NCBI GenBank assembly: GCA_040219255.1
Contig: JAVJSW010000059.1
Location: 14,070-78,069 of the forward strand
Length of the DNA: 64,000 bases
Reading direction: 5' to 3'
Source: Sumerlaeia bacterium
Lineage (GTDB): Bacteria; Sumerlaeota; Sumerlaeia; SLMS01; JAHLLQ01
Shown: positions 1 to 64,000 of the stretch, piece by piece
Numbering within the stretch: the first letter of the stretch is position 1
Layout of the letters: each line of letters begins with the position of its first letter
Notes under the pieces: model-generated
Seen by the model: only the letters and a program-made list of their open reading frames with translations
Told to the model about the DNA's origin: nothing
The model's database searches: none
Translations under genes and position numbers: made by a program

Positions 1-179
1 GACGAGGAAGTCAGGGGCGGGACGCTCCGTAAGGCGTTGCCCGCGAACGGAGGACAAGGTAGAAGCGGCGACCGGAACGGGGCGAAAGGGTGGCCTGGAT
101 GAAGGGCCCTCGCGCGGTGCCAGAAGCCCGCTCACCCCAAGTCCGCGAGGGTTCGCAAGCGCGTTGAAAACATCGGGAG

Positions 180-285
180 AGCGGGCAGTATCGGGCTTCC
201 GGGGTGAGGGAACCACCGGTTACCGTAGCGGGCCTGCGCCGGATTCTCACCGGTCTTCCTGTGGCGCGCTCCGTGTTTTTCAATG
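180..285 (-). promoter_or_regulatory. Cobalamin (B12) riboswitch; regulated gene lies left of the window
   Basis: Minus strand reads CAGGAAGACCGGTGAGAATCCGGCGCAGGCCCGCTACGGTAACCGGT...CCGGAAGCCCGATACTGCC. This matches the cobalamin aptamer core (GGAA-CGGTG-AATCCG...CCCGC-AC-GTAA and a B12-box-like AGCC-GA-ACTGCC). Boundaries approximate. Confidence 0.85.
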
Positions 286-365
286 CCATCACCGCCGAGC
301 GGCGGCGCCTTGGCAAGGGCAAAGGCCCGGATGCGGCGGTTTTGCCCATTGCATTGCCCCGCGCT

Positions 366-382
366 CTGGCCGGATGCTTGCT
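366..382 (+). promoter_or_regulatory. Putative sigma-54 (-24/-12) promoter for psd-pssA-rsmB
   Basis: CTGGCCGGATGCTTGCT has GG-N10-GC spacing and TTGC, 44 nt before the psd ATG. Confidence 0.4.
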
Positions 383-425
383 TCCTTGAAACCCGATTCG
401 CACCACCGAGGAGACGCTCCCTTTC

Positions 426-1169
426 ATGACCCACGATTCCGCCCGCCGAGAGCCCCCCATGCGCGTGGCCGCGCCCGCCTGGAAGTTCTTCGTTCCGCTC
501 ATGCTCGCGGGCCTCGCGGCCCTGGCGGCAGCCCTGCTACTGTCCATTCCGTCGCTCATCGCGGTCTTCGCCTTGCTCGCGATTCTGGCGCTCTATGTGC
601 TCTATTTCTTTCGCGATCCCGGCCGCAAGCTCCCCGATGGAATCGCCGATGGCTACATCTGCCCCGCCGACGGCAAAGTGGTCAGCGTGATCGAGGTCCC
701 GGAGGAGCGCCTGCCGGAAGGCCGCGCCCGCCGCGTCGCCATCTTCCTCAACGTCTTCAACGTCCACATCCAGCGCGCCCCCCACGCTGGCACGATCCGC
801 GAAATCGTCCGCAAAGAGGGCAAGTTCATCAACGCCCTGAACGAGAAGTGCAGTGAAGAAAACGAGCAGGTCACCCTGTGGCTCGATGGCGCCAACGGCC
901 AGACCTACGGCATCCGCCAGATCGCCGGCGCCATCGCCCGCCGCATCGTGGTCTGGTTTCCCGAGGGCGAGAAAGTCGCGCAGAGCGAGCGTTACGGTCT
1001 GATCCAGTTTGGTTCTCGCGTCGAAATCTTCCTGCCCCTCGGCGCGGAGGTCCTCGTCAAACCGGGCCAGATCGTCCGCGGCGGAAGCACCCTGTTGGCG
1101 TCCGCGCCTAAGGCCGCCGCCGGCACCGCCCAGGGCGCCATCGAAACCGCCGAGCCTTCCACCGTTTAA
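426..1169 (+). CDS. psd: Phosphatidylserine decarboxylase proenzyme
   Basis: FFRDP, PADGKV, IFLNVFNVHIQRAP and the autocleavage motif IQFGSRV; adjacent to pssA. Start may be the ATG at 459. Confidence 0.93.
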   Translation: MTHDSARREPPMRVAAPAWKFFVPLMLAGLAALAAALLLSIPSLIAVFALLAILALYVLYFFRDPGRKLPDGIADGYICPADGKVVSVIEVPEERLPEGRARRVAIFLNVFNVHIQRAPHAGTIREIVRKEGKFINALNEKCSEENEQVTLWLDGANGQTYGIRQIAGAIARRIVVWFPEGEKVAQSERYGLIQFGSRVEIFLPLGAEVLVKPGQIVRGGSTLLASAPKAAAGTAQGAIETAEPSTV

Positions 1170-1174
1170 GCCTC

Positions 1175-2092
1175 ATGCCGAATCCCGCCGACAACCCCGC
1201 ACTCTCGGATACGAACGGCGAGAAACAGCGCCGCCGCACCGTTTACGTTCTTCCGAACCTGATCACCAGCGGCAGCCTGTTCTCCGCCCTCTGCTCGCTC
1301 ATCGCCACCAGCCATGGCGATTACGTGATGGGTTGCTATCTGATCCTGCTGTCCGCCGTGCTCGATGGACTCGACGGTCCCATCGCCCGGCTCACCCACA
1401 CCCAAAGCCCCTTTGGCGTTCAGTACGATTCGCTGTGCGATTGCGTCGCCTTTGGCGTCGCGCCCGCTTTCCTGATGTACCACAAACTCGCCGAGATCAA
1501 CGAAGAGGTCGCGCTCTATCGCTGGACCGACGACATCTCCGTCGGGGTCTGCGGACTGTTCGCCGTTTGCGGGGCCATCCGGCTGGCGCGATTCAACCTC
1601 CAGATCAACGACGAAGAAAAGCTCTTCTTCACCGGCCTCCCCATTCCCGCCGCCGCCGCCGCGGTGGTCAGCACCTTCCTGGTCATCGAGAGCTTTCTCA
1701 CCGATTCCCGAATCCTTCACTGGATGATTCTCATCCTCATGCTGGTGTTGGCGTATCTGATGGTCAGCACCGTTCCCTTCGCCGGGCCCAAGGTCTTCCT
1801 GCGCCGGATGCGTGGCTCGATCCGGGGCCTGGTGACAGCCGTCTTCGCCATCTTCTTCACCGTGACGTTCCGCGAATTCTTCCCCATCATCGCCTTCGCC
1901 GTCATGATGAGCTACCTCGGCCTGGGCGTCGTCAAGGTCCTGCGCCAGAAACGCAAGGCCATGCGCGAGTACTCGCCCGGAGGCGACATCACCATCGACG
2001 ACATGGTCGACGAGGAGGAAGAATCCGGCGACGCGATCTCTCCCGAACCCAACAAAACCCCACCTCCCCCCGGAAGCTCGAGCCAAACCTGA
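1175..2092 (+). CDS. pssA: CDP-diacylglycerol--serine O-phosphatidyltransferase
   Basis: LPNLITS, CDP-alcohol motif DGLDGPIARLT...FGVQYDSLCDCVAFGVAP, RLARFN, FTGLPIP. Confidence 0.93.
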   Translation: MPNPADNPALSDTNGEKQRRRTVYVLPNLITSGSLFSALCSLIATSHGDYVMGCYLILLSAVLDGLDGPIARLTHTQSPFGVQYDSLCDCVAFGVAPAFLMYHKLAEINEEVALYRWTDDISVGVCGLFAVCGAIRLARFNLQINDEEKLFFTGLPIPAAAAAVVSTFLVIESFLTDSRILHWMILILMLVLAYLMVSTVPFAGPKVFLRRMRGSIRGLVTAVFAIFFTVTFREFFPIIAFAVMMSYLGLGVVKVLRQKRKAMREYSPGGDITIDDMVDEEEESGDAISPEPNKTPPPPGSSSQT

Positions 2093-3496
2093 ATGACCAA
2101 GCGCCCCCCGAAGTCTCAAGCGTCCCAACCCAAAGTCTACGCCCCCGCCACCGCTCGAAGCGCCGCCCTCGACGCGCTCCTGCGCGTCCGCGACGCGGCG
2201 GCCCCTGGCCTCGCCGAATGCCTTGTCGAGGTTGGTCTCGCCGATAGCCGCGACCTGGGCCTGGCGCGCGAAATCGCCTACGGCGTGGCGCGTCATGGCC
2301 GCTGGCTCGAGGAATCCCTCAAGCGCGCCCTGCGCGATTACCGCCCGCCCAACAAACGCGTCACCCGAATGGCCGTGATTTGCGCCGTTTATCAGCACGC
2401 CTTTCTCGACCGCATCCCGCCCCACGCCATTGTCAGCGAAGCGGTCGAGCTGATCAAGGCCCGCGATCACAACCCCCGCATCGCCGGCTGGGCCAATTCG
2501 ATCCTGCGCCAGATGGCCAAGACACCACCCGAGCGCTTCCTTCCGGGCGAAGACCTTCCCTGGCCCCTGCGGTTTTCCGCGCCCGAGGAGTTGATTCCTT
2601 TCGTGGCGCGAGCGTTGGAGGACGACGGCGAACAGGCGGCGTTTTGGGGCTCCGCCCAGGAAACCGCCCCCCTTGTCCTGCGGGGCCGTGGGCCTGAGAA
2701 GGACGCCATGCTCCCCCGGCTCGCCGAGCAACTGGCCGGGCGCGCCAACGTCCGCCAGAGCCGGTGGCTGCCCGACGCCTACATCGTCGAGCAGGCTCCC
2801 GGATTGTCCCCCGCCGAGCTTCCCCTTTTTCGCGACGGCCAACTCACCGTCGAGGACGAAGGCGCCCAACTCGCCGTTTCCCTCGCTACGGCGGGCGACG
2901 TTCGGGGCCGGGTGCTGGACCTCTGTGCCGCCCCCGGCGGCAAGACGGCCTATCTCCTCGACCGCCACGGTGAGGGCGACCTCGCTCTGACCGCCACCGA
3001 CGTGTCCGAAGCCAAACTCGAACGCCTGCGCGAGACGCTGGCGCGCTTTGGCCTGGAAGGCCGCGCCGGCCTTGGCATCGCCGAAGAAGTCCTAACCGAA
3101 TCGCCCGAGGGCGATTTCCACCTTGTCCTCCTCGACGCCCCCTGTTCGGGTCTCGGTACGATCCGGCGCCATCCGGAAATCAAGGTGCGCCGCCACCCCG
3201 AGGACATCGCTCAACTCGCCCGCATCCAGAAAGCACTGCTTCATCGAGCCGCCCGGCTCGTCGAACCGGGCGGCCTGCTGGCCTATACGGTCTGCACCGT
3301 CACGCGCGAAGAAGGCGAAGAGGTCATCGACGATTTCCTCGTCATGCACCCGGAATTCACCCTCGAACCCGCCCCCGCCGAGGCGCTGCCCTTCGATCCC
3401 GAACCCTTCCGCTGCGACAGCGGACTCTACCGCACCTGGACCCACCGCGACGGCTGCGATTGCTTCACGGCCGCCCGATTGCGGCGCCAATCGTAG
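2093..3496 (+). CDS. rsmB: 16S rRNA m5C methyltransferase RsmB/Sun (NusB-like N-terminus plus SAM domain)
   Basis: VLDLCAAPGGKT, LLDAPCSGLGTIRRHPE, YTVCT; N-terminal IPPHAIVSEAVEL...ANSILR. Confidence 0.92.
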   Translation: MTKRPPKSQASQPKVYAPATARSAALDALLRVRDAAAPGLAECLVEVGLADSRDLGLAREIAYGVARHGRWLEESLKRALRDYRPPNKRVTRMAVICAVYQHAFLDRIPPHAIVSEAVELIKARDHNPRIAGWANSILRQMAKTPPERFLPGEDLPWPLRFSAPEELIPFVARALEDDGEQAAFWGSAQETAPLVLRGRGPEKDAMLPRLAEQLAGRANVRQSRWLPDAYIVEQAPGLSPAELPLFRDGQLTVEDEGAQLAVSLATAGDVRGRVLDLCAAPGGKTAYLLDRHGEGDLALTATDVSEAKLERLRETLARFGLEGRAGLGIAEEVLTESPEGDFHLVLLDAPCSGLGTIRRHPEIKVRRHPEDIAQLARIQKALLHRAARLVEPGGLLAYTVCTVTREEGEEVIDDFLVMHPEFTLEPAPAEALPFDPEPFRCDSGLYRTWTHRDGCDCFTAARLRRQS

Positions 3497-3606
3497 AAGC
3501 TTCCTTGCGGTCGCTGGAACGGCCTGCTAGGTCTCAAGCCCATTCTCCACCCACGATGTGCTGCGGGGCTTGCTCAAAGCCCTGAGCGCTTTGGAGTTGA
3601 CCGCCT

Positions 3607-4566
3607 GTGACCACGCCCCCGCCGATCCCTCCACCACCCCGGCATACACCCGGCGATGGCAATGTGCCCTCGGGCCACAAACCCCTGAAGAAAAAATTCG
3701 TCCGCCGCGAAGCGGGCGCCCAGGGCGAGACCATCCGCTGCCAGTCCTGCGGATCGCCGCTCGAGCTGCGCGACCCCGCGCGGGCCCAACTGCTCACCTG
3801 CACCGCCTGCGGCGCGGTGCTCGATCTGTCTGGCGACGAACAGAAAATCCTGCGTAAGGTTCTTCTCGAACAGACCCCCTACTCGCCCCTCCCCCTTGGG
3901 TCGAAAGGCACCCTGAAGGGCGTCGAATGGGAAGTCATCGGCCGCCTCGTGATGAAGGGCAGCGACTCGGAGGAAACCTGGTTCTGGGACGAGTTTTTGC
4001 TTTTCTCTCCCACGCAAGGTTACGCGTGGCTGGAGGCTGGCGAGGGGGTCTGGAAGTTCCTGCGCAAAGCCCGCGGAAAACCCGGTTTCGACCCGCGCCA
4101 CCTGGTGATAGGCTACCGGCCCTTCGGCCATCAGGGCGAATCCTATCGTGTCACGGAACGCGATTTCGCCACCGTCGATTACATCCACGGCGAATTTCCC
4201 TACATCCCCGAAATCGGCGCCCGCTCGGAGTATGTCGATACCCAATCGCGGACGGGACAGCTCCTTGTGGCGGAATGGACGGCCAACGAAGTCGAGTGGC
4301 TGACGGGAAAAATCTATTCGCCCCAGGAAATTCAGAAGGCGTTCAACCTGAAAGAGATGCCGAAGACGACATCGGCGGGCGTGGGCGGATTTCTGAGCGG
4401 CGCGCGCAATTCTCAGAAGTCCGCCGAAACGAACCTCGCTGTGATCGTGATCGTTGTCATCATTGTCTTCTTCCTCTGCTGCTCCGGGGCAGGCTCCAGT
4501 GGCTCCGCCGGCGGCGGCAGCGTCCGCATCGGCAGCGGCGGCTTCAGCAGTTTCGGCGGAAAGTAG
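3607..4566 (+). CDS. DUF4178-type membrane protein with Zn ribbon
   Basis: CQSCG...CTACG, SPLPLGSKGTLKGVEWEVIGR, WDEFLL, GEFPY; C-terminal TM segment and Gly/Ser tail ending SSFGGK. Confidence 0.75.
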   Translation: MTTPPPIPPPPRHTPGDGNVPSGHKPLKKKFVRREAGAQGETIRCQSCGSPLELRDPARAQLLTCTACGAVLDLSGDEQKILRKVLLEQTPYSPLPLGSKGTLKGVEWEVIGRLVMKGSDSEETWFWDEFLLFSPTQGYAWLEAGEGVWKFLRKARGKPGFDPRHLVIGYRPFGHQGESYRVTERDFATVDYIHGEFPYIPEIGARSEYVDTQSRTGQLLVAEWTANEVEWLTGKIYSPQEIQKAFNLKEMPKTTSAGVGGFLSGARNSQKSAETNLAVIVIVVIIVFFLCCSGAGSSGSAGGGSVRIGSGGFSSFGGK

Positions 4567-4567
4567 C

Positions 4568-5092
4568 TCACCCGCGCGGCTTGCCCACCCGGTCGTACCA
4601 ACTGTCCGCCACCGTCGTCGCGAATCGCCCGGCGCGCAGCGGCTCCAGGTCCTCGATCAGGTGATCGAACACGCGGGTCGAATCGATGATCCGGCCCTCG
4701 GCGCGGCGGTTCTTGAATTCCAGGTTGTTGAGGAAAACGACGGCGCCATCCTGCTCCACGGCCAGGCGCGGCGCGTTGAGCATCCGCCGGCCGAGCTGGG
4801 TTTCGTAATGCAGCAGCGCGTGAGTCAGTCCGTCCTTGGTGCAGCCCGACAGGTCCCCGCCCGATGGCTCGTAAGCCACCGCCAGGAAGTAGAACCGCCC
4901 GCCCAGGTTGCCGGTCAACTCCACGGCGGCGTTGCGAGCGGCGCCTTTCTCGACCCACTGCGCGGCCATTTCCGACACCAGAGCCAGCAGCGGCGTCGCT
5001 TCGTCCCGCGTCAGGCCACCCTCGATGGGCACGATGCGTACCTTGGCGGTGGCCGGCAGGGCTTGAAAGGTGGAGAGCGTTTCGGTCGTCAT
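4568..5092 (-). CDS. Conserved hypothetical protein (SGC-x-x-D motif family)
   Basis: LSGCTKD motif and VFDHLI...DSWY C-terminus recall a conserved uncharacterised family; follows exeB on the same strand. Confidence 0.6.
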   Translation of the reverse strand: MTTETLSTFQALPATAKVRIVPIEGGLTRDEATPLLALVSEMAAQWVEKGAARNAAVELTGNLGGRFYFLAVAYEPSGGDLSGCTKDGLTHALLHYETQLGRRMLNAPRLAVEQDGAVVFLNNLEFKNRRAEGRIIDSTRVFDHLIEDLEPLRAGRFATTVADSWYDRVGKPRG

Positions 5093-5144
5093 GGGATGCG
5101 CGTCCTTGGGTCAGATGGAGGACTGTGAGGCAAACCTCGCGCCA

Positions 5145-5846
5145 TCAATAACGGATGTAAACCTTCACCGGCCCGCCGGCGTCGTCCACTTCGGCTTCGA
5201 TCATACCGCTGCGGATGTCCAGGGGGCGGATGCCCTTGTACTTGCGGCCGATGGAGAGTTCCTCGTCATCGATCAGCACCATCGAGTCGGCGCCGAGAAT
5301 GAGCGCGCCCTTGATTTCGACACCCAGATCGGCGGGCGAGATGAGCTGATTTTCCGCGAAACGCGGGGTAGGCCGGGGCGTGATGCGCGGCGTTGGGCGA
5401 GGCGTCGCCGTGGGCCGGGCGGGGACTTCCACGGCGGCCACGGGGGTTTGCGTCGGCATCGGTGTGGGCGAGGGTGTTGGGGTGGGCGTGATGGCCGGGG
5501 TTGGGGTCGGGCCGAGCGTGGGCGTCGCGGGCTTGATGGTGCCGCCTGTCATGTCGCTCGGCGCGTCCCGCGCACCCATCTGGTCCACGACGACAGAAGC
5601 CATTTCCTGAGGCCGGTCGTCCCGGCCCCGGCTCAGCAAGACACCGATCAGGACGACTCCTCCAAGCACCAGCACGCCAAAAAACGCAGCCCCCGCCAGG
5701 AGCGCCAAGCGCATCTGGCGCCGGTGCTTTTCCTCCATCTCGCGCAGCCGCCGCTCGCGCTCCTGCGCCAGCCGGTCTTCCGTCGAGCCGGCGCGGGCCT
5801 GCTTCGCTTTGCTGGCTTTTTCCAGCGCGTCCAGAATCGAACTCAT
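5145..5846 (-). CDS. General secretion pathway protein B (ExeB/GspB-like)
   Basis: Start MSSILDALEKA is typical of GspB. Single TM, Pro/Thr linker and a small C-terminal domain. Its ATG overlaps the exeA stop (ATGA at 5843-5846). Confidence 0.75.
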   Translation of the reverse strand: MSSILDALEKASKAKQARAGSTEDRLAQERERRLREMEEKHRRQMRLALLAGAAFFGVLVLGGVVLIGVLLSRGRDDRPQEMASVVVDQMGARDAPSDMTGGTIKPATPTLGPTPTPAITPTPTPSPTPMPTQTPVAAVEVPARPTATPRPTPRITPRPTPRFAENQLISPADLGVEIKGALILGADSMVLIDDEELSIGRKYKGIRPLDIRSGMIEAEVDDAGGPVKVYIRY

Positions 5847-7867
5847 GGCTGGCCTCCCTGCTCTTTCGCGGTGTTGAGCAGAGCGAAAGCCAGCTCGGCG
5901 TTGGTGCTTTCTTCCTCCGGCAGCCCAATGGCGCGGCGCACGGCGCGCACGGCGTCGGCGGTGGCGGCGTCGTACTCGCCGCTCGGGGTCGATTGTAAAT
6001 ATCCGAGCGACGACAGACGATCCTGCAAGGCCTCCACATCGGGGCCCATGTCGCCGGGGCGCAGGTCCGCCAGCCCTTCCAGGTCGCGGAAGAGGCCGCT
6101 GAGACCGGCGAGGTGCGCTTCCAGCTCTTCGCGCGGCACCCGCACCCGGCCGTGGCGCGGGTCCGCCAGCACCGCTTCGCCCCCTTCCAATTCTTCGAGC
6201 ACCGCCCACGGCCCAAAGCCCGAGGCGTCCATATCGGCTTGAACCAGGAGCGGCAGGTGGCGCTGCTCGACAAAATCCAGCACGGCGGGCAGCCGCGCCT
6301 GGCGCAGGAACAGCGGCGGCTCGCCAGCCAACTGCATCGGCGGCGAGTTCATGGTGCGCATCCCAGCCAGTTGCTCCTCTGTGAGGCGGTAGCCATGCCG
6401 GGCCAGCCAGGTCAGGACGCTGGCGGCGAAGGCCCCCGCCGGCTTCTCGACCCGCAGGATGCCGTCGCGGTAAACCCAGTCCGTGGGGGCGGCGGGCGTC
6501 GCGGCGGGGGTGGGGCTGGGCTCGGCAAGGGAGGCGGCGGCCAATGGCGCCGTGGCCGATTCGTCGTCCGGAACGGCCTGGGCCAAGGCCTCTGTCGTGG
6601 CATCGTCAATGGAGGGGGCAGCCTCCGCGATGGCGGCCGGAAGCTGAGGCTCGGGCGCCGGCTCAGGCGTGGAAATCGGCGTCGCGGTGGGTTCGGGGGT
6701 TGCCGTTGCCGTCGGTTCCGGCGCGGGGGTCGGCGTTGGGGTGGCCGTGGCCTGCGCCAATTCCATCACGGCGCCGGGCGGGGGCTGCACCGCCGGGGCG
6801 CCGAGGCTTCCGAGGTCGTTCGCCAGAGGTTCGCTGTCCTTCGCGCCCAAGCCCCCGCCGCCCGCGTAGATCGCCAGCGCCACCAGCCCAAAGCCCAGCA
6901 GCATCGCCGCCGCCATCCAGCCGCCGGAGCCGCCACGGCGCTCGCTTGGCGCCGCTGCGGGCTGGGAATCTGCCACCGCCGCCGCCATCACAGGGACGTC
7001 CACCGCGCTCTGGCTCGCCAGGGCCTGCGCCGCCGCGGCTGCCTTGGGAGCATGCCGCCGCCGGCCCGCCACTTCCTCCACGGCTTTCTTCGCGATGGCC
7101 TCGCTCACCTCCAGCGTATCGCGCGAAAACGCGATCAGCAGCGCCCGGTCGCACACCACGTTGATTTTGCGCGGCACGCCGCCGCTGTGGGCATAGATCG
7201 CCTTCAGCGCCTTCTTGTGGAATTTCGGCCGGCGGTCGGGATTCGCCACCGCCACGCGATGAGCGATGTATTCGTCCACCTCGCCGAAGTCCAGCGGATC
7301 GATGTGGCAGCGGACCATGATGCGCTGATTGAGCTGCTCCAGCTCCGGCAGGTGCAGCACATCGTCCAGCTCGGGCTGGCCCACCAGAGCGATCTGGATC
7401 AGCTTCGTGTCTTCCGTCTCCAGGTTTGAAATCAGCCGCACCTGCTCCAGCGCCGCGGGCGAGAGCCGCTGGCTCTCGTCGATCACCAGCACCGCGTTGT
7501 GGCCGGCGGCGTACTGCTCGAGCAGGAAGGCGTTCAGCGCCCCGAGCAGTTCGCGGCGCGACGCCGAGGCGTGCTCGATGCCGTACTCCGCGTTGATCGC
7601 CTGCAACAGCTCCACATCGTCGAGTTGCGGGTTCAGAATGAGCGCCAGCTTGATCGTCTCGCGGTCGAGCTGGCGGAGCAACTGGCGGCAGATCGTCGTC
7701 TTTCCGCTGCCGATTTCGCCGGTCAGGGCGATGAACCCTTTGCGCTGCTCGATGCCATAGAGCAGCGCGGCGAGGGCTTCCTTGTGCCGCTGGGACAGAT
7801 AGAGGAAGCGGGGGTTCGGCGTGATGGTGAATGGCTCTTCGTCAAAGCCAAAGTGATCCAAGTACAT
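5843..7867 (-). CDS. exeA: ExeA/GspA AAA ATPase with C-terminal peptidoglycan-binding domain
   Basis: MYLDHFGFDEEPFTITPNPRFLY, Walker A GEIGSGKT, Walker B VLVIDESQ, LVGQPEL, SGGVPRKIN; TM; PG-binding LRPGDMGPDVEALQDRL...GEYDAATADAV. Confidence 0.92.
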   Translation of the reverse strand: MYLDHFGFDEEPFTITPNPRFLYLSQRHKEALAALLYGIEQRKGFIALTGEIGSGKTTICRQLLRQLDRETIKLALILNPQLDDVELLQAINAEYGIEHASASRRELLGALNAFLLEQYAAGHNAVLVIDESQRLSPAALEQVRLISNLETEDTKLIQIALVGQPELDDVLHLPELEQLNQRIMVRCHIDPLDFGEVDEYIAHRVAVANPDRRPKFHKKALKAIYAHSGGVPRKINVVCDRALLIAFSRDTLEVSEAIAKKAVEEVAGRRRHAPKAAAAAQALASQSAVDVPVMAAAVADSQPAAAPSERRGGSGGWMAAAMLLGFGLVALAIYAGGGGLGAKDSEPLANDLGSLGAPAVQPPPGAVMELAQATATPTPTPAPEPTATATPEPTATPISTPEPAPEPQLPAAIAEAAPSIDDATTEALAQAVPDDESATAPLAAASLAEPSPTPAATPAAPTDWVYRDGILRVEKPAGAFAASVLTWLARHGYRLTEEQLAGMRTMNSPPMQLAGEPPLFLRQARLPAVLDFVEQRHLPLLVQADMDASGFGPWAVLEELEGGEAVLADPRHGRVRVPREELEAHLAGLSGLFRDLEGLADLRPGDMGPDVEALQDRLSSLGYLQSTPSGEYDAATADAVRAVRRAIGLPEEESTNAELAFALLNTAKEQGGQP

Positions 7868-8035
7868 GGGGGACAATTCAGAGCGGCAGGCGCGAGCCTC
7901 GCCGGAAACGTTTCGACATCTTCACGCTGAGGAGCCCAGCGCAAGCCCGTCAATGGGGGAATGCGCTGGCGGGACGTCTCGATCCGGGACGGCGAGAACG
8001 GGCGGCAAGGTGTTCGGCGGAGCCACGCGGCGGCG

Positions 8036-8074
8036 CAAAGAAAAGACGCCCCGCGACGAATCGCGAGGCGTCTT
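8036..8074 (-). terminator. Intrinsic terminator
   Basis: Minus strand AAGACGCCTCGCGA-TTCG-TCGCGGGGCGTCTT-TTCTTT: 14-bp stem, UUCG loop, U-rich tail. Its single G-U pair only works on the minus strand. Confidence 0.85.
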
Positions 8075-8234
8075 GACCTCCTGAGAGGCAGCCCCCTGTT
8101 CCCACCCTGCTCCGATGGAAACTTTGTCTAATGAAGAGATCGCTTCCGTCCCCTGATGGTTTGCTGCGAAAGCACAGCTTTTGGCGGTTCGACCTCTTCG
8201 CTCGCCATCCCGGGATTCCCGCGTTGGCTCGCAA
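8036..8234 (-). ncRNA. Candidate structured small RNA of unknown family
   Basis: Nested stems 8079-8092/8200-8215, 8133-8142/8190-8199, 8163-8168/8173-8178 and 8098-8106/8114-8122, with G-U pairs valid on the minus strand. Lies between a sigma-54-like promoter and a terminator; no credible ORF. Confidence 0.65.
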
Positions 8235-8244
8235 GCGATGACAC

Positions 8245-8261
8245 AGCACACACCGTTCCAA
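8245..8261 (-). promoter_or_regulatory. Putative sigma-54 promoter driving the candidate sRNA
   Basis: Minus strand TTGGAACGGTGTGTGCT versus consensus YTGGCACGRNNNTTGCW: 2 mismatches, exact GG-N10-GC spacing. Confidence 0.6.
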
Positions 8262-8328
8262 TTCTTCGGCGACAAAGAAAACCGTGGCTTTTCCGGTTCC
8301 TCTTCAGCTTCAGCGGCGAAGCGAAACC

Positions 8329-9138
8329 TCAGCCGCCACAGGGCTCTTTGCCCAAAACATCCACCATGGCGGCGTGAATGCGCCCGTTGCTGGCCACCAG
8401 CCGGGGGATGAAGGGATCGAACGATTCGTTCTCGAAATTACTCATTCGGCCCCCCGCTTCCTCCACCAGCAATGCACCGGCGCAACAGTCCCAGGGCTTC
8501 AAATTGAGTTCGTAAAAGCCATCGAGGTGCCCCGCCGCGACATTGGCCAGGTCCAGCGCCGCGCTGCCGAGCCGCACCACACCCTGCGTCTTCAGGAGAA
8601 ACCGCCCGTAGGTCCCCATCAGCCAGTCGATGTGGCGGTCGCGGTCATAGGGAAACCCCGTCACCAGCAGCGAATCCTCCAGCGTGTCGACCTTGGAGAC
8701 GCCGATCCGCTGGCCATTGCGGGTCGCGCCCAGGCCCCGCCCGGCCAGATACATCTCGCCCAGCGCCGGGGCGAAAATCCCGCCCGCCACCGTCTCGCCA
8801 TCCCGCTGCACGCCGACGCTGACGCTGAACAGCGGCAGGCCGTGGGCGAAGTTCGTCGTGCCATCCAGCGGATCGACGATCCACAGCCGCCCGCCGGCCG
8901 AGGCTTCGGCCCCGATCTCGCCCCCCTCCTCCGCCAGGATGCGGTCCTGGGGAAAACGGTGGCGGATGGCGGACGCAACGGCCGCCTCGGCCGCTTCGTC
9001 CGCCTCCGTCACCAAATCCTTCGCGCCCTTCTTTTCGTATTTGTCCAGCTTGCGCCAGTGCGCCAGATGGCAATCGCCAGCCAGTTCGCACAGGCGTGCG
9101 ATGAAATCGAGCAGATCGCTTGGAGTGGTTTCGGACAT
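8329..9138 (-). CDS. suhB: Inositol monophosphatase family protein (SuhB-like)
   Basis: DLVTEAD, ILAEE, WIVDPLDGTTNFAHG, RLGSAALDL, LKPWDCCAG. Confidence 0.9.
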   Translation of the reverse strand: MSETTPSDLLDFIARLCELAGDCHLAHWRKLDKYEKKGAKDLVTEADEAAEAAVASAIRHRFPQDRILAEEGGEIGAEASAGGRLWIVDPLDGTTNFAHGLPLFSVSVGVQRDGETVAGGIFAPALGEMYLAGRGLGATRNGQRIGVSKVDTLEDSLLVTGFPYDRDRHIDWLMGTYGRFLLKTQGVVRLGSAALDLANVAAGHLDGFYELNLKPWDCCAGALLVEEAGGRMSNFENESFDPFIPRLVASNGRIHAAMVDVLGKEPCGG

Positions 9139-9196
9139 GGCGGAACGGAGGAGGCCTTCAACCGGAGTGGCATTGGCGCCGACCCTCCACCGCGGC

Positions 9197-9676
9197 TTAG
9201 GGAGCCGTCAACGTCACTCCGAATTGCGCGAGGTGATGCTGCGTGTGGCGACCGTGAATCTTCGACCAGTAAGTCAGCGGCATGAGGCCGAAAATGGGAT
9301 TGAGGGTTATTCGAGCCGGGTCCTTGTCGAGGGCCGAAAGGAAGCGCTCCATCGCCTCGAAGAGCCGTTCCCGCTCCGCCTGAACATCACCATCGGCGGC
9401 GGGGGTGAAATAGTCCGGCGCCTTGATCTTGCCTCGGGGGATGGGCATGACTTCGAACGCCATCCACCGCATCAGCGGAAGGCGGGTCACGAAGTTGCTT
9501 GTGTCCGTCACACCATCGACTTCTTCGAGGCTCACTTCGATGCTCCGGCTGAGATGGCGAAGCATCCCAGCCGGATCGAGGGTTCCAAAGCGGCGTTGGC
9601 TGTCGGGGTGGATTTGTTCCAGAGGAGCGGAAAAAAGAGACAAGGTGTCGCGCCGGAGAGGCACTGCCTTTGCCAT
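9197..9676 (-). CDS. DinB/DUF1569-like four-helix protein
   Basis: FGTLDPAGMLRHL and NPIFGLM...HGRHTQHHLAQFGV. Confidence 0.75.
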   Translation of the reverse strand: MAKAVPLRRDTLSLFSAPLEQIHPDSQRRFGTLDPAGMLRHLSRSIEVSLEEVDGVTDTSNFVTRLPLMRWMAFEVMPIPRGKIKAPDYFTPAADGDVQAERERLFEAMERFLSALDKDPARITLNPIFGLMPLTYWSKIHGRHTQHHLAQFGVTLTAP

Positions 9677-9709
9677 GGTTATGTGTCCTAAGTGCAAGTT
9701 CGAGAAGGA

Positions 9710-10537
9710 TCAACCCAGCCGGGCTTTCTCCAGCTCTTCCTTGCACTTGACGCAAAGTTTGGCCCACGGCTTGGCGTGCAGCCGGCCCATCGGAATCCAA
9801 TGGCCGCACCGGATGCAAATGCCATAGGTGCCGCGATCCATGCGTTCCAGCGCCTCCAGCACCAGCACAAGAAGTTCCTCGTGCTCGCGCCGCTGACGCA
9901 GAAGCGTCTCCAGAGAGGCGCTGTCCGAGGCCGCGTCCGCCTGATGGTTCGAGAAGGAGCGATTGCCAGAACGTTCCTCCTCGTTCATCGAGTCGACGAA
10001 GGCGATGTGGCGGCGCAGCGATTCCCGCTTGGAAACCAGCATGTCGCGCAGTTCGGCGATCTCCGACTTTTTGTAGGGACACTTGCTGCGCTTGGCGGCA
10101 TCCTGGGCTTGGGCCGCCGCCGCACGAGCCGCCATGGCGCGCGCCGCCGCGGCGGAAAGCGCCGGAGCCGCCGCGGCGGCCGCTTTCTTCGAGGTGGCGG
10201 AACTCCGCTTCTTCGCCGGAGCGCCCGCCTCCTCACCGGTCTCCGCCCGTTTTTTCAGGATCTTGGCCAACAAGGCCTTTTTCGAGTCCGCGCTTTTCGC
10301 CGGCTTGGCGGACGTGTCGGCGGATGCGGACCGGGTTTTCGATTTGGCCTTGGCCTTGGCCACGGCTTTCAGGGCGACGCTGCCGGACTTCTTCGTTTTC
10401 GAAGAAGCCGCTTCCTCCGCCTTGGCGGAGGTCTTGGCGCGGGCCGCGGGTTTTTCTTCGCCGCCGCCGGCCGGTTTCTTCGTCACCTTCTTGGCTGTGC
10501 TCGTGGTCTTCGTGATTCGCGTTCGGGGGGTGCTCAC
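9710..10537 (-). CDS. TraR/DksA C4-type zinc finger protein with long Lys/Ala-rich N-terminus
   Basis: NHQADAASD coiled-coil tip, ALERMDRGTYGICIRCG...RLHAKPWAKLCVKC. The GTG start overlaps the ileS stop. Confidence 0.85.
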   Translation of the reverse strand: MSTPRTRITKTTSTAKKVTKKPAGGGEEKPAARAKTSAKAEEAASSKTKKSGSVALKAVAKAKAKSKTRSASADTSAKPAKSADSKKALLAKILKKRAETGEEAGAPAKKRSSATSKKAAAAAAPALSAAAARAMAARAAAAQAQDAAKRSKCPYKKSEIAELRDMLVSKRESLRRHIAFVDSMNEEERSGNRSFSNHQADAASDSASLETLLRQRREHEELLVLVLEALERMDRGTYGICIRCGHWIPMGRLHAKPWAKLCVKCKEELEKARLG

Positions 10538-13386
10538 TCGGCGATACTCCTCACAACAGATGCGCAGCGCGGGCAAAGGCTCGGGTGCTCGTGATCGCTT
10601 CCCACTTCAGGAGTCCAAGTCCAGCAACGCTCGCACTTGGCCCCTTCCGCATGATCGATCCGGATCGAGAGCTTCAGCCCCGCGCTTTCGAGGGCTTCGT
10701 TGGTGTCTCCACTCTCCTCCGCCTTCACGTCTACTTGAGAAACGATGAAGACACGCGGCAGAAGATGGGAGACCCCGGCAAGAAACGCAAGTGTTTCTTG
10801 ATTTTTGGTGGCGAGCGTGACGCGCGCCTCCAGCGAGTTGCCGATGGTTTTGTCCCGGCGCAGCGGTTCGATGGCCTTTTGGACCTCGGAACGCAGTTCG
10901 AGAAGCCGCCGCCAGTCGGCCAGCAGCTTCTCCGATTCATGATCCCACGCCTCGAACGGACGCGGGAAATCCGCCAGGTGGACGCTTTCCAGCGCCTCAC
11001 CACCGGCGGGCTTTGGCAAATAGTCCCAGGCCTCGTGGGCCGTGAAGGGCAACAAGGGAGCAATGATTTTCAGAAGACGGGATGCGATCGCGTGGATCGT
11101 GGCTTGGCAGGCGCGCCGCGCCGGATCGTCCGGAGCCCCGCAGTACATGCGGTCCTTCGCGCAATCCAGGTAAACGCCGCTCAGGTCGTTCACGCAAAAT
11201 GCGTTCACCAAATGGTAAACCCGGTGGAATTCATAGGCGTCGTAGGCCGCCGTGGCCTTGCGCACCAGTTCGTTCGTCCGCGCCAGGATCCAGCGGTCGT
11301 CCTCCAGGAACGTGGCGCTCTCGGCCTCCGCGTCGGGGTGCTCGCCGATGCGGTAGTCGTCCAGATTACCCAGCAGGAAGCGGATCGTGTTGCGCACGCG
11401 GCGGTACACTTCGCTGACCTGCTTAAGGATGTTGTCGCTTACCGTCAGATCGCCGCGGTAATCTTCGCTCGCGACCCAGAGGCGCAGCACGTCCGCGCCG
11501 CTCTGCTCGATGACCTTCAGAGGAGCCACCACGTTGCCGACGCTCTTGGACATCTTCACGCCCTTCTCGGCGAGGATGAACCCGTGCGTCAGGACCGCCT
11601 TGTAGGGCGCTGTTCCTTTGACGCCCATCGCCACCCACAAACTGCTCTGGAACCAGCCGCGATGCTGATCGCTGCCTTCCAGGTACAGGTCCGCCGGCCA
11701 GCGCAGATTCGCCCTCGCGTCCAGCACACCGAGATGGCTGGCGCCGCTGTCGAACCACACGTCCAGGACGTTCGATTCCTTGGTGTAGCGGCCCGGTTCT
11801 TTCTCCATCGTGTCTGGCACGAAATCCTCGGCCGGGCGCGTGAACCAGCAATCGGTGCCTTCCGTCGCCACGTAGGAAACGAACTTCTCCACGATTTCGC
11901 GCGACAGGACGCTCTCGCCGGTCTTCGTGTCGAAAAGCGACGGGATCGGCACGCCCCAGGCGCGCTGGCGCGACAGGCACCAATCCGGCCGCCCCGCCAC
12001 CATGTTGTAGATGCGGTCGCGGCCCCACTTCGGGATCCACTCGACCTTATCGACTTCGGCGAGAGCCTTCTCGCGCAGGCCGTCTTTCTCCACCGCCATG
12101 AACCACTGTTCCGTGGCGCGCATGATGACCGGCTGCTTGCTGCGCCAGGAATAGGCGTAGCTGTGTTCGTAGGTGCCGGTCCAGATCAGGGTGCCTTCCG
12201 CGCGGAACTTCTCGATCAGCCGCTTGTTCGCGTCGAAGACCGACACGCCCTGCATTTCCGGATAGAGCGCCGTGTAGCGCCCCGCGCCATCGACCGGGTT
12301 GAAGACTTCCAGGCCGTATTCCTTGCCGATTTCAAAGTCCTCGACGCCGTGCGCCGGCGCCGTGTGGACGCAGCCCGTGCCCTGTTCGAGGGTCACGTGC
12401 TCGCCCAGCATCAGCAGCGACGGCTTCTCCGGGAACACCGGATGATGGGCGCGCTTGCGATCCAGGATTTCCGCGTTGAAGCGGCCGACCACTTCGCCGT
12501 CTTCCAGGCCCGTGGTCAGCTTGAACGCCGTCAGCAGGCCCTCCGCGATCAGCAGCGTTTCCTCATCCCCGCGGCGGTACATCACGTAGTCGAACTCGCG
12601 CGAGAGGCTGACGCCCATGTTCGCCGGCATCGTCCAGGGCGTCGTGGTCCAGATGACGATGGTCGGCTTCGGCAGACCCTTCAGCTCCTCCGGAACGTCC
12701 TCCGCATAGAGAGGGAAGCGCAGGTAGATCTGGGGCGAGACGTGGTTGTCGTTGTATTCGAGTTCGGCCTCGGCCAGCGCCGTTTCGTACACTGTGTCCC
12801 AGTGCACGGGCTTGAAGCCCTTGTAGATGTAGCCCTTGCCGACCAGCTCCGCGAAGCCCTGAAGGATCGCGACCTCGTACTCCGGGTCCATGGTGATGTA
12901 GGGATGCTCCCAGTCGCCGCCGATGCCGAGGCGCTGGAATTGGGTGCGCTGGGTGCCGACCCACTGGCGGGCCTCCTCGGCGCACAGGCGGCGGATTTCC
13001 AGGGGCTCCTTGCCCTCCAGCTGCTTCTTCTTGCGCAGGCGGTCGAGGACCTTCTGCTCGATCGGCAGGCCGTGGCAGTCCCAGCCGGGGACGTAGTCGG
13101 TCTTGAAACCGGCCATGGTCTTGTAGCGGACCACGAAGTCCTTGAGGACTTTGTTCAGGGCGTGGCCGATGTGGATGTCGCCGTTGGCGTAGGGCGGGCC
13201 ATCGTGCAGCACGTAATCGGGTGCGCCGGCGCGGCGGGCGGCGATCTTCTCGGACAGGCCCATGGCCTGCCACTCGTCGAGGATCGTGGGCTCTTTCTGG
13301 GCCAGACCCGCGCGCTGCGGGAAGTCCGTCTTCGGAGTGAGGACGGTTTTCTTGTAATCGGGGGCTGTGGTTTCTTGAGTCGTCAT
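10534..13386 (-). CDS. ileS: Isoleucine--tRNA ligase (type 1)
   Basis: HDGPPYANGDIHIGH, GWDCHGLPIE, WTTTPWT, DWCLSRQRAWG, KMSKS, C-terminal CERCW...CPRC. Confidence 0.98.
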   Translation of the reverse strand: MTTQETTAPDYKKTVLTPKTDFPQRAGLAQKEPTILDEWQAMGLSEKIAARRAGAPDYVLHDGPPYANGDIHIGHALNKVLKDFVVRYKTMAGFKTDYVPGWDCHGLPIEQKVLDRLRKKKQLEGKEPLEIRRLCAEEARQWVGTQRTQFQRLGIGGDWEHPYITMDPEYEVAILQGFAELVGKGYIYKGFKPVHWDTVYETALAEAELEYNDNHVSPQIYLRFPLYAEDVPEELKGLPKPTIVIWTTTPWTMPANMGVSLSREFDYVMYRRGDEETLLIAEGLLTAFKLTTGLEDGEVVGRFNAEILDRKRAHHPVFPEKPSLLMLGEHVTLEQGTGCVHTAPAHGVEDFEIGKEYGLEVFNPVDGAGRYTALYPEMQGVSVFDANKRLIEKFRAEGTLIWTGTYEHSYAYSWRSKQPVIMRATEQWFMAVEKDGLREKALAEVDKVEWIPKWGRDRIYNMVAGRPDWCLSRQRAWGVPIPSLFDTKTGESVLSREIVEKFVSYVATEGTDCWFTRPAEDFVPDTMEKEPGRYTKESNVLDVWFDSGASHLGVLDARANLRWPADLYLEGSDQHRGWFQSSLWVAMGVKGTAPYKAVLTHGFILAEKGVKMSKSVGNVVAPLKVIEQSGADVLRLWVASEDYRGDLTVSDNILKQVSEVYRRVRNTIRFLLGNLDDYRIGEHPDAEAESATFLEDDRWILARTNELVRKATAAYDAYEFHRVYHLVNAFCVNDLSGVYLDCAKDRMYCGAPDDPARRACQATIHAIASRLLKIIAPLLPFTAHEAWDYLPKPAGGEALESVHLADFPRPFEAWDHESEKLLADWRRLLELRSEVQKAIEPLRRDKTIGNSLEARVTLATKNQETLAFLAGVSHLLPRVFIVSQVDVKAEESGDTNEALESAGLKLSIRIDHAEGAKCERCWTWTPEVGSDHEHPSLCPRCASVVRSIAE

Positions 13387-13423
13387 GCGTCGGTGAGCCT
13401 ATTTTGCACGGGCGAAGGGTTGA

Positions 13424-13452
13424 GGTTTAGGGTCCGGCTGCTAAATTGACAA
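13424..13452 (-). promoter_or_regulatory. Putative sigma-70 promoter of ileS
   Basis: TTGTCA-N17-TAAACC on the minus strand, 38 nt upstream of the ATG. Confidence 0.35.
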
Positions 13453-13543
13453 CCGAATAATTCGCTCAATCCCTCCGATTCCTCGGCTTTTGGAGCGCTC
13501 AGCTCGTGTGTTCGGAAACAGGTGCGTCATGACCTCGGGGTTC

Positions 13544-13834
13544 TCAGGTGGATTTGTGTTCGGCTTCCAACTCGGCCAAAACTTGGGGAAGAGCCTTTTC
13601 CAGCTCCTCATGAAACTTCTCGTCGCGCTCGCGGACATCGGCCCACGTCTCGCTGAAATGCACGGCCCGTTTGGCTTCGCCGAGGGAAACGACGTAGCGG
13701 CGGGACAGTTCAACGATCGAGCGGCCCTTGCCCATTCCCTGAACTCGCCAGGATTGCAGGAGGACTTCCAGTTGCGCTCCTTGTGGAGAGGGTCCGTTCG
13801 TGTCCCGGTTTGGATCGCGCTTGATGATTTTCAT
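13544..13834 (-). CDS. Small helical hypothetical protein (candidate immunity/antitoxin)
   Basis: ATG 2 nt after the upstream stop with a GGAGA RBS; SLGEAKRAVHFSETWADVRERDEKFH. Confidence 0.6.
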   Translation of the reverse strand: MKIIKRDPNRDTNGPSPQGAQLEVLLQSWRVQGMGKGRSIVELSRRYVVSLGEAKRAVHFSETWADVRERDEKFHEELEKALPQVLAELEAEHKST

Positions 13835-13836
13835 GG

Positions 13837-14154
13837 TCAGTCTCCTTCTGGACCTTCCAGGGGGATCGTCTCGTTGAGAAATCGGCCAGGGTTGGCGCCA
13901 GCGATGCGGTTCGCTGAAAGTCTCAATTCCCGAAATCCCCACTCCCACAGGTCCACACGAAATTGGCGCATTATTCTAAGCAACGGCCGCACCCCCACGT
14001 CAACAACTTCACCCGCTTCACCATACACTAGCAGTTCCAGGTGGATGAACTTTCCCCGGATTTCCAGCACCTTGGCGTAGAAGTTGACGGGTCCCGCCAA
14101 GGTCTCCACCGAGAGTTCTACGTATTCTCCAACTTCGAAAGGATGCTCCGTCAT
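13837..14154 (-). CDS. Small hypothetical protein (candidate stand-alone toxin domain)
   Basis: ATG 4 nt after the nucleoside phosphorylase stop with a GAGG RBS; motif GFRELRLSANRIAGANPGR. Confidence 0.6.
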   Translation of the reverse strand: MTEHPFEVGEYVELSVETLAGPVNFYAKVLEIRGKFIHLELLVYGEAGEVVDVGVRPLLRIMRQFRVDLWEWGFRELRLSANRIAGANPGRFLNETIPLEGPEGD

Positions 14155-14158
14155 CGCC

Positions 14159-14977
14159 TCACAACCCCGCGATCACCCCCCGCACGATCGCCTGGCGGTC
14201 CGCTTCGCGGCTCATGGCAACCTCGATGATCTCGGAGACATCCACCGGTTTCAGCGCTTCCGGATAGCACTCGTCCGTAATCGTCGACAGAGCCATCACC
14301 TTCAGGCCCGTATGCACCGCCACGATGTTTTCCGGAATCGTGGACATCGTCACGATGTCGGCGCCGATGCGTTGGAACATGCGGTACTCGGCCCGCGTCT
14401 CCAGGTTCGGGCCTGTCACGGCCACGGCCACGCCCCGCTCCACGCGAATCTTGTTCTCCAGCGCCACCGCCTCCGCCTTCGCCACCAGGTCCAGATTGTA
14501 AGGCTCGCTCATGTCCGGGAAGCGTGACCCGAGGCGTTCGTCGTTCGGCCCGATCAGTGGATTGTCGCCCATCAGGTTGATGTGATCCGTCACCAGCATC
14601 AGCGACCCGCGCTTGATCAGCGGGTTCACGCTGCCCACGGCGTTCATGATGATCAGCGTCTCCACGCCCAGCGCCTTCATCACCCGCACCGGAAAGGTCA
14701 CCTGCTGCAGGCTGTAGCCCTCGTAGCGGTGGAAACGGCCCTGCATCACCACGGCCTGCTTGCCGGACAGTTTGCCGCAGCACAGGAAGCCATGGTGGCT
14801 CTCGACGGTCGAGACCGGAAAGTGGGGGATGTCGCCGTAGGGGATCTTGACCAGCCCCTCGGGCGCGTCGCCCAGCGCTCCCATGCCCGTCCCGCAGATC
14901 ACGCCGACGGTCGGGCTGGCGCTCACTTTGCCCTGGATAAAGGCGGCGGCTTTCTGGATCTGATCGTAAAGGCTCAT
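14159..14977 (-). CDS. punA: Purine nucleoside phosphorylase (trimeric family)
   Basis: ICGTGMG, PYGDIPHFPVSTVESH, MQGRFHRYEGY, DHINL, RFPDMSEPY, GPNLETRAE, MSTIPE. Confidence 0.93.
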   Translation of the reverse strand: MSLYDQIQKAAAFIQGKVSASPTVGVICGTGMGALGDAPEGLVKIPYGDIPHFPVSTVESHHGFLCCGKLSGKQAVVMQGRFHRYEGYSLQQVTFPVRVMKALGVETLIIMNAVGSVNPLIKRGSLMLVTDHINLMGDNPLIGPNDERLGSRFPDMSEPYNLDLVAKAEAVALENKIRVERGVAVAVTGPNLETRAEYRMFQRIGADIVTMSTIPENIVAVHTGLKVMALSTITDECYPEALKPVDVSEIIEVAMSREADRQAIVRGVIAGL

Positions 14978-15318
14978 GGGTTGACTTTCTGTTCGTTGTG
15001 GGATTCCGGTGTTGGGCCGAGGGGTACATTGAGGCCCCCCAGCCGGGAACGCAACACGTCTGGGGCCAATGGCGTCACGCTGACGGTTTTTTCACGAGAT
15101 TTCTCGCCCCGATCAATAATCACCGAAGATTTCGAGACTCCGAAGAAATCGGCCAGGAACGCGACAAGCGCGGCGTTGGCTTTGCCATCGACGGCCGGAG
15201 CGGTCAGCGCGATTTTCAGCCGCTCCCCATGCAAACCCACGATGGAGGTCCGCTTGGCGTTGGGCTGGACCTTAACGCCAAAGCGGCATCCCGCGTCGGT
15301 TTCAGTCCAATCCAGCAT
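14974..15318 (-). CDS. DUF167/YggU family protein
   Basis: VKVQPNAK, LKIALTAPAVDGKANAALVAFLA, GEKSREK. Confidence 0.9.
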   Translation of the reverse strand: MLDWTETDAGCRFGVKVQPNAKRTSIVGLHGERLKIALTAPAVDGKANAALVAFLADFFGVSKSSVIIDRGEKSREKTVSVTPLAPDVLRSRLGGLNVPLGPTPESHNEQKVNP

Positions 15319-15603
15319 CGCCAGCGCCTCCTGTCGGAAATCTCAGGGGTTCCTCGCGCGAGGCGCAAAGATGGGAGGGGCCGGTGGCATGTCAAGGAGA
15401 ATAGGGAAAAATCGCCCGGTCCCTGTCCGCCCCGTCGCCGAGCCCGATCGCGCGGAGCGATACGCCGCTTCAAGCAATTCCAGTCAGGCGGATGGTGGGC
15501 AGCGAGGAAGGCAAGTCTTTGCGAGACACTCATTGTTTGCCTTGCGCTGCCCAGCTCCTCTCTTTACATCACTACTGAAACTATTTTTGCCGGGAGACCT
15601 TTC

Positions 15604-17283
15604 ATGGTTCGCCAACGCCATCTGGCGGGCACGTCCACGCCCTTGCGGATTGCCCCTTTCACACGCACAACCATCCCGACCCTGACTTTGATTGTCTCGA
15701 CTTTGACAACGCTGGCCGGGGCGGAAATCATCAAGCTCAACGATCCGGTCCCCCAGACCATGGATCGAGGCATTGTCTCGTATGTCGTCAGTCCCGACGA
15801 TCAAACCGCCGTCTATGTGATGGGGGAATTCATCAGCAACGACATCGCCCAGACGGAAGTCTATAGCGTCCCCACCGCGGGCGGCACCTCGCCGACGCTG
15901 CTCAGTTCGGCGCCCTCCGGCGATGCCATCGGGCCGCTCGTGCTCGGCTCGCTCTATCCCCGCGTGTCCCAGGACGGTCAGCGGGTCGTGTACCTCTCCG
16001 ACGCGCCGCGCGGGATGGAACTCGAAACCCTGCTCTACAGCGTGCCCATCACCGGCGGTGCCGAGACCCCCTTGTCCGCCCAGTTGCCCGCCAACGAAAA
16101 AGCGGGAAGCTTCAAGCTCGTCCCCGGCAGCGACCTTGTCGTATACCTGGGCGGAGACGAATCCAGCCCATCCACCACCTTCGATCTCTATTCCGTTCCC
16201 GTCGATGGATCGACCTCGCCGGTCAACCTGACATCCACAGTCGCCACCCAGCCCCTTTCGAACTTCGAAATCACTCCTGATGGCTCGCGGGTGGTCTTTA
16301 TTGTCTCCGACGGCGGCCGGAATCTCTTTTCCGTGCCTGTCGGTGGCGGCACGGTCGAACAGCTCACCACAAGCAACGATCTGGAAAGCTATGTCCAACT
16401 GCCGAACAGCGACACCGCCATCTATCAAACCCGAAATGGTACCACCTACGAACTGTACACGGTCGCCCTCGATGGCTCCAGCGCCCCCGTGCGGATGCAC
16501 CCCCCTCTGGGAACCGACACCTCCGCGTTCCGCCCCGCCGTCGTTTCCAGCGATGGCACCATGGCCGCACTCCTCGTCCTGAATTTCGGCTCCGGCGCCA
16601 GCCAGACCTACATCGCCCAAACGGACGGCAGTGGCTTCAACCTCGCCCATCCCGGCACTTACGAAGGCGGCCTTCCCTTCGCCTTCACCCAGAACGACAC
16701 GCGGCTCCTCACCAATCTCGAAACCCCGGGCGGCAATCAGCGGCCCCACCTCGTCGATGTGGACGGCACCGATCCGGAACTCCTCAGTTCGCCCATCGGC
16801 GACAGCAACTCGATCGGATCCGCCGGTGTTTCTACTGGCAACACCGGCGACTACCTGTTCTTCCTGGCGGATGTGCAGGGCGGCTCGGAGCGCGAACTGA
16901 TCCGCTACAATCCCGCCGACGGCACCTTCGTCACGCCGATCATGGAGAACATGACCTTCGACACCGACGACCCCGTCCCCACCTACGACTTCAGCGCCGA
17001 CGACAACGTGATCGCGTTCGTCGGGCAGACAGACTCCGCGGGCCCGTCGAACCTCTACACCTATTCCTTCACGGAAGACCGCTTGACCCGCATCAACCGC
17101 GACTTCCCCACCAACGGAAACCTGAGCTACAGCGAAGCTCTCGGCTTCGAGTTCATCAACAGCGACTCCGCCGTCATCTACGCCGCCGAGCAAGACGTCG
17201 ATTTCGTGGCTGAACTCTACGTCAACACGCAGTCCGTCGCCCCGCCCGCGACCGCCCAAGAAATCTGGCAGCTCTATCCCTAA
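15604..17283 (+). CDS. Secreted beta-propeller protein (TolB-like repeats)
   Basis: Signal-like N-terminus ending LAGA-E; repeated SPDG/SQDG..RVV[YF]...LYSVPxxGG blades; ends EIWQLYP. Start uncertain (15604 ATG or 15643 TTG). Confidence 0.8.
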   Translation: MVRQRHLAGTSTPLRIAPFTRTTIPTLTLIVSTLTTLAGAEIIKLNDPVPQTMDRGIVSYVVSPDDQTAVYVMGEFISNDIAQTEVYSVPTAGGTSPTLLSSAPSGDAIGPLVLGSLYPRVSQDGQRVVYLSDAPRGMELETLLYSVPITGGAETPLSAQLPANEKAGSFKLVPGSDLVVYLGGDESSPSTTFDLYSVPVDGSTSPVNLTSTVATQPLSNFEITPDGSRVVFIVSDGGRNLFSVPVGGGTVEQLTTSNDLESYVQLPNSDTAIYQTRNGTTYELYTVALDGSSAPVRMHPPLGTDTSAFRPAVVSSDGTMAALLVLNFGSGASQTYIAQTDGSGFNLAHPGTYEGGLPFAFTQNDTRLLTNLETPGGNQRPHLVDVDGTDPELLSSPIGDSNSIGSAGVSTGNTGDYLFFLADVQGGSERELIRYNPADGTFVTPIMENMTFDTDDPVPTYDFSADDNVIAFVGQTDSAGPSNLYTYSFTEDRLTRINRDFPTNGNLSYSEALGFEFINSDSAVIYAAEQDVDFVAELYVNTQSVAPPATAQEIWQLYP

Positions 17284-17304
17284 CCGACGGGAATCGCCCC
17301 TCCC

Positions 17305-19614
17305 TCACTCCACCTTCGTCAAGGGCGCGAACTTGACCATCAGGTCCAGGTTGTAGCCCTCGTCGAACTGCACCTTCACCCGTTCGGCGCCGAAGCCGCC
17401 TTTCACCTCCAGCACCGTGCCCTGGCCGAACTTCTTGTGTTCGACACGGTCGCCGGGTGAGTAGGGGGTTTTGTCGGCGGGTTTGAAGGTGCTTTTCGGC
17501 CGGCGCTGGCTGGCCATGGCCTGATTGGCGGCGTCGCTGCCGAGGCGGGCGCCGAAGAGCCGGTTCTCGTAGCTGCGGCCCGCCGGCGCCGCCTGGCCCG
17601 TGGCGGTGCCCCGTCCGTAGCCCTTCATACCCCGCAGGCCCAGCTTTTCGCGGTCGCGGTCGCTGAGCAGTTCGTCGGGAATTTCCCGCAGGAACACCGA
17701 CGGCTCGGTGTAATCGTAGGCTCCGTACATCAGGCGCCGGCTCGCCCGCGAAAGGTAGAGCTTCTGGCGCGCCCGCGTCAGCGCCACATAGAACAGCCGC
17801 CGTTCCTCCTCGAACTGCGCCGGGTTGTCCATCGTGCGGCTGTTGGGGAAAAGCCCTTGGTCGAGGCCCACGACGAAGACGTAGTCGAATTCCAGCCCCT
17901 TGGCGTTGTGCACCGTCATCAGGCTCACCTTCGGTTTGCCGTCGTCCTCGTCGCGTTGGCCGTCCAGGCTCATGGCCTCCAGGAAATCGGTCACCGTGTG
18001 TTCGCCCTGCACTTCTTGCTCGAACTGCACGACGACGTTTTCCAGCTCCTCGACGTTTTCGATTTTCACCCGCGCGTCCAGGTTGTCCGGGTCACCGAAG
18101 TTCGTTTCCTTGTACTCGGTGTCCTTCAGGATTTGCGTCAGCACCTCGCGAACGGTGCTTGTCTTCGCCATCGTGAACCACTTTGTCACCATGGCGATAA
18201 ACGATTCCAAGCCCTTCTTGGCTTTGCCTTTGATCTCGCCCTCGTCCAGGAGCTGTTGCGTCGCGGTGAACTGGCTGACGCCCCGGAAGGCCGCCCGGCG
18301 GATGATGTCGCCGTGGGTTTTCTTGCCCACGCCCCGGGTGGGGACGTTGACGACGCGCTCGAACGCGAGGTCGTTGTGCGGAATCACGGCGAGGCGCAGG
18401 AAGCTCAGCACGTCCTTGATTTCCGCCCGGTCATAGAAGCGCACCGAACCAACCAGGCGATAGGGCAGGCGATACTTGCGCAGGCCATCTTCGAAGGCGC
18501 GGCTGAGGCGATGGCTGCGATAAAAAATCGCGATTTCCTCGGGCGGAATGCCATCGTTCTCGATCAGGCCCGCGATGGTTCCCGCCACCTGCTCGGCCTC
18601 GTCCGTGTCGTCCACGCCGCCGATGCCGCGCAGCACTTCGCCGTCTTCCTTCTCGGTCCAGAGGCTCTTGCCGATGCGCATCGTGTTGTTCTTGATGACG
18701 GTTTCGGCGGCCTTGAGCACGTTGCCGACGGAGCGATAATTCTGCTCGAGCCGCACCAACTTGGCGTCGGGATACGTCTTGTTGAAATCCAGCAGGTTCG
18801 TGACCTCCGCCCCGCGCCAGGAATAGATCGACTGGTCTTCGTCGCCGACGACGCAGATGTGGCGGTCTTCGCCGACGAGGAGCTTCACCAGTTCGAACTG
18901 CGAGTGGTTCGTGTCCTGGAACTCATCGACCAGCACATAGCGGTACTTTTCGTTCCAGCGCCGCCGGACGTCCTCGTGATCGCGCAGGAGCAGGACGGTC
19001 TTGAAAATCAGGTCCTCGAAATCCAGCGAGTTGTTCTTGTGCAGCAGCTTTTCGTACTCCGCATAGACATCGGCGTAGGGCAGTTCGTCGTGGTCGAAGG
19101 CCTCCTTGCACTCGGCGGGGGTCAGGAGGCGCATCTTCGCCATGTTGATAAAGTGCTGGCACTGGGCCGGTTTCGCGCGCTTCTCGCTCAGGTTGGCGGC
19201 TTCCATGGCCTTCTTCACGGCGGTCACTTGATCGCGGTCGTCGATGATGGCAAAGGACCGGTCGATCCCGGCGGCGTCGGCTTCCCGGCGCAGGATCAGC
19301 GCGCAACGGCTGTGGAAGGTCCCAATGGGTAGCGTGTGGGTTTGTTCGTGGCCGAGGAGCCGGCCGATGCGCTCGCGCATTTCGCGGGCGGCCTTGTTTG
19401 TGAAGGTCACCGCCAGAATCTGCCACAGCGGAATGCCGATCACGTGCGACAGGTACGCGATGCGGTGGGTGATGACGCGGGTTTTGCCGCTGCCCGCGCC
19501 CGCGATGATGAGCAGCGGCGACCCGATGTGCTCGACGGCTTCTCGTTGCTGCGGGTTCAGGCCCGAGAGGATTTGGCTTTCCAGGTCGTTGCTGGCGAAA
19601 TCGGCGGCGGTCAT
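17305..19614 (-). CDS. pcrA: ATP-dependent DNA helicase UvrD/PcrA
   Basis: AGAGSGKT, TFTNKAA, VDEFQDTN, VGDEDQSIYSWRGA, LEQNYRS, TVHNAKGLEF, EERRLFYVALTRA; Tudor-like C-terminus. Confidence 0.96.
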   Translation of the reverse strand: MTAADFASNDLESQILSGLNPQQREAVEHIGSPLLIIAGAGSGKTRVITHRIAYLSHVIGIPLWQILAVTFTNKAAREMRERIGRLLGHEQTHTLPIGTFHSRCALILRREADAAGIDRSFAIIDDRDQVTAVKKAMEAANLSEKRAKPAQCQHFINMAKMRLLTPAECKEAFDHDELPYADVYAEYEKLLHKNNSLDFEDLIFKTVLLLRDHEDVRRRWNEKYRYVLVDEFQDTNHSQFELVKLLVGEDRHICVVGDEDQSIYSWRGAEVTNLLDFNKTYPDAKLVRLEQNYRSVGNVLKAAETVIKNNTMRIGKSLWTEKEDGEVLRGIGGVDDTDEAEQVAGTIAGLIENDGIPPEEIAIFYRSHRLSRAFEDGLRKYRLPYRLVGSVRFYDRAEIKDVLSFLRLAVIPHNDLAFERVVNVPTRGVGKKTHGDIIRRAAFRGVSQFTATQQLLDEGEIKGKAKKGLESFIAMVTKWFTMAKTSTVREVLTQILKDTEYKETNFGDPDNLDARVKIENVEELENVVVQFEQEVQGEHTVTDFLEAMSLDGQRDEDDGKPKVSLMTVHNAKGLEFDYVFVVGLDQGLFPNSRTMDNPAQFEEERRLFYVALTRARQKLYLSRASRRLMYGAYDYTEPSVFLREIPDELLSDRDREKLGLRGMKGYGRGTATGQAAPAGRSYENRLFGARLGSDAANQAMASQRRPKSTFKPADKTPYSPGDRVEHKKFGQGTVLEVKGGFGAERVKVQFDEGYNLDLMVKFAPLTKVE

Positions 19615-19718
19615 GGGAACGGGCGGGAACTCCGGGAGCGGAAAAATCGCGAGTCCGGCGACTCGGCCCGCGAGGGTGCCACGCCCCCCCGCCGCCGTTC
19701 AAGGGAGGTTGTGCGGCT

Positions 19719-20504
19719 TTATCCCGCCGCGGGCTCCACCAGGCCGTGGCGCTCGGCGGCTTCCGCCATCCGTTCTTCGGCCTCATCGGAACGCAGGGCC
19801 TCGCGGACTTCCGCCAGGCGATGGTCGCGGTGCTGATAGAAATCCTCGGCCACCTTGGCGAAACCCTCCATCGTCCGCAGGTTCAGCCCGGCCCCCAGCG
19901 CCATGCCGACACCAAAGGGCACCATCCGCCCCGCCGTCTTACCGACGCGCTTGCCGGCGTAGGATGCCATCAGCTTCGTCGCGATCTTGCGGTTCACGCG
20001 CTGCACCACGGTTTTCGGCGCCGCGCGAAGCTGCTTGGCCACCGTTCGCGTCGCGGTGCGGGCTAGACTGGTTTGGCCCGTGTGTTTCAGCGCCCCCGTC
20101 CACAGAGCGATAGATGACATCGTGTCCTCAAGCCGCGCCTCGCGGTCCTTGACATCCAGCCCCCAGACGTGGGCCATGGCGAAACACAGCAGTGCCTGGT
20201 GCCTCAGCATCATCTGCAAATCCACGCCAATGGTGGCGACTTCGACACCGATCTGCATCAGCGTCCCGATGCCTGGAATGGAACCGGGCAGGGCCATCAT
20301 GGCGCCCTGCTTGGCGTACTTGCGGGAAAGTGCCCGGGCCATGGCCTGGGCCAACTGATCGCGGCTCGCGTCGGCGGGCACGTCCTCGCGCACCTTGCGC
20401 AGGAATGCCAGGACGTCGCTCTCCGATGGCGCCGCCTTGCGCAGGCGCGGCATCAGCCAGTTTCGGCTCAGCAGAAATCCCGTGGTGTTGGACGTGTTGG
20501 GCAT
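19719..20504 (-). CDS. EcsC-like hypothetical protein
   Basis: ALPGSIPGIGT, AHVWGLD and GRMVPFGVGMALGAGLN pattern; start uncertain. Confidence 0.6.
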   Translation of the reverse strand: MPNTSNTTGFLLSRNWLMPRLRKAAPSESDVLAFLRKVREDVPADASRDQLAQAMARALSRKYAKQGAMMALPGSIPGIGTLMQIGVEVATIGVDLQMMLRHQALLCFAMAHVWGLDVKDREARLEDTMSSIALWTGALKHTGQTSLARTATRTVAKQLRAAPKTVVQRVNRKIATKLMASYAGKRVGKTAGRMVPFGVGMALGAGLNLRTMEGFAKVAEDFYQHRDHRLAEVREALRSDEAEERMAEAAERHGLVEPAAG

Positions 20505-20591
20505 AGCGAACAAGGCTCCTTCGGGGCATCGCGCCGGGGGCGCTGCCATGTCTCTACGCAAGAGCCCGGCCCATATTCACCGCGACGGCGC

Positions 20592-21296
20592 TTACTCCGC
20601 GAAGAGCCTCGCCGGGCGGGCGAAGGTGCTGCTCTTCGCGGTGCCGTCGGTACCTTCCGCGGCGAAGGCACCAACGGTGGCATTCTGGGACTTGAGAAGG
20701 CGCGCGGTGGCTTTCAGCGATTCGTAGCTCACGGTCGAACTGTCACCGATCACCGGAGCACTGGCGCCAAAGGCTTTGCGCGCCGCGGTGGCGAGTTTCT
20801 CGACATCCAGGCCGTTCGTCAGCGTGCGATTCGCGTGGCCGTTGCGGGCGATCAGTTGGCCCGACTTAGGATCGCGAACGAGACGGTAGGCGCCCTGATC
20901 CAGACCCACCGGGGCTCGGAACGGCGAGCCATCGGCGGCGTTGTAGAGGAACACGGCGATGTCCTGGCCCGGGTGGAACTCCGGCATGCTGGGCAGGCGT
21001 AGATCCTCGGCGAGGCGAACTTGCCGCCAAGTCACCGTGGTGGCGCTATCGTCGAGGCCGAAAATCGGATCGGTCACGGCCACGGTGATTTCCTCGGCCC
21101 AGCGCCCATGGGCTTGCACCACCTCGACCGAGGCAACGGTGCCGGCGAAGGCCTGGCCGGTGTTCTGCACCGTTTCCACGATGTTCATGGGCTTGACCGT
21201 GGTGGCGGGGGCGATCCCTGCGGGAACCATCAAGGCGGCGGCCATCGCGGCCAGTATCGTCACGCGCCGCAATGGCGCCGGAATGCTCGATCGCAT
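20592..21296 (-). CDS. Secreted hypothetical protein co-transcribed with a metalloprotease
   Basis: Signal peptide ending APA-T; QAFAGTVASV, MPEFHPGQDIAVFL, PVGLDQGAY; starts 4 nt after the protease stop. Confidence 0.75.
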   Translation of the reverse strand: MRSSIPAPLRRVTILAAMAAALMVPAGIAPATTVKPMNIVETVQNTGQAFAGTVASVEVVQAHGRWAEEITVAVTDPIFGLDDSATTVTWRQVRLAEDLRLPSMPEFHPGQDIAVFLYNAADGSPFRAPVGLDQGAYRLVRDPKSGQLIARNGHANRTLTNGLDVEKLATAARKAFGASAPVIGDSSTVSYESLKATARLLKSQNATVGAFAAEGTDGTAKSSTFARPARLFAE

Positions 21297-21300
21297 CGTC

Positions 21301-23577
21301 TTATTCTCCCAAAACCTGCCAGAAGCTGACGCGGCTGACCGCGTTGATCAGGGTGGTTTCCGTCGAGGTGTCGTTGGAGGCCACATTGTCGGTGACATCG
21401 CCCGAGACGGTGGCCTCGTTCGACACCGTGATGGTCGTGGTCGTGGCCGGGGCTTCGACCGTCAGTTCCAGCGTCACCGTCGTCGATGCGCTCAGCGTTC
21501 CGATGTCCCAAAAGTCGAGCGTATCGTCGTAGATGCCTTGCGACGGCGAAGTGGCGACCGACACATAGCTCACTTCCGAGGGCACGAGGCCGCTGACGGA
21601 AACGAGTGGTGCATCGTTCGATCCATCGTTGAAGACCGTGTAAAGGTAGTTGAATTTCATGCCCGCGGCCACCGGGTCGCTACTATCGGCGACGATGATC
21701 CCCAGGTCCGTTTCCGGGGCGCCGGTTTGCAGCGAAGCGCTCATCCGCCCGCCGTAGGAACCACCCGCCGTGGAGTTCACCACCTGGATCATGACAGGAT
21801 TGGTGAAGCCGCCGGGGGCCGAGGTTCCGACCTCGATTTCCGTGGGGCTGATAAACGTCAGGCCCGTGCTGGTGATCGCGGGGTCGGAGAAAGTCACGAC
21901 CGGTCCGCCGCCCGCCGCGGAGAAGTTCCGCCCGCTGATCGTCAGCGTTCCCGGCACGGTGCCGCTGACGCCCGCGATGGCCAGCGCCGCGTTGTCGGAA
22001 ACCGCTGAGTCGATGCGCAGCGTATAGGTCCCCGGCGATTGCGCCTCCTTCACCGTGATGCCGATGAAGATGTCGCTGCCGTTGTAAATGTCCGACGAGA
22101 GGTACTCGTCAAGAACCTCGGCCGTGTTGCTCGTGGTGGCGAAAGAGGAATCGGTGAAGGTCAGGTCCGAGCGGCCGATGACGATGTCCTGGTCGTTGGA
22201 GGGGGTGAACGTGAAGCGCTGCACTTCGATGCCCGCGGGCACCGCGATACGCAGCCAGTCCTCGATGTCGTCACCGCTAATGTTCAGGTCGCCTGTTTCC
22301 GCCGGATCGATGGTGCCGCTGACGATCAGAGGCACGCCGGGTGTCGGCGTGATAGGCGTGGCGGTGGCCTGGGTGGCGCCGTTGTCCACTTCCGCCACCA
22401 CCTCCGGCGACGGCAGAGGGTTCAGCCGCAAGTCCACGCCGCTCAGCGTTGTGCCACTGGTCGAGGGCGAGAAGAAGGTCGTGCTGATGCGCACGTCATC
22501 GCTGTCGCTCTCGAAGGCGGCGTCGTTGATGAACTCCGGCGGAGACACGGCCAGCAATTCCACCGGCGGGTCCTCGCCGCCGACGCTGGTGAAGGCGAAG
22601 ATCGACTGCGGGATTTGCTCGAAATCCAGGACGTAGGGCTCGTTGAGGGGAAGCGAGGGAATCAGGTAGGTGCCAGTCAAGCGGCTGGCGCCGCGGCTCA
22701 GATAGCCGGACACGCAGGAGATCGCCTGACGCGGGTCGCTCAGCGGGCGCGCCACCACGTTGACGCCGTCCTGCAAAGCGCCCGCCGCGTTGCGCGTCGT
22801 CCCCCGGATCGAGGTAAGATTGGCGGCCGCCTCGGGCGTTGGGTAGAGGAACGTGATCCAGGCGATGTCGTCCGCTTCTTGACTCGCGATGTCGTCGTGC
22901 TTGAACGGATACATCGTGGGATAGCCGGTGAAATCCAGATTGTTGACGTAGGAATCGTTGAACTGGGAGTGATCGAGACTGAGCAGATGGCCGATTTCGT
23001 GGGCGATCACGCCCTCATACTCGGAGAAGGAGAACTCGGGATTGGACGAGGTGTTCACGCCATCGATGAAGCGGCCATTCATAACGGCTTGGGCGTCCGT
23101 GATGGTCAGACCGGAAGCCGCCATGGGGCCGGCGAAGCCGAGGATATCGTTCTCCGCTCCAGCCCCGAAGACGGCCGAAGTCAGGCTGCCATCCGAATCG
23201 TAAATCACGGCGACGAGACCGTCGGAATTGACCCCGTACTGAGGAGCGTTCGTGCTCAGCGGCGCGGGACCTTCGTTATCCACGGGCAATTCCGCTCCGA
23301 AAACGAAATCCACCGCACTCGTGGCGATCACGCGACTCGACCAACTCGTCAGCGCCTGCGACGTCAGAGCGTCGGCTTCCGCGTTGCTCAGCATTCCCAA
23401 CGTTCCCTGATCGGGATTGATGGTCACGGGAGCTGCCGTGCTCCAGGCGCGCGGATTGCCGCCGCCGGAAATCCACAGCGGCCCCCCGGCAAAAGCCGGG
23501 ACGCAAGCGAGGGCGGCAAACCAGACTCCGAGCCGCGACAATTCGCGGACGAAGAGGAGGCATTTACGGGTTTTCAT
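21301..23577 (-). CDS. Secreted metzincin (matrixin-like) metalloprotease with Ig-like and DUF11 domains
   Basis: Signal peptide ending AFA-G; HEIGHLLSLDHS and Met-turn PTMYP; DUF11-like DSSDPVAAG...YTVFNDG...NDTSTETT; ends SFWQVLGE. Confidence 0.85.
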   Translation of the reverse strand: MKTRKCLLFVRELSRLGVWFAALACVPAFAGGPLWISGGGNPRAWSTAAPVTINPDQGTLGMLSNAEADALTSQALTSWSSRVIATSAVDFVFGAELPVDNEGPAPLSTNAPQYGVNSDGLVAVIYDSDGSLTSAVFGAGAENDILGFAGPMAASGLTITDAQAVMNGRFIDGVNTSSNPEFSFSEYEGVIAHEIGHLLSLDHSQFNDSYVNNLDFTGYPTMYPFKHDDIASQEADDIAWITFLYPTPEAAANLTSIRGTTRNAAGALQDGVNVVARPLSDPRQAISCVSGYLSRGASRLTGTYLIPSLPLNEPYVLDFEQIPQSIFAFTSVGGEDPPVELLAVSPPEFINDAAFESDSDDVRISTTFFSPSTSGTTLSGVDLRLNPLPSPEVVAEVDNGATQATATPITPTPGVPLIVSGTIDPAETGDLNISGDDIEDWLRIAVPAGIEVQRFTFTPSNDQDIVIGRSDLTFTDSSFATTSNTAEVLDEYLSSDIYNGSDIFIGITVKEAQSPGTYTLRIDSAVSDNAALAIAGVSGTVPGTLTISGRNFSAAGGGPVVTFSDPAITSTGLTFISPTEIEVGTSAPGGFTNPVMIQVVNSTAGGSYGGRMSASLQTGAPETDLGIIVADSSDPVAAGMKFNYLYTVFNDGSNDAPLVSVSGLVPSEVSYVSVATSPSQGIYDDTLDFWDIGTLSASTTVTLELTVEAPATTTTITVSNEATVSGDVTDNVASNDTSTETTLINAVSRVSFWQVLGE

Positions 23578-23635
23578 CGTGATGGAAACCTGGGAAAATG
23601 AAAGAGTCGAGCGCCCGGGAGCGCATCGCATGGCA

Positions 23636-23663
23636 ACGGTAGAGACTCCGGGCCGTTTGTCAA
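23636..23663 (-). promoter_or_regulatory. Putative sigma-70 promoter of the protease operon
   Basis: TTGACA-N16-TACCGT on the minus strand. Confidence 0.4.
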
Positions 23664-23855
23664 TCCCATCCCCCGGCTATGTCCCCATTCCCAATGAATC
23701 GCATGATTAGTAAATCACGATGGCGCTGGGCTCCGATCCGATTTCGCCGATTTTCCGGAATAGCCGAAATTCAGACCCGTACAATCGGGGGGCACGAATC
23801 GGGCTAATGCAACCACCCGAGGAGCCCCGCACCTCTCTGTTCGGGGGATCGAACG

Positions 23856-24233
23856 ATGCCGTTTAGTGTGATGACAGCTTTGGTTTTTGGAGTGGCCTTT
23901 GGCTTGGTCTTCGTGGCCGAGTACTTGCCGCGCGAATCCTGCGCCGCCGCCCTGAGCGCCAAGTCCGCCGGATACCGCGCCTGGAAAAGCTCACCCGCCC
24001 CCATCCGCAAGACCATTTCGTTCGTCCTGGGGTTCAGCACCATTCTGGTGGGGCTCGTGATGCTTGTCACGCCCGGCCCGGCGGTGGTGGTCGTTCCGCT
24101 CGGACTGGCGATTCTGGCGGCGGAGTTCCTCTGGGCGAAAAGGCTTCTGATCTGGCTGAAAACCAAGGGCCTGTCGTTTTTCCGCAAGGACCCCAACACG
24201 ACTGAACCGTCGCCGAAAGAGGGCGCCACCTAG
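23856..24233 (+). CDS. PGPGW-domain membrane protein
   Basis: GLVMLVTPGPAVVVVPLGLAILAAEFLWAKRLL. Confidence 0.8.
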   Translation: MPFSVMTALVFGVAFGLVFVAEYLPRESCAAALSAKSAGYRAWKSSPAPIRKTISFVLGFSTILVGLVMLVTPGPAVVVVPLGLAILAAEFLWAKRLLIWLKTKGLSFFRKDPNTTEPSPKEGAT

Positions 24234-25831
24234 CCCGCCGCGCCCGAAGCCTTTCCGGGCGCTTCTCTTTGGGCGGTGGCCTCCGGGCGGCGGTAGCGCC
24301 GTTCGCCCCCGACCCAGGTTTCCCGCACCACGACCTCGTGCAGGCGCTCGGCGCCGACCTCAAAAGGGTCGCCATCCAGGATCACGAAATCGGCCCACTT
24401 GCCGGGCTCCAACGTCCCGCGGTTCGCCTCGTCGCCGCTCGCCTCCGCCCCGCCGAGGGTGTATCCGCGGAGCGCCTCCTCCAGCGTCAGCGCCTGCTCC
24501 GGCGCCAGGGTCTCGCCGCCGCCCGCCGCGCGGCGCGTCACCGCCGCCTGCATCGACAGGATCGGGTTGTCGTCGCGCACCACGGGGGCGTCGCTGCTAA
24601 GCGCCACCGTGATCCCCGCGTCTACCATGGCCCGCAGCGGATAGGCGCGGCCGAGCCAGCCGTCCGGCAGGTAGCGCCGGAAATTGCCCGCCAGCTCGCG
24701 CAGGAACGTCGGCTGGGACACCGCCATAGCGCCCAGCGCGGCGGCGCGGTGCAGGTGATCGGCGTTGGGCAGGCCAAAGTGCTCGATGCGGTGGCGCGGG
24801 CCGGAGCCGAGGCGCTCGTAGAGAGCAAGGACCTGTTCGATGGCGCGGTCGCCGATGGCGTGGATTCCGATGCGAAGGCCGTGCTCGTGGGCGGGCCGGG
24901 CCAAGGCGAACAGCTCGTCGTCCTCAAAACGCAAAATCCCCCGCGTCGGCGCGTGGCGATAATCCACGGAAAGGGCCGCCGTGGCGCCACTCAGACCGCC
25001 GTCGGCAAAGAACTTGACTCCGGCGATGCGCAGGAAATCACTCCCGTACTCCTCCGGCAGCGGGAACGTTTCCGTGCCTCCATCGGGGCGGCGGATGGCG
25101 AGCAAGTTGTGGCGATTGAGCAGTTCGCCCCGCGCGTCCAAGGCGCGATAGGCCGCCATCAGGGCGGGCGTCACGGCGGGATCCGTGGCGCTGGTGATGC
25201 CGACGGAAAGCTGATGCTCCTGGCCAGCGCGGATCATGGCTTCCAGGTCAGCCTGGGTGGGCGGGGGCATGACGCGCTGCACGAGGCCCAAGGCCGTTTC
25301 GTGCAGCAAGCCGTTCGGTTCGCCGGAGGCGTCCTTCTCGATGTGCCCGCCGGGCGGAGCCACGGTGTCGCGGGTGATTCCGGCCAACTCCAGCGCCCGC
25401 GAATTCGCCACCGCGATGTGCGCGCAGGTGCGGATCGAAAAGACCGGCCGGTCCGGCAACACCCGGTCCAGGTCCGCGCGCGTCGGCATCCGGCCTTCGG
25501 CCAGCGTGGCTTCGTTCCAGCCGCGCGATTGCACCCAGGCCCCAGGGGCGAGACCCGTGGCGAATTCCGCGAGGCGGTCGGACATGTTCCCCAAAGAGGC
25601 GCAGCCCCTCAGGTCGATCATCGTTGTGCGCAGATGCCCAACCTTCCATGTGTGCACGTGAGCATCATTGAACCCCGGCAAAATCGTCCGGCCGCCGCAG
25701 TCGACCTCCTCCGCGCCGGGAGGCAACGCGACGCGGCAGTGATCCACGCTGCCAATGACGGCGATGCGGCCGCCGCGGATGGCGAGGGCGGTGGCGGGTG
25801 TGGGGAGCTGGGCGTTGTGGAATAACTTCAT
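24230..25831 (-). CDS. Amidohydrolase (Amidohydro_3/YtcJ-like)
   Basis: LPGFNDAHVH, VKFFADGGL, IHAIGDRA, RHRIEH, SSDAPV, GTLEPGKWADF. Confidence 0.9.
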   Translation of the reverse strand: MKLFHNAQLPTPATALAIRGGRIAVIGSVDHCRVALPPGAEEVDCGGRTILPGFNDAHVHTWKVGHLRTTMIDLRGCASLGNMSDRLAEFATGLAPGAWVQSRGWNEATLAEGRMPTRADLDRVLPDRPVFSIRTCAHIAVANSRALELAGITRDTVAPPGGHIEKDASGEPNGLLHETALGLVQRVMPPPTQADLEAMIRAGQEHQLSVGITSATDPAVTPALMAAYRALDARGELLNRHNLLAIRRPDGGTETFPLPEEYGSDFLRIAGVKFFADGGLSGATAALSVDYRHAPTRGILRFEDDELFALARPAHEHGLRIGIHAIGDRAIEQVLALYERLGSGPRHRIEHFGLPNADHLHRAAALGAMAVSQPTFLRELAGNFRRYLPDGWLGRAYPLRAMVDAGITVALSSDAPVVRDDNPILSMQAAVTRRAAGGGETLAPEQALTLEEALRGYTLGGAEASGDEANRGTLEPGKWADFVILDGDPFEVGAERLHEVVVRETWVGGERRYRRPEATAQREAPGKASGAAG

Positions 25832-25836
25832 TTTAA

Positions 25837-25952
25837 CCGCAGATAAATAGGATAAATAAGATGACGTTCAATCCACGGGATTGGCGAGAGCCAGTGATTT
25901 CTTAGGAAGCGTCGCAAAGCAGAAACATCCTGTTCATCCTATTCATCGGCGG
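25837..25952. repeat. Inverted-repeat element with 9-nt periodic arms
   Basis: Left arm CCGCAGATAAATAGGATAAATAAGATG (25837-25863) matches the reverse complement of the right arm (25926-25952) at 22/27. Confidence 0.75.
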
Positions 25953-25961
25953 CCAATTCCT

Positions 25962-27317
25962 TTACCCTGCGGTGGCGAAGACCTCCCCGTTCACCTCGGC
26001 CAGCGCCGCCTCCAGGATTTCGAAGGCTTCGTCCAACTGCTCGTCCGTGATGACCAGCGGCGGCAGGAAGCGGATGCCATTGCTGTAGAGCCCGGCGCGG
26101 ATCAGGATGAGGCCTTTGGCGGAGGCGCGCTTGATGATTTCCAGGGTTTGCTGGGGGGCCGGTTCTTTGGTCTTTCGATCCAGCACGAACTCCACCAGCA
26201 GCATCGCCCCCAGCCCGCGCACGTCGCCCACCAGTTCGTACTTCCCGGCCCAGCGGTCGAGGTGCGCGCGCATGCGGTCGCCGATGGCGTTGGTGCGGGC
26301 CTGGAACTCGGGCTGGCGGATGATCTGGATGCTTTCCCGCGCGGCCACGCAAGCCAGCGGCGCGCCGCCATAGGTGCCGCCGGCGCCGCCCACGTGGGGC
26401 GCGTCCATGATCTCGGCTTTGCCGGTCACGGCGGCGATGGGCATGCCGCTGCCGAGCGACTTGCCGCTGACGATCAGGTCCGGCACGACGCCGCTGTGCT
26501 CGATGGCCCACAGCTTACCCGTCCGGCCCATGCCGCACTGGATTTCGTCGGCGATCATGACGACGCCGTGGGCGTCGCAGAGGGTGCGGATTTTCTTCAG
26601 ATACTCCGCCGGAATCGGCACAAAGCCCGCCTCGCCCTGCACCGGCTCGATCACGATGGCGGCCAGAGCGCTCGGGTCCACCTGCGAGATCATCGCGTTG
26701 TCCAACTGATCCATCATGTGGCACAGGTATTCGCCGGGATTCATGCACGCCGGGCGGCGGTACATGTTCGGCGCGGGGATGCGGTAGATTTCGGAGGCAT
26801 AGGGCCCGAAGCCCTTCTTGAAGAGTCCGTATTTGCTCGTCATCGACAGCGTCAGCAGCGTGCGGCCGTGGTAGCCGCCTTCGAAGACCAGCACGCCCGC
26901 GCGTCCCGTGGCGCAGCGCGCGGCCTTCACGGCGTTTTCGACCGCTTCCGAGCCGCTGTTACAGAGGATGGTTTTCTTGGGAAAATCGCCGGGGGTGACT
27001 TCGATCAGCAGTTCGCAAAGTTCCACATAGGGCTCGTAGGTGCCGACGATCAGGCAAAGGTGCAGGAGCTTTTCCGCCTGCTCGCGCATGGCTTCCACCA
27101 CCGGGCCGGGGCAATGGCCCGCCGCCAGCATGCCGATACCGCCGGCCAGATCGATAAGGACGTTGCCGTCCACATCCGTAACCAGGGCGCCTTCGGCCTT
27201 TTCCGCCACAACCTGGGTGGCTTTGGCCACGGCGTTGGTGACGGCTTTGGCGCGGCGTTCGAGGATCGCCTGGCTCTTCGGGCCGGGAATGGGGGTCTTC
27301 AACTGGATCGTGCCCAT
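25962..27317 (-). CDS. gabT: 4-aminobutyrate aminotransferase-like class III PLP aminotransferase
   Basis: DVDGNVLIDLAGGIG, NSGSEAVENAVK, YHGRT, EPVQGEAG, DEIQCGMGRTG, GKSLGSG, IRFLPPL. Confidence 0.88.
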   Translation of the reverse strand: MGTIQLKTPIPGPKSQAILERRAKAVTNAVAKATQVVAEKAEGALVTDVDGNVLIDLAGGIGMLAAGHCPGPVVEAMREQAEKLLHLCLIVGTYEPYVELCELLIEVTPGDFPKKTILCNSGSEAVENAVKAARCATGRAGVLVFEGGYHGRTLLTLSMTSKYGLFKKGFGPYASEIYRIPAPNMYRRPACMNPGEYLCHMMDQLDNAMISQVDPSALAAIVIEPVQGEAGFVPIPAEYLKKIRTLCDAHGVVMIADEIQCGMGRTGKLWAIEHSGVVPDLIVSGKSLGSGMPIAAVTGKAEIMDAPHVGGAGGTYGGAPLACVAARESIQIIRQPEFQARTNAIGDRMRAHLDRWAGKYELVGDVRGLGAMLLVEFVLDRKTKEPAPQQTLEIIKRASAKGLILIRAGLYSNGIRFLPPLVITDEQLDEAFEILEAALAEVNGEVFATAG

Positions 27318-27746
27318 GGCGTCTGGTTCCATCCTGATCGGGGGAAAGAGTCGTGGCGCGTGCCGCCGGGTGAAGAGGAGCGCGCCGCTGCGTTGTTGTG
27401 GGGCGAAGTCCTGCCACGGGGCGGGCGGGAAAATCAAACAGGAACTTGTTGCAGCGATCTTGTTTCATCCAGAAGAGGCGACGCCCGATTCGGAAAATCA
27501 CGCGAAATAATCGCGCGGCTTTCGCTATGACGGGCACGGTAGAAGACCATGGTTGCGCGACTTAGAGCGCAAGACCCAGGGGAACCGGTTGCAGGCTTCC
27601 CGTTTCCCCTTTACTTCCGAAAAACCACACTCATAATTGAATGACAAGAGATGTTTCGAAACCGCCCGGTTCAACTTCGATTTTAGAACGGATTTTCGAT
27701 CTGGGCCGTTGCCGCCACGTCATCGATCCAATCAGGGAGGGATCCG

Positions 27747-30700
27747 ATGCTTCGCCCCAAGGTTCTCGCTCAAGCGATTCTCGTGTCTGTTCTGCTTTTC
27801 GGCCCGCCCATGGCGGCCTCCGCCGATGTGGTGGTGCTGTCGAACGGCAACCGCCTCGAAGGCATGATCGTTTCCGAAACCGATCAGTTCGTCACGCTCG
27901 ACACGGAAGGCTCACAACTCAAGCTTTCGCGCTCGAACATCCGGGCCATCGAGCGCGGCCCCAGCGTCGCGTTCCTGGCGGGGCGCGCCAGCCGCGCCTT
28001 GGAAGCGGCCAGCCGTCAGCTTTCCTCGGGCCGGCGCCAGGATGCCCTGAAGACCGTGGAGGAAGCCCTGCACGATCTGGAAGTGGGCATGCGGGAGGTG
28101 GACGGCGAAGCGCCCGAACTCAAGGACAAGCGCCGCGAACTGGCTGAGTTGCGCCGCAAAGCCCTGCCGCCGGACCCGAAAAAGATCGAAGCGGACCGGC
28201 TTCTGGAAGAAGCGATGGAGCACGTCAATTTCGTCCGGCTGGAGGAAGCCTTTCAGACCCTGCAGAAGGCCGCCGCTCTGGACGAGACGAGCGCCGCGAT
28301 CCATTACCATCTCGCGAAGGCCGCTCTGGCGGTGCAGCGCGAAGAGGTGGCCACGAAAGCCTACGGCCAGGTCATCCGGCTGGAAGCGGACACCTACTAC
28401 ACGGAAGTCAGCGACACCTATCTGGACCTGCTGCACAAGCAGGGCAGGCAACTGCTGCGTGACCGGCGGTCCGACGAGGCGCTGGCGGTCTACGAGGAGA
28501 TCTTGCTGTTGCAAGCCAACGGCGAGGACGAAGCCCCGATCGCGGTGGGCGATTTCCTGGCCCGCCGCGCCACCCGCGGCAGCCAGCCCCGGGAGGAGGT
28601 CCTGAAGGAAGTCTATCGCTATGCCGACTCGGAAGATCTGATCGATCTGGCGTTTGTCTCGGTTTCCGAGCTTCAACGCCTCGATCCGGAAAACGAAGAA
28701 TTCAAGCGGCTGGCCGAGGAAGATGGCTTTCTGGCGCGCTTCAACCGGGCTATGGAGGGCGGCAAGCTCGAGGAAGCGTCGGGCCTGATCGGTCAGGCTG
28801 GCGACTTGCTCAAGCGCCCCCGGGTGGCCGCCAAGGTCAAGGAACTGGCCGGCGATCGAGCCCGCGAACTGGAAGCGTCACGCATCGCCGAATCCATGCG
28901 CGAAGCCATGAAGTCCGAGGACTTCGCGCGGGCGGCGAATCTGGCGAAGCGGGTTCTGCGCGATTACGCCGACATGGCCGTGGCGCGCGAGGCGGGCTCG
29001 ATCCTGAAGCAGGCGGAGCTGGAAATTCCCGTCAAGACCGAGGTGGACAAAGCCCGCGCCGCCATCGCCGACGCCCGCGACGACGACGCGGAGGCCGCTC
29101 TGAAAGGCGTGGCGGAAACCGCCACGGCGATCGCCAGCGTTCAGCTCCCCGCGATCAAGAAACTGATGGCCCAGATCCCCCGCGAACGCCGCGCCGACGA
29201 ACTCTGGCTGCTGGCCGATGCGGACCTGGAATCGGAGAGGTTCAACGAAGCCCTGGAGCGGCTCGAGGAGCTGGAGTCGGACTTCGCCGACACCCGGTCC
29301 GGTGGCCGGGCCGTGGGCTGGCTGAACGATTATCGCGCCCGCCTGCGGGCCGAAACGCAGCGCTATCGCCCCCGCGACACGGACTTCTTGCTCGCCATCA
29401 CGGACCCAAACCTCTGGCGCGCCGCCGCTTACGAATCCGGAGGCAATGGCCGCCGGGAATTGGGCGCCGTGGTCAGCGAAGGCCGCAGTCAAGCCCTCGC
29501 CTCCTTCCGCGGTCTGATGAGGGCCGACGCCGGCGCCGTCGTCGATCCGCGCCCGGGATGGATGCATGTCGGTTTGCCTCTAGGTCTCGGAGGATTGGTG
29601 CTGCTGGGCTTGCTGTTCACGCTGGCCAAGCCCGGCTCGGGTCAGTACGCGGAGGTGATCGAGGACGATGCGCCGCCGGAGCCAGGCGAGGAAGGCAGCG
29701 CGGCCTCGCGTATGATCCTCTCCTGCCGCGCCTGTGGCCAGGCCAGCCCCGCCAAGGAGCCGCGTTGCCCCGCTTGCGGCACGGCCCGCGCCATGACGGA
29801 GGACGAGCAAATCCGCAGCGAGGACGAGAAGCGCCGCGCCGATTTCGACCCGTGGAAGCTGCGCGTGTCGTCGTCCGTGGAATTCAACAAATTCAACGAG
29901 TACTATGAGAAGGCCCGCGAGCTGTCCGAAACCAGCGACGTGCAGGCGGCCCTCGAAAACTGCCGCGCGGCGCTGCGGGAAAACCCACACAGTTCGCTCG
30001 GTTACGAGCTGCTGGCCACACTGTACGAACGCATGGGCAAACAGGATGATGCGATCCTGTGCTATCGCGAGATCCTTTTGCTGAACCCCACGGACCAGAT
30101 GGTGCGTCAGAAGCTGGAAAGTCTCTCCGCCGTGCCGCCGCTCGATTCGTCGAAGATCTCCCTCTGGCTCGCGGCGCTGCTGTGGTGGTTCGTTTACTTC
30201 CTGATGATCGGGGTCGATCCGGGAAGCTATGTTTTGCGTGCGATCGCATGCCTGGCGGGCTTTGGCCTCACCTTCGCCCTGTTCAAATCCATGCAGAAAC
30301 ACAGCAGGCTGCCGCGCGTTTCGCGCGATCACGCGGGCGCCATCGACGTGATGCGCCCCCTGCCCAAACAGACGCTCTCATGGGCCGAGCAGAACAAACA
30401 GGCCCGCGTGCTGGCCGACGCCATCCTGCACCATACTGGTGTCGAGGTGCCGGTGCTGTCGGTGTGGCGGCTGGTCTGGGCGTTGGCGCTGTCGCTGCTG
30501 ATGCTGGTGGTGCTGGTGGCCGTTGCCTGGGTCCAGAGCGCGCCTTGGGTGCTGCTGGCATGGCCGGCGGGGGCGTTGCTGCTCGTCTGGGTGTTCGAAC
30601 TGGCGCCCCGCGCCCTCACGGCCCACGTGCTGCTGCGCCATTTTCAGGAAGAAACCCTCTCCCCCTGGAGCGACCCTCATCGCCCCTTCCAACCGGCCGC

Positions 30701-31655
30701 CTCGAAGACGCCGCCCATCGGCGAATTCCTCCTCGAATCGCCCACGCTGCTGCCACTCCGCTGGACGTTCCGGCCCTTCCCGTATTCCAAGTCTCGCCAG
30801 GGCGTCCTGAACAACATCCAGCAGGTGCTCAACCGCCATTGGGAATTCCACCGCTTCTACCATGAGGCCCGCGTCGTCCGGGATTTGGAAATCCCGCTGC
30901 CGGCCTACTCCAAGCCCATGAACTACGCCTGCGGTCTGCTGATCGTGTTGGCGCTGGCTGGGGCCCTGACAGCGTATTGGGGTCAACGGAGCGCCGCCGC
31001 CCGCTACGACGAGTCGATGCAACTCGGCTACGTTTACCTGCTCGATGGCGACGTGCCGGAAGCGCTGCGCTACTTCCAGGAAGCCCAGAGTCTGCAACCG
31101 AGCCGCGTGGCACCGCACCTCTATATGGGCCACACCTTCGCGGCGAAACGTCTCGCCAAAGGGGCGGAGCGAAATTTCAAGCTGGCCTCGGAAAAGAACC
31201 CCGGCATCGCGGCGGTCGAGAACGATTACGCCAACTTCCTGCAGCGCGAAGGCCGCCTGCGGGAGGCGGCGGAGGCTTACCTGGCGGCCCTCGAAATCGA
31301 GCCCACCAATCCCGACATCCTGAACAACGCCGGGTCGGCGTTCTACAAACTGGAAGACTACGCCCGCGCCGTCGAACTCCTCAAACGCGCCGTCGCCGTC
31401 GATCCCGAGCACAGCCGCGCCCACACGACTCTCGGGCTGGCCTACGAGGGCCTCGGCGACCGAGACGCCGCCCGCCAGGCCTATGAAAAGGCCGTCGCGG
31501 TGGCACCGGAACTCTCCTACACCCAGGTCGCCCGCAACCGTCTCGACCTCGATCTGGCGCCCATTGATGCGACGCCGTTGCGGCTGGAAGTGGCCTCCGC
31601 CGCCGATTCCGCGCTAGCGCCAGCGCCCACCGAAGGGACCGCGGCCTCCCCATGA
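27747..31655 (+). CDS. Large multi-pass TPR protein with Zn ribbon
   Basis: Signal peptide ending ASA-D, N-terminal beta domain (DVVVLSNGNRLEGMIVSET), several TPR arrays, CRACG...CPACG, about six hydrophobic segments, canonical C-terminal TPRs. Confidence 0.85.
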   Translation: MLRPKVLAQAILVSVLLFGPPMAASADVVVLSNGNRLEGMIVSETDQFVTLDTEGSQLKLSRSNIRAIERGPSVAFLAGRASRALEAASRQLSSGRRQDALKTVEEALHDLEVGMREVDGEAPELKDKRRELAELRRKALPPDPKKIEADRLLEEAMEHVNFVRLEEAFQTLQKAAALDETSAAIHYHLAKAALAVQREEVATKAYGQVIRLEADTYYTEVSDTYLDLLHKQGRQLLRDRRSDEALAVYEEILLLQANGEDEAPIAVGDFLARRATRGSQPREEVLKEVYRYADSEDLIDLAFVSVSELQRLDPENEEFKRLAEEDGFLARFNRAMEGGKLEEASGLIGQAGDLLKRPRVAAKVKELAGDRARELEASRIAESMREAMKSEDFARAANLAKRVLRDYADMAVAREAGSILKQAELEIPVKTEVDKARAAIADARDDDAEAALKGVAETATAIASVQLPAIKKLMAQIPRERRADELWLLADADLESERFNEALERLEELESDFADTRSGGRAVGWLNDYRARLRAETQRYRPRDTDFLLAITDPNLWRAAAYESGGNGRRELGAVVSEGRSQALASFRGLMRADAGAVVDPRPGWMHVGLPLGLGGLVLLGLLFTLAKPGSGQYAEVIEDDAPPEPGEEGSAASRMILSCRACGQASPAKEPRCPACGTARAMTEDEQIRSEDEKRRADFDPWKLRVSSSVEFNKFNEYYEKARELSETSDVQAALENCRAALRENPHSSLGYELLATLYERMGKQDDAILCYREILLLNPTDQMVRQKLESLSAVPPLDSSKISLWLAALLWWFVYFLMIGVDPGSYVLRAIACLAGFGLTFALFKSMQKHSRLPRVSRDHAGAIDVMRPLPKQTLSWAEQNKQARVLADAILHHTGVEVPVLSVWRLVWALALSLLMLVVLVAVAWVQSAPWVLLAWPAGALLLVWVFELAPRALTAHVLLRHFQEETLSPWSDPHRPFQPAASKTPPIGEFLLESPTLLPLRWTFRPFPYSKSRQGVLNNIQQVLNRHWEFHRFYHEARVVRDLEIPLPAYSKPMNYACGLLIVLALAGALTAYWGQRSAAARYDESMQLGYVYLLDGDVPEALRYFQEAQSLQPSRVAPHLYMGHTFAAKRLAKGAERNFKLASEKNPGIAAVENDYANFLQREGRLREAAEAYLAALEIEPTNPDILNNAGSAFYKLEDYARAVELLKRAVAVDPEHSRAHTTLGLAYEGLGDRDAARQAYEKAVAVAPELSYTQVARNRLDLDLAPIDATPLRLEVASAADSALAPAPTEGTAASP

Positions 31656-33454
31656 CCTCGTCCTCCGGCGACAATCCGACCCGCATCCTGTCCGCCGCCG
31701 CGCGCGACAAGACACCGCCCCAGATGATCGGGCCCTATCGCGTCATCCGGCGCCTGGGAGAAGGCGGCATGGGCGAGGTCCTGCTCGCCGAGGACGCCAA
31801 GCTCGGCCGCCATGTCGCCATCAAACTGATCCGCCGCGAGCTCGTCACGGCGCCCCAGTTCCTCGAACGCTTCGAGCGCGAGGCCAAACTCTGCGCCCGC
31901 CTCAACCACCCCCGCGTCGTCAGCCTCTATCAGGTCGGCGAGGTGGACGGAAACCCCTACCAGGTCCTGGAGTATGTCAAGGGCATGACTCTGCGCGAGC
32001 TGCTGCGAACCCCGCCGCCGCTGCCGCTGGCCAAGGTCTGCGAGTTCTTCGCCCAGGCCGCCGAAGGCCTCGAGGCGGCCCGCGCCGCCGGCATCATCCA
32101 CCGCGATATCAAACCCGGCAACATCATGGTGCGCGACGACGGTCTGGTCAAGGTCATGGACTTTGGCCTCTCCAAAGGCCAGGACATGGACGGCCTGACC
32201 CAGACCCAGGCCGCCCTCGGCACGCCGGAATACATGGCGCCGGAGCAGGCCGAAGGCAAACCGCTGGACCATCGCGCGGACATCTATGCCCTGGGCATTT
32301 CCCTCTTCCAGTGCGTCACCGGCTACCTGCCCTTTCGCGCCAGCTCCGCCGTCAGCACCATGATGAAGCAGGTCCACGAGCCCCTGCCCGCCGACCCTAA
32401 ACTGCAAGCCATCGCCGGCGGCCGGCTCGACGGTCTGATCCGCCGCATGACGGCCAAGGACCCGGCGGACCGGCCCTGGCGCTATATCGATGTGATCGAG
32501 GAGCTGCGCCTTCTGGCGGCCCTTCTGGCGGAGGACGGACAGCTCTCCGCCGCCGAGGTGGACTTGGTGCCATCGCCCCGGGGAAACGGCCGCACACCCA
32601 AACCCGCCTACGATCCCCAGCGCGCTTCCGGCACGCCGCCGGTCGGCTACCTGGCGCCCGCGCCCGCCAAACGGCGCAGCTCCTCCTCGGTCCAGATCGG
32701 GCGCCAGCGCCGCCGTCTGCAAACGCTGACCTACGCCGGGGTGGGTCTGCTACTGCTGGGGGCCTTGGTGGGCGGCGGGCTTTGGGCCACGGGCGGTTTC
32801 CCGGGAAAGAGCGCTGCCGCGCCGGATTCCAAGGCCCAACCCGTGCCGGGCGGCGACGCCGCCAAGCCGGCCGTGACGCCCACGCCCGCACCCACGCCTG
32901 ATGATGGCCGCATGCGCATCACGCTGCGCAGCTCCGGCCGCACCGCCACATTGGCGGACCTGCTCGGCGGCCTCCAGGCCCACGGCGTGAACTTTGTCGT
33001 CCGCGATCAGATCGATCCCCGCGCCTATCCCGCCTCCTTCGTGTTCGAACAAACCCCGCCCGACGACATCGTCCGCGCTGTAACCACCGGCGCGGGCTGG
33101 AGCACCGAGGACCAGGGCGGCATACTGTTCCTCGCGCGCGGCGCCGCACCCCCCCAGCAATCCGTCCGCGCCGCCCGCGCGGGCCAAGACACCACCGGCC
33201 TCCCCAACGTCAGCCTCCGCGCCATGAGCAACCCCGTCACGCTTCTGGAAGCCTGTGAGGGCTTTCGTTACGAAGCCGGCGTCGATTACCTCATCCTCGG
33301 CGAAGGCCTCACCCGATGGCCCATCACCAACGTCGGCCTGACCAACGCCAACCTGGGCACCGTGATGACGTTACTGCTGCAAAACGGCGCCCCGATGGAG
33401 TGGGCTATGGTGGGAAACACGCTGGTGATCGTGCCGAAGGGGACGCGGAACTAG
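31652..33454 (+). CDS. Hanks-type Ser/Thr protein kinase with TM and extracytoplasmic domains
   Basis: LGEGGMGEV, VAIK, IIHRDIKPGN, VKVMDFGL, GTPEYMAPEQ, DIYALG. Its ATG overlaps the TPR gene stop (ATGA). Confidence 0.95.
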   Translation: MTSSSGDNPTRILSAAARDKTPPQMIGPYRVIRRLGEGGMGEVLLAEDAKLGRHVAIKLIRRELVTAPQFLERFEREAKLCARLNHPRVVSLYQVGEVDGNPYQVLEYVKGMTLRELLRTPPPLPLAKVCEFFAQAAEGLEAARAAGIIHRDIKPGNIMVRDDGLVKVMDFGLSKGQDMDGLTQTQAALGTPEYMAPEQAEGKPLDHRADIYALGISLFQCVTGYLPFRASSAVSTMMKQVHEPLPADPKLQAIAGGRLDGLIRRMTAKDPADRPWRYIDVIEELRLLAALLAEDGQLSAAEVDLVPSPRGNGRTPKPAYDPQRASGTPPVGYLAPAPAKRRSSSSVQIGRQRRRLQTLTYAGVGLLLLGALVGGGLWATGGFPGKSAAAPDSKAQPVPGGDAAKPAVTPTPAPTPDDGRMRITLRSSGRTATLADLLGGLQAHGVNFVVRDQIDPRAYPASFVFEQTPPDDIVRAVTTGAGWSTEDQGGILFLARGAAPPQQSVRAARAGQDTTGLPNVSLRAMSNPVTLLEACEGFRYEAGVDYLILGEGLTRWPITNVGLTNANLGTVMTLLLQNGAPMEWAMVGNTLVIVPKGTRN

Positions 33455-34419
33455 ACAGCCGCCACCTGCGCCTCGGCGTTACGCTTGATGCTCCGCAGCA
33501 CTCGGCCATGGATGCGGTGGATGATCGCGTCGGTCCACGGACGCCAGTAGAACCCCGGCGACAGCGATTGCCGGTACCACGTCGTGCCCTCGACGCGGGT
33601 CGTGCCGTCGGGCTGGCGGATCAGGAGAAACTGCCCCCGTTCGCTGCGAAACGAATCGTGCACGTGCGCTGGCGAGATGTCGTGAAAGGGGTTCCACTCC
33701 TCCATCACCGGCGGCGTCTCGATCACGGAAAACGCCAGAAGGCGCGGCTCGTCCCAGGTGGTGATGGGTTCGACGAAGGTGCCCGTCGAGAAGTCACAAT
33801 AGCGGATGGCGCCTCGGCCCTCGCCCCGGATGCGGGCGCGGATCGGATAGGCGAGGCCCTGGCGGAAGAAGAATCCCGGATCCTCCTCGATTTCGCTGAA
33901 CGCCACGATCTGGTCCCACACGACGTCCGGCGGCGCGGCGATGTGCATGGGCGTAGTGACGGAAACCAATTCGCCGCGCGGCTCGCGCAGCACCGCCTCG
34001 GCGCCCATAATCGCGGGCGAGAGCGCCAGCAGGCCCACGAGCATCGAGCGCTCGGCGCAGCCAGAGGCCGCTTCCCCCATCCGATACACGATGTAGCAGC
34101 CCAGAAACGTCAGCGGAATCACGATGGGGGCCGCCATCAGGATACAGATCACCCCTTCCTGGGCGAAGGCCAACAGCCCCGCGCTGATCGTCACGCCCAG
34201 CGAAGCCGTGGCTGAAACGACGTCCCCAATGGTTCCAGCGGATCCCCGCAGCACCAACGTCATCTGGAGCACCCCGGCCAGCACCGGTAGCACCACGAAA
34301 AGGTAAACCCCGTAGGATTGGAGGACGTGGGCGCCGAGGAAGACGCTCAGCAGCACGAAGAAGGAGGTCAGGATGGTGGGGACGCCGAAGCGTTTGGTGA
34401 AGAGGAATGCGTTACTCAT
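33451..34419 (-). CDS. Membrane protein with C-terminal SRPBCC/START-like domain
   Basis: N-terminal TMs with EGVICILMAAP; IAAPPDVVWDQI, GAIRYCDFSTG, EPITTWDEPRLLAF, IIHRIHGRVL. Confidence 0.8.
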   Translation of the reverse strand: MSNAFLFTKRFGVPTILTSFFVLLSVFLGAHVLQSYGVYLFVVLPVLAGVLQMTLVLRGSAGTIGDVVSATASLGVTISAGLLAFAQEGVICILMAAPIVIPLTFLGCYIVYRMGEAASGCAERSMLVGLLALSPAIMGAEAVLREPRGELVSVTTPMHIAAPPDVVWDQIVAFSEIEEDPGFFFRQGLAYPIRARIRGEGRGAIRYCDFSTGTFVEPITTWDEPRLLAFSVIETPPVMEEWNPFHDISPAHVHDSFRSERGQFLLIRQPDGTTRVEGTTWYRQSLSPGFYWRPWTDAIIHRIHGRVLRSIKRNAEAQVAAV

Positions 34420-34434
34420 CAGAAAGATTTGTCC

Positions 34435-34452
34435 TTTCAGAAATTTTTGAAA
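34435..34452. promoter_or_regulatory. Operator palindrome, copy 2
   Basis: TTTCAGAAATTTTTGAAA; 17/18 identical to the site at 35017; 15 nt upstream of the SRPBCC gene ATG. Confidence 0.7.
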
Positions 34453-34473
34453 CACAAGGTCGCAAAGAAAACT

Positions 34474-35001
34474 TCACTTCCCCGCCAGATCGATCAGGAA
34501 TCGGTTCAGCCGCTCGCTCATCTGGGCCAAGCGCCGCAGCGTGGCCGTCGGCATGCGGTCGAGTTGCTCGTAGGCGGCGGTCATTTGCTCCATGAAATCC
34601 AGCATCGGGGCGATTTTTTCGGCGGTCGCGGCGTCGCCATCTTCCTGGGCTTCCATTGCGCACTGGCGCAGCATCGTTAGTGTCGGGTCGATTTCGCGCT
34701 TCTTCCGCTCGGCCAGGATGCGCCGGAACATTTCCCAGATATCGTCGAGCGTGGTGAAGTAATCGCGCCGGTCTCCGAGCCGCTGCTCGACCCGCACGAT
34801 GCCCCAGCTTTGCAGTTCCTTGAGCGACATGCTCACGTTCGACCGCGCGATCTGCAGCGTGGCGGCGATTTCCTCGGCGTGGATGGGCTCGGGCGACAGG
34901 TACAGCAGCGCATGAATCTGAGCCACCGTCCGATTGATCCCCCACTTGGTCCCCATCTCGCCCCAGTGGAGGATGAGTTTACGCTGTGTATCGGTGAGCA
35001 T
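34474..35001 (-). CDS. GbsR/MarR-family transcriptional regulator
   Basis: ILHWGEMGTKWGINRTVAQIHALLYL, ARSNVSMSLKELQSWG, GDRRDYF, ERKKREIDP. Confidence 0.92.
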   Translation of the reverse strand: MLTDTQRKLILHWGEMGTKWGINRTVAQIHALLYLSPEPIHAEEIAATLQIARSNVSMSLKELQSWGIVRVEQRLGDRRDYFTTLDDIWEMFRRILAERKKREIDPTLTMLRQCAMEAQEDGDAATAEKIAPMLDFMEQMTAAYEQLDRMPTATLRRLAQMSERLNRFLIDLAGK

Positions 35002-35016
35002 GAGTGGCTTCTCCTG

Positions 35017-35034
35017 TTTCAGTAATTTTTGAAA
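35017..35034. promoter_or_regulatory. Operator palindrome, copy 1 (autoregulation)
   Basis: TTTCAGTAATTTTTGAAA lies immediately upstream of the AGGAG RBS and overlaps a putative -10 (TTGACG-N17-TATTTC, minus strand 35031-35059). Confidence 0.7.
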
Positions 35035-35099
35035 TACGAGAAGTGTATGTGCGCGTCAAGGGCGAATCGACGATGGCTACAAGCGCTCGCTGACACCTC

Positions 35100-35217
35100 G
35101 GAAATCGGCCACGGATGAGCACGGATAGCAAACCGGATACAAGGAAGACATTCGTTCATGCCAAACTAGCCTTAGAGACAGAGAACAATCCGAATCCTAT
35201 CCGTGCCAATCCGTGGC
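35100..35217. repeat. Inverted-repeat element (CACGGAT family), long copy
   Basis: Left GCCACGGATGAGCACGGATAG (35108-35128) and right CTATCCGTGCCAATCCGTGGC (35197-35217) are complementary at 19/21. Confidence 0.8.
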
Positions 35218-36216
35218 GTTTTCCCCCACCCGCTCCGGGTACAAACTCGGTTCCGCCTCGCGCGCCAGGTCCACCAGCAGCCTCCGCAGCCGTCCCGGCC
35301 GGGCCGAGGCGCGTTCGATGCGGCGGGCGCCACGGTCTCGCAGGTGCTGCCTCACGCGGGCGATTTCTTTGCGCGAGGCGCTTTTCGTTCCCAGCAGCAG
35401 AGCGCTCCACGGGCGCGCGGCCAGGTCCGTCAGAAGCTCGCCCAGCCGCCGCGCCCGCGCGTCGAAGAGCCGCTCGCCGCCTCGCCCGTCCGCCAGGCTC
35501 CACAGCACCAGCGCCGCGTCCGCCTCCAGCGGCACGGACTCGAAGGCCAGGCAGGCGTCCAGGTCCGCGGCTTCGCGCCGCACCAGGTAGGCGAGCGGCA
35601 CGCCATCGAGCGTCGCCACGTGCTCGGCCATGTCCGTCTCGGACTTATCGAGGTCGTGGAAATCGTAGAGGCGCCAAGGCTGGCCGGCGGTGCGCTGGCG
35701 TTCGCGCTCGACGCCGCGAAAGACGATAAAGGGATCGAAGGTCTCGGCCAGCCCCAGCGCCACCGCGGCGATCTGGCAGCGTGGTGCGCCGAACCGCCGC
35801 ACCGCGTCCCAGAGCGTCCGCTTGAGCCATTCGCGTTCGTCCAGGGTGAAGCGGGCTACATGGAGGCGGGCGCGCTCCTCGCCTCCCTGGCGCATAAGCA
35901 TGTGCGGCCCATGGCTGTCGAAGCCCCAGGCCAGCTCGTCCAGTTCGCGCCATTTCAGGGCGATGTGATCTTCGATGGCGCTGGCCGCGCGGCCCTTGAT
36001 GGCCAGTTCCTGCGGCGTACCCCGCAGCGTCAGGTACGGTGGCCGGTTCGGAAACAGGAGCGTCTCCGCCGCCACCCAGGCCTTCACGGCCAGGTTGCCG
36101 CCGCGCGCGCGGCTGCGGATCAGGACGTGGCCATTGTCGTTGGCCCGCACCTCGAACGCGTCCGGTGGATCCGTCTCGAACAGCCAGCGCGCCTGGGGCG
36201 GCACGGGGCGGCTCAT
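35197..36216 (-). CDS. Hypothetical protein
   Basis: 339-codon ORF coupled to the upstream gene by an ATGA overlap; no motif recognised. Confidence 0.65.
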   Translation of the reverse strand: MSRPVPPQARWLFETDPPDAFEVRANDNGHVLIRSRARGGNLAVKAWVAAETLLFPNRPPYLTLRGTPQELAIKGRAASAIEDHIALKWRELDELAWGFDSHGPHMLMRQGGEERARLHVARFTLDEREWLKRTLWDAVRRFGAPRCQIAAVALGLAETFDPFIVFRGVERERQRTAGQPWRLYDFHDLDKSETDMAEHVATLDGVPLAYLVRREAADLDACLAFESVPLEADAALVLWSLADGRGGERLFDARARRLGELLTDLAARPWSALLLGTKSASRKEIARVRQHLRDRGARRIERASARPGRLRRLLVDLAREAEPSLYPERVGENATDWHG

Positions 36217-37196
36217 GGTTCGCGGTCGGCCGAGGCCAGTGCGTCCTGCAACGCCGCGAACACCAGCGGGATCATTATTTCATGATGGCCCGTCAGGCTG
36301 TAGCCCCGCCCGCCGCCGGTACGCGTGGGGCGGCTGACGACGTTCATGTTCGCGCGATAATGCTGGATCATATCGAAATTGACGGCGGTGAAGTTCTCGA
36401 CCCGGTGGCCGAGATTCCGCGCCACCGTCAGAGCCTTCAGGAAAACCTCGGGCAGCAGCACGGCGCTGCCCAGATTCACCACCACGCCGCCATCGTCCAG
36501 GTCCGCGAGCTGACCGGCCAGGAGCTGGAAATCGCGGAAGGAGGCCTCGCCCATCAGGGCGCCGTCGGCGCTTGGCTGCTGGTGGATAATATCCGTCCCC
36601 ACAGCGATATGCACCGTGGCGGGGGTGCTGGTCTCGGCGCAGGCGGCCAGCAGCGACAGCCCCCGATGGGGCGCGCCGGAGCGGGCGATGGCCTGGCCGA
36701 TGGCGGCCCCCGCGCCCAGGCCGCTGCCCTCCAGACCGGCCCGCATGGCGGCGAAGATTCCCTCCGCCGTCTCCCGCGCCATGCCAAAGGTCCCATCGGC
36801 CAGACCGGCCTCGACGTCTTCGCTCGTGTGGCCGAAGTTCGCGATTTCGAAATCGTGGATGGCCCCCGCGCCGTTCAGGCAAAGCGTCGTGATCCACCCG
36901 CGGCGGATCATCTCGCACAGCAGCGGCGACAACCCGCACTTGATCGGATGCGCCCCCATCATCCACACGACAGCCCGCCGCCGCCGCACGGCCCCGGCCA
37001 AGGCCTCGACCACCGCCCGCAAATCCGCCGCCTTCAGGATATCCGGCAACGTCTCCAGAAACCCCGCCAACCCCACCCCCGGCTCGGGCACGCGGGCCAG
37101 CAGCTCAGGCCGCACCTTGCTCTGGCGCGTCGCGATGTCGATGGTCTTCACACGCGACAGATCGGCGGGCGGTCGGGGCGGGAGGCGGTCGGGCAT
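36213..37196 (-). CDS. Deoxyhypusine-synthase-like (DHS fold) conserved protein
   Basis: GAHPIKCGLSP, NGAGAIHDFE, TSEDV, GTDIIH, NLGSAVLLPEVFLKAL, GHHEIMIP. Confidence 0.75.
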   Translation of the reverse strand: MPDRLPPRPPADLSRVKTIDIATRQSKVRPELLARVPEPGVGLAGFLETLPDILKAADLRAVVEALAGAVRRRRAVVWMMGAHPIKCGLSPLLCEMIRRGWITTLCLNGAGAIHDFEIANFGHTSEDVEAGLADGTFGMARETAEGIFAAMRAGLEGSGLGAGAAIGQAIARSGAPHRGLSLLAACAETSTPATVHIAVGTDIIHQQPSADGALMGEASFRDFQLLAGQLADLDDGGVVVNLGSAVLLPEVFLKALTVARNLGHRVENFTAVNFDMIQHYRANMNVVSRPTRTGGGRGYSLTGHHEIMIPLVFAALQDALASADREP

Positions 37197-37350
37197 GGGC
37201 GGGGGGGTCTTTCTCCAGAGCTGAACCTCTACCGAAAGCCACGGCGCCGCCGGGGGAAAGGCGAAAGCGGAGCGACGGTTTGGGTTGGCTCGATCCGGAC
37301 CAGGCCGTAGAGAAGAAGCCTGAATCCGCCAGCAGAATCAGAGAACACCT

Positions 37351-38847
37351 ATGGACAAGGCCACCAAAGCCCTCTTCGCCGCCGCCGCCTCCGGCAATCT
37401 CGCCGCGCTGCGCGAGGCCATCGACGCCGGGGCGGATTTGGAGGCGACGACGGGCGTGACCGAGGCCACGCCGTTGTTCCGCGCTGTGCAGAAGAACCAA
37501 AGCCTTCCGGCGGAGGCGTTATTGAAGGCCGGTGCCAACCCGAGGCATGAATGCCGTCTTTCGGGTTATTCAATTTCCGTGCTGAACTACGCGCTCTATC
37601 TGCAAAACACCGGCGTGGCCGAGGCATTGCTGAATCACGATGGGGCGTTAGTGAACGAACCCGACGGCTGCGGTTGGCGACCGCTCCATCTGGCGGTCCA
37701 TAAAGATGAGCCGGACCTGATCGCATTGTTGTTGGCAAGTGGTGCGGACCCGGCGCTGGGGCGCGGCGGCATGACATCGAACGGCCCATTCGAATATCTG
37801 AGCTTTACCACGTCGAGCCGATTGGCGGCGGACATGACGCCCCTGATGGGTGCGGTGGGGTGGAAGAAGCTGAAGTCGATGAGAGCGTTGGTTGCGGCGG
37901 GAGTCCGCCTGGATGCGCGGACGCCAGCGGGGAATTCGGCGCTTGTTCTTGGGGAGGGCTACCAGCCCAGGCGGCGCGGGGCGCCCTTGACGAAAACGAG
38001 CTATCAGGTGGTGGCCTATCTGTTGGCGTGGCTCGAGCTATTCCCGCCGACGGCCGATTTGGAAGGTCAGCTAACCTGGCGAAACAATCCAGTGCTGATG
38101 CGGACGACGGAGCCGTTGCTGGCGGCGGCCCGCAAACAATTGGCAAAGGACCTGAAGGGGGACGCCAAGCCATCGAAGAGCAACAAGTCCGACGAGGAAG
38201 CGGCAAAACGGGCTTTGGAAGCGGCCTCAATGGCCGGCGACGTGGCGGGCCTGCGCGCCGCCCGGGCTGAGGGACTGAGCCTCGCCGAACCGCTCAACAA
38301 GAAACTCGAAACGCCCCTGCACCTCGCAGCCCGCGGCGGCCACAGGCTCGCGGTCGAGTATCTGCTTCAGGCGGGCGCCGATCCGCTTGCTGAAAACAAG
38401 TTTCAATTCCGGCCCTTGGCCGAGGCGGTGCGGGCGTGGAAGCGCAACCTGGATACGATCCGACTCCTGGCGCCGTTGACGCCGATGGACGAGCTCCTGA
38501 CCGATGGGTGTACGCCCCTCGTTTATGCGGCCAGCGTAGGGAGTCTGGAGTTGATCGAAATCTTTGTCGAGGCGGGCGCGCCCCTCGATCAGCACGAACT
38601 GCATGGCCAGATCCTCGAATATCCCGTTTTCGCTGTCCTTTGCTCGGGAATGAGCGGCAACCGCATGACGCAAGCGCTGAGGATTCTCTTCGATCGTGGC
38701 GCGCCGCTGGAGTACGAAGACCTCTATATCGGATATAGATTCCGGGAAGCTTGGGAGAAAACGATTCCCAAAATCGCCAAGCACTTTCCTGACGTCGTCA
38801 TCCGCGACCGAGACGACAATGTCTATGTATTCCGCTCCCTCCTCTAA
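37351..38847 (+). CDS. Ankyrin repeat protein
   Basis: Multiple TPL/PLH-x-A...LL-x-x-GA[DN]P repeats. Confidence 0.9.
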   Translation: MDKATKALFAAAASGNLAALREAIDAGADLEATTGVTEATPLFRAVQKNQSLPAEALLKAGANPRHECRLSGYSISVLNYALYLQNTGVAEALLNHDGALVNEPDGCGWRPLHLAVHKDEPDLIALLLASGADPALGRGGMTSNGPFEYLSFTTSSRLAADMTPLMGAVGWKKLKSMRALVAAGVRLDARTPAGNSALVLGEGYQPRRRGAPLTKTSYQVVAYLLAWLELFPPTADLEGQLTWRNNPVLMRTTEPLLAAARKQLAKDLKGDAKPSKSNKSDEEAAKRALEAASMAGDVAGLRAARAEGLSLAEPLNKKLETPLHLAARGGHRLAVEYLLQAGADPLAENKFQFRPLAEAVRAWKRNLDTIRLLAPLTPMDELLTDGCTPLVYAASVGSLELIEIFVEAGAPLDQHELHGQILEYPVFAVLCSGMSGNRMTQALRILFDRGAPLEYEDLYIGYRFREAWEKTIPKIAKHFPDVVIRDRDDNVYVFRSLL

Positions 38848-38855
38848 GGCCACCG

Positions 38856-40442
38856 ATGCGCGACCCTGCCCTTGACAGCCTCCTCGCCCAAGCCGCCCGC
38901 CGGGGCGATGTGGCGGAGATGGAGACTTTGGTCTCGCAAGGCGCCGATCCGCGGGCGGTGGGGGTGCTCTTTGCCGCGGCGCAGGAGGGGCAGGTGCTCA
39001 GCGTGGATTGGCTGATCGAACGCGGGGCGGACCCCTCGGCGCGCGATGGAGAGGGGCGCAACGTCCTGGAAGCCGCGATGCTGCGAAACCGGGCGGCGTT
39101 GGTCAAAGCGCTGCTCGACCGGGGTCTTTTCGCCGAACCGGACGAGCGCGGGTTTCTGCCGATCCACATGGCGGCGCTCTGTGGGAATCAGTCGATTGTG
39201 GAGACGGTGCTGGATTGCGGCGGCGACATCGAAGGACCCGCCGGAAAGGCAGAGGCTAATGGTTTGCAGAAGTGGTTTCTCAGAAGATTCTTTGACGTGC
39301 TGAGCGCTCCCACAGAATTGGAGGATGCCCGCCCACTTCACATTGCGGTTTTGGCCTCAAACTTGAGTGCTGTGAAGGTGCTTCTCAAATTTGGAGCCTC
39401 TGTTCACTCATTAGACGCGCACGGACGAACGCCGCTGCACTATGATGTCGGAGACAGCTTTGAACCTCACAGGCTGATATTTGCATGCGGCGGAAGCATG
39501 CGTGAAATGGACAGTAGCGGCAAGCCCCCAACCTACTTCTTGGAACACCAGGACGAAGTGTGGGTTCGGGGACTGCTCCGCCAGGAGCACGCCTCCCTGA
39601 TCCGAGCACGCGAGAAGGTCCTTTCCGGCGGCCCCAGGCCAAAATTCAAGCCTAAGTCCGCCAGCAAGAAGCTCTCAGCCGAACTCCTGACGCGGATGGA
39701 GCAGGCGGCGATCAGCGGCGACATCGGCGGATTGCGGTCTGCCATCGGCCAGGGCGTTGCCGTGGACCAGCGCCTTCGCAGGGGCAAGACACGGGCGATT
39801 CATCTCGCGGCGGAGTACGGCCACAGCCTCGCCATCGAATACCTGATCCAGGCCGGGGCCGATCCGCTGGCTCTGGACGGCGGAGGCAAGTCGCCGATCC
39901 ACCGCGCGGCGGCTTCGGGCCGGGCCGAAGCGGTTCGTGTGCTCCTGGACCATGGAACGCCACCGGAACACATGGACAGGTCCGAACGCACACCGCTCGT
40001 GGCCGCCGCCGAGCGCGACGGCAACGCCGAGACCATCCGCGTCCTGATCGAGGGCGGCGCGGCCGTGGACCAGGCGATGACCAAGAATTACTACGCGGGC
40101 CAGACGGCGTTGTTCTTTGCCGTGGCGCGGCTCAGAGACGACGTGGTCGAAGCACTCCTGGAATGCGGCGCCAACGCCAACCATCGCGATCATCAAGATC
40201 GAACGCCGCTGCTGTGGATGGCGGAATTGGCGGCCTATCAGGTGGAAATGGGACCAACCTCGCCCAGCCGCCGCGTGGCCGAACTCCTGCTCGAGGCTGG
40301 CTGCGACCCCAACCTCAAAAACCGCCGAGGCTACACCATCCACGACGCGGATTACTCGTTCCTGAATCGCGAATTCGCGACGTTTCTTTCGCAGACCGTC
40401 CGGCAATTCGAGTCGCGCCAGCGCAAGGCGAAGAAATCATAA
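38856..40442 (+). CDS. Ankyrin repeat protein
   Basis: More than ten ankyrin repeats (GRTPLH, GKSPIHRAA, ERTPLVAAA, GQTALFFA); starts 8 nt after the upstream paralogue. Confidence 0.9.
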   Translation: MRDPALDSLLAQAARRGDVAEMETLVSQGADPRAVGVLFAAAQEGQVLSVDWLIERGADPSARDGEGRNVLEAAMLRNRAALVKALLDRGLFAEPDERGFLPIHMAALCGNQSIVETVLDCGGDIEGPAGKAEANGLQKWFLRRFFDVLSAPTELEDARPLHIAVLASNLSAVKVLLKFGASVHSLDAHGRTPLHYDVGDSFEPHRLIFACGGSMREMDSSGKPPTYFLEHQDEVWVRGLLRQEHASLIRAREKVLSGGPRPKFKPKSASKKLSAELLTRMEQAAISGDIGGLRSAIGQGVAVDQRLRRGKTRAIHLAAEYGHSLAIEYLIQAGADPLALDGGGKSPIHRAAASGRAEAVRVLLDHGTPPEHMDRSERTPLVAAAERDGNAETIRVLIEGGAAVDQAMTKNYYAGQTALFFAVARLRDDVVEALLECGANANHRDHQDRTPLLWMAELAAYQVEMGPTSPSRRVAELLLEAGCDPNLKNRRGYTIHDADYSFLNREFATFLSQTVRQFESRQRKAKKS

Positions 40443-40500
40443 GCCTTGTCTTTACAGTCTTTAAACAGTTAGGGATCAAAGGACGGAAGCTTTTTGAAGG

Positions 40501-41187
40501 TCATGGAAATCGCCACGGATCCCCATATCTATCCGTGCCAATCCGTGGCTTTACCTCGCCCACCAACCGCCCCCAATCCGGCTCCCCGCCCAGCACCACC
40601 GTCTTCCACGCATCCTCGGCCCCGTCGGCCTCCAGCAACCGCTCCTCCGTCACCGCCAGGATATCCGCGTCGCCGATGATTTCCTGGGCCCGGCGGCGGA
40701 TGACGCGCGGGTTGGTCTTTGCCTTGGTCGGGTCTTCGGCGAGCACCACCACCAGCCGCCCGGCCTGGAATTGACGGATCAGGTGCGCCGCCTCGAAGCC
40801 GAGCACGACCAGCACATCCGCCCGCTCAAAGCCCGCCTCGCGCACGATGTCTCCGGCGCGGGGGCGGCTGAAAAGTTCATTGCCGTTCCAGGTTCCATTG
40901 CTGTCGAACAGCGGCCACCGCCGCACCGGCAGCCACGTCCAGGGCGTGAAGACAAAGAGGCCCTCGCACGGATAATGACCCGCCGCCGACTCGCTCCGGC
41001 GCGCCGTGCGCCCCGCCCGCCGCGTACCCGCCAGAGCATCCCACGGCGACACCGGCGGCGCCACATAGGCCACGCGTTGGCCCTCAGCAAGAAGAAACCG
41101 CGCGAGGCCACTGGCCCGCGAACCCTCGCCCCCCCAAGGCCCATCCGCCAGAATCCCCCAGCGTTCCAGCTCCCCGGCGCCGATCAT
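40501..41187 (-). CDS. Glycosyltransferase N-terminal-domain-like protein (possibly truncated)
   Basis: LARFLLAEGQRVAYVAPPVSP and ADILAVTEERL resemble the N-terminal half of GumK/TuaH-type GT-B enzymes; the C-terminal nucleotide-sugar domain is missing. Confidence 0.5.
   Translation of the reverse strand: MIGAGELERWGILADGPWGGEGSRASGLARFLLAEGQRVAYVAPPVSPWDALAGTRRAGRTARRSESAAGHYPCEGLFVFTPWTWLPVRRWPLFDSNGTWNGNELFSRPRAGDIVREAGFERADVLVVLGFEAAHLIRQFQAGRLVVVLAEDPTKAKTNPRVIRRRAQEIIGDADILAVTEERLLEADGAEDAWKTVVLGGEPDWGRLVGEVKPRIGTDRYGDPWRFP
40505..40549. repeat. Inverted-repeat element (CACGGAT family), short copy
   Basis: GGAAATCGCCACGGAT...CTATCCGTGCCAATCCGTGGC; the right 21 bp (40529-40549) are identical to 35197-35217. 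Confidence 0.8.
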
Positions 41188-41201
41188 CGCCCCTCACCAC
41201 C

Positions 41202-41229
41202 CACGCAGCACGCAGCACGCAGAACGAAG
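41202..41229. repeat. Heptamer tandem repeat (CACGCAG)x3 plus AACGAAG
   Basis: Read directly; fills most of the 52-nt intergenic gap. Confidence 0.7.
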
Positions 41230-41239
41230 CATGCTTGCA

Positions 41240-42163
41240 TCAAAACGTCTCGATTTCGATATCGATTACGCCCAGGTCCCACTCGCGGTTCTGGTTCACC
41301 ACGACGCCGAATTCCACGCGCCGGATGCGTGAGCGGCGCGGATCGAAGTCGCGCTCCATCAGCGCCTGCGTTTCCAGCGACGCCATGCGGCTGATCGCCA
41401 GCGTCGAGAGAATGAAGACGTCCGCCACCCCCTCGGTCAACTGGTCCGTGAAGGTCCCGCCAGAAGTGGTCGCGGCGTTCAGAAACCCTGACTTCATCTG
41501 TGGATTCGTGCCGGAGACGTAGCGGGTCGTCATGCGGATATCATAGCGTTGCATCACGCTCAGGGCCGCTTCCTCCCCGACGGAGTCCAGGTTCAGCGTC
41601 CGGATCACGCCCTGCGCGGCGCCGTCGCTGGCGAGCTTGAACGCCCGCCCGGCGGTCTCGACCCGAAGCCGGTGGGCCTGCACCTCCAGGGACTCCAGCT
41701 CCTGGCGCATCTGCGATTTTTGCTGCTCCATGCGCGAACTGAGGGCTCGCACCGCCGCGTAGTCGGCCTGTGAACGGGGGCGCCAATCGGCGATGGAGGC
41801 GGGCGAGGGGCGCGACTCTTCCAGCAGCTCCACCATCTCCGAGACCGCTTCGGGCTGAGGTTCCTGGATCGGCCGGTCCGTCGGATCGACCGCCGTGGCG
41901 GCGGTTTCCGCGACGAACTGGGGCGCTGGGGGCTGGAGCGGGGAAGTGTCCAAAACCATGCGCAGACTCGGCGGTTCGGCGCGCGCGGCCTGCTTCGACT
42001 CGATCGTGTGAGTCAGAGAAAAAACCAGCGCCAGCATCCCCGCGCAGGCGGCCAGAATGGTGCCCGCGTGGCGCTCGGCCCAGTGCTCCGGGCGGCTCGG
42101 CGCGAAAATGGCTCCCCAGGTGTGTCCATCCCCAGGGGCCGTCTGGCGATCAGCCCCGTCCAT
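41240..42163 (-). CDS. Single-pass hypothetical protein with Pro-rich linker and coiled coil
   Basis: TM (ILAACAGMLALVFSL), P/E/Q-rich stretch, heptad region and a globular C-terminus; 18 nt downstream of the FecR fusion gene. Confidence 0.7.
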   Translation of the reverse strand: MDGADRQTAPGDGHTWGAIFAPSRPEHWAERHAGTILAACAGMLALVFSLTHTIESKQAARAEPPSLRMVLDTSPLQPPAPQFVAETAATAVDPTDRPIQEPQPEAVSEMVELLEESRPSPASIADWRPRSQADYAAVRALSSRMEQQKSQMRQELESLEVQAHRLRVETAGRAFKLASDGAAQGVIRTLNLDSVGEEAALSVMQRYDIRMTTRYVSGTNPQMKSGFLNAATTSGGTFTDQLTEGVADVFILSTLAISRMASLETQALMERDFDPRRSRIRRVEFGVVVNQNREWDLGVIDIEIETF

Positions 42164-42181
42164 TCGTCTGCACTCGCTCCG

Positions 42182-43831
42182 TTACAGGGTGCCTGGCTGG
42201 CCCGCCGCCCGCTGCTCTTGCGGGATGGCTTCCAACAGGGTCTGCGCGTCGTAATCCGGGTTTTCCTGAATCGACTCGATCTGCTTGAACGCGATGATGC
42301 TTGGCATGTCCAGCGGCTCCTTGCCCCGGTTGTCCTGGGCGTCCTCGCCAAGACTGTAAACCACGCCGTACACGTTGCCCGAGTGGGGGGAGACCTGCGC
42401 CAGGTAACGCAGCGGTCGGTTCCACGCGTCGCGCGGAGGAATTTCGCCGTCCCAATAGGGACCGTTCCAGCCCGGCTTGTCCGCCGAATTCTGGCGCAAC
42501 ACCCCGAAGCCCATCTCCGTCGTCGGCACGTGGCCCGTGTCGGCGGCGTAGCTCTTGAACGCGTTGGCGATCTGGTCGATGAAATCGCGCATGTTGTTGA
42601 TCTGGATTTGGCGGTTCGTCGTCTGCACGATCGCCGTGTATTCCTTTTGCTGCTGCACGTTTTGGCTCACGATGCTTTGGATCGCGGCGCCGCCGGCGCC
42701 ACCGCCGATGCCGCCCAGGCCCGCGATCGTCTCAGCGCCCCAGCGATCCCACTGCTCCCACTCGGCCCGAATCGAAGCGTCCAGGTCCTGCACCGTCCCC
42801 AGCACACCGTCCGGCGCCACGCTGATCATCTTGCCACCGGGCACCCGCTGGCTCGCCTGCGTCTTCAACGACGCCACGTCCACCTGGCCTTCGAGCACAG
42901 CGATGTTGTAACCCAGGGGGCCCTCGTCGCTGACGCGGAACACCGTGCCCACCACACCGGCGGTCACCACTGGGGTGCGAACTTCGAAATCTTTGCCGCT
43001 GTTCACCTCGCTCCAAATCGCACCGGTCATCAATTCGATGGTCACTTTGTCATCGGACACCTCGACCAACTCGACTTCCGTGCGCTCCGGCAGACGCACC
43101 GTGTCCTGGCCGCCTCGGAGAACCATCCGGGCGCGCGCATCCGAATCGGTCTTCACGTTGCTGCCCAGCAGCAGGTTCGTCGCCTCGCGGTCCGCCGGCG
43201 CATAGTCCTCGTCCTCAGTCGCTCGGACCTGCACGACGCCCTCGCCCGCCTTGCCGAACAGCACGCCGTCGATGCCCTGGGGCACCGCCGGAATCACGAT
43301 CTCCTCGATTTCCAGGGCCGGCGCCCCGGTCGCTCCGGGGGCGAAGGGCGAAGCATCGCCCGCGTCCGCCAGCACCGTCGCCGAGAAGGGATTGAAACCG
43401 CCAGCGGCCTCATCGTCCCCGCCAAAGCCGCCGAAGGGCTCGGCCCCACCGGCGTCGCCGCCGCCGCCAAAGAGCGCGCTCACATCGTCGCCGCCATCGC
43501 CCGAGCCCAGCCCGAACGGATTCGTATCCGCGGCGAAGCCAAACGGATCCTCCGGTTGATTCATCGATACCTGCGGGTCTTCCACCTTGGCCGTTTCGCC
43601 ACTGCCGCGGATGATCTGCTTCAAGTTCATCTTGAAGAACCGCAACTCGCCGTAGCGTTCCGTACGCAGCCGAATGACCTCATCGTCTTCGTAGACGATT
43701 TCCCCCTCCACGCGGTTGTCTCTCACCGTCAGCACACCGTCGGCGAAAGCCTGACCGGCGGGGCAGGCGAGCGCCAGCAAAGTGGCCAGGGAAAGAAAAG
43801 GGGAGATCCGGCGGCGGGGTTTGGCGGTCAC
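42182..43831 (-). CDS. Exported protein: N-terminal beta domain, FecR-type domain and GspG-like pseudopilin head
   Basis: Signal peptide ending AFA-D; FecR-like FEVRTPVVTAGVVGTVFRV...IAVLEGQVDV; GspG-like YAADTGHVPTTEMG...WNGPYW...DAWNRP...YSLGEDA. Confidence 0.8.
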   Translation of the reverse strand: MTAKPRRRISPFLSLATLLALACPAGQAFADGVLTVRDNRVEGEIVYEDDEVIRLRTERYGELRFFKMNLKQIIRGSGETAKVEDPQVSMNQPEDPFGFAADTNPFGLGSGDGGDDVSALFGGGGDAGGAEPFGGFGGDDEAAGGFNPFSATVLADAGDASPFAPGATGAPALEIEEIVIPAVPQGIDGVLFGKAGEGVVQVRATEDEDYAPADREATNLLLGSNVKTDSDARARMVLRGGQDTVRLPERTEVELVEVSDDKVTIELMTGAIWSEVNSGKDFEVRTPVVTAGVVGTVFRVSDEGPLGYNIAVLEGQVDVASLKTQASQRVPGGKMISVAPDGVLGTVQDLDASIRAEWEQWDRWGAETIAGLGGIGGGAGGAAIQSIVSQNVQQQKEYTAIVQTTNRQIQINNMRDFIDQIANAFKSYAADTGHVPTTEMGFGVLRQNSADKPGWNGPYWDGEIPPRDAWNRPLRYLAQVSPHSGNVYGVVYSLGEDAQDNRGKEPLDMPSIIAFKQIESIQENPDYDAQTLLEAIPQEQRAAGQPGTL

Positions 43832-44024
43832 GGCGATCAGTCCTTATAAGTCGGTAACAACTCCTCGCGGCCGCGTTCCACGGCCCCAGAGGATTACGGT
43901 GTTTTGATGGGCGATGGTCTTTGCCGTCAAGCGAAGGCAAGACAAAAAGCCTTGCCGTCGCCTCAGGGCAAAGCGTTCCGGAAGCGGCGCGGTCGCCAAT
44001 CTCCGGAACGCCTGTGGCCCGATC

Positions 44025-44792
44025 TCACTCGCTCGGCTTCGTCGTCGGTTGCGTCGAAGGGGCTGAATCCGGCTGGCTCGCCGGTTCGCCACCCATCGAA
44101 TCGTCCTCGCCGCCAGAGGCTGCCGCCCAAGGCTTCTGCTCCGCCGGCGTGCCCGCCGGAACCTTCGCCACGGTCACCTTCTCCATCACGATCTTCTCGC
44201 TCGGCTTTTGAGTGCGCGCATTGCCGACCGCCTCGATCGCGTCCACCACGTCCTTGCCTTCGACCACTTTGCCGAAGACCGTGAAATCCCCATCCAGGTG
44301 AGCCGGATGGCTGCCCTTCGTGGTGATGAAGAACTGCGAGCCGCTGTTGCCCGCCGCGCTGCGAGCCATCGACAGCGCGTAATCGAAGTCCTTGAAGGAG
44401 TAGTCGTTGTCCTCGTCATCGAGACGGAAGCCGGGGCCACCGGTGCCGGTGCCCAGCGGATCGCCGCCCTGAATCACGAAACCGGGCACCACGCGGTGGA
44501 AGGTCAGTCCGTCGAAGAAGGGCTTCTTTTCCTTCTGGCCCGTCCGCGGGTCCACGGACACCTTCGTGCCCTCGATCAGGTTCACGAAGTTCTGGGTCAG
44601 GATCGGGCTCTCCTTGCCGAACAGTTCGATCACGATCTGTCCCTTGTTGGTGTCCATCACCACGTAATGGTCTTTCGTCTGATCCAGTGCGGGTCCGTCC
44701 ACTTTCTCGTTTCCTTGTGCGGGAGTCACGGCCGGGGCGGACGCCAGAAGCACCGCCGAAGCCAGAGTGAGGAGTTTGTTCCAAAGGCGCAT
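44025..44792 (-). CDS. Exported cyclophilin-type peptidyl-prolyl isomerase
   Basis: Signal peptide; FFDGLTFHRVVPGFVIQGGDPLGTGTGGPG, LSMAR, SGSQFFIT, HLDGDFTVFGKV. Confidence 0.95.
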   Translation of the reverse strand: MRLWNKLLTLASAVLLASAPAVTPAQGNEKVDGPALDQTKDHYVVMDTNKGQIVIELFGKESPILTQNFVNLIEGTKVSVDPRTGQKEKKPFFDGLTFHRVVPGFVIQGGDPLGTGTGGPGFRLDDEDNDYSFKDFDYALSMARSAAGNSGSQFFITTKGSHPAHLDGDFTVFGKVVEGKDVVDAIEAVGNARTQKPSEKIVMEKVTVAKVPAGTPAEQKPWAAASGGEDDSMGGEPASQPDSAPSTQPTTKPSE

Positions 44793-44998
44793 GAGTTCGT
44801 AGGGTTCCTTTTCGTCTCCAGAGAATTTCATTCGCTACAGACCACTCCTACCCGCCCCGTGTTCCCGGCCACAACGAAGATTTTCGTGGGCGGGAAGGGG
44901 GAGATGGGGCGAGAGCGGGGGAGGCTTCTTGCCAGCAGCCAAGGGCCGCCGTCTTTGAAGGAGCGGACCACCGTCGCACTTGGATACGGCCGATCCGC

Positions 44999-46135
44999 CT
45001 ACTTAGGATTCGAGAAGAGGTTCAGATATGGGGCATAGGAATAGACTCGATTTCTCTTCTGGTTATTGATTTCAGTCAGTAAGCCAAGGGATTCCAAGTC
45101 TTTGACAAGCTTGTTCGCGGTCACGTAAGCGCAACCTATGGCTGCTTGCAGCGTTCGAATCGTCGTGATGGGGTGAGTGAACAAGTGGTCCAGAACCCGC
45201 GTGGCGTAGAGGTGGCTCGGTAGCTGTGAGTTCACGAGTTCCAAGTGGTGAGTTCTCAAGCTGATGATTTCTTGAGTCTTGCCGACAGCTTCCGTTCCGA
45301 CTTCGATGACGCCTCGCAGAAAGTAATCGATCCAGCCTTCCCAATCACCCTTCTGCCGAATCGCCATCAGGCGGTCGTAATACTCCTGACGGTTGCGCTT
45401 GAAAAAGTGCGACAGATAAAGGACCGGGCGCTGAAGCACTCCCCTCTCGCAGAGCAAGAGCGTGATCAACAGGCGGCCGACTCTTCCGTTTCCATCAAGG
45501 AAGGGGTGGATCGTCTCGAACTGTGCGTGCGCCAATCCGGCGTGGATAAGTACCGGAAGCTCCTTGTCGTGGAGAAACTTCTCCAAATCCCCCATGGCTT
45601 CCACCATGACTGGCACTGTGGGGGGAACGAAGGCGGCGGAACGGATGTCCGCACCCGCTGGGCCGATCCAGTTCTGAATTCTCCGAAACTGCCCCGGCGT
45701 CGAATTCTGACCTCTGCCGGATTTCAACAGGACCCCGTGGATTTCACACAGAAGACGATTGGAGGGAGGAAGCCGGCTGAGATTCTCCAGCCCGTAATTC
45801 ATCGCGCCGACGTAGTTCACCACCTCTTCCACATCGAGCAATCCATGACCTCCGCCCGTGGTCGCTTCAAAGCGCAACACGTCTTCCAGCGTACTCTGTG
45901 TTCCCTCGATTTGCGATGACAGCACGGCCTCTTGCCTCACGTACATCCCGACAAAAAGGTCCGGGTTGGGAAGCACTTCGGTGATCATGTCCAGTCTGCC
46001 GACGACTCGATCCGCTTTCGAAAGTTTCCCCAGGATCTCCGATGTCAGCCCCAGCGCGGGTTCGGGCGGCAGAGCGGCGGGCACGAAGGACTCGTACCCG
46101 CCCGGTTGTTTTGCAAAATGGCCACTTCGCGACAT
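44999..46135 (-). CDS. Fic family protein (N-terminal inhibitory motif, C-terminal wHTH)
   Basis: EAVLSSQIEGT and HPFLDGNGRVGR; visibly lower GC than the flanking genes. Confidence 0.93.
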   Translation of the reverse strand: MSRSGHFAKQPGGYESFVPAALPPEPALGLTSEILGKLSKADRVVGRLDMITEVLPNPDLFVGMYVRQEAVLSSQIEGTQSTLEDVLRFEATTGGGHGLLDVEEVVNYVGAMNYGLENLSRLPPSNRLLCEIHGVLLKSGRGQNSTPGQFRRIQNWIGPAGADIRSAAFVPPTVPVMVEAMGDLEKFLHDKELPVLIHAGLAHAQFETIHPFLDGNGRVGRLLITLLLCERGVLQRPVLYLSHFFKRNRQEYYDRLMAIRQKGDWEGWIDYFLRGVIEVGTEAVGKTQEIISLRTHHLELVNSQLPSHLYATRVLDHLFTHPITTIRTLQAAIGCAYVTANKLVKDLESLGLLTEINNQKRNRVYSYAPYLNLFSNPK

Positions 46136-46155
46136 AAGCGGTGCGGGACTCCTCC

Positions 46156-46230
46156 CTTATTACAGCCGGGCGTAATAAGAAGCGAAATCACCAGGCCTTA
46201 TTACGCCAAAACGAGGTTCGCTGAAATAAG
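46156..46230. promoter_or_regulatory. Repeated inverted half-sites upstream of fic
   Basis: CTTATTAC(46156)-N8-GTAATAAG(46172) and CTTATTAC(46197)-N18-GAAATAAG(46223). Confidence 0.6.
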
Positions 46231-46362
46231 AAGGGATCCGCAAGCCTTTCCCTTCCCCTCCTCGCCGGGCTTGCTGGTATGCCGCTGGCATTGCTAGACT
46301 CCGCGCGTCTCGCACGGAGCGGGACACGCCGTCCACTTCCCACGCCAAAGTCTGATGCTCCC

Positions 46363-47778
46363 ATGAACCCCATTCCGCCCAACCAACGCCTCAAAGCCCT
46401 CCTCCAGTCCACCGCCCCCGGCACCCGCGTCACCGTGCGCGGGTGGGTCAAGACCCGCCGCGACTCCAAAGCCGGGCTCTCCTTCGTGCAGATCAACGAC
46501 GGCTCCTGCTTCGCCGATTTGCAGATCGTCGCCCCGGCGAACCTGCCCAACTACGAGAGCGACGTCTTGCGCCTCGTCACCGGCTGCTGCGTCGAAGCCG
46601 ACGGCGAACTCGTCGAATCCCAAGGAAAAGGCCAGAACGTCGAACTCCACGCCACTGCCATCCGAGTCCTGGGGTGGGTCGAGGACCCGGAGACCTATCC
46701 GCTCCAGAAAAAGCGCCACACCCTCGAACACCTGCGCGAGGTCGCCCACCTGCGCCCCCGCAGCAACACCATCGGAGCGGCCGCCCGCGTGCGAAACTGC
46801 CTGGCCTACGCGACGCACCGCTTCTTCCAGGAGCGCGGCTTCCTCTATCTTCATTCGCCCATTATCACCGCCTCGGACTGCGAAGGCGCCGGCGAAATGT
46901 TCCAGGTCACGACGCTGGACCTGGCCAACGCGCCCCGCAGCGAAGGCGGCGCCATCGATTACGCTCGCGATTTCTTCGGCCGCCAGGCCCACCTCACCGT
47001 CAGCGGCCAGCTCGCTGGGGAAACCTACGCCTGCGCCCTGACCAACATCTACACCTTCGGCCCCACCTTCCGCGCCGAAAACAGTCACACCAGCCGCCAC
47101 CTCGCCGAGTTCTGGATGATCGAACCGGAAATGGCCTTCTGCGATCTTCAGGGCGATGCCGACCTGGCGGAGGATTTCCTCAAGGCCCTCCTCCGCGCCG
47201 CCCTCGAGGAATGCCCCGAAGACCTCGCCTTCTTCAACCAGCTCTACGACAAGACCCTCATCGAAACCCTCGAGCACATCGTCGCCTCGCCCTTCGAACG
47301 CATCACCTACACGGAGGCCGTCGCGCTCTTGAATAACGTCCCGAAGAGCGTCCAATTCGAGTATCCGCCCCACTGGGGCGCGGACTTGCAGAGCGAGCAC
47401 GAACGCTACCTGACCGAGCAGCATTTCCGCCGGCCCGCCATCGTGACCGATTACCCCAAGGAGATCAAAGCCTTCTACATGCGCGGCAACGACGACGGCC
47501 GCACCGTGGCGGCGATGGACGTCCTGGTGCCGAAGGTGGGCGAGATTATCGGCGGCAGCCAACGCGAGGAACGGCGCGACGTGCTCGAAGCGCGACTTGC
47601 CGAGTTGGGCCTCAACGCCGCCGACTACTGGTGGTACCTGGACCTGCGGCGCTACGGAACGGTGCCCCACGCGGGGTTCGGATTGGGTTTCGAAAGAGCG
47701 GTCCAATTCACAACGGGGCTCGGAAATATCCGCGATGTCATTCCCTTTCCGCGAGCCGCGGGAAGCGCGGAGTTTTAG
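46363..47778 (+). CDS. asnS: Asparagine--tRNA ligase
   Basis: [76 protein letters not shown]. Confidence 0.97.
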
Positions 47779-47970
47779 AGGTCTATATGACACGTAATTA
47801 TCGAATTCTGAGTCGTTTGGATCGCAAGACGGCGATTGGGATCGCTTCAAAAATTTGCGAAAAAAAAGCGGACATAACGAACGTTTCCTTACAAATTCCT
47901 GAAACCATTCGACTTTGGACCGCGAAAACGAAACTTTTCCTTTGCATGAACGAAAAGAACCTGCAAGCCT

Positions 47971-47979
47971 TGCTATAAT
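47971..47979 (+). promoter_or_regulatory. Extended -10 promoter for the pilin-like gene
   Basis: TGCTATAAT in an AT-rich intergenic region, followed by AAGGAG at 47988. Confidence 0.6.
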
Positions 47980-48006
47980 TTCCATGCAAGGAGTTGCCAT
48001 CCCCAC

Positions 48007-48717
48007 ATGCAACGAAGCAAAGCATTTACTCTGATCGAGCTGCTGATCGTCGTCGCGATCATCGCCATCCTCGCGGCCATTGCCGTCCCCAACTTCCTCG
48101 AAGCCCAGGTCCGTTCGAAAGTCAGCCGCGTGAAGTCCGACATTCGTTCGCTGGCCACCGCCATCGAAGCCTACGCCGTCGATCACAACAACGTGCCCCC
48201 CGGCTCCGGCGAACACCCCACCAACCCCCCCAACACCCCCGGTGGCAACGTCGTCATCGATGGCGTCGTTCTCACCGGAACGCTCGGCCCATGGATCACC
48301 ACGCCCATCGCCTACTTCACCAAGTGGGATATTCAGGACCCCTTCATCCCCGCCGGAGCCCCCGCCGATACCCGCACCTTCACCTACCAGACCTACACTT
48401 GGCGCTGGGCCAAGGTGAAGAACTCCGCAGGCGTTTTCAGCCGTCCCGACACCGCCGCCATCGGCTTCAATGAAGGCGCCGCCCTCAACGGCGAGTGGTT
48501 CAAGCGTTTCTACGGCAGCTACCGTCTGCTGTCCCTCGGGCCGGACCAGAGTTTCAGCAACAATCCCGCCATTACAGCCCCAGGTGGCGTTGGGCCCGGC
48601 AACATCGGCCTGCCCTACGATGCGACCAACGGCACCGTGAGTTTTGGCAATATCCTCCGTTCCCAATCCGAGTCCGAGCAGAAGTCTTTCAACGGCAATT
48701 ACCCGGCCCTGCCGTAG
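48007..48717 (+). CDS. Prepilin-type N-terminal cleavage/methylation domain protein (pilin/pseudopilin-like)
   Basis: KA|FTLIELLIVVAIIAILAAIAVPNF with Glu5; DPF, SLGPD and YDATNGTVSFGNI motifs. Confidence 0.92.
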   Translation: MQRSKAFTLIELLIVVAIIAILAAIAVPNFLEAQVRSKVSRVKSDIRSLATAIEAYAVDHNNVPPGSGEHPTNPPNTPGGNVVIDGVVLTGTLGPWITTPIAYFTKWDIQDPFIPAGAPADTRTFTYQTYTWRWAKVKNSAGVFSRPDTAAIGFNEGAALNGEWFKRFYGSYRLLSLGPDQSFSNNPAITAPGGVGPGNIGLPYDATNGTVSFGNILRSQSESEQKSFNGNYPALP

Positions 48718-48746
48718 CCTGACCTGAACGACCGATCAAGACACCA

Positions 48747-48781
48747 GCCCCCGGACCTTTTCGTTCGGGGGCCTTTTTTTT
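48747..48781 (+). terminator. Intrinsic terminator
   Basis: GCCCCCGGAC-CTTTTC-GTTCGGGGGC-C followed by T8. Confidence 0.88.
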
Positions 48782-48909
48782 GAAGCCGGCAGGATTGAAC
48801 CGCCCAGACCCGCGCCACTTCCGGGAACCAGAGTTGACACCCGCGCGACGAATCTCCTCCCCTGTCGGCCAGATAATTTATCGACTACGGAAAGCGGGAA
48901 ACGCCAGGA

Positions 48910-50295
48910 ATGCTCGATTTGTTGGTCAAGGGAGCCACCATTGTCACCGATGGGGTGGAATTTCGCGCCGACCTCGGCGTCAGCAACGGGCGCGTTTCGC
49001 ACCTCGGCTCTCTGTCCGAAGACAGCGCCTCCGAGGTCATCGATGCCTCCGGCAAGGTGCTCCTTCCGGGATTCGTCGAGCTCGCCGTTTCTCCCCTCGA
49101 GGACGCCCCCTACGCCCCCGCCGCCCCGGGCCAGGATCTTGCCGCTCTCACCGCCCAGGCCGCCCTCGGCGGCGTCACCAGCCTCATCGTGGCCCGGGCC
49201 TGGAACGCCTCCCGCCCCTTCGCCGACGAACTGGCCGAGGTCCGCGAGCGCGACGCCGCCCGCGCCGCCGTCGATTTCGGCTATCACTACTTCATTTCCG
49301 ACTGGTCTGCCGACCGCCGCCGGCATCTGCGCCTCGCCCTCACCGCCGGCGTCCCCTCCGTCTGGATCCCCCGGGCCGGCGTCGAGGCCGCCCCCGCGGC
49401 CGCCCTCCACTACGCCGTGCTGCGCGATCTTCCCGCCAACTGTCTCGCCGTGACCACGCTCTCCGATCCCGGCCTCGAGGCCTTCCTGCGCTCCGAACTC
49501 AAGGCCAACGGCCAGCTCGCCGCCGCCCATCACGGAGCCATCTTTCCCGAATGGCTCGAAACGGAAGCCCTCCGCCGGCTCGACGCCGTCGCCCGGGGTG
49601 CTCGCGCCCGCCTCCTCGTCGCCGGTCTCACCTGTCCCCGCTCCCTCGCCGAATTCGCCGCCCTGCGCGATGCCAACGGCGTCCTCTGCGGCGCCGCCTC
49701 CCTCGCTCACTTGTGCTTCAATCTCGATCAGATGGAGGAGGAAACGACCCCCCGCCTGCCTTTCGCCTGGCCTCCCCTTCGGCCCCGCTCCGCCCAGCAG
49801 GCTCTCTGGAACGCCCTCGACGACGGCCTTCTCCAGGTCGCCACCTCGCTCCACCGCCCAGTCGCCGCCTCGGCCTACGCGGCGTCCCTCAAAGACGCCA
49901 GCACCGCCCTCGATGGCTCCTCCGCCCTTCCCCATTTCGCCCCCATGCTCTACGGAGAAGGCGCCGCCAAGCTTCGCATGGGCACGGAAAGCCTCAGCCT
50001 CTGCGCCTGCGCCGACCCCGCCAAGCTCGCCGGTATCTACCCCCGCAAAGGCACCCTGCAAATCGGCGCCGACGCCGATTTCCTGATCTTCGATCCCAAC
50101 GCCGATCACGTCCGGCCAGGCATTCCGGCCAAACTCGGTCCCGAGACGCACGACGCTTTCGCCGGGCTCGAATGCGCCGGCGCCCTCGAAGGCGTCTTCC
50201 TTCGCGGCGAGTCCATCGCCGGGGAAATGTCCTCCGCCGCCACCCCACACCCCCCCTCGGGCCGCTTCCTCGACCGCCAAATGGCTGTCAAGTAG
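48910..50295 (+). CDS. Dihydropyrimidinase/cyclic amidohydrolase homologue lacking metal ligands
   Basis: Scaffold motifs GKVLLPG, AALGGVTSLI, VDFGYH, PPLR...QALWNAL and PAKLAGIYPRKGTLQIGADADFLIFDP are present, but HxH is absent. Confidence 0.85.
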   Translation: MLDLLVKGATIVTDGVEFRADLGVSNGRVSHLGSLSEDSASEVIDASGKVLLPGFVELAVSPLEDAPYAPAAPGQDLAALTAQAALGGVTSLIVARAWNASRPFADELAEVRERDAARAAVDFGYHYFISDWSADRRRHLRLALTAGVPSVWIPRAGVEAAPAAALHYAVLRDLPANCLAVTTLSDPGLEAFLRSELKANGQLAAAHHGAIFPEWLETEALRRLDAVARGARARLLVAGLTCPRSLAEFAALRDANGVLCGAASLAHLCFNLDQMEEETTPRLPFAWPPLRPRSAQQALWNALDDGLLQVATSLHRPVAASAYAASLKDASTALDGSSALPHFAPMLYGEGAAKLRMGTESLSLCACADPAKLAGIYPRKGTLQIGADADFLIFDPNADHVRPGIPAKLGPETHDAFAGLECAGALEGVFLRGESIAGEMSSAATPHPPSGRFLDRQMAVK

Positions 50296-50299
50296 TCAT

Positions 50300-52114
50300 C
50301 TAATACCGCACCCCGATTCGCACCTTCACCTCCAGGCTGTCCGGCCCCCTCAGCACCTCCACTCCCACCTCGTCGCCGGCCCGCGTCGCGTTCACCGCGT
50401 CGAACAACTGCGGCGCCGTGCCCACCCGGCGTTCGCCGATCCGCACGATCCGGTCGCCCGGCCGCAGACCCGCCGTCTGCGCCGGGCCGCCGGGAACCAA
50501 TTGCGTGATCCGCACACCCGGCAATTCGCCTGACATCCCATCCGGGATCACCCCGAGAAACGGACGCTCCGCCGGGGTGGATGAGGGCTCCGTCACGAAA
50601 CTCGGCCTCGACTCGATCGCCATCAGCTCCGCGCAGAGCCGGGCGGCAAGCACCGCGCTCCGCTCGATGCCCTCGTCGTTCAACGCCTCCGGACGATCGC
50701 TCGGTTTGTGATAGTCCGAATGAAGACCAGTGTAGAGATTGAGTGTGGGAATGCGTTCATGGTGAAAGGAAACCGAATCGCTGAACGTGTAAGGACTCTG
50801 ATCGTACTCGAGTTCCAGCCTCAAGGTCTGGTTCGCGTTCTCTGTCAGCAGGCGCCAGATCGAACTGCTGCGCACCGCCTGCACGATCAACCGGTCGTCC
50901 CGCATCCTCCCCACCATATCCAGATTCACATACGCGATGATCTCGCCCGGCGGCAGAACCCCTTCCGACAGGAACGCCCGCGAACCCGCCAGGCCGTACT
51001 CCTCCGCGCTCCAGAACGCGATCAAGACGGGCCGGGGCCGTTCCTTCAGCGACATCAACCGCCGCGCCGCCTCCAGCACGGCCCCCACCCCCGAGGCGTT
51101 ATCGTCCGCCCCGGGATGCATCAGATGCGCTTCATCCGGCCGGGCCAGCGTCTGACTCGCCATTCCATAACCCAAATGGTCGTAGTGCGCTCCCAGGCCC
51201 ACGTACTCGGGCGTTTCGAGAAGCCCGGGGTTCTGTTCCGCTTTTTGCCTGGGGATTGTGCTGGGCAAAACCCCCACCACGTTGATGCCCGTCTTCCATT
51301 CTCGCTCGAGGCGAACCTCGAGTTGGACGTCGGACGTGGTGCGAAGAAACGCCAGAGCGTCGCGCGACTGCTCCGCCCGCAGTTCCGCCGCCGCCGTCTC
51401 CAGCGTCATGCCCGTCGGTCGAAGCAGCGCCTCAGCCACCGCCCCGGATATCGTCACCACCGGCAGCGGGGCCTCCGGGCCCCGGGTCATCGCCGGAACC
51501 TCCAGGGCCTCTTCGTCGTGAACGATCAACAGCGCCTCCGCTCCCAGATCGTCCGCCGCCGCTGCCAGATCTCTCAGCGGCAGCGCCCCTCCCGCTTGAC
51601 CATCCCATTCACGCACCAGCAGCACCGAACCGATGAACGGCTGGCTTCCATAGCGTCCCCCACCCCGATAGACCAGCAGCGGAATGTTTTCTCCATAACC
51701 TGCAAAGATGACCTCGCCCGCCGCCGTTCCGTCTCCCGAGAACGAGGCCGGGGCGAAGTCCTCGCCAGCGGCCCACTCCTGCGCGCCGTTCCTTGAGGTC
51801 AGCGCCAGCGCCGCCCTGGTCGCGCGCGCTTCCGCCATGAATTCAAATGGGATGCGCAAATCCTTCTGTCCAGGAACGGGCCGGGCGCCCAGCGCCGTCA
51901 ACTGCTCCACCAGGTACTGCGCCGCGCGCTTTTCCCCGGCGGTTCCGGCCTGGCGGCCTTCGTACTTCACCGATGCCAGATGGTGCGCGTGGCGGGCGGC
52001 TCCCGCCTCCCTAGGGCCAGCCGCCGTGGCGCAGGCCCCCAGCCCGCAGAGCGCCCACGCGAGCGCCAGAGCCCGCGCCGCGTCCCGCGTCCTTCTTGGA
52101 AAACGGATTTCCAC
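50300..52114 (-). CDS. M28 family peptidase lipoprotein with PA and PDZ domains
   Basis: Lipobox LGAC; GAHYDHLG, GADDNASG, SAEEYGL, NLDMVGR, YHKPSD; PDZ FLGVIP...GPAQTAGLRPGDRI. Confidence 0.92.
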   Translation of the reverse strand: MEIRFPRRTRDAARALALAWALCGLGACATAAGPREAGAARHAHHLASVKYEGRQAGTAGEKRAAQYLVEQLTALGARPVPGQKDLRIPFEFMAEARATRAALALTSRNGAQEWAAGEDFAPASFSGDGTAAGEVIFAGYGENIPLLVYRGGGRYGSQPFIGSVLLVREWDGQAGGALPLRDLAAAADDLGAEALLIVHDEEALEVPAMTRGPEAPLPVVTISGAVAEALLRPTGMTLETAAAELRAEQSRDALAFLRTTSDVQLEVRLEREWKTGINVVGVLPSTIPRQKAEQNPGLLETPEYVGLGAHYDHLGYGMASQTLARPDEAHLMHPGADDNASGVGAVLEAARRLMSLKERPRPVLIAFWSAEEYGLAGSRAFLSEGVLPPGEIIAYVNLDMVGRMRDDRLIVQAVRSSSIWRLLTENANQTLRLELEYDQSPYTFSDSVSFHHERIPTLNLYTGLHSDYHKPSDRPEALNDEGIERSAVLAARLCAELMAIESRPSFVTEPSSTPAERPFLGVIPDGMSGELPGVRITQLVPGGPAQTAGLRPGDRIVRIGERRVGTAPQLFDAVNATRAGDEVGVEVLRGPDSLEVKVRIGVRY

Positions 52115-52160
52115 CGGCCACCTCCTCGTCCATGGCGCGTGGCCCGGCCCGGATCGGGCG

Positions 52161-52586
52161 TCACAGACCTCTCAGAACGCTCTGATAGCAAACGATCAGC
52201 GCCGCGATGGCAATCCCACAGAGGCTGTAAAGAAAATCCACCCGGCGGAATTGGCGGCTGCCGCTTTGAAGCTGATGCACCTCGTCGAGGTACGCCGCCA
52301 GGGCGCACGCCGCCGCCACGATCCCCGCCCGCAGCGGATGCCAGGTAAATCGCCCATCGCCAAACCAGCCGTCCCAGCACCAGTAGAGAATCAGGAACAG
52401 CCCGCCAAACTCGACATAGTGGGCCAAGGCGCGAAAGGCCCCGTGATGCCGGTCGAAAAAAGCGAAGACCTTGGGCCGCGCCCGCAGCCGGTCGATCCAG
52501 GCCTGGGTCTGCGAACGCCCGAAGCGGCCGCTGCCGAGCCAGAAAATCAGCCCTCCGATGGCTGCCAATGCGAAAGCCTGTATCAC
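52161..52586 (-). CDS. VanZ-like membrane protein
   Basis: RALAHYVEFG and YLDEVHQ...SRQF..VD. Confidence 0.75.
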   Translation of the reverse strand: MIQAFALAAIGGLIFWLGSGRFGRSQTQAWIDRLRARPKVFAFFDRHHGAFRALAHYVEFGGLFLILYWCWDGWFGDGRFTWHPLRAGIVAAACALAAYLDEVHQLQSGSRQFRRVDFLYSLCGIAIAALIVCYQSVLRGL

Positions 52587-52843
52587 AATCCGTCTCCTGG
52601 CGGCGGTGCCGCGACAAAGCCCTTAGGTGGAGGATGGGGCGCGGGAAACTCAACCCCGAAGGAAGTCTTTTAGTAAAAAAGTTCGCCTCCGGCTCCCGGA
52701 GCGGTGGGATCCAGGCGTGAAAATCAAGCGCTTGCCTTTCCCCCCGCCCCTCATGACGCACGCTTTCCTTTGCAACGGCGAAACCCCTTCGTAACGTTCC
52801 CAGCCGAATTTATCACTCTATCCCACCAGCGAGCGCCCGATCC

Positions 52844-54994
52844 ATGAAGACCGTCCAGTTCGTCCTCGGACTCCACAATCACCAGCCCGTCGGAAACTTC
52901 GATCATGTCTTCGCCGAGGCGTTCGAACGCTCCTACAAACCCTTCGCCAAACTCCTCGAGAAGTATCCCGGCGTCCGCGCCGTCCTTCACCACACCGGTC
53001 CGCTGCTCCAATGGATCGAGCGCAACCGCAAAGGCTACATCGCTCAGATGGCCGAACTCGCCGGTCGAGGCCAGGTCGAACTCCTTGGCGGCGCCTTCTA
53101 CGAACCGATCCTCCCGGTGATCCCGGAGGAAGACCGCATCGGCCAGATCATCATGATGAGCGACTGGATCGAGAAGCACATGGGCGTCCGCCCGCGAGGC
53201 ATGTGGCTCGCCGAACGCGTCTGGGAACCGGGCCTGCCCCGCGCCCTGGCCGCCGCCGGCATCGAGTACACCGTCCTCGACGACAGCCACTTCAAGAGTG
53301 TCGGCATCCCGGAAGACCAGACCTTCGGCTACTACCTGACCGAGGACCAGGGCGACAGCGTCGCCGTCTTCCCCATCAACGAGCGCCTGCGCTACACCGT
53401 GCCCTTCCAGCATATCGACGAGACCTTCAACTACCTGGGCTCGTTGGCCGACGACATGATCGCCCGCACCGCCGTGATGGCCGACGATGGCGAGAAGTTC
53501 GGCGTGTGGCCCGGCACCTTCGAGCACTGCTTCGGCCCCGGCGGCAAAGGCGGCGGCTGGCTGGAACACTTCTTCCAGCGTCTGCAGGAAAACGCCGAGT
53601 GGATCCACATGAAGACCTTCGCCGACGTCCTCGACAGCACCGCCCCCGTCGGCCGCGTGTACCTGCCCACCGCCTCCTACATCGAGATGATGGAATGGGC
53701 CATGCCGGCCAATTCGCTCAACGAATACAACACCCTCGTCTCCAACATGAAGGAGCGCGGCGAGTACGACAGCAACAAGACCTTCGTCCGCGGCGGCTTC
53801 TGGCGCTCGTTCTTCTCGAAGTACGACGAGAGCAACCACATGCACAAAAAAATGCTCTCGGTCAGCAAAAAGCTGGCGGCCCTGCCGGCGAAAGACAAGC
53901 GCACCAAGGCCTTCAAGGAAGCGCAGGACCAGCTCTGGCAGGCCCAGTGCAACTGCGGCTACTGGCACGGCGTTTTCGGCGGCCTCTACCTGACGAATCT
54001 GCGCACCGCGCTTTACGAACGCCTCATCGCCGCCGAAAAAATCGCCGATCAACTCACCCACGGCACAACCCGCAAGACCCCCTACATGGAAGTCGCGGTT
54101 CAGGACTTCGACATCGACGGCGGCAAGGAACTGATCGTCGAGACGCCGAGCCAGTCCCTCATGTTCCAGCCTCACAAGGGCGGCATGATGATCGAGCACG
54201 ACCTGCGCGATGCCAACTTCAACCTGCTCGACACCCTCCAGCGGCGCTTCGAATTCTACCATGGCTCGCTCCTGGGCCACGGCGGCGCCAGCGCCCGCGC
54301 CCAGATCAGCCGCGTCAAGGAAGACGACATCCAGCGCTTCCTGGTTTTCGACTGGTACCGCCGCGGATCCCTGGTCGATCACTTCCTCGGGCCCGACGCC
54401 AACACCGGCGATTTCCGCCGCGCCGTCTATCACGAGCAGGGCGACTTCGTCACCTCGCCCTACGCCTGCGAATGGAAAAAAACCACCCAGGGCACCCGGA
54501 TCACCCTCTCGGCCCAGGGAACCGCCCACACCGAAAAGGGCGTGCAGGCCGTCCTCGTCGAAAAAGAAATCAAAGTCCGCAAGACCAAGGCTGCCAGCAC
54601 CATCACCTATCGCGTGACGAACATCAGCGAGCGCAAGCTCGAGACGCGCTTTGGCGTCGAGTTCAACGTGAACCTGCTGGCCGGCCACGCCCCCGACCGC
54701 GTCCACGAGGTCGAAGGCCACGACCTGGGCGATCACAACCAGATGGACAGCGAAGGCATCCTGCACAACGTCAGCAAGTTCGCCGTCCGCGATGGCTGGA
54801 AGAACATCCGCGTCGAATGGAAGCTGAGCCAGGAGGCGGATCATTGGCGCCTGCCCATTGAAACCGTCTCGAACAGCGAAGCCGGCATCGAACGCATTTA
54901 CCAGAGCACCGTTGTCATGCCCGTGTGGAAGCTAGCCCTTGGCGTCGGTCAGACCTGGGAAGTCACCATCGATTACGAAGGCAAAGCCAAGTAG
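52844..54994 (+). CDS. GH57 alpha-amylase/4-alpha-glucanotransferase
   Basis: LHNHQPVGN, YEPILP, GMWLAERVWEP, DDGEKFGVWP, SYIEMMEW, YWHGVFGGLY; C-terminal ETVSNSEAGIERIYQ. Confidence 0.93.
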   Translation: MKTVQFVLGLHNHQPVGNFDHVFAEAFERSYKPFAKLLEKYPGVRAVLHHTGPLLQWIERNRKGYIAQMAELAGRGQVELLGGAFYEPILPVIPEEDRIGQIIMMSDWIEKHMGVRPRGMWLAERVWEPGLPRALAAAGIEYTVLDDSHFKSVGIPEDQTFGYYLTEDQGDSVAVFPINERLRYTVPFQHIDETFNYLGSLADDMIARTAVMADDGEKFGVWPGTFEHCFGPGGKGGGWLEHFFQRLQENAEWIHMKTFADVLDSTAPVGRVYLPTASYIEMMEWAMPANSLNEYNTLVSNMKERGEYDSNKTFVRGGFWRSFFSKYDESNHMHKKMLSVSKKLAALPAKDKRTKAFKEAQDQLWQAQCNCGYWHGVFGGLYLTNLRTALYERLIAAEKIADQLTHGTTRKTPYMEVAVQDFDIDGGKELIVETPSQSLMFQPHKGGMMIEHDLRDANFNLLDTLQRRFEFYHGSLLGHGGASARAQISRVKEDDIQRFLVFDWYRRGSLVDHFLGPDANTGDFRRAVYHEQGDFVTSPYACEWKKTTQGTRITLSAQGTAHTEKGVQAVLVEKEIKVRKTKAASTITYRVTNISERKLETRFGVEFNVNLLAGHAPDRVHEVEGHDLGDHNQMDSEGILHNVSKFAVRDGWKNIRVEWKLSQEADHWRLPIETVSNSEAGIERIYQSTVVMPVWKLALGVGQTWEVTIDYEGKAK

Positions 54995-55022
54995 TTCCCC
55001 TTCCGGCGGCCGCGGGGCTGGT

Positions 55023-56564
55023 TCAGCGGCTGTCTTGGTTCACTGCTGTGATCGCGTCGCCGATGTCGAACTTATCGTCATCGTTTCGGTCGTCCTGAGG
55101 CCGGGGAGCGCGAACGCCCGTCACCGCGTCCAGAATCCCCGCCAGCGTGCCCGGCGCAGCCGTCGGTGTGGGTGTGGGAGTCGGCGTGGGCGTGTCAGTT
55201 GCTGTCGGCGTCGGCGTTGGGGTCGGCGTCGGCGTGGGCTCTGTCACGCAGATCGCGCTTTCGATGGCGGCGATCATCGTCGAGCGCACGCGCGGGTGAA
55301 AGGTCAGGGCGACACTTCCGCCCGTCACCCGGTAGCAATAGCTCATCATCGTGCCTTCGGCGGGGAAGCTGTTGCCGCTGTAGCATCCGCCTTCGAAGGG
55401 CCAGCATCGGTCGATCGGCGGGTCGTAGCAATGGGTGTGGTGCGTGCCCGCGTTGTGCCCGATTTCATGCGCCATCACGTTCACGTCCCAGGTATAGGAC
55501 GTCGTCGGATAGAAGTAAAAGGCGTCGATGTCGCTGAAGGACGCGTTGAAGCCCCGCACGCACAGTGTGTCGATGAAACCGTTGCCCGCCAGATTTTGTT
55601 GCTCGGACCGGGTCACCGCGTGCAGCAGGTCCGAATTGCGGATTTCCGGCGGAGTGCCGGAATCGTTCATGACTGCCCGCACATCTTGCAGCATGATGTT
55701 CACGGCGGCTTCCGTGCTCAGGTTGTCGGCTCGGTAGGGATCGTTTTCCGTGGCCCAGAACCGCATCGCCGAAATCCGGAATGTTGTGCTCAGTTCCCGC
55801 TCATAAATGTCGCTCACCTCCGCCACCAGACTGACCAGGTACTCGGCGGCGAATTGCTCGTCTTCGCCCTGGAACTGGAAATATTCGAAAGTTCCGTCGA
55901 AAGCGATATCGATCTGATGATCGAGGCCCTTTCGCCCCATCGCTCCGCCCTTCGGCGCCATCGGAGGCGGCGCGATCCAGGGCGGGCGGTCCGCCTCGGG
56001 GGGGGCTGGCTGGGCGGCGCAGTGCAGCGGCGGAATGGCCGATCCGTCCGCCAGCGTCACCTGATGCAATCCCCCCGGATTCGTCCGATCCGCCGGCGTC
56101 AGCGCCAGTGTCATTCCCGGAGCCAGATAAGTCCCGAAGACATGCCCGCCCACCCGCGTCAAATGCACCGACGACCCCGCCACCTTGGGCGCCACGCCAG
56201 CGAAATGCTCGGCCTCCGGGACCTCGACACGATGGTGGGTTCCAAACTCATCCACGACCCAGACCGGCGTGCCGGGGCTCAAGACCGGAGGCCCCGCTTT
56301 TCGCCACAGCCGCACCGCCACCGGTTCGTCCCGGCCCGGCACCGGCCACGCCAGCTCCACAGCGACGCCGCCACCCTTCAAGCCATCGAGTACCGCGCCG
56401 TCCAACTCGACCAGCACGGCGGACGAGCCCACAGCCTGCGAGAGCGCGGCGGGCGACTGTTCCAAAACGGTAAACAGGGGCGCCTCGGCGGCCAGCGAAC
56501 CGGCCACCGCAAGGCCGCCCGCGAGGCCGCAAATCGAAAAGCGCTGAAAAAACGAGGGGGGCAT
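55023..56564 (-). CDS. Secreted M12/reprolysin-like metalloprotease with Pro-Thr linker and dockerin-like tail
   Basis: Signal peptide; HEIGHNAGTHHTH, Met-turn GTMMSY, (PT)n linker, DRNDDDKFDIGDAI. Confidence 0.88.
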   Translation of the reverse strand: MPPSFFQRFSICGLAGGLAVAGSLAAEAPLFTVLEQSPAALSQAVGSSAVLVELDGAVLDGLKGGGVAVELAWPVPGRDEPVAVRLWRKAGPPVLSPGTPVWVVDEFGTHHRVEVPEAEHFAGVAPKVAGSSVHLTRVGGHVFGTYLAPGMTLALTPADRTNPGGLHQVTLADGSAIPPLHCAAQPAPPEADRPPWIAPPPMAPKGGAMGRKGLDHQIDIAFDGTFEYFQFQGEDEQFAAEYLVSLVAEVSDIYERELSTTFRISAMRFWATENDPYRADNLSTEAAVNIMLQDVRAVMNDSGTPPEIRNSDLLHAVTRSEQQNLAGNGFIDTLCVRGFNASFSDIDAFYFYPTTSYTWDVNVMAHEIGHNAGTHHTHCYDPPIDRCWPFEGGCYSGNSFPAEGTMMSYCYRVTGGSVALTFHPRVRSTMIAAIESAICVTEPTPTPTPTPTPTATDTPTPTPTPTPTAAPGTLAGILDAVTGVRAPRPQDDRNDDDKFDIGDAITAVNQDSR

Positions 56565-56697
56565 GGAAGGCCGAGGGTCCGGAAAGAAAAAAGGATTACC
56601 AAATCCCTGAAGTAAGAGTCCGGCTATCAGAGTACGCCCCCTCGATCAAGGCCAGACCCGCGTGATGACAGCGAATTCGCCAAACCGGACGGCAGGC

Positions 56698-58440
56698 TCA
56701 ATCCTCACGGATAATCTTTCCCTCATCGCCGCCATTGGGTGACTCCCCTTCCCGCTCCGCCAGATCGGAAACCTCGCGGTGCGGGTTCGTTTCCTCCTCC
56801 GACACGAACAGCCCCCGGTCCTTCGCGCGCAGCTCCGCCTGGCGTTTCCGCAGCGCTTCCGTGCCAGAGCGCGGATCGTCGAGCGACTGCTTGCCGGTGA
56901 GATCGCGCCACTCGTCTTCCTTGTTGTCCCAGTAAAATTCTTTCCACAGAACCCGCACCGCGCAGGCCACCGGCACCGCCACGATCATGCCGATGATGCC
57001 GAAGACCGCCCCCGCCGCCAGCGCCAGAATCACCGCGATGGGATGCAACTGGGCGTTCTTGCCAACCACCTTGGGCTGCAGGATGAAGCCTTCGATGAAC
57101 TGGATCAGGCCGAACAACCCGATCACAAGGCCCGCGAAAATCAGCTTCTCCGGCACGCTGTCGTGCGCGTCCGAGAACAACTGGTACGCGATCGCCGGCG
57201 CCGCCGCCAGCACAGGCCCCAGGTACGGGATCAAGTTACCCACCGCCGCGATCACCGCGATCAGCACCGCGTATTGCTTCAAACCCAACAACATCAGGCC
57301 TGTGAACGCCATGATGCCCACGATCGCCGCCACCGTGATCTGTCCCCGGATAAACCCGCCCACCGCCGTGTCCACCTTCAGGGCGATGTCGAAGAACCGC
57401 ACCTCGTACTTGTCCGGGCACAAGACCTCGAATACGCCTCGCAACGAATCGAAATCGATCAGCAGGTAGAACGTCACCAGCACAACGAACACGATGAAGA
57501 TCACCGAGCCGAACAGGCCGCTGACGAATTTCACCACGCCCACGAACACCGCGCCCACAAGACCGCCTCCCTCCTCGAGCGCCGTTCCCGCCGCTGTCCG
57601 AACCCCCTCGCTGCCGACCGCGCTTTGCAGCAACTGCTCCAGGCTCGCGTCGTCGGCCGCCAGCAGTTGGCGGATCTGATCGCCGATGATCTGGACGATC
57701 GACTGCTCTTCCCCCGCCTGCGCGGCCGCGCCCAGCGTGGTCGCCCCGTCGGCCGCTTCCGTCGCCGGTTCTTCGGCGCCGGCCCCTTGCCTGCCGGCGT
57801 TGGCGGTTGCCGCCTCCGGATCGGTCTCCGGCTGTGGCGGCGGGGACGCCACCCCTTCGGGCACATCGGCCCCGGTTGCGACCGGCGAAGCCCCCTCGGC
57901 CGATTCCGCCCCCTCCTCAGCGTCCCGGCCGGTCAAGCGCGTCACGCCCTTCTTCACTTCTTCCTCGCCCCGGGCAAAGAAGCCGAACACCCCGCCCCGG
58001 TCCTCCTCTTCCTCGGCGGGCGGCGGAGGCTGGAGCCGCTCCTCGAGCCACGGCACCGCCTTGTCCCGCACAAAACTCTGCGTGCTGTCGTAGGCCGTCT
58101 CCACCTGGCGCACCAGGATCGGCGTCACGATGGCCATGAACCCCGCGATGATCAGCGCGATAATCAAGAACAGCAGTGTCACCCCCGCCACCCGCGTCAG
58201 CCGCAGCTTGTTCTCGAAAAACGTCACCGCCGGGTTCAGCACATAGGCCAGCACCAACGCCACGATGAACGGCGAGAGAACCTTGAATATCGTCGAAATC
58301 ACTGGCCAGGCCAGCGTCAGCAACGCCATCACCCCGCCGGCGATCAGCATGTAGCCGATCGTGATGACGATCCGCCGCACCTGTGGGTCAGTCACGATCG
58401 AGCGGGGAAAGAACGAGGAATCGGGAGTCTGGTTTTCCAT
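56698..58440 (-). CDS. AI-2E family (PerM-like) transporter with large insertion
   Basis: PFIVALVLAYVLNP, FYLLID, GGFIRGQ, NLIPYLGP, QFIEGFILQPKVVG, LHPIAVILAL. Confidence 0.9.
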   Translation of the reverse strand: MENQTPDSSFFPRSIVTDPQVRRIVITIGYMLIAGGVMALLTLAWPVISTIFKVLSPFIVALVLAYVLNPAVTFFENKLRLTRVAGVTLLFLIIALIIAGFMAIVTPILVRQVETAYDSTQSFVRDKAVPWLEERLQPPPPAEEEEDRGGVFGFFARGEEEVKKGVTRLTGRDAEEGAESAEGASPVATGADVPEGVASPPPQPETDPEAATANAGRQGAGAEEPATEAADGATTLGAAAQAGEEQSIVQIIGDQIRQLLAADDASLEQLLQSAVGSEGVRTAAGTALEEGGGLVGAVFVGVVKFVSGLFGSVIFIVFVVLVTFYLLIDFDSLRGVFEVLCPDKYEVRFFDIALKVDTAVGGFIRGQITVAAIVGIMAFTGLMLLGLKQYAVLIAVIAAVGNLIPYLGPVLAAAPAIAYQLFSDAHDSVPEKLIFAGLVIGLFGLIQFIEGFILQPKVVGKNAQLHPIAVILALAAGAVFGIIGMIVAVPVACAVRVLWKEFYWDNKEDEWRDLTGKQSLDDPRSGTEALRKRQAELRAKDRGLFVSEEETNPHREVSDLAEREGESPNGGDEGKIIRED

Positions 58441-58626
58441 GGGGCGGAACACATCCGAATGCGAAGTCTGGCGGGGGACAAGGAATCGCCGGCACCAATA
58501 CGTCCCCGGCGCCTCGTCTATTCAAGAGCCTGCGGTGCCGCCCCAGGGGAATCAAGGCCAGGGTCTGCCGCCTGGCTTCCTCTTTGTGAGGAAGGGCTCC
58601 GAAGCCTCCCTAATCCTTCAAGAAGT

Positions 58627-58929
58627 CACCGCTGAGACGCGGTGAACGAAGAGATGATTGGTGCTTTGTAAGTTAGCTCAAACAACCGGCGGGCCTCGGT
58701 TTCTGGCTGGATGACTGGATAACGGCGGCCGATTCTCTTGAAAAGAAATGATCGATGCAGGTGAATGCCAGAATTGCCGCGACTTTATTTGGATCTGACA
58801 AGTATTCTAATTTGGGATTCAATTGCATCTTTCTGATTTCATTTGACTTGCCGCAGCCCACCTACTTTCCCAACTACGCCTTTCAAATGATCTCTGTGGA
58901 ACCTCTGTCTTCTGTGCACTCTGTGGTGA
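58627..58929. repeat. Degenerate inverted-repeat element (CTCTGTG-type arm) around an AT-rich core
   Basis: Right arm CTCTGTGGAACCTCTGTCTTCTGTGCACTCTGTGGTG; left arm CACCGCTGAGACGCGGTGAACGAAGAG is only loosely complementary. Confidence 0.4.
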
Positions 58930-58968
58930 AGGATCGCGGCGAAGCCCCGCTTCAAGCCTCAACTTCGT

Positions 58969-58997
58969 TTGACATCCGGTGCCGGGGCGCCTCCAAT
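58969..58997 (+). promoter_or_regulatory. Putative sigma-70 promoter
   Basis: TTGACA-N17-TCCAAT upstream of the dockerin protein gene. Confidence 0.4.
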
Positions 58998-59038
58998 GGA
59001 CTCCATTTCACTGCCCAGCCCCTGGAGCTCCACAGCCC

Positions 59039-60007
59039 GTGATCCGTCGCCTTGGTCCCGTCCTACTTGCCGCATTCAGCTTCGCCCCGGCGCTGGCGCC
59101 CGGCCAAGACTCCGCCGTGCTCTATCAGACCGGCTTCGAACAGGTCGACGACCCCAGCGGCACCGCCTTTCAACCTGGCGACCTCGATGGCCAGGGAAGC
59201 TGGGCGGTCCCCGATCCCTCCGCCACCATCGCCGATAGCGACGGCCAGGCCCATCGGGGCGCCCAATACGTCAGTCAACTCGCCGCCTCCACGGTCGATT
59301 TGAGCCTGGAAGACGACGCCGACGCCATCTTCATCGAAGCCTGGCACCGCGGCGCTGGCGTGGAAACGCTCGAGAAACCCCCGGCCAGCCCCAGTGCCGC
59401 CGCCGTCATCGGCTTCCGCCTGACCAGCCCCGGCTTCTACACCGTCGCCGCGCTCGACGGCACCGAAGCGGGCAACGAGGGCGCCAGCTTCGTCGAATCC
59501 CCCAGCATCCCCGAGTTTTCCTCCACCGCCTGGACCCGCTTCCTGATCCGCGTCGACTACGCCAACCGCACCTGGGATGTGCAGGCCGCTGGCGAGACCA
59601 TCGGCAGCGGCTTCGGCTTCCGCGACGCCGACGCCCTGCGCCTCCGCGGCTTCCGCTCCAGCACCGACGTCGGCGCCGACCTCGATACCTTCCGCATCGT
59701 CGAAACCGATGGCGATTACGACGACGACGGTTTCAGCGACGCCTACGAAATGGCCAACGACTCCGATCCGCTCGACCCCGCCACCATCCCCGGTCTCGGC
59801 GATGTCAACGGCGATGGCTACGTCAACGTTGTCGACGCCATTCTCAACAAGCGCATCGCCTCCGGTTTCATCGGCGACCCCGCCTCCCTCGGCTACACCC
59901 CCGCCGATGTCGACCTCGACGGCTTCGTCACGGAAGCCGACGGCGACGCCATCTACCGCTTCTCCGTCGGCGATCCCGCCGTTCCGGTGCTGCCCGTCGC
60001 TCCCTGA
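59039..60007 (+). CDS. Secreted beta-sandwich protein with Ca-binding repeat and type I dockerin
   Basis: Signal peptide from GTG at 59039; DYDDDGFSDAYE; GDVNGDGYVNVVDA...ADVDLDGFVTEADG. Confidence 0.8.
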   Translation: MIRRLGPVLLAAFSFAPALAPGQDSAVLYQTGFEQVDDPSGTAFQPGDLDGQGSWAVPDPSATIADSDGQAHRGAQYVSQLAASTVDLSLEDDADAIFIEAWHRGAGVETLEKPPASPSAAAVIGFRLTSPGFYTVAALDGTEAGNEGASFVESPSIPEFSSTAWTRFLIRVDYANRTWDVQAAGETIGSGFGFRDADALRLRGFRSSTDVGADLDTFRIVETDGDYDDDGFSDAYEMANDSDPLDPATIPGLGDVNGDGYVNVVDAILNKRIASGFIGDPASLGYTPADVDLDGFVTEADGDAIYRFSVGDPAVPVLPVAP

Positions 60008-60092
60008 TCCCTCTTCATTTTCGGCCAACCCGCCCGGTCGGCGGAAATGTTGCGATAACCTGAGTCCATCCGATCGGAAAGGACCCAGGCCC

Positions 60093-60263
60093 ATGAACGA
60101 GCCAAACACGCAACCCAAAGAGGATAAGAGCCACCGCGACGCGGAACTCGACGAAGCCCTCGACGAATCGTTCCCCGCGAGTGACCCGCCCTCGCCCGCG
60201 CGAGGCGGCCCCGACCGGCCGCGCACGTCCTATAGCGAAAAAAAAGGCACTGGGGACCGTTAG
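60093..60263 (+). CDS. Small conserved acidic protein (SFPASDPP motif)
   Basis: LDEALDESFPASDPPS; AAGGA RBS upstream. Confidence 0.8.
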   Translation: MNEPNTQPKEDKSHRDAELDEALDESFPASDPPSPARGGPDRPRTSYSEKKGTGDR

Positions 60264-60275
60264 GCCGCCGGCGTC

Positions 60276-61199
60276 CTAACGGGGCAGGTCTTCCAAATCC
60301 GCGATGGCCGACAGAATCGCTTCGTGGCTGACGCGGTTGCTGGCCACAACTCCGTTCGTCTTGGCGGGGGATTCGAGATTGTAAGTCAATTCGCGCCCGA
60401 ACGCATCGGAAACCCGGCCGCCCGCCTCCTCCAGGATCAACTGCGGCGCGCAAATGTCCCATTCCTTGCAGCGGTTCGGTTCCAGATTCATGTAGAAGTC
60501 GGCCCGGTCGCTCGCAACCATCGCCACCTTCACGCCCATGCTGCCGCTTTGGAACACGTCCTTCACGGCGATTTTATCCAGCGCCCGCTTGAGGCGTTCC
60601 GGCGGACGCGAGCTGGTGATGACCGCAGTGAGTGCCGAAAGATCGGCTTTCCGCGACGCGCGCAGCGCCTTCGGCGCGTCCCATGACGCCCCGGCCAGGC
60701 CCCGCCCTCCCTCCTGCCACCACATCGCCGCGCCGTTCGTCAGGTCCGCTTCGCGCCGCACAAAGGCTCCGCCGCCCCGCGCCGCGAAGAACACGTCGCC
60801 CGTGATCGGCTGATACACCACCGCCGCCACAGGACGATAATGCCCATCCTCCAGGCGCTCCGCCACGCCCACCTGGATCGCGAATTGGGAGCCGCCCCGC
60901 ATGAAATCCCGCGTGCCGTCGATCGGGTCGATAATCCAGACCCGGCGCCGTTCCAAACGCTCCAGGCCGTGCTCGAACTCTTCCGTCAGATAGCCGTATT
61001 CCGAGGCGGGATAACGCTCTTGCAGAGACTCCACGATCAACTTGTCCGCCATGCGGTCCGCGACCGTCACCGGGCTGTCGTCCGCTTTGACAAACGACTC
61101 CAGTCCGCTCGAACGCCAATAGGGCGAGATGGCCTCCCATGCCCTCAGAGCCGCCCGTTCGGCGTCCGCCAAGAGTTCGTCCCACGGTTCCATGGTCAT
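60276..61199 (-). CDS. cysQ: 3'(2'),5'-bisphosphate nucleotidase CysQ-like
   Basis: KADDSPVTVAD, LTEE, WIIDPIDGTRDF, GSMGVK, KEWDICAPQLILEEAGG. Confidence 0.85.
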   Translation of the reverse strand: MTMEPWDELLADAERAALRAWEAISPYWRSSGLESFVKADDSPVTVADRMADKLIVESLQERYPASEYGYLTEEFEHGLERLERRRVWIIDPIDGTRDFMRGGSQFAIQVGVAERLEDGHYRPVAAVVYQPITGDVFFAARGGGAFVRREADLTNGAAMWWQEGGRGLAGASWDAPKALRASRKADLSALTAVITSSRPPERLKRALDKIAVKDVFQSGSMGVKVAMVASDRADFYMNLEPNRCKEWDICAPQLILEEAGGRVSDAFGRELTYNLESPAKTNGVVASNRVSHEAILSAIADLEDLPR

Positions 61200-61654
61200 T
61201 TCGGCGTCCCCGCTCTCGCCTTTTCGACGATTTGAGATTTTGGCGTCTGCGGCATCGGCGGCAGAGGCGACGGCTGGCCAAAGCTCTGCCCGTCCTCCTC
61301 GCGCCCCCGCTCCTTGCTCCGGTGCTTCAATTCGCGGTGAAGCCGCTTGCGTTTGCGGCGCAGCGCCCGCCTCCGCGCCTTGTTGCGCAGGTATTCCTGC
61401 CGGATGTAATACAGGTTTCGGAAGTAAACGACGAACCCGAAGCTCTGGCCCAAAAGGATCACGATGTCGCCGTCCAGCCAGCCGTAGATCAGCAGAAGAA
61501 TCGACCCCGTGATGCTGCAAATCCAGAAAGCCAGCGGCACCGTGGTCTTGCGGGCGCGCTCCGTAGCGATCCATTGCACCAGAAAGCGGCCCATGAAGAC
61601 CGCCTGGCCAATCAGTCCGACGATGGCGTAGAGTTCGAAATCGAAGTTCTTCAC
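61196..61654 (-). CDS. Lipid A biosynthesis N-terminal (LAB_N) domain membrane protein
   Basis: GLIGQAVFMGRFLVQWIATE...VPLAFW...GQSFGFVVYFRNL; GTGA overlap with the GT2 gene. Confidence 0.88.
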   Translation of the reverse strand: MKNFDFELYAIVGLIGQAVFMGRFLVQWIATERARKTTVPLAFWICSITGSILLLIYGWLDGDIVILLGQSFGFVVYFRNLYYIRQEYLRNKARRRALRRKRKRLHRELKHRSKERGREEDGQSFGQPSPLPPMPQTPKSQIVEKARAGTPK

Positions 61655-62475
61655 GCCGTCCCGTCCGGTCTCGTGGTTTCGCCCATAAGCCGATAGCGCA
61701 GGGCTCGCTTCTGCATCCAACGCACGGCGAAAATGTCACGCATGCCGACCCACAGACGGTTGTTGATACCGTACTTGCTCTGGCCCGAGGAGCGCGGCCG
61801 GTGATTCACCGGCATCTCGGAAAGCGTGAAGCCTTCGATGCGGAACAGCGTCGGGAAGAAGCGGTGCATGCCATTCCACAGCTTGATCCGGCGGAGACAA
61901 TCGCGGCGGAAAACCCGGATCGAACAGCCGACATCGGTCACCGTTTCCTTCGTGGCCCAGTTTCGGACGTTGTTCGCGACGCGGCTGGAGATCTTGCGCA
62001 CCGCCGAGTCCTGGCGCTTCTGGCGGACGCCGCACATCATATCCACGCCCTTTTCCCGCAATGCCGCCAGCAGGCGCGGGAAATCGGCGGGATCGTTTTG
62101 ACCGTCGCCGTCCATCATCCCCACGATTTCTCCGTTGGCGTTGTGGAATCCCGCTTCGAAGGCTGCCGTCTGGCCCGCGTTCTTTTCGAAACGCAGCAGC
62201 CGAATCCGTGGCTCGTCCTTCGCCATCGCGGCGATCAACTCCGCCGTCCGGTCCTTCGACCCGTCATCCACCAGAAGCACTTCCCATTGCCCAACAAGAT
62301 CGTCCGCCTCGCGAAGGACGCCGAGCGCTTCCGCCAGGACTTCCTCGATGCAGGACTCTTCGTTGTAAACGGGGATGACGAGGCTGAAATCCAAGGTTGA
62401 GGGAGACGATTCGATAGTCACGGAAGTCGGCGGAAAAGGTGGCCTTGCCGGGGGCGGGGAAGAAAAAATGTCCAC
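61651..62475 (-). CDS. GT2 polyprenol-phosphate glycosyltransferase (DPM1/ArnC-like)
   Basis: SLVIPVYNEE, VDDGSKD, NAGQTAA, MDGDGQNDP, DVGCS, GMHRFFP, VNHRPR..G.SKY; start may be the GTG at 62421. Confidence 0.92.
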   Translation of the reverse strand: MDIFSSPPPARPPFPPTSVTIESSPSTLDFSLVIPVYNEESCIEEVLAEALGVLREADDLVGQWEVLLVDDGSKDRTAELIAAMAKDEPRIRLLRFEKNAGQTAAFEAGFHNANGEIVGMMDGDGQNDPADFPRLLAALREKGVDMMCGVRQKRQDSAVRKISSRVANNVRNWATKETVTDVGCSIRVFRRDCLRRIKLWNGMHRFFPTLFRIEGFTLSEMPVNHRPRSSGQSKYGINNRLWVGMRDIFAVRWMQKRALRYRLMGETTRPDGTA

Positions 62476-62559
62476 GTTCCTGAAATGTTGGAGCGGTGCC
62501 CATTGGCGCGGGGCGCCCGCTCAAGGTCAACGCGGAAATCTGGACTAAGACGCCAAAGG

Positions 62560-62600
62560 AAAAATCCGGCCCCTTTCCCGTGCGAGAAAAAAGGCCGGAT
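62560..62600 (-). terminator. Probable terminator after rpmA
   Basis: Minus-strand hairpin ATCCGGCC...GGCCGGAT followed by TTTT. Confidence 0.55.
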
Positions 62601-62659
62601 GCAATCGCAAACCAGATGGTTGGGAAACGCGCTGGCCCGCTCAGGGCCGGTGGCGGTTC

Positions 62660-62938
62660 TTACGAATTGGCCGCGTCGAACTTTTCGGGGGTCAGGATGT
62701 GCAGATAGCGGCGGCCGGTGCCCTTATGCTCGACCTTCACATGGCCGTCGATCTTGGCGAACAGCGTGAAGTCTTTGCCCTGGCCGACGTTCTCGCCGGG
62801 CCACCAGCGGTTGCCGCGCTGGCGGATCAGGATGCTGCCGCCGCTGACCAGCTCGTTGTCGTGGGCCTTGAAGCCCAGCCGCTGTGAATTCGAGTCGCGG
62901 CCGTTCTTGGACGAGCCGACGCCTTTTTTATGTGCCAT
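62660..62938 (-). CDS. rpmA: 50S ribosomal protein L27
   Basis: [31 protein letters not shown]. Confidence 0.98.
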
Positions 62939-63003
62939 TGTTCGAAATCTCCCAGAGTGTCAGTCGTTGGGTCTTTGGATCGGAAACGGAGGAAAAGCCG
63001 CGC

Positions 63004-63342
63004 TCAAGCGCTCGCTTCGATCTCCTCGCCGTCCTTGAAAAAGCCCGTGATGCGCAGTTCGGTGAACGACTGGCGATGGCCCTGCTTCTTCGCGAAGCCC
63101 TTGCGGCGGCGGAACTTGTAGACGATGACTTTCTTGCCACGGCCCTCGCGCAGCACCTGCGCGCGGACGGTCACGCCGCTCAGACGGGGCGAGCCAAGCT
63201 CCACACCGTCCTTGCCGCTTATCAGCAAAACTTCTTCGAGATCGATCGTGTCGCCCTTTTCGGCGCTGATCTTCTCGACTTGAATGGTATCGCCGGGAGT
63301 CACGCGATACTGATGAGTCCCTTGGCGGAGAACTGCGTACAT
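63004..63342 (-). CDS. rplU: 50S ribosomal protein L21
   Basis: MYAVLRQGTHQYRV and KVIVYKFRRRKG..KKQGHRQ. Confidence 0.98.
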   Translation of the reverse strand: MYAVLRQGTHQYRVTPGDTIQVEKISAEKGDTIDLEEVLLISGKDGVELGSPRLSGVTVRAQVLREGRGKKVIVYKFRRRKGFAKKQGHRQSFTELRITGFFKDGEEIEASA

Positions 63343-63565
63343 GATGGTCGGTTCCTTGACGCGAGAGAACAGGAGCGTCTCGCGAGCTTGCGATTTCCTG
63401 ACAGCGATACCGGTTCGAGAGGGACAACAAAACGCGCACGCGTCCCTCAGGCAGCGCGAAAGGCTGGGTTTTGTAGGGGAGCGGAGGGCCCCTTGTCAAG
63501 GGGGAGAAGGCGCAGGCAGGGTCTTTTAATTTCCAGCCGCCGCGCCGCCCGCTCCTTCCGCCCCC

Positions 63566-63808
63566 TCACATCCGCCCCCGCAACGCCAGATAGGCGATGG
63601 CCCCGATGCAGGGGAAGAAAAACACGATGGCAATCCACAGCAGCTTATACCCGCCACTGCGGTCCGACTTCGCCACGTCGATCATCACGTACACGAACAG
63701 CGCGATCTGAATCACCGCCACCAAAATAGCGATCACGATCACGGCCCAGCTCGGCGCCGTCGCCACGTCCACGGTTTCCTGGGCCAGCAGGTAGAGCAAA
63801 GAATTCAT
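63566..63808 (-). CDS. Small PLDc_N-domain membrane protein
   Basis: IDVAKS...KLLWIAIVFFFPCIGAIAYL; GAGGAG RBS. Confidence 0.8.
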   Translation of the reverse strand: MNSLLYLLAQETVDVATAPSWAVIVIAILVAVIQIALFVYVMIDVAKSDRSGGYKLLWIAIVFFFPCIGAIAYLALRGRM

Positions 63809-64000
63809 CGGCTCTGTCTCCTCGGGTTGATGGCTGAAGAGCTAGCCCAACTTCGACATCAATCACCATTTTCCGAGGTTTGGACCGGACGCTTCGGTTT
63901 GATTCTCCCTGTTTGCAGGGTTTTTCAGTTTCAAAACCCCTTGTAGTGGCGACCACCCCCTTGCGGATGGGTGGGGTTGTGTGCGAGAGAATCGGGCGAT

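Follow-up and report, generated by a model that had tools for sequence, protein, structure and literature searches.

An unproven orphan sRNA-like candidate behind suhB in a Sumerlaeia bacterium: 3' untranslated region or internal promoter?

A spacer of 452 nt separates a suhB-like gene from an exeA-like gene on the minus strand of a Sumerlaeia bacterium, and it raises the question of whether a structured noncoding RNA is made there and, if so, from which promoter. The first-pass annotation of the window (the whole 64-kb stretch of DNA that was analyzed) had read positions 8261 to 8036 as a self-contained, putatively sigma-54-dependent RNA gene that might act in trans or, as a riboswitch or attenuator, on "exeAB." The genome, 92% complete in 83 contigs, is the sole representative of its genus in the genome collection used. 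Contigs from three DNA runs came from the same organism at low depth and carried no variants within the element. Directly upstream of the element lies the gene for a suhB-like inositol monophosphatase (positions 8329 to 9138, minus strand; Pfam Inositol_P, 3.1e-64). Downstream lies the gene for an ExeA-like protein with Pfam AAA_22 and PG_binding_1 matches (5843 to 7867, minus strand, within an ORF spanning 5843 to 7876), for which the ATG at 7867 is the conserved start. This ATG is 169 nt beyond position 8036, in agreement with the earlier estimate of about 170 nt. The label "exeAB" did not hold, as exeB was not recognizable; the ORF that comes right after the ExeA-like gene (174 amino acids, 4568 to 5092, minus strand) had no Pfam match. 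Of the 25 genomes in the order, 24 carry exeA as a single copy, and a search of species-representative genomes returned six ExeA loci, the four closest of which (54 to 77% identity) belong to Candidatus Sumerlaeia or Sumerlaeota MAGs.

The coding potential of the spacer was assessed from its eight ORFs. GC content by codon position was flat in all eight (0.53 to 0.73), compared with a GC3 of 0.82 to 0.85 and a GC2 of 0.42 to 0.48 in the flanking genes, and none had a significant Pfam match (best E value, 0.21). The suhB-exeA spacer is therefore noncoding. ARAGORN detected no tRNA or tmRNA in the element. The gene calls used to compare spacer lengths were crude and missed about one-quarter of genes.

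Read on the minus strand, the predicted RNA would start near position 8234, behind a -24/-12-like box (TGGAACGGTGTGTGCT, 8245 to 8260) in which GG and GC are 12 nt apart. The first structural element in the minimum free energy (MFE) fold is SL1, an imperfect 5' hairpin at 8200 to 8232 that competes with an outer stem. That outer stem had been annotated as part of the core; it exists as an alternative fold and is not the full-length MFE structure, since the MFE of positions 8036 to 8240 (-94.0 kcal/mol) has SL1 (8232 to 8200) in its place and forcing the outer stem gave -89.4 kcal/mol, which is 4.6 kcal/mol worse. SL2 (8133 to 8199), seen both in the MFE and as an inverted repeat, is a 10-bp stem (GAAGAGGUCG/CGAUCUCUUC, 8199 to 8190 and 8142 to 8133) that closes a small three-way junction containing a GCUGUG-CUUU-CGCAGC hairpin and a CC-AUCA-GG mini-hairpin. 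It is followed by an A/U-rich linker (AUUAGACAAA, 8123 to 8132), the only long single-stranded stretch, which is unpaired in both the MFE and the centroid structures and would be a possible seed or cleavage site. SL3 (8098 to 8122) is a 9-bp hairpin (GUUUCCAUC/GGUGGGAAC) with the loop GGAGCAG. Both the 10-bp stem with its enclosed GCUGUG-CUUU-CGCAGC hairpin and the 9-bp hairpin with its loop were recovered as annotated. SL4 (8084 to 8097) is a weak 5-bp hairpin, GGGGG-CUGC-CUCUC, that is present in the MFE and reduced to 4 bp in the centroid; behind it is a Shine-Dalgarno-like AGGAGG that no start codon follows.

Next, the stability of this fold was compared with that of dinucleotide shuffles, to which all z scores refer. 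On the minus strand, the z score was -5.07 for positions 8036 to 8240 (terminator included), -3.09 for 8076 to 8220, and -4.19 for 8096 to 8240, where none of 200 shuffles folded as well; the corresponding plus-strand scores were -2.26, -0.88, and -0.73. The wobble pairs of the fold had been said to work on the minus strand only, and the contrast of -4.19 with -0.73 confirms that the fold is strand specific. Such strong asymmetry favors a functional RNA over the main rival reading, in which a rearrangement joined suhB to exeA, the hairpins are fortuitous, and the terminator alone works, ending suhB. That rival is quite possible, and the size of the effect fits it. Among 70 random native 145-nt windows of the genome, two had a z score of -3.09 or lower and one had a z score of -4.19 or lower, and native windows with comparable stability make up 3 to 6%. 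With correction for GC content, the MFE of the core was only about 1.5 standard deviations below the mean for the 5,110 windows ranked across the 64-kb stretch, and on this raw measure the stability of the core is not above chance.

How well the fold is defined weighs on the other side. The MFE structure accounted for 27% of the ensemble for positions 8076 to 8220 and for 56% for positions 8096 to 8240, and the ensemble diversity (mean base-pair distance) of the candidate core was 4.3 to 5.0. None of 300 random native windows reached an MFE frequency of 0.265, and one reached the diversity of the candidate. When the best of nine offsets was taken at each of 200 native loci, the MFE frequency was again matched by none and the diversity was matched by two. 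The candidate ranked fifth of 1,331 minus-strand windows of the 64-kb stretch by MFE frequency and also by diversity. The top five by MFE frequency included three windows in coding DNA, with a cobalamin riboswitch second; the candidate and that riboswitch were the only noncoding members. Thus, among noncoding minus-strand windows only a known riboswitch is comparable, which argues for a structured RNA and against fortuitous hairpins. The riboswitch (RF00174, 166 to 324, minus strand; 37 bits against a gathering threshold of 31.5) served as the positive control.

Two considerations temper this result: the region was picked by eye, which introduces selection bias, and some coding windows are equally well defined, which fits the rival reading. 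Very well defined folds were seen in four wholly or partly coding minus-strand windows (9649 to 9841, 10033 to 10177, 26209 to 26353, and 49057 to 49201), which had an MFE frequency of 0.17 to 0.38 or a diversity of 3.3 to 4.7. Overall, the fold is unusual and strand specific, although measures of this kind produce false positives at a rate that should not be neglected. The first of the four stretches (9649 to 9841) spans the junction of a DUF1569 gene and a DksA/TraR-finger gene. The 288-amino-acid protein encoded at 9710 to 10576 (minus strand) matches Pfam only near its C terminus, at a DksA/TraR C4 zinc finger (residues 249 to 284), and its long N-terminal part has no match.

A 14-bp UUCG terminator had been annotated, and it was found at 8074 to 8043 in the same orientation as the structured core, with the U-rich tail (UUUUCUUU) extending the feature to 8036. 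Nine of the 14 pairs are G-C, the loop is UUCG, and the hairpin has a predicted energy of -25.5 kcal/mol; with its GC-rich stem followed by a U tract, this is a Rho-independent terminator. Its orientation, together with the noncoding nature of the spacer, is consistent with a real RNA that ends there. It is also the first terminator detected after the suhB stop, at a distance of 282 nt, compared with the 50 to 100 nt at which the strong terminators of this genome cluster behind stops (133 of 252). The 74 nt immediately behind the suhB stop were no better folded than shuffles (z score, -0.27), and suhB itself lacks a convincing terminator. Most suhB loci in relatives have no terminator after suhB, which makes that comparison uninformative. 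Because suhB has no convincing terminator, its mRNA should, at a minimum, carry the element as its 3' end, and the unstructured 74 nt together with the 282-nt distance imply that suhB transcripts should cross the element whether or not it has an internal promoter. The unusual distance of the terminator and the unstructured start of the gap both favor a structured domain at the end of this transcript. A genome-wide search for complementarity to the element returned nothing longer than 17 nt, and the 17-nt match was to the terminator tail.

Known RNA families were then considered. At gathering thresholds, the only Rfam 15 match in the 64-kb stretch was the Cobalamin riboswitch at 166 to 324, and nothing matched the element; the earlier statement that it could be assigned to no family was borne out. 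At E values up to 10, positions 7850 to 8400 gave four matches, all far below gathering (the best, on the other strand, scored 23.3 bits against 46); these are terminator-driven noise. The only named sRNA family with a suhB gene context in the Rfam scan was RF00519 (suhB/MmgR) of the alpha-proteobacteria, which the candidate resembles in adjoining suhB and ending in a terminator. The score was 13.2 bits against a gathering threshold of 41 (E value, 5.8), and the alignment covered essentially the terminator only, with 11 model positions deleted that span the consensus CUCCC stretch of the family; membership was rejected on these grounds. The element is not 6S RNA either: the 6S RNA of this genome (RF00013, 63.3 bits) lies elsewhere, at 18325 to 18514 on the minus strand of contig C66.

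The homologue search that the first-pass annotation had proposed yielded no homologue in 60 relatives by BLAST and no match at an E value of 1 or lower in 100 relatives with a covariance model (R1) built from the single sequence at 8076 to 8220. With looser filters, R1 gave one match in 24 genomes of the order (15 bits; E value, 4.9), in coding DNA, and one match with an E value of 7.9 in 80 distant metagenome suhB loci, where the SuhB homologues were at most 52% identical among the matches listed. Searches of plasmids and phages by blastn returned no match, and the element is present in one copy in its own genome, with no paralogues. The closest SuhB among the relatives is just 63% identical, so no near relative was available for comparison. 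The suhB-exeA adjacency was found in none of 24 other genomes of the order, and the element was absent from the suhB loci of 24 relatives. The lack of homologues and of conserved suhB-exeA synteny tells against a functional RNA, and of the 25 genomes in the order this one alone has the element and the gene order, as expected if a rearrangement had created a nonfunctional spacer.

We next considered the promoter. The first-pass annotation had described TTGGAACGGTGTGTGCT at 8261 to 8245 (minus strand) as a near-consensus -24/-12 promoter. Sigma-54 promoters have the consensus TGGCACG-N4-TTGCW, from which the box departs by two mismatches: it agrees at 10 of the 12 specified positions, and the GG/GC spacing is correct. 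The box and its spacing are thus as described, whereas the frequency of such matches in the window is that of chance. Sites with up to two mismatches numbered 8 in the 64-kb stretch against 10.9 ± 3.8 expected, and at least 8 were found in 80 of 100 shuffles.

Genome-wide data are more favorable to the box. The rpoN gene, whose presence the first-pass annotation had proposed to check, was found (211.9 bits), and there were 24 matches to Sigma54_activat, 19 of them strong (E value of 1.6e-50 or lower); with rpoN and 19 strong activator matches, the sigma-54 system of this genome is large. Promoter-like sites were compared with those of 12 permuted motifs. Thirteen of 22 one-mismatch sites lay in noncoding-like DNA, against a mean of 4.9 of 69 for the permuted motifs; the corresponding counts for two-mismatch sites were 101 of 246 against a mean of 64 of 627 (range, 42 to 97). 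The candidate box is one of these 101 sites, and it shares in whatever support the enrichment lends to a real RNA. Because 101 compares with a control mean of 64 and a highest control of 97, the excess suggests that roughly one-third of such noncoding two-mismatch sites may be genuine, a figure that serves as a prior rather than as proof. The two deviations of the box, TGGAAC and GTGC, each recur among the one-mismatch noncoding sites of the genome. Given rpoN, about 19 activators, and the noncoding enrichment, the sigma-54 box is plausible at the level of the genome. Examples of one-mismatch -24/-12 sites are TGGAACGGCATTTGCA on contig C47 and TGGAACGAAGGTTGCA on contig C30. A two-mismatch sigma-54-like site, TGGCCGGATGCTTGCT (366 to 382, plus strand), lies in noncoding-like DNA beside the cobalamin riboswitch region, pointing away from the riboswitch.

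These data bear on a stricter version of the preferred reading, and a subset of it, namely, that the element is a strictly self-contained sigma-54-dependent sRNA gene, bEBP activated, with a start at about 8234, an end at 8037 to 8043, and no involvement of suhB. The correct spacing, the 10 matching positions, the presence of rpoN and about 19 bEBPs, the recurrence of both deviations, the enrichment of such sites in noncoding DNA, and the fact that the structured part begins just past the predicted start are all consistent with it. Against it stand the chance frequency of the box in the window, the fraction of roughly one-third expected to be real, and the terminator-free stretch between suhB and the box, across which suhB read-through should cover the element as well. 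No activator site was identified. A search with the 23-nt promoter string (up to three mismatches) in 74 other Sumerlaeota genomes found a single match, within a signal-peptide coding region, which is a chance match. On balance, strict sigma-54 dependence is unlikely. No TTGAC box lies upstream of the element; this -35-like motif shows genome-wide enrichment in front of genes (24.4% versus 11.4%). Its absence and the chance frequency of the -24/-12 match also count against the preferred reading, and the latter fits a nonfunctional spacer.

The alternative that the element acts in cis, with exeA controlled by regulated read-through of the terminator, had been raised by the first-pass annotation and draws on two features: the element has the same orientation as exeA, and SL2 resembles a small junction of the aptamer type with a terminator behind it. 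The promoter region of exeA argues against it. A TTGAC (-35-like) box at 7949 to 7953 (minus strand) lies between the terminator and the ATG, 86 nt before the latter, and such a box occurs within the 130 nt preceding the exeA ATG (at 27 to 88 nt) in 22 of 23 Sumerlaeota loci. No conserved -10 hexamer is evident at these loci, and in the present genome the TTGAC is located in the loop between the two arms (7936 to 7948 and 7957 to 7969) of a 13-nt inverted repeat that is 85% complementary. In 22 of 22 relatives whose upstream regions were read, the element was absent upstream of exeA and the upstream neighbors differed; a further locus, the 23rd (L055), ended too soon for its upstream region to be read. 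As noted above, the covariance model matched none of 100 relatives, and no Rfam aptamer was matched. No antiterminator partner for either arm of the terminator exists in the upstream RNA: the best duplexes (-12.9 and -15.4 kcal/mol) compare with -25.5 kcal/mol for the hairpin, and 73% and 89% of shuffled upstream RNAs pair with the two arms as well. With a conserved TTGAC box of its own before exeA, no element in 22 relatives, and no antiterminator, the riboswitch or attenuator was rejected as very unlikely. We conclude that the element does not regulate exeA in cis.

Sequestration of CsrA had been offered as one option for a trans-acting RNA, on the strength of seven GGA trinucleotides. The count of seven was correct, and one copy lies in the SL3 loop. 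GGA is not enriched, however: 4.8 ± 1.9 copies are expected, at least seven occur in 18% of shuffles, and only one of the seven is fully unpaired. A chance-level GGA count is also what a nonfunctional spacer would be expected to show. CsrA itself (PF02599), for which the first-pass annotation would have the genome searched, was found in none of 25 genomes of the order, this one included, of which 12 are at least 90% complete; control genomes matched. An RNA of the CsrB/RsmZ kind that sequesters CsrA/RsmA has next to no probability and was rejected, CsrA having been found in none of the 25 genomes and GGA being at chance. Hfq was not found in this genome, in any of 11 genomes of the family, or, with one exception above the cutoff (G012), in the 25 of the order. 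The lineage thus seems to lack both classical sRNA partners, Hfq and CsrA, and the failure to find either in this genome counts against the preferred reading.

Taken together, these analyses neither confirm nor refute the predicted RNA. We put the probability that positions 8234 to 8036 (minus strand) hold a real, lineage-specific structured noncoding RNA ending at the terminator at roughly 45%. Such an RNA domain would comprise three well-defined stem-loops, SL1 to SL3, with SL2 as a small three-way junction, the single-stranded A/U-rich linker, and the strong intrinsic terminator. It could be produced by suhB read-through, as a 3' untranslated region (UTR), from the -24/-12-like internal promoter, or by both routes, and initiation at the internal promoter or processing could yield a distinct RNA of about 200 nt, as for 3'-UTR-embedded sRNAs. 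Any action in trans would have to proceed without Hfq or CsrA, presumably by base pairing through the linker or loops or by protein binding. The analyses show that the element is noncoding, has a well-defined, strand-specific fold, ends in a terminator, and belongs to no known family; a transcript, its 5' end, and any function are inferred, and the element is best described as an orphan sRNA-like candidate, as yet unproven, from the suhB 3' UTR or an internal promoter.

Two groups of known RNAs offer points of comparison. In enterobacteria, DapZ, MicL, CpxQ, and SroC are embedded in or derived from 3' UTRs and share the terminator of an mRNA. Like them, the candidate is a structured noncoding domain directly behind a gene; the sole intrinsic terminator available to that gene marks the 3' end of the domain, and transcription may also start from an internal promoter. 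Unlike them, it is a prediction from sequence, with no conserved seed, and neither Hfq nor a homologue was found. The sRNAs GlmY and CrcZ are sigma-54 dependent. Qrr1 to Qrr5 are likewise sigma-54-dependent sRNAs (bioRxiv 10.1101/2021.07.01.450815). The candidate shares with this second group a correctly spaced -24/-12-like box before a short, terminated noncoding unit, in a genome with rpoN and many activators. It differs in that its box has two mismatches and occurs at chance frequency, in having no Hfq or CsrA partner, in being single copy, and in matching no Rfam model in sequence or structure.

No small RNA of Sumerlaeota is described in those parts of the searched literature that were available. 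The boldest form of the proposal, that the element is the first regulatory sRNA of this phylum (sigma-54 driven, about 200 nt long, Hfq and CsrA independent, embedded behind suhB, restricted to a single genus, and equipped with an aptamer-like three-way junction), is a long shot. At present the element is a single-genome candidate, to be used as a target once transcriptomes or sister genomes of the lineage appear. If real, it would offer an initial entry point to RNA-based regulation in an uncultured phylum with a large sigma-54 system and, seemingly, neither Hfq nor CsrA.
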